Below, piece by piece: positions 1-13,109 of a DNA stretch of 13,109 nucleotides. Both the position numbers and the translations under genes were made by a program. The notes beneath the pieces were generated by a model. The model did not search any database and had not been told where the DNA came from. It worked only from the letters and a program-made list of their open reading frames with translations. Location of the stretch: contig JBFMGU010000289.1 of assembly GCA_040752415.1 (NCBI GenBank), positions 1 through 13,109 of the forward strand, read 5' to 3'. How positions within the stretch are numbered: position 1 is the first letter of the stretch; each line of letters starts with the position of its first letter. The stretch comes from Myxococcota bacterium (GTDB lineage: Bacteria; Myxococcota; JACRCW01).

Positions 1-60
1 GTCGGAATCTGGCAATTCCGGTGCTTATCTCCGTGCCAACCCCCACTGTCTCTTAGCCCC

Positions 61-103
61 CCAGCCAGGCATTGTGGCCACGCCGCCTGGCTGGTTTGTT
101 CTT
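61..103. other. Stem-loop: perfect 10-bp inverted repeat followed on + by a T-rich tract; either a + strand intrinsic terminator or a structured leader of the leftward transcript
   Basis: CCAGCCAGGC (61-70) pairs with GCCTGGCTGG (85-94) around a 14-nt loop; TTTGTTCTT follows at 95-103. Confidence 0.45.
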
Positions 104-128
104 GGGGCCGGGGGGGCGTGTGAGCGCC

Positions 129-147
129 AAGCACACTCAGTGCCAAC
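129..147 (-). promoter_or_regulatory. Putative sigma54 (RpoN) -24/-12 promoter firing leftward
   Basis: Minus strand reads GTTGGCACTGAGTGTGCTT. GG (144-143) and GC (132-131) are separated by exactly 10 nt, matching TGGCAC-N5-TTGC with one mismatch. Confidence 0.65.
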
Positions 148-187
148 CCACTCCTCGACGGAAACCATGCGGGAATCAGGTCAGGGG

Positions 188-225
188 CTGTCTGAATTTC
201 GGACAGGGTGACTGAATTTCGGACA
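188..225. promoter_or_regulatory. Tandem 14-bp direct repeat, probably binding sites for a sigma54 enhancer-binding protein
   Basis: CTGAATTTCGGACA occurs at 192-205 and 212-225 (20-bp period). The first copy lies within the near-perfect dyad CTGTCTGAA-T-TTCGGACAG (188-206). It sits about 70-105 bp upstream of the predicted sigma54 start site. Confidence 0.6.
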
Positions 226-331
226 CCCCCACGACGGTCGGCGTGGCGGTCGGCGACTGAGCGAAGCCGTCCCCGACCTGAATCACCACGGAGTTCAATT
301 GCGCGCACGACTCCCAGTCGCGCCGTGCGTC

Positions 332-1105
332 CTAGAACCCGCCCAGCGTGAGCCCACCGTCGACAACCAGCGTATGCCCGGTGACAAAGCTCGAAGCGTC
401 GGAGCCCAGGAACACCGCCGCCCCGGCGATGTCCGCCGGCTCACCCAGTCGTCCCAGCGGCGTCTGCTGCAGCACGCGACCGCTGACGTCGGGGCTGTCG
501 GTCAGCGCCTGGCTGAAGCGTGTCTTGATGAGCCCCGGCGCAATGGCGTTGACGCGGATGCCCGCGCCCCCCAGCTCGGTGGCCATGGTGCGCGTCATGG
601 AAATCACGGCGGCCTTGGTCATGCCGTACACCCCCTGCAGCGGCGCCGCGCCCAGGCCCAGCACGCTGGAGACGTTGATGATCGCGCCCGGCGCCCGGCG
701 GTCCATGAGGTGCTGGGCCACCAGCCGCGCGAGGTCGAAGTAGCCCTTCACGTTGAGGTCGAAGGTCTTCTGGTAGGCGCCGTCTTCCGCTCCCATCATG
801 GGACCGAAGTACACGTTGGTGGCGGCATTGTTGACGAGGATGTCCACCTTGCCAAACGCGTCCACCGCGGCTTTCACCAGTGCCTCCAGCTCGTCGCGAC
901 GCGCCGCGTGCGTGGGCACCGCGCGCACCTGACCGCCCTTGGCTTGGATGGCCCGGGCCACCTCCTCAAGCGCCTCCGGTTTGCGCGCCGCCACGACGAC
1001 ACGCGCGCCATGCTCCGCGTACGCGTGCGCCATGGCCTCACCAATTCCGCGCGACGCGCCGGTGATGATGGCCACCTTTCCTTCCAGGCTGAACAGCTTG
1101 CTCAT
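332..1105 (-). CDS. Classical short-chain dehydrogenase/reductase (SDR), NAD(P)-dependent oxidoreductase, DHRS4/FabG-like, 257 aa
   Basis: Motifs TGASRGIG (Rossmann TGxxxGxG), DILVNNAA, NVSS, catalytic YGMTK, IRVNAIAPG and the C-terminal VTGHTLVVDGG. Start reassigned to ATG at 1105 (MSKLFSLEGK), which has a GGAG RBS 6 nt upstream and avoids overlap with the kinase gene. Confidence 0.95.
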   Translation of the reverse strand: MSKLFSLEGKVAIITGASRGIGEAMAHAYAEHGARVVVAARKPEALEEVARAIQAKGGQVRAVPTHAARRDELEALVKAAVDAFGKVDILVNNAATNVYFGPMMGAEDGAYQKTFDLNVKGYFDLARLVAQHLMDRRAPGAIINVSSVLGLGAAPLQGVYGMTKAAVISMTRTMATELGGAGIRVNAIAPGLIKTRFSQALTDSPDVSGRVLQQTPLGRLGEPADIAGAAVFLGSDASSFVTGHTLVVDGGLTLGGF

Positions 1106-1124
1106 GAGAGGCTCCGTTGTCAGG

Positions 1125-2075
1125 TCAAATGGGCACCGCGCCACGACGAGCGGACACCGTGGCGGGCAGGAGCTTCTCGATGAGCGCGCGCAGCTCCGGG
1201 GCACCCGCGTAGAGGTCCTCCTTCAATGCCAGCGCGCGCAGCTCCATCGCAAAGTCGCGACACGTGGCGTAGCGGTTGCGCGCGTCGGGCTCCAACGCGG
1301 TCATGATGATGCTCTCCAGCTTGCGCGGCATGACCGGGAGCAGCTTGCGCGGTCTTGGGATGTCCGCCTTCTCCACGCGCTTGCGCAGGCTGGGGATGTT
1401 CTCGCCGGGCTTCAGCCCGTAGGGACGGACGCCGGTGCACAGCTCGTAGAGGACCAGCGCGGCGGAGAACTCGTCGGCGCGGCCGTCCAGGGGGTCACCA
1501 CGCAGGCGCTCCGGTGCCATGAAGCTCATCTTGCCGCGGATGCCCAGGCGCGGGTCGGTGAAGAACTCCACGGCGGAGAGCTTGGCAATCCCAAAGTCCG
1601 CCAGCTTCACCACGCCGGCGCGGGAGCAGAAGAGGTTGTCGGGGCTGACGTCGCGGTGGATGATTCCCAGCGGCTCTCCATTGGGCCGCGTGGCAAAGTG
1701 CGCGTAGGAAAGCGCATCCAGCATCTGCAGCGTGATGTAGATGGCCAGCTTGATGTTGATGGTCTGCTGGCGTGCGCCCAGCTCGGCTTGCAGGTCGGAG
1801 ACGTCCGGGCCGTCCACCAGCTCCATGAGCACGTAGGGATGGCGCTCCACCATCCCCAGCTCCACCACGGTGACGATGTTGGGGTGCCGCAGGATGGTGC
1901 CGATCTCGCCCTCGTTGGTGAACAGCTCCATGGCGCGCTTGTCCTTCTCCAGCTCGGGGAGGAGGCGTTTGAGCACCATGGGCGCGGGCGTGACCGGGTC
2001 CTGCACCAGGAACACCTCGCACATGCCACCTGCGGCCAGGCGCTCCACCAACCGGAATCGGCCGAACAGCTCCAT
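1125..2075 (-). CDS. Hanks-type Ser/Thr protein kinase, catalytic domain only, 316 aa
   Basis: Motifs LAAGGMCEVF (Gly-rich loop), VLKR, HPNIV, HRDVSPDN, DFG and GKMSFMAPE. Start reassigned to ATG at 2075 (MELFGRFRL) with a GAGG RBS. Only 19 bp separate it from the SDR start. Confidence 0.93.
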   Translation of the reverse strand: MELFGRFRLVERLAAGGMCEVFLVQDPVTPAPMVLKRLLPELEKDKRAMELFTNEGEIGTILRHPNIVTVVELGMVERHPYVLMELVDGPDVSDLQAELGARQQTINIKLAIYITLQMLDALSYAHFATRPNGEPLGIIHRDVSPDNLFCSRAGVVKLADFGIAKLSAVEFFTDPRLGIRGKMSFMAPERLRGDPLDGRADEFSAALVLYELCTGVRPYGLKPGENIPSLRKRVEKADIPRPRKLLPVMPRKLESIIMTALEPDARNRYATCRDFAMELRALALKEDLYAGAPELRALIEKLLPATVSARRGAVPI

Positions 2076-2217
2076 CCGCGGACCTCGGACTGCCGCAGCA
2101 ATCTCCCAGGCACCGCTCCCGTTGACAACGACAAACAGGCGCCACCCGCGTTGCGCCGCCCCGCCCCTGTGGTGAACCGGGTTGACGGGCGCGTCCCCGG
2201 CGTGCTGTGACGCCAAC

Positions 2218-2835
2218 ATGACGACGAGAATGCTGGGTGTGTCCGTGCTCACGGCGTGGCTGGTTGCGGGATGTGCGCAGCCCAGGAGTGAAGCCCGGCC
2301 GGGCGCGGTGGCGGTGGTGGACCTGGAGCGGGTGGCCAAGGAGCTGGGGCGGGATCAGACCATGCTGAAGGAGCTGCAGGGCGCGGAGCAGACCCTGCAG
2401 GGCCAGCTGGGGCAGCTGCGGGACCAGTTCAGCGCCCAGATCCAGCAGGCCATCGACGCCGCCGGAAAGAGCCCCACGCCCGAGCAGCAGGCGCGCATCA
2501 CCGCCATGCGCGGGGAGGCGCAGAAGCGGCTTGACCAGGAGGTTGAGCGTGCGCGCTCGCTGGGGCAGGCCAAGCGGCAGGACGTGACGTTCCGCTTCCA
2601 CACCGAGGTGAAGCCGGTGGTACGTCGGGTGGCCATGGCGCGGGGCGCCGGCGTGGTGCTGACGCGCAATGACGGTGTGTTCGACGTGGATCCCACCTCC
2701 GACATCACCGACGACGTCATTGCGGAGATGCGTCGCATGGAGGCCGCGGCGCCGCCGGCTCCGGCCCAGCCCGCTCAGCCCCAGGCCGCACCCACGCCGC
2801 AGCAGACTCCGCCGCCCGCGCAGGGGACGCCGTAA
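2218..2835 (+). CDS. OmpH/Skp-family periplasmic chaperone-like protein with a predicted lipoprotein signal and a Pro/Gln/Ala-rich tail, about 205 aa
   Basis: N-terminal strand VAVVDLERV, a long Q/E/R-rich coiled coil, and C-terminal VRRVAMARGAGVVL...DITDDVI follow the OmpH pattern. Signal MTTRMLGVSVLTAWLVAG-C ends in a lipobox. ATG at 2230 is an alternative start. Confidence 0.8.
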   Translation: MTTRMLGVSVLTAWLVAGCAQPRSEARPGAVAVVDLERVAKELGRDQTMLKELQGAEQTLQGQLGQLRDQFSAQIQQAIDAAGKSPTPEQQARITAMRGEAQKRLDQEVERARSLGQAKRQDVTFRFHTEVKPVVRRVAMARGAGVVLTRNDGVFDVDPTSDITDDVIAEMRRMEAAAPPAPAQPAQPQAAPTPQQTPPPAQGTP

Positions 2836-2841
2836 ACCTCC

Positions 2842-4590
2842 TCAGCGTTCCGCCGCGGCGAGGACCTCCAGCAGATCGTCGTCGTCAATCCGCTCGTCCT
2901 CGTTGAGGTCCACGAGCGGGTCGTAGCTGCCGTCCACGCGACGCTCATCCGGCACGTAGCCACCCGCGAAGAGGGCCACCTCCATGAGGTCCTCGGCGTC
3001 AACCCGTCCGTCCAGCGTCACGTCACCGAGCACGTCGGGATAGACGCGGCGCACCAGCGTCCACTCCGGGTCCACGCGCACCGCCACCGGCCTGCTGCCC
3101 GTGCTGATGTTGAAGGCGTTCGAGCCCTCCTCCACGTCCGCCACGTCGACGACGGAGGTGCCATCCTCGAGATCAACCACGAGCGGAAGGCGGTAGCTGA
3201 AGTCCCCCTCGCTGTCGACGGAGACCGCCACGGTGTAGCCACTCCCCGCCACGCGCGTGTTGCTGGAGACGGTAAGCGTGGGATGGCCGGTGCGAAGCAG
3301 CCACTGCGAGAACTCCTCGAGGATGCTGCGGCCCGTGGCGTTGTTGATCTCCGCCACCAGTTGCCCCGCCGTCAGCTCGCCGCGCGTGATGAGCGCTCGC
3401 AGCGCCTGGGTCAGTGCTTCCTTTCCCGCCATCTCCTCCAGCGTGCGCAGCACCGAAGAGCCCTTGTGATAGGTCACGTGCACGTACAGCGGTGACTGCT
3501 CCACCTGGGAGTCCAGCACGGCGATGTCGGCGTTGTTGGGACGACGGAACATGTACCAGACCGTGTTCATCCGCACGCCGGCCACGCGCACCGCGTTCCC
3601 CTGCAGCTCACCGAGCGCGCGCCACGCCGAGTACTCCGCGGTGGCCTCCTGCATGAACCCCTTCTCGTAGCTCGTGCACGAGGCAACGCCGCCAAACCAC
3701 GCGTGCGCCAGCTCATGCGAGACGCCCTGCTCCAGCAGGTAGTCCAGATCGCCAATCACGTAATCCCCGAGGAGGACGTTGCCGAGCACGCCCAGCCCGC
3801 CGAACGGGAAGTTCTCCGGCACCGTCATGAGGCGGAACTCGTCGAGCGGGATGGTGCCGTAGGTGGCGCCGTAGATGTCCATCACCTGCGCGCCCAGCCC
3901 CACAGCGTGCGTCATCAACTGCTCCCGCGCGCCACCGGGCACGTAGTAGCCCGCCACCACGGGAGCCTCGCCGGAGCGCACCACCTGCACGCCGCGCGCG
4001 TAGATGACCGGGACCTCGGTGGGGATGTCGACCGTGAAGGACCAGATGCGCGGCCCCACGCCGGTGTCGACGACGCTGGTGGGCGCGCCCTGCCCCGCCG
4101 CAACCTCCAGCTCACGCGGGGCGACCACCACGGTGGTACCGGTGAACAGGTCCACCTCGAACGCGCCCAGGTACGCCCAGGCAAAACGCACCGACGGAGG
4201 CGCCAGGATGGTCTCATCGGGACCGAACACACAGTTCACGAAGCCGGACCCGTCGTTGCGCGCGCAGCTGGGTTGGCCACGCATCACCAGGCGGACCAGC
4301 GTCGTCGCGTCGGCGGCGGGCGCGGTGTCCCAGACCACGTGGGAAACAACGTCGAAGTCCGGGTCATCCTGCAGGCTCGTCACTTCACCGTCGACCTCCA
4401 GCAGTGTCACCGGGAGGGACGGCTTCAACAGCGCGAGGTCAACGCTCTCTCCGTCGCCACGCACGGTGAGCTGCAGGTCGATCACGAGCTCACTGCCGCT
4501 GATGTCCGCGTGGATGTCCTGCCGCTCCACGTCCAGCGCCGCGTGCGCCACCACGGGACACAACAGCAGGACCGGGAGGAGGCGCGTCAT
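2842..4590 (-). CDS. Secreted M1-family (gluzincin) zinc metallopeptidase with a C-terminal dockerin-like module, 582 aa
   Basis: Signal peptide MTRLLPVLLLCPVVAHA; HELAH followed after exactly 18 residues by E (QEATAEY); distal YHKG motif; VRVDPEW motif; duplicated Ca-binding segments GDVTLDGRVDAEDL and DLNEDERIDDDDL. Confidence 0.88.
   Translation of the reverse strand: MTRLLPVLLLCPVVAHAALDVERQDIHADISGSELVIDLQLTVRGDGESVDLALLKPSLPVTLLEVDGEVTSLQDDPDFDVVSHVVWDTAPAADATTLVRLVMRGQPSCARNDGSGFVNCVFGPDETILAPPSVRFAWAYLGAFEVDLFTGTTVVVAPRELEVAAGQGAPTSVVDTGVGPRIWSFTVDIPTEVPVIYARGVQVVRSGEAPVVAGYYVPGGAREQLMTHAVGLGAQVMDIYGATYGTIPLDEFRLMTVPENFPFGGLGVLGNVLLGDYVIGDLDYLLEQGVSHELAHAWFGGVASCTSYEKGFMQEATAEYSAWRALGELQGNAVRVAGVRMNTVWYMFRRPNNADIAVLDSQVEQSPLYVHVTYHKGSSVLRTLEEMAGKEALTQALRALITRGELTAGQLVAEINNATGRSILEEFSQWLLRTGHPTLTVSSNTRVAGSGYTVAVSVDSEGDFSYRLPLVVDLEDGTSVVDVADVEEGSNAFNISTGSRPVAVRVDPEWTLVRRVYPDVLGDVTLDGRVDAEDLMEVALFAGGYVPDERRVDGSYDPLVDLNEDERIDDDDLLEVLAAAER
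2845..3027 (-). other. Dockerin-like domain with two calcium-binding repeats at the peptidase C-terminus
   Basis: GDVTLDGRVDAEDLMEV...DLNEDERIDDDDLLEVL matches the dockerin GD-x-N/D-x-DG-x-V-D-x-x-D-L duplication. Confidence 0.75.
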
Positions 4591-5117
4591 GACTGCCCCC
4601 GCACCACGCGCGCCCCCGCAACCTGCACGGGGACCAGCGCCCCATCCACGCGCCTCACCACGACGTCCTGGATGCCCACCGCGGATTCCCCGTCGACCAG
4701 CGGCTCCACGCGCAGCTCCAGAACCGTGACGGCCCCCTCCAGATGCGCCGGTCCATTGCGCGCACCGGAGCGTGTGCCGCCGAGAGACACGTCGCCCTGC
4801 CGGTCCACGGCAAGCATCACGGCGTCAGGGCCCAGCACGGCGGGTTGTGCACGTCGCACGTCGGTGTCGAGGATGCGCAGGCGCGTCGGGTCGTAACGCA
4901 GGTGGTAGGAGAACCCCAGGATCCCGCCGAGGTCCGTGGCCACCACGCGCAGCGTCACCACGTTGTCCGCGGCTTCTCCCTCCACGTGCAGAGACGGACC
5001 CGCGGGCCTCCCGTCCGACGACACCGACAACATCGCGACCGGAGGAGGAGGCGGCGACGAGCTTCCCTGCGAGCACGCCGCAACCACCAGGACCAGCGTC
5101 AGCAGGACGGGACGCAT
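4587..5117 (-). CDS. Lipoprotein with a cohesin-like beta-sandwich domain, 176 aa
   Basis: Lipobox MRPVLLTLVLVVAA-C, then a Ser/Pro linker (SSSPPPPP), then VTLRVVATDLGGILGFSYHLRYDPTRLRI...GAVTVLELRVEP, resembling the cohesin G-x-x-(F/Y)-x-L-x-YDP-x-x-L pattern. Start ATG at 5117 has GGTGAG upstream; its stop overlaps the peptidase start (ATGA, 4587-4590). Confidence 0.72.
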   Translation of the reverse strand: MRPVLLTLVLVVAACSQGSSSPPPPPVAMLSVSSDGRPAGPSLHVEGEAADNVVTLRVVATDLGGILGFSYHLRYDPTRLRILDTDVRRAQPAVLGPDAVMLAVDRQGDVSLGGTRSGARNGPAHLEGAVTVLELRVEPLVDGESAVGIQDVVVRRVDGALVPVQVAGARVVRGQS

Positions 5118-5269
5118 GGGCTCACCAAGGGTTGGAGACTGTCGACCAGTAGCACGCCGCGCGTCCTGCCCCGCTCCACACACTCTCCACACCGGTGCCC
5201 CGCAGGATTCACCCCGGCGCGCCAGGCGCGTCGCACCCCTTGCATCCCACGTAATTAGACACTAGCTAT

Positions 5270-5284
5270 AAATTTGCCAAATTT
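5270..5284. promoter_or_regulatory. Perfect dyad in an AT-rich divergent intergenic region, candidate regulator site
   Basis: AAATTTG-C-CAAATTT; CCCTTGCA is repeated at 5237-5244 and 5285-5292; it lies about 30 bp upstream of the sigma54 -24 box. Confidence 0.5.
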
Positions 5285-5312
5285 CCCTTGCACTTGAGCC
5301 ACTTACCGCTGG

Positions 5313-5330
5313 GTTGGCATTGCGGTTGCT
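5313..5330 (+). promoter_or_regulatory. Putative sigma54 (RpoN) -24/-12 promoter for the paralog pair
   Basis: GTTGGCATTGCGGTTGCT matches TGGCAY-N5-TTGCW, with GG at 5316-5317, a 10-nt spacer and GC at 5328-5329. A GGAGG RBS (5345-5349) and ATG (5356) follow. Confidence 0.75.
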
Positions 5331-5355
5331 GAGGGGGTTGGCACGGAGGCGTGGC

Positions 5356-7776
5356 ATGAGACGGACCCTGACTGCGCAGGCGGCGTTGGCGTCATACGTC
5401 TGGACACTGGTGCTCTGGCCGGTGACGGCGCGCGCGGAGGAGCGCGTGGCGGAGCCGGGCATCTCGTCGGACGGACAGCCTTGGTACGACGCGTGGTGGA
5501 CGGACGCGAACGCGGACCTGCCCCTGGTTCCGCAGCGGCTGCGTGAGGACCTGGGCAGTGCGCACGCCGACGTGGTGGACGCGTTTGAGCACGGCATCCG
5601 CGTCGGAGACACGCTGGTGGTTCCCGGTGGGCCCGAGCTGAACGCGTTCCTCCGCAAGCACGCCGAGCAGGGGCACATCCAGCTGCGCGACACGGTGGTC
5701 CTCCTCCCCGAGCACCTGCAGGCCGCTCGCGGTGAGCTCTCCGACGCAGCGACCCGCACCGCCCAGGTTGCGAGGGAGAACGCCGCGCACACCGCCCACG
5801 TCGACGAGGAAACGCGCAAGGAGATGGAGGAGAACAGCAAGCAGGCGGATCAGCTCCTCCGGGAGAGCGGTACGCGCGCCGACGCCACCGCCGCCGCCGC
5901 CGTGAAAGAGACCGACGAGGGACTCCGCGTGGCACGCGAAAAGGCGGAGGCGGGGCACCGCGTGGCGACGGAGCAGATGGCTGCGTCGATCGTCGTGCAC
6001 CACCTGGAGAGCACGCATTCCGCACGCGCCCTGGTGAACGCGAGCGCCGACATGGTGCCCCAGCTTGCGCGGTGGACCGCCCAGCAGGGCCCACAGGGTC
6101 TCGACGACACCCAGCGCTGGACCCGCAACGTCGCCACCTCCACCGTGGAGATGGCCACCGACCTGGCGCTGTGGACGGGCGACGGCACGGTGGGCGCGGT
6201 GGAGGACACCCAGCGCGCGCTGCGGACCATTCGCGGGGAAGAACGTCGGGACCAGGCTGCCATCGACGAGAGCGCCGCCGCGCGAACCAACGTGATCAAC
6301 CGCGAGACCGACAGCGCCGTCCGCGTCGTCACGGAGGAAACGTTTGCATACGTGCGCCCCGCGCTGGCGTCGCAGTGGCGCGACTCCCAGCGCGACGCCA
6401 AGGCACTCTGGCAGCTCGGCTACCACGACTACCTCGAGGGCGGGATGCGCCTCGCGGGGGACAACTACTTCGCCGGTGACGTCGAGGGGATCCTGATGGG
6501 GACCGCGTATTCGGTCACCGGCGTCGCGCAGGGGGTGACGCACCTGTTCGTGATCCATCCCATGGCGCAGCTGGTTCACGCCGTGGCCGGAGCGGGCCAG
6601 GCAGGTGGGCTGGCGGCGTTGGGCGTGGGCGGCGTGGTGGTGCAGGCCGGACGCGGAGTGGCTCGTCACGTCGGAAACCAGGTGGCGCGTGTGGGCAGCA
6701 CGGTGGGCAATCACGTCATCTCCCGCGCGCTGGAGGTGGGCACGTTGGGCCTGGGCACGGCGGGCGCCATTGCCACGGCAACCACCGGGACCGTGATGAC
6801 GACGGGTGTGGTGCTCGGCGGCTCCGCGCTCACGGTGGGCGCGGCTGGCGCGGGAGTCACGCGGACCGTCGGTGCCGTGGGCGCGGGAGCGCTTGCCACG
6901 GTGATGGCGCCGAGCATGGGGCTTGCCGCGGGTGGCCTCTTCGTGGGGACGCGCGGGGTGGCGTGGCTGGGGATTGACGTCGTCACTGGAACCCTTCGCG
7001 GCGCGGAGGCGATTGGCACCGGAGCGGCGGAGAGCGTGACGTACGCGGTGACGGGGACCTCTCGCGTGATTGCGGCGCGGGTTGCGGACCTGGCGCTGCG
7101 CATGGGCATCCCGGCGCTGGGCGTGCTGGTGACCGCGGCGCGCTTTGCGCGGGTGGGTGCGGTGGCGGTGGGAGACAACCTCGTCGCCACGCCGCTGGCA
7201 GCGGGCGCACACATGCTGGGCGGGACATTGGGAGCCGGGTGGCAGCTCATCCGTGATCCCATCCAGGGCACCACGCATCTCGTCGTGGGCGCCACGGGAT
7301 ACTCGTTCGGCGTGCTCGGGTTGACCTCGGTGACGACGACGCGCGCGTTCCTCCACGCCCTCGTCGCGTTGGGGGTGGCGAACGTGGAATTCATCCATCA
7401 CGGCGGGAAGCTCGTGGTGAGCGGAGCGGTGGGCGCGTTCGAGAACGTGACGGCGCCCCTGCGCTTTGACCGGCAGAACCAGTGGAAGGCGGAGCGTGAG
7501 CCCCAACTGCGTGAGATGCTGGAACGCCAGCCCCCCGACGTGAAATCCCGCCTGGGCACCGACGTCAGCTACATCCGCGTGGTCTTCTCCGGCCCCGACC
7601 GCGGCAAGGTCCACTTCTTCACGATGAAGATCGACGGGGACCCGGTCCGCTTCTACCGGCACGTGGGCCCCGACTGCGCCATCACCTACCGCAGCGACGG
7701 AAGGAACGCGGAAGTCCTTGATTCCGGCTGGTACGACGTGCGCTGCCAGGCGCAGCACGAAGGGAATGAGCCATGA
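5356..7776 (+). CDS. Large exported hypothetical protein A, 806 aa: helical repeat region, long Gly/Ala/Val-rich hydrophobic region, two-Cys C-terminal domain
   Basis: Long ORF with GC-rich third positions. GGAGG lies 6 nt before ATG 5356. Signal peptide MRRTLTAQAALASYVWTLVLWPVTARA/EE. Paralogous to the next gene and coupled to it by an ATGA overlap. Function not recognised. Confidence 0.85.
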   Translation: MRRTLTAQAALASYVWTLVLWPVTARAEERVAEPGISSDGQPWYDAWWTDANADLPLVPQRLREDLGSAHADVVDAFEHGIRVGDTLVVPGGPELNAFLRKHAEQGHIQLRDTVVLLPEHLQAARGELSDAATRTAQVARENAAHTAHVDEETRKEMEENSKQADQLLRESGTRADATAAAAVKETDEGLRVAREKAEAGHRVATEQMAASIVVHHLESTHSARALVNASADMVPQLARWTAQQGPQGLDDTQRWTRNVATSTVEMATDLALWTGDGTVGAVEDTQRALRTIRGEERRDQAAIDESAAARTNVINRETDSAVRVVTEETFAYVRPALASQWRDSQRDAKALWQLGYHDYLEGGMRLAGDNYFAGDVEGILMGTAYSVTGVAQGVTHLFVIHPMAQLVHAVAGAGQAGGLAALGVGGVVVQAGRGVARHVGNQVARVGSTVGNHVISRALEVGTLGLGTAGAIATATTGTVMTTGVVLGGSALTVGAAGAGVTRTVGAVGAGALATVMAPSMGLAAGGLFVGTRGVAWLGIDVVTGTLRGAEAIGTGAAESVTYAVTGTSRVIAARVADLALRMGIPALGVLVTAARFARVGAVAVGDNLVATPLAAGAHMLGGTLGAGWQLIRDPIQGTTHLVVGATGYSFGVLGLTSVTTTRAFLHALVALGVANVEFIHHGGKLVVSGAVGAFENVTAPLRFDRQNQWKAEREPQLREMLERQPPDVKSRLGTDVSYIRVVFSGPDRGKVHFFTMKIDGDPVRFYRHVGPDCAITYRSDGRNAEVLDSGWYDVRCQAQHEGNEP

Positions 7777-9944
7777 TGCTGCAAACGCTGGCGCTGATGG
7801 CAACGCTGCATGCCGACGTCACGCCCGAGAAGACCTACGAGCAGCCCACGCCGAATCTCGGCGAGAGTGCGGGAGGCGCGCTCGTCGATGAGTCACTGCA
7901 CCACAGCGCGGAGCAACAGGATGCGGCAGCCGACGCGGTGCAGACCATTCCGCGGGCTGCCCACGAAGCCGACGGCATCATGCACGAGGGTGCGTCCCGC
8001 TCGGCCATGCACGCGGACGCCGCTGTCCAGCACGCGCGCGACAGCGTGACCACGTTGCCACGGAGCATGGACAGCATCGGCAACCAGACCGTGGCGACGC
8101 ATCGTCGCGCGGTCGACGCGCGGCTGCACGCGCTGGAGGAATCCCGACTCGCCTGGCGCGCCGCGCACACGCACACCGCCTCGGAAGCCATCGACGCCGA
8201 CGCCCGCGCCGTCATCATCCAGCGCAACACCGAGTCCGCCTACGCGCAGTCGTGGAAGGAGACCGGTGACGCGCTGGCGGAGCGTCGCGCCGCCGCCTTC
8301 TCGCGGGACGACGACATCACCCGCTGGACGCGCGCCCAGGTGGACGCTGGCTGGACCGGAATGACCACGGGAACCGTGGAAAACTGGTACGCCGCCATGG
8401 CCACCACCGGCGCCGTGGCCGCGTCATTCTCCGACGACACCTGGGCCGCCATCCAGGCCATCCCGGCCAACAGCCGCGCGGTGTGGACCGGCACGGAGCA
8501 CGTGGCGCGCGCGGGTTGGGCCGCCACGTTGCGGGATGGACAGCGCGCGTTCACCCTGGGGTCCGGCAACGCGTCCGCGCTGACGACGTGGCTGGCGCAG
8601 AACCAGATGGTCCCTTTCGTCCAGTCGCAACGGGCGATCACGCAGTGGGCGGGCTGGAACACGCAGATGGGTTGGAACAGGGGCGCGCAGGCGGGACTGC
8701 AGAGTGCGTCGCAGGCATGGGAGAACGACGACCAGGTCATGGCCCCGCTGTGGGTGGCGTCGGGCGCGGGCAGGCTGGCACTGCACCTGGGCGTGCTCCT
8801 CCCGACGATCCTTCCGCTCCTCGCCTGCACCGGCTGGGGCGCGGCGCTGGCCCTTCCCGCGCTCGGCTATCCCGCGGTGGCCCTGCTCTACTCGTCGGGG
8901 CTCGCGGGCGCGGCGGGCGCGTACGCGTTGGGCACCGCGGTCACGGGGCTGGTCACCGTCGGTGGCATGACGTTGGGCGTGCTCAGCGCGGGCGCCGGTC
9001 TCCTTCGCGTTGCCGCCACGGCGACCATCGGCATCGTCGCCACCACGGCCACAGCGGCGGGGCTTGCGGCGCTGGTGGGCCTGGCGGCGATGGTGAGCAT
9101 GGCGCAGTGGTTGGGTGCGCCGGCCATCGGGTTGATGGGGCTTGCGGCGTCGTACGCGGCGTGGGGCGCGGAGCGCACGGCGTTGATCGCCTTGCACGGC
9201 GTCAGGGTGGTGGCGGTGACGACGGAGCTGGCGGCGCGCCTGGCGGTGCTTCCGCTGCGGGTGGCGGGCACCGCGCTGTTCCAGGGCACGCGCGCAACCG
9301 GCGTCACCGTCGGAGAGCACCTGTTCGGCGTGCCCGCGTCCGACGTGGCCGGCGTGGCGCAGCTCATGATCACCGCGGCGGTGGCGCTGGGAGAGCACCC
9401 GTTCGGCGCGGTGGTGCGCGGCGGAACGGCGTTGGATGCGCTGGGGCGCGCGTTGGTGTCGTCGGGAATCACGCTGGCGGCGGGAACCGGGGCCGCGGCG
9501 GGAACGGCGTTGGCGCACCACGCGTCCGCGGTGTTCTGGGGTGGTGTGAGCCTGCTGGGCGCGGGGGTGAAGACGGGAGAGTTCGTGCTGGCGGCGGTGG
9601 ATGTCCCGCAGCACCGCGCCTGGGCGGATTTCCGTCGTGAAGAGGTGGATCATGCGCTGGACCGCGCGGAGACGGAGCACCACGCCGCGCTGGGCGACGT
9701 GGCGGTGGTGCGCGTGAACTGGTGGGGTGCGGACGCCGGACGCGTGCGCTTCTTCGTCACGCGCGACCCGGGCACCGGCGAGCGCTGGTACTTCCAGCGG
9801 GTTGTCGACGAGGAAACCTGTGAGGTGCTCTACCGCCGCACCAACCAGGATCCCGTGGCGCGCGCCACCACCGGCGTCACCTGGTCCGGCGTGCATCACA
9901 CCGGCATCTACAACAAGGCGTGCGAGGAACGTCGCGGCGGGTGA
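7773..9944 (+). CDS. Large probably exported hypothetical protein B, 723 aa, paralog of protein A
   Basis: Start overlaps the stop of A (ATGATG at 7773-7778). Short signal-like N-terminus MMLQTLALMATLHA/D, Trp-periodic region, Gly/Ala-rich hydrophobic region, and a C-terminal domain that aligns with that of A. Confidence 0.85.
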   Translation: MMLQTLALMATLHADVTPEKTYEQPTPNLGESAGGALVDESLHHSAEQQDAAADAVQTIPRAAHEADGIMHEGASRSAMHADAAVQHARDSVTTLPRSMDSIGNQTVATHRRAVDARLHALEESRLAWRAAHTHTASEAIDADARAVIIQRNTESAYAQSWKETGDALAERRAAAFSRDDDITRWTRAQVDAGWTGMTTGTVENWYAAMATTGAVAASFSDDTWAAIQAIPANSRAVWTGTEHVARAGWAATLRDGQRAFTLGSGNASALTTWLAQNQMVPFVQSQRAITQWAGWNTQMGWNRGAQAGLQSASQAWENDDQVMAPLWVASGAGRLALHLGVLLPTILPLLACTGWGAALALPALGYPAVALLYSSGLAGAAGAYALGTAVTGLVTVGGMTLGVLSAGAGLLRVAATATIGIVATTATAAGLAALVGLAAMVSMAQWLGAPAIGLMGLAASYAAWGAERTALIALHGVRVVAVTTELAARLAVLPLRVAGTALFQGTRATGVTVGEHLFGVPASDVAGVAQLMITAAVALGEHPFGAVVRGGTALDALGRALVSSGITLAAGTGAAAGTALAHHASAVFWGGVSLLGAGVKTGEFVLAAVDVPQHRAWADFRREEVDHALDRAETEHHAALGDVAVVRVNWWGADAGRVRFFVTRDPGTGERWYFQRVVDEETCEVLYRRTNQDPVARATTGVTWSGVHHTGIYNKACEERRGG

Positions 9945-11251
9945 TCAGAGGAGGTTGGAGGCCAGCTCCGCCAGCTCGCTGCGCTCACCCTTCGACAACG
10001 TCACGTGCCCCGCGATCTTCTCCGCGCGGAACCGGTTCACGATGTGCACGAGGCCGTTGTTGGTGGCGTCAACGTACGGGTTGTCGATCTGGTACGGGTC
10101 ACCGGTGAGGACGATCTTGGTGTCGTCGCCGGCGCGCGTGATGATGGTCTTGATCTCGTGCGGCGTGAGGTTCTGGCTCTCGTCGACGATGATGAACTGC
10201 TGCGGGATGGACCGGCCGCGGATGTAGGTCAGCGGCTCGATCTGGATGATCCCCATGTCGACGAGCTCGTGGTACCCGCGGCCGCCTTTCTTGTCCTTCT
10301 GGCTGAGGCCCATGAGGTATTCCACGTTGTCGTAGATGGGCTGCATCCACGGGTTCAGCTTCTCCTCCACGGTGCCCGGAAGGTAGCCAATGTCGCGCCC
10401 CAGCGGGAACACCGGGCGGCTCACCAGCAGGCGGTGATACGCGCCCTCGTCGGTGACCTTGCTGAGCCCCGCCGCCAGCGCCAGCAGCGTCTTGCCCGTG
10501 CCGGCCTTGCCCACCAACGTCACCAGCTTGATGGCGTCGTTCATGAGCAGGTCCATGGCAAACGCCTGCTCCTTGTTGCGGCTGCGGATGCCCCACACGC
10601 CGTCCTTGGGCTTGCCGATGGGAATGGCCCGCTGCGCCTCCAGGTCCACCTTGCCCAGCGCCGTGTGCGAGGGATTGCCGCGGTCGCGCAGGTGGATGAA
10701 CTCGTTGGGCGAGTAGTACGGGTCCTCCAACTCCAGGTACCCCTGCGAGTAGAAGCGGTCCACGTCCTTCCCGTCCACCTCCAGCTCGCTGTAGCCCGTG
10801 TAGAGCTCGCTCACCTCCACGCTGTCGGTCTCGTACGTTTCCGTCGCCACGCCGTACGCGTCGGCACGGATGCGCAGGTTGGTGTCCATGGTGATGAACA
10901 CCGTGCGGATGTCCGGCCGCTTGTCGCGCACGTCCATGGCACAGCCCAGGATCTTGCTGTCCATGTCGCGGTCGGGGGAGGCCTCACCGGGGAGCTTCAA
11001 CGTCGTGAACACCACGCGCAGCGTCCCGCCCTTGTCAAGCTTCACACCGTCGGAGAGATGGCCCTCCTCGCGCAGGTCGTCCAGGTACTTGGAGACGCGT
11101 CGTGCGTTGCGGCCACGTTCACTCTGCTCCTTCTTGAACGCGTCCACCTCCTCGATGCAGTAGATGGGAATGACGACGTCATTGTCCTCGAATGAGAAGA
11201 TTGCGCGGGGGTCATGCAGCAGCACGTTGGTGTCGAGGACGTATTGTTTCT

Positions 11252-11255
<4 letters not shown>
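9945..11255 (-). CDS. phoH2: PIN-PhoH fusion protein (PhoH2 type; PIN RNase plus PhoH ATPase/RNA helicase), 436 aa
   Basis: N-terminal PIN motif YVLDTNVLLHDP; Walker A GKAGTGKT; GYLPGTVEEKLNPW, YIRGRS, Walker B IIVDESQN, GDPYQID and C-terminal ERSELA. Confidence 0.93.

Positions 11256-13109
<1,854 letters not shown>

What the first reader, a model, noticed from the sequence alone, without database searches (positions are those of the whole stretch)
5356..9944. Coupled pair of large paralogous exported proteins with long Gly-rich hydrophobic cores: candidate new two-component membrane-active system
Seen in the sequence: two translationally coupled genes behind a sigma54-type promoter with the same architecture. 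Each has a signal-like N-terminus, an Ala-rich amphipathic region, about 300 aa of Gly/Ala/Val/Thr-rich hydrophobic sequence with many small-xxx-small motifs (about 6490-7440 and 8735-9600), and a polar C-terminal domain. They align by eye: FAYVRPALASQWRDSQRDAKALWQLG with WTGTEHVARAGWAATLRDGQRAFTLG, AVAVGDNLVATP with GVTVGEHLFGVP, and QWKAEREPQLREMLER with AWADFRREEVDHALDR. Established knowledge: bipartite alpha-pore-forming toxins such as XaxAB/YaxAB are coupled gene pairs encoding structurally related helical proteins, and glycine zippers drive helix oligomerisation in membranes. Inference: A and B form a hetero-oligomer that inserts into or bridges membranes (pore, conduit or fusogen), possibly for predation or cell contact. 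I cannot assign them to a known family.
Basis: partly seen in the sequence, partly recalled or inferred. Interest (0 to 1): 0.85.

Follow-up and report, generated by a model that had tools for sequence, protein, structure and literature searches.

The report
Paired exported 11-residue-repeat helix proteins
Two neighbouring, related genes encode large exported proteins of a very rare, unnamed family built from 11-residue helical repeats like those of lipid-coating proteins; what they do is unknown, but they most likely act together on a lipid or membrane surface outside the cytoplasm.

Summary
The two genes are real: A 5356-7776 (806 aa) and B 7773-9944 (723 aa) overlap in ATGA behind a sigma-54-type promoter (5315-5330). 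They are paralogues (BLASTP E 3e-8). An exhaustive profile search of 1.84 billion protein representatives found 27 relatives, and no Pfam, NCBIfam, PHROG or PDB family matched. Relatives split into an A clade and a B clade (100/100). A is followed by B in all 4 genomes whose DNA I could read.

The "glycine zipper" reading fails: GxxxG and small-xxx-small are not enriched over composition. Instead, both the charged N-terminal half and the roughly 300-residue uncharged core carry an 11-residue periodicity (lags 11, 22, 33). The core motif is [V/T]-G-x-x-A-x-G-x-x-x-T. A's core is too weakly hydrophobic for ordinary transmembrane helices.

Both proteins have signal-like N-termini. Their C-terminal alpha+beta domain (pLDDT 89) holds two invariant cysteines.

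Best reading: an exported A/B hetero-oligomer that lays giant, weakly polar helices onto or into a lipid surface. Whether it coats or permeabilises is open. No similarity to XaxAB/ClyA toxins was found. The family is new and its function is inferred, not shown.

The parts
5270..5284 (.). AT-rich perfect palindrome AAATTTG-C-CAAATTT, 31 nt upstream of the -24 element. It is a candidate regulator or bending-protein site; this is inferred only.
   Evidence: arms of 7 nt, 100% complementary, 1 nt apart; sequence
5315..5330 (+). Sigma-54-type promoter TGGCAT-N5-TTGCT (-24 GG, -12 GC). It ends 25 nt before the ATG of A.
   Evidence: the only match in the window, 0.02 expected.: a like element, TGGCCC-N5-TTGCT, lies 26 nt before the ATG of the A-type gene in G001 and is the only match with <=1 mismatch in 20 kb.: RpoN is present in both genomes.: no sigma-70-like site in 5000-10100.
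5346..5350 (+). Shine-Dalgarno GGAGG, 5 nt before the ATG of A
   Evidence: sequence read
5356..7776 (+). Gene A, 806 aa, the A-type member of the pair
   Evidence: 100% match to P0003; A clade in the tree
5356..5436 (+). A signal-like N-terminus MRRTLTAQAALASYVWTLVLWPVTARA (aa 1-27; ends A-R-A before EE)
   Evidence: 2 basic residues, then a hydrophobic stretch. All 18 full-length members have such a segment. No signal-peptide predictor was available.
5443..5700 (+). A small N-terminal alpha/beta domain (aa ~30-115), conserved in A-type and in low-GC B-type members
   Evidence: pLDDT about 68-80 in this stretch; alignments
5713..6390 (+). A charged amphipathic helical half with 11-residue periodicity (aa ~120-345)
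   Evidence: BLOSUM autocorrelation z for A is 4.2 at lag 11 and 3.4 at lag 33; the family mean is 3.3/2.7/2.9 at lags 11/22/33.: weak profile matches to apolipoproteins A-I, A-IV and apolipophorin-III (E 0.007-0.015).
6403..6561 (+). A conserved junction (aa ~350-402): LW.lG...l.gG...A.D..FAGD.EG ... .P, with G355 and D375 invariant
6562..7455 (+). A near-uncharged Gly/Ala/Val/Thr core (aa ~403-700) made of hendecads [V/T]-G-x-x-A-x-G-x-x-x-T. Conserved R503, D607-N608...P613 and D634-P635.
   Evidence: (Gly at i,i+11: 20 observed against 10.3 +/- 2.7; 0 of 1000 shuffles as high), (sequence wrapped at 11)
7456..7773 (+). A C-terminal alpha+beta domain (aa ~701-806) with invariant W710, R714, R741, G746, G750, R768 and the Cys pair C774/C797
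   Evidence: model pLDDT 89, pTM 0.77: two helices, a five-stranded sheet, one helix
7773..9944 (+). Gene B, 723 aa, the B-type paralogue. Its ATG overlaps the TGA of A (ATGA).
   Evidence: B clade in the tree
7773..7814 (+). B short hydrophobic N-terminus MMLQTLALMATLHA (aa 1-14). It is signal-like but has no basic residue.
8760..9587 (+). B near-uncharged core (aa ~330-605). It is richer in Leu than A's core, and the 11-residue signal is weaker than in A.
   Evidence: Gly lag-11 z 1.8; z 2.1; two windows of transmembrane grade, 393-411 and 419-437
9588..9941 (+). B C-terminal domain (aa ~606-723), homologous to that of A, with the Cys pair C683/C717

Best explanation
A and B are an ancient, always-adjacent pair of paralogous proteins exported through Sec. 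They most likely work as a hetero-oligomer on a lipid surface outside the cytoplasm.

Each chain is built almost wholly on an 11-residue repeat (3 helical turns per 11 residues, a '3-11' helix). The parts, in order:
- a small alpha/beta head;
- about 230 residues of charged amphipathic hendecads;
- a conserved junction;
- about 200-300 residues of nearly uncharged hendecads, [V/T]-G-x-x-A-x-G-x-x-x-T. Two glycine stripes lie about 130 degrees apart and flank a narrow Thr/Arg face, opposite a broad Ala/Val/Leu face;
- a disulfide-bonded alpha+beta domain.

Proposed mechanism, all inferred. Both chains cross the inner membrane, because the core is too weakly hydrophobic to stop transfer. They then pair, and the long, weakly polar helices fold onto or into a lipid surface: a membrane leaflet, a vesicle, or a neutral or hydrophobic lipid phase. 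The charged half and the C-terminal domain stay in water and give specificity. Expression depends on sigma-54 and an unknown activator.

Shown here: the genes, their coupling, their paralogy, the conserved pairing, the periodicity, the composition and the promoter motif. Inferred: export, hetero-oligomer formation, lipid binding, and any physiological role.
For: PAIRING
- BLASTP of A against B gives E 3e-8.
- The A and B clades are each supported 100/100.
- The order is A then B in 4 of 4 readable genomes: ATGA overlap in G000 and G401, GTGA in G001, and a 13-nt spacer with GGAG in G466.
- Two more pairs share contig lengths.

EXPORT
- 18 of 18 full-length members have an N-terminal hydrophobic segment.
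- Two cysteines in the C-terminal domain are invariant in 26 of 26 aligned sequences. They are the only cysteines in 12 of 18 members.

PERIODICITY
- Gly-Gly spacing has mean z of 2.5, 1.6 and 1.7 at lags 11, 22 and 33 over 18 proteins. Lag 4 is depleted, at -0.9.
- BLOSUM autocorrelation has mean z of 3.3/2.4/2.5 in the core and 3.3/2.7/2.9 in the N-terminal half.
- The register is visible when the sequence is wrapped at 11.
- Wheel positions were tabulated.
- Hydrophobicity power peaks at 3.6-3.7 residues, at 2x the shuffles, with no peak at 2.

WEAK HYDROPHOBICITY
- On a translocon-type scale (values recalled, simple sum over 19 residues), A has 0 windows <= +3 kcal/mol and B has 2.
- Controls: an AI-2E transporter has 7, a Yip1 protein 4, a PBP anchor 1, and two soluble proteins 0.

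ANALOGY
- 11-mer repeats form lipid-induced 3-11 helices in apolipoproteins, alpha-synuclein and perilipins. The giant helix of perilipin 4 is enriched in Thr, Gly and Val and coats neutral lipid (PMC5889406, passages read).
- The family profile gives weak matches to apolipoproteins A-I, A-IV and apolipophorin-III (E 0.007-0.015).

NO ENZYME SIGNATURE
- The invariant residues are G, P, D, E, R and C only.
Against: - No experiment and no homologue of known function stands behind any step.
- The apolipoprotein matches are below significance and may be purely compositional.
- The core has far fewer charges (6-7.5% DEKR) than known lipid-surface 11-mer helices, so it need not behave like them.
- B and several high-GC relatives have segments hydrophobic enough to span a membrane.
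- The 3.67-residue hydrophobicity peak is also the third harmonic of an 11-residue repeat, so it does not by itself prove a helix.
- The AlphaFold model of the core has low confidence (pLDDT 27-50).
- B's own signal-like segment is short and lacks a basic residue.
- The genomic neighbourhood gives no consistent functional hint.
Confidence: 0.45

Rival explanations
1. Two-component alpha-helical pore-forming toxin. A and B are secreted, meet on a target membrane (prey or competitor), and their hydrophobic helices insert together to form a pore.
For: - The conserved, translationally coupled pair of structurally related helical proteins resembles bipartite toxins in gene layout.
- Both proteins have signal-like N-termini.
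- Marginal hydrophobicity is what a secreted protein that inserts later would need.
- In G001 two RHS-repeat proteins lie directly upstream.
- The window's phylum is sampled mostly by large genomes. That it is Myxococcota, with a predatory lifestyle, is my inference, not a tool result.
Against: - No Pfam hit of any kind in 18 of 18 members at E <= 1, so none to ClyA/HBL-type families. There are no PDB sequence relatives either.
- The proteins are about twice the size of the ClyA-type components I recall. Their hydrophobic part is a repeat array of about 300 residues rather than one hairpin.
- GxxxG is not enriched.
- The RHS neighbours occur in 1 of 4 loci. No immunity-like small gene and no secretion-system gene is conserved next to the pair.
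Confidence: 0.2
2. Integral envelope complex. A and B are polytopic inner-membrane proteins whose N- and C-terminal domains both face the periplasm. They form a heteromeric channel, scaffold or periplasm-spanning structure of the producer itself.
For: - Roughly 300 residues have 6-7.5% charged residues.
- B has two windows of transmembrane grade (393-411 and 419-437), and several high-GC relatives have one or two.
- With an exported N-terminal half and a disulfide-type C-terminal domain, an even number of spans would fit.
- The two glycine stripes about 130 degrees apart would suit helices that each pack against two neighbours.
Against: - A and all four low- or mid-GC A-type relatives have no window <= +1, and A has none <= +3, whereas real membrane proteins scored 4-7 such windows.
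- The 11-residue register runs unbroken through about 100 residues with no loop-like breaks or conserved prolines between P402 and P613.
- The core has no conserved polar or charged network typical of transporters.
Confidence: 0.15
3. Extracellular surface-active or structural coat. The pair assembles outside the cell into a hydrophobic layer or fibre (as hydrophobins or chaplins do), for example on developmental structures, under sigma-54 control.
For: - The sigma-54-type promoter is conserved in the two related large genomes.
- The proteins are exported, rich in Gly/Ala/Val/Thr and repetitive.
- No catalytic residues are conserved.
Against: - No similarity to any known coat or amyloid family.
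- There is no 2-residue (beta) periodicity.
- Relatives occur in genomes of 4.6-5.1 Mb whose lifestyle is unknown, and the G401 locus lacks the sigma-54 motif.
- No cell-surface sorting signal could be seen at the C-termini (by eye).
Confidence: 0.1

Closest known systems
11-mer-repeat amphipathic-helix lipid binders (apolipoproteins A-I/A-IV, apolipophorin-III, alpha-synuclein, perilipins, especially the giant helix of perilipin 4)
   Same: - An 11-residue periodicity runs over hundreds of residues.
- The core is rich in Thr, Gly and Val with low hydrophobic moment, as described for perilipin 4 (PMC5889406, passages read).
- The N-terminal half gives weak profile matches to apolipoproteins (E 0.007-0.015).
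   Different: - Homology is not significant.
- These proteins carry signal-like N-termini and a disulfide-type domain, so they act outside the cytoplasm of a bacterium.
- They come as a paralogous pair.
- The core has about half the charge density given for perilipin 4 (5 charges per 33 residues; here 6-7.5%).
- Glycine occupies two fixed positions per hendecad.
- Lipid binding is untested.
Bipartite alpha-pore-forming toxins of the ClyA superfamily
   Same: Two adjacent, co-transcribed genes encode related, mostly helical proteins with a hydrophobic part.
   Different: - No sequence or profile similarity.
- Length is 723-806 aa, and the repeat core is about 300 residues.
- Sec-type N-termini.
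- A C-terminal disulfide domain.
- The fold search of the low-confidence full model gave only generic coiled coils (best Z 11.5, below the tool's stated noise level for helical models).
Glycine-zipper membrane proteins and toxins (GxxxGxxxG)
   Same: A glycine-rich, weakly polar helical region.
   Different: The defining i,i+4 spacing is absent. GxxxG is at or below shuffle level, and Gly lag 4 has mean z -0.9 against +2.5 at lag 11.

Membership tests
ClyA-type bipartite alpha-pore-forming toxins (XaxAB/YaxAB) | Sequence or profile match to a described toxin family | tested here: not met
   No Pfam family for A or B at E <= 0.01. 0 of 18 members match any toxin family at E <= 1. There are no NCBIfam or PHROG hits and no PDB sequence relative.
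ClyA-type bipartite alpha-pore-forming toxins (XaxAB/YaxAB) | Elongated helical bundle with a single hydrophobic head or hairpin (recalled) | tested here: inconclusive
   The full-length model has pLDDT 57.8 overall and 27-50 in the core. The fold search returned only generic coiled coils, Z <= 11.5.
ClyA-type bipartite alpha-pore-forming toxins (XaxAB/YaxAB) | Two adjacent genes for related subunits | tested here: met
ClyA-type bipartite alpha-pore-forming toxins (XaxAB/YaxAB) | Synergistic membrane permeabilisation by the two subunits | not testable with these tools
   Needs purified proteins and liposome or cell assays.
Glycine-zipper helices | Enrichment of GxxxG / small-xxx-small spacing | tested here: not met
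   A has 9 GxxxG against 10.5 +/- 2.6 and B has 4 against 6.9 +/- 2.2; small-xxx-small is 53 against 48.5 in A and 49 against 51.3 in B.: lag-4 mean z is -0.9.
11-mer-repeat (3-11 helix) lipid-binding proteins | 11-residue periodicity over long stretches | tested here: met
   The signal for B alone is weaker: z 1.8-2.1 at lag 11 in the core and 4.0 at lag 33 in the N-terminal half.
11-mer-repeat (3-11 helix) lipid-binding proteins | Homology to apolipoprotein, perilipin or synuclein families | tested here: inconclusive
   The profile against PDB sequences gives ApoA-IV at E 0.0073 and ApoLp-III and ApoA-I at about 0.014-0.015, interleaved with designed helical proteins. There is no Pfam hit.
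11-mer-repeat (3-11 helix) lipid-binding proteins | Lipid-induced folding and binding | not testable with these tools
   Needs circular dichroism and binding assays.
Polytopic inner-membrane proteins | Several segments hydrophobic enough for translocon-mediated insertion | tested here: inconclusive
   A has 0 windows <= +3 and B has 2; control membrane proteins have 4-7 and soluble ones 0. The scale values were recalled and the sum is crude.
Sec-exported proteins | N-terminal signal peptide | tested here: inconclusive
   By inspection, 18 of 18 members have an N-terminal hydrophobic segment, and 9 of 18 have basic residues before it as the sequences were called; one of these, P0006, loses them if it starts at its likely GTG. 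No dedicated predictor was available. The two invariant cysteines agree with export.
Sigma-54-dependent promoters | -24 GG and -12 GC elements at fixed spacing upstream of the gene, in a genome that has RpoN | tested here: met
   An activator gene and its binding site were not identified.

The most novel reading that the evidence does not exclude
A bacterial, extracytoplasmic counterpart of apolipoproteins and perilipins. The A/B heterodimer would wrap or coat hydrophobic lipid outside the cytoplasm with giant, nearly uncharged 3-11 helices. Possible targets are membrane-derived particles, vesicles, or neutral or polycyclic lipids. The pair would then package, stabilise or shuttle lipid across or beyond the envelope. 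No such class of bacterial proteins is known to me; I ran no dedicated literature search for one (the one related term search returned a single paper, on a eukaryotic protein).
Probability: 0.15. Interest if true: 0.85.

Novelty: categorically new. Interest (0 to 1): 0.6.

Why it matters
If the reading holds, this is a protein architecture not described in bacteria. It would be an exported, obligately paired pair of about 750-800-residue chains made of 11-residue repeats, whose core is a nearly uncharged Gly/Ala/Val/Thr helix hundreds of residues long. It would offer a natural model for how very weakly polar giant helices recognise lipid surfaces. It might also reveal a way to handle lipid, or attack membranes, outside the cytoplasm.

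The family is extremely rare: 27 representatives among 1.84 billion proteins. Its ecological weight is therefore probably small, and the value lies in mechanism and in protein design. Even the negative result is useful. A Gly-rich hydrophobic region with many small-xxx-small motifs need not be a glycine zipper, and testing against composition changed the reading here.

Tried and rejected
- Family libraries: Pfam, NCBIfam and PHROGs gave nothing for A, B or their relatives.
- PDB by sequence: nothing for A. For B there was one chance-level antibody hit, E 0.32.
- ESM Atlas: no usable hit for A or for the third protein P0033.
- Word-indexed homology search: A found itself and P0004 (2 proteins passing among 7998 scored). 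B found only itself (1 among 8000).
- Collection scans:
  - Alignments A2 and A4 were too variable for a scan (errors).
  - Genome contigs with A3: 34 pattern matches, 2 confirmed.
  - Metagenome contigs with A3: 54 pattern matches, 0 confirmed.
- Full-length AlphaFold model of A: pLDDT 57.8. Its fold search gave only generic coiled coils.
- C-terminal domain model (pLDDT 89): Foldseek against PDB gave no hit at E <= 0.001. VIA-align wide had best Z 4.0 and none >= 5. The viral library gave none at E <= 0.001. Weak rows to type IV pilins, cystatin-like and NTF2-like folds were not pursued.
- Complex prediction of A 340-806 with B 290-723: no verdict (score 0.01 against a mark of 0.32). This is not evidence either way.
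- Sequencing runs: none was listed and there was no RNA holder.
- Earlier findings of this scan: nothing by place or by sequence. One malformed word query was not repeated.
- Hopanoid link: HpnA, HpnH, type-2 IPP isomerase and a mevalonate-kinase-like gene follow B on the same strand in G401. This holds in 1 of 4 loci; G466 has unrelated genes there. I do not use it as evidence.
- Third gene: a 653-669-aa protein precedes A in G401 and G466 (40% identity). It was not found in G000 or G001 with that query.
- Weak N-terminal-half matches in G033, G177 and G236 (E 1.7e-8 to 1.9e-6). I read only the G177 one: a protein with charged 22-residue repeats, which I take as compositional, not family membership. 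The other two were not examined.
Full report
WHAT IS THERE

The window is a whole 13,109-bp contig of an 11.0-Mb draft genome (520 contigs, 96.8% complete) with about 69% G+C. The two large same-strand ORFs of the finding are real. A runs from the ATG at 5356 (behind GGAGG at 5346-5350) to 7776 and encodes 806 aa. B runs 7773-9944 and encodes 723 aa. The start of B overlaps the stop of A in ATGA.

The flanking genes are unrelated and mostly on the other strand:
- a short-chain dehydrogenase, a Ser/Thr kinase and an OmpH/Skp-like protein;
- an M1-type peptidase (2842-4590, minus strand);
- a lipoprotein-like protein of unknown family (4587-5192, minus strand);
- downstream and convergent, a PIN-PhoH protein (PhoH2, 9945-11255) and a GAF-GGDEF protein (11252-13087).

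PROMOTER

TGGCATtgcggTTGCT at 5315-5330 is the only match to the sigma-54 consensus in the window. 0.02 matches are expected by chance, and 4 of 200 shuffles gave at least one. No sigma-70-like site or intrinsic terminator was found between 5000 and 10100.

In the one related genome that has the pair (G001), TGGCCCggcagTTGCT lies 26 nt before the ATG of the A-type gene. It is the only match with at most one mismatch in 20 kb. Both genomes encode RpoN. The two A proteins are only about 32% identical, so this is conservation of a signal, not of sequence. A third locus (G401) has no such element in front of its operon. A perfect AT-rich palindrome, AAATTTG-C-CAAATTT, lies at 5270-5284. Its role is unknown.

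PARALOGY AND FAMILY

A and B align at E 3e-8 (25% identity over 330 residues), and a genome-wide search with B finds A at E 3.7e-9. Neither protein matches Pfam, NCBIfam, PHROGs or any PDB sequence.

A profile of five members was scored against all 1,835,955,588 cluster representatives. It found 27 proteins at E <= 0.001, 26 of them at E <= 1e-10, and then nothing. Seventeen hits are full-length. Nine are C-terminal or N-terminal pieces from short contigs. One, P0030 at E 8e-4, looks unrelated.

A maximum-likelihood tree of 18 full-length sequences splits them into an A clade of 8 and a B clade of 10, each supported 100/100. No rows were dropped from those 18; the fragments were not included. 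The duplication is therefore older than all known members.

IS THE PAIR A UNIT?

In every genome whose DNA I could read (4 of 4), an A-type gene is followed directly by a B-type gene on the same strand:

| Genome | Junction between A and B |
|---|---|
| G000 (this window) | ATGA overlap |
| G001 | GTGA overlap |
| G401 | ATGA overlap |
| G466 | 13-nt spacer with GGAG; the rest of B lies on the facing end of another contig |

Two further A/B pairs (P0004 with P0012, and P0009 with P0014) are each recorded on contigs of identical length, 48,210 and 66,146 bp. This suggests they share a contig, but I could not read them.

The family is sparse:
- A alone matched in 2 of 61 genomes, G000 included.
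- The family profile found true members in 2 of 401 genomes of the window's phylum. Three further genomes gave only weak N-terminal matches at E 1.7e-8 to 1.9e-6.
- Among G401 and its relatives, 2 of 101 genomes hold it.

In G401 and G466 a third gene for a 653-669-aa protein (40% identical between the two) ends 3-15 nt before A. Its family has only 7 members in the word-indexed search. It was not found in G000 or G001 with that query.

ARCHITECTURE

All 18 full-length members begin with a hydrophobic segment. In 9 it is preceded by basic residues as the sequences were called; one of these, P0006, loses them if its likely GTG start is used. In the window's B it is short (MMLQTLALMATLHA) and has none.

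A 26-sequence alignment shows a well conserved C-terminal domain with two invariant cysteines. Twelve of the 18 full-length members have no other cysteine. Folded alone with that alignment, the domain gives a confident model (pLDDT 89, pTM 0.77) of two helices, a five-stranded antiparallel sheet and a short helix. No solved or viral structure matches it above noise: Foldseek gave none at E <= 0.001, and VIA-align's best Z was 4.0.

The full-length model of A is poor (pLDDT 57.8). It has a small alpha/beta domain at about residues 30-115 and long helices elsewhere, with the core at pLDDT 27-50. Its fold search returns only generic coiled coils. Residues invariant across the family are G, P, D, E, R and C, which does not look catalytic.

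THE CORE IS NOT A GLYCINE ZIPPER BUT A HENDECAD ARRAY

Against 1000 shuffles of each core they are not enriched:

| Motif | A observed | A shuffles | B observed | B shuffles |
|---|---|---|---|---|
| small-xxx-small | 53 | 48.5 +/- 4.4 | 49 | 51.3 +/- 4.0 |
| GxxxG | 9 | 10.5 | 4 | 6.9 |

What is enriched is Gly at i,i+11. In A it occurs 20 times against 10.3 +/- 2.7, and 0 of 1000 shuffles were as high. In B it occurs 10 times against 6.5 +/- 2.1, with 85 of 1000 as high.

Over the 18 proteins the Gly-Gly spacing has mean z of 2.5, 1.6 and 1.7 at lags 11, 22 and 33, and -0.9 at lag 4. Individual values reach 6.0. A few high-GC members (P0007, P0018, P0019, P0017, P0026) show little signal.

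Wrapped at 11 residues, the cores line up by eye as [V/T]-G-x-x-A-x-G-x-x-x-T for about ten rows without a break. Substitution-matrix autocorrelation peaks at lags 11/22/33 in the core (mean z 3.3/2.4/2.5). It peaks equally in the charged N-terminal half (3.3/2.7/2.9), where hydrophobicity also shows the 4-7-11-15-18-22 series of a helix.

Hydrophobicity power in the core peaks at 3.6-3.7 residues, at twice the shuffles, with no peak near 2. This fits a helix, but it is also the third harmonic of an 11-residue repeat.

I placed the repeat on an 11/3 wheel, choosing windows by their glycines, so positions 1 and 6 are circular. The two glycine stripes lie 131 degrees apart. The rare Arg/Lys sits between them (position 9), Thr flanks them, and Ala/Val/Leu fill the other face.

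The family profile gives weak matches in its N-terminal half to apolipoprotein A-IV (E 0.0073) and to apolipophorin-III and apolipoprotein A-I (about 0.014-0.015), among designed helical proteins. This is suggestive of the same repeat type but not significant.

IS THE CORE TRANSMEMBRANE?

I summed a translocon-type hydrophobicity scale over 19-residue windows. Twelve of 18 family members have no window <= +1 kcal/mol, and none has a window <= 0.

I calibrated the method on proteins from these loci at a threshold of +3:
- an AI-2E transporter: 7 windows;
- a Yip1-domain protein: 4;
- a PBP membrane anchor: 1;
- two soluble proteins: 0;
- A: 0 (its best windows are 3.6-4.8);
- B: 2 (393-411 and 419-437).

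So A's core is less hydrophobic than ordinary membrane helices, and B's is in part at that level. With a signal-like N-terminus and a disulfide-type C-terminal domain, the simplest reading is that the chains are passed across the inner membrane rather than stitched into it. The test is crude, and for B it is open.

HOW IT MOST LIKELY WORKS

Long 11-residue repeats are the hallmark of helices that fold on lipid surfaces: apolipoproteins, alpha-synuclein and perilipins. The giant helix of perilipin 4 is, like this core, rich in Thr, Gly and Val and weakly amphipathic, and it coats neutral lipid directly (PMC5889406; I read passages found by term search, not the whole paper).

My best explanation, at confidence 0.45, is that A and B are exported, pair with each other, and lay their long, weakly polar helices onto or into a lipid surface in or beyond the envelope. 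The charged half and the C-terminal domain would remain in water. The ancient split into two clades, the fixed gene order and the overlapping start and stop codons argue for a 1:1 partnership, but binding was not shown. What the surface is, and whether the result is coating or permeabilisation, I cannot tell.

Rivals:
- a two-component pore-forming toxin (0.2);
- an integral envelope complex of the producer (0.15);
- an extracellular surface-active coat (0.1).

Genomic context does not discriminate between them:
- RHS-repeat proteins lie upstream in G001 only.
- Hopanoid and mevalonate-pathway genes lie downstream in G401 only.
- Unrelated genes lie there in G466 and in the window.

COMPARISON WITH KNOWN SYSTEMS, AND NOVELTY

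The pair shares with XaxAB/YaxAB-type toxins only the layout of two related helical proteins. Sequence membership was tested and not met, and the size and the repeat core differ. It shares its periodicity and composition with the 11-mer lipid binders, but not demonstrable homology, cellular compartment, charge density or pairing. The defining spacing of the glycine-zipper class was tested and not met.

I therefore file it under no known family and rate it as categorically new at the level of protein family and architecture. The caveat is plain: its function is inferred from sequence statistics alone, and the family is very rare.

WHAT WOULD SETTLE IT

Localisation and extraction behaviour, A-B co-purification, lipid-induced folding and leakage assays, a structure of the complex, and mapping of the sigma-54 transcript. 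The field on next steps gives details.

Noticed in passing
window 2842-5192 (minus strand): An M1-family peptidase (582 aa; Peptidase_M1 E 9.4e-15) has a weak C-terminal dockerin-like match (E 0.003, below Pfam's cut-off). Its start overlaps by 4 nt the end of a 201-aa ORF with a lipoprotein-like N-terminus (MRPVLLTLVLVVAAC) and no family match. This could be a surface-anchored partner pair.
   Followed up: partly
window 9942-9947 and 11252-11255: B's stop codon (9942-9944) abuts the stop of the convergent PIN-PhoH (PhoH2-like) gene (9945-11255), leaving no intergenic base. That gene in turn overlaps a GAF-GGDEF gene (11252-13087) by 4 nt. No terminator-like site was found.
   Followed up: partly
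window 5270-5284: A perfect 15-bp AT-rich palindrome, AAATTTG-C-CAAATTT, lies in a 69% G+C genome between the divergent lipoprotein-like gene and the sigma-54-type promoter of A.
   Followed up: partly
L006 7828-9789 (G401); L023 16-2025 (G466): A third conserved gene for a 653-669-aa protein with a signal- or lipoprotein-like N-terminus sits directly upstream of the A-type gene in two genomes (40% identity). Its family has only 7 members in the word-indexed search. One of them lies on a contig of the same length (23,104 bp) as an A-type protein. It was not found in G000 or G001.
   Followed up: partly
L018 24-4152 (G401:C371, minus strand): Directly downstream of the B-type gene, on the same strand, lie HpnA (455 bits), HpnH (547 bits), a type-2 IPP isomerase (372 bits) and a mevalonate-kinase-like gene (162 bits, just under the cut-off). 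This hopanoid/isoprenoid cluster is seen at 1 of 4 loci.
   Followed up: partly
L005 2-5674 (G001): Two RHS-repeat/YD-shell proteins and a protein with a ClpX-type zinc finger lie upstream of the A-type gene in G001. A SAM synthetase lies downstream on the other strand.
   Followed up: no
L010 1444-3447 (G177): A 667-aa protein with tandem charged repeats of about 22 residues (VVGGVANxTxNVVEGAKDKAGD-like) gave a weak match (E 6e-7) to the N-terminal half of the family profile. It is probably another 11/22-residue-repeat helical protein, not a family member.
   Followed up: no
L006 (record title shown) and G401: The record that holds L006 is labelled as a candidate-division WWE3 bin. The genome behind it is given as 5.1 Mb and carries mevalonate-pathway and hopanoid genes, which seems large for that label. 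The bin may be mislabelled or mixed.
   Followed up: no
L022 2131-5099 (G466): Topoisomerase VI subunits A and B are encoded side by side about 8 kb from the B-type gene in a bacterial genome.
   Followed up: no
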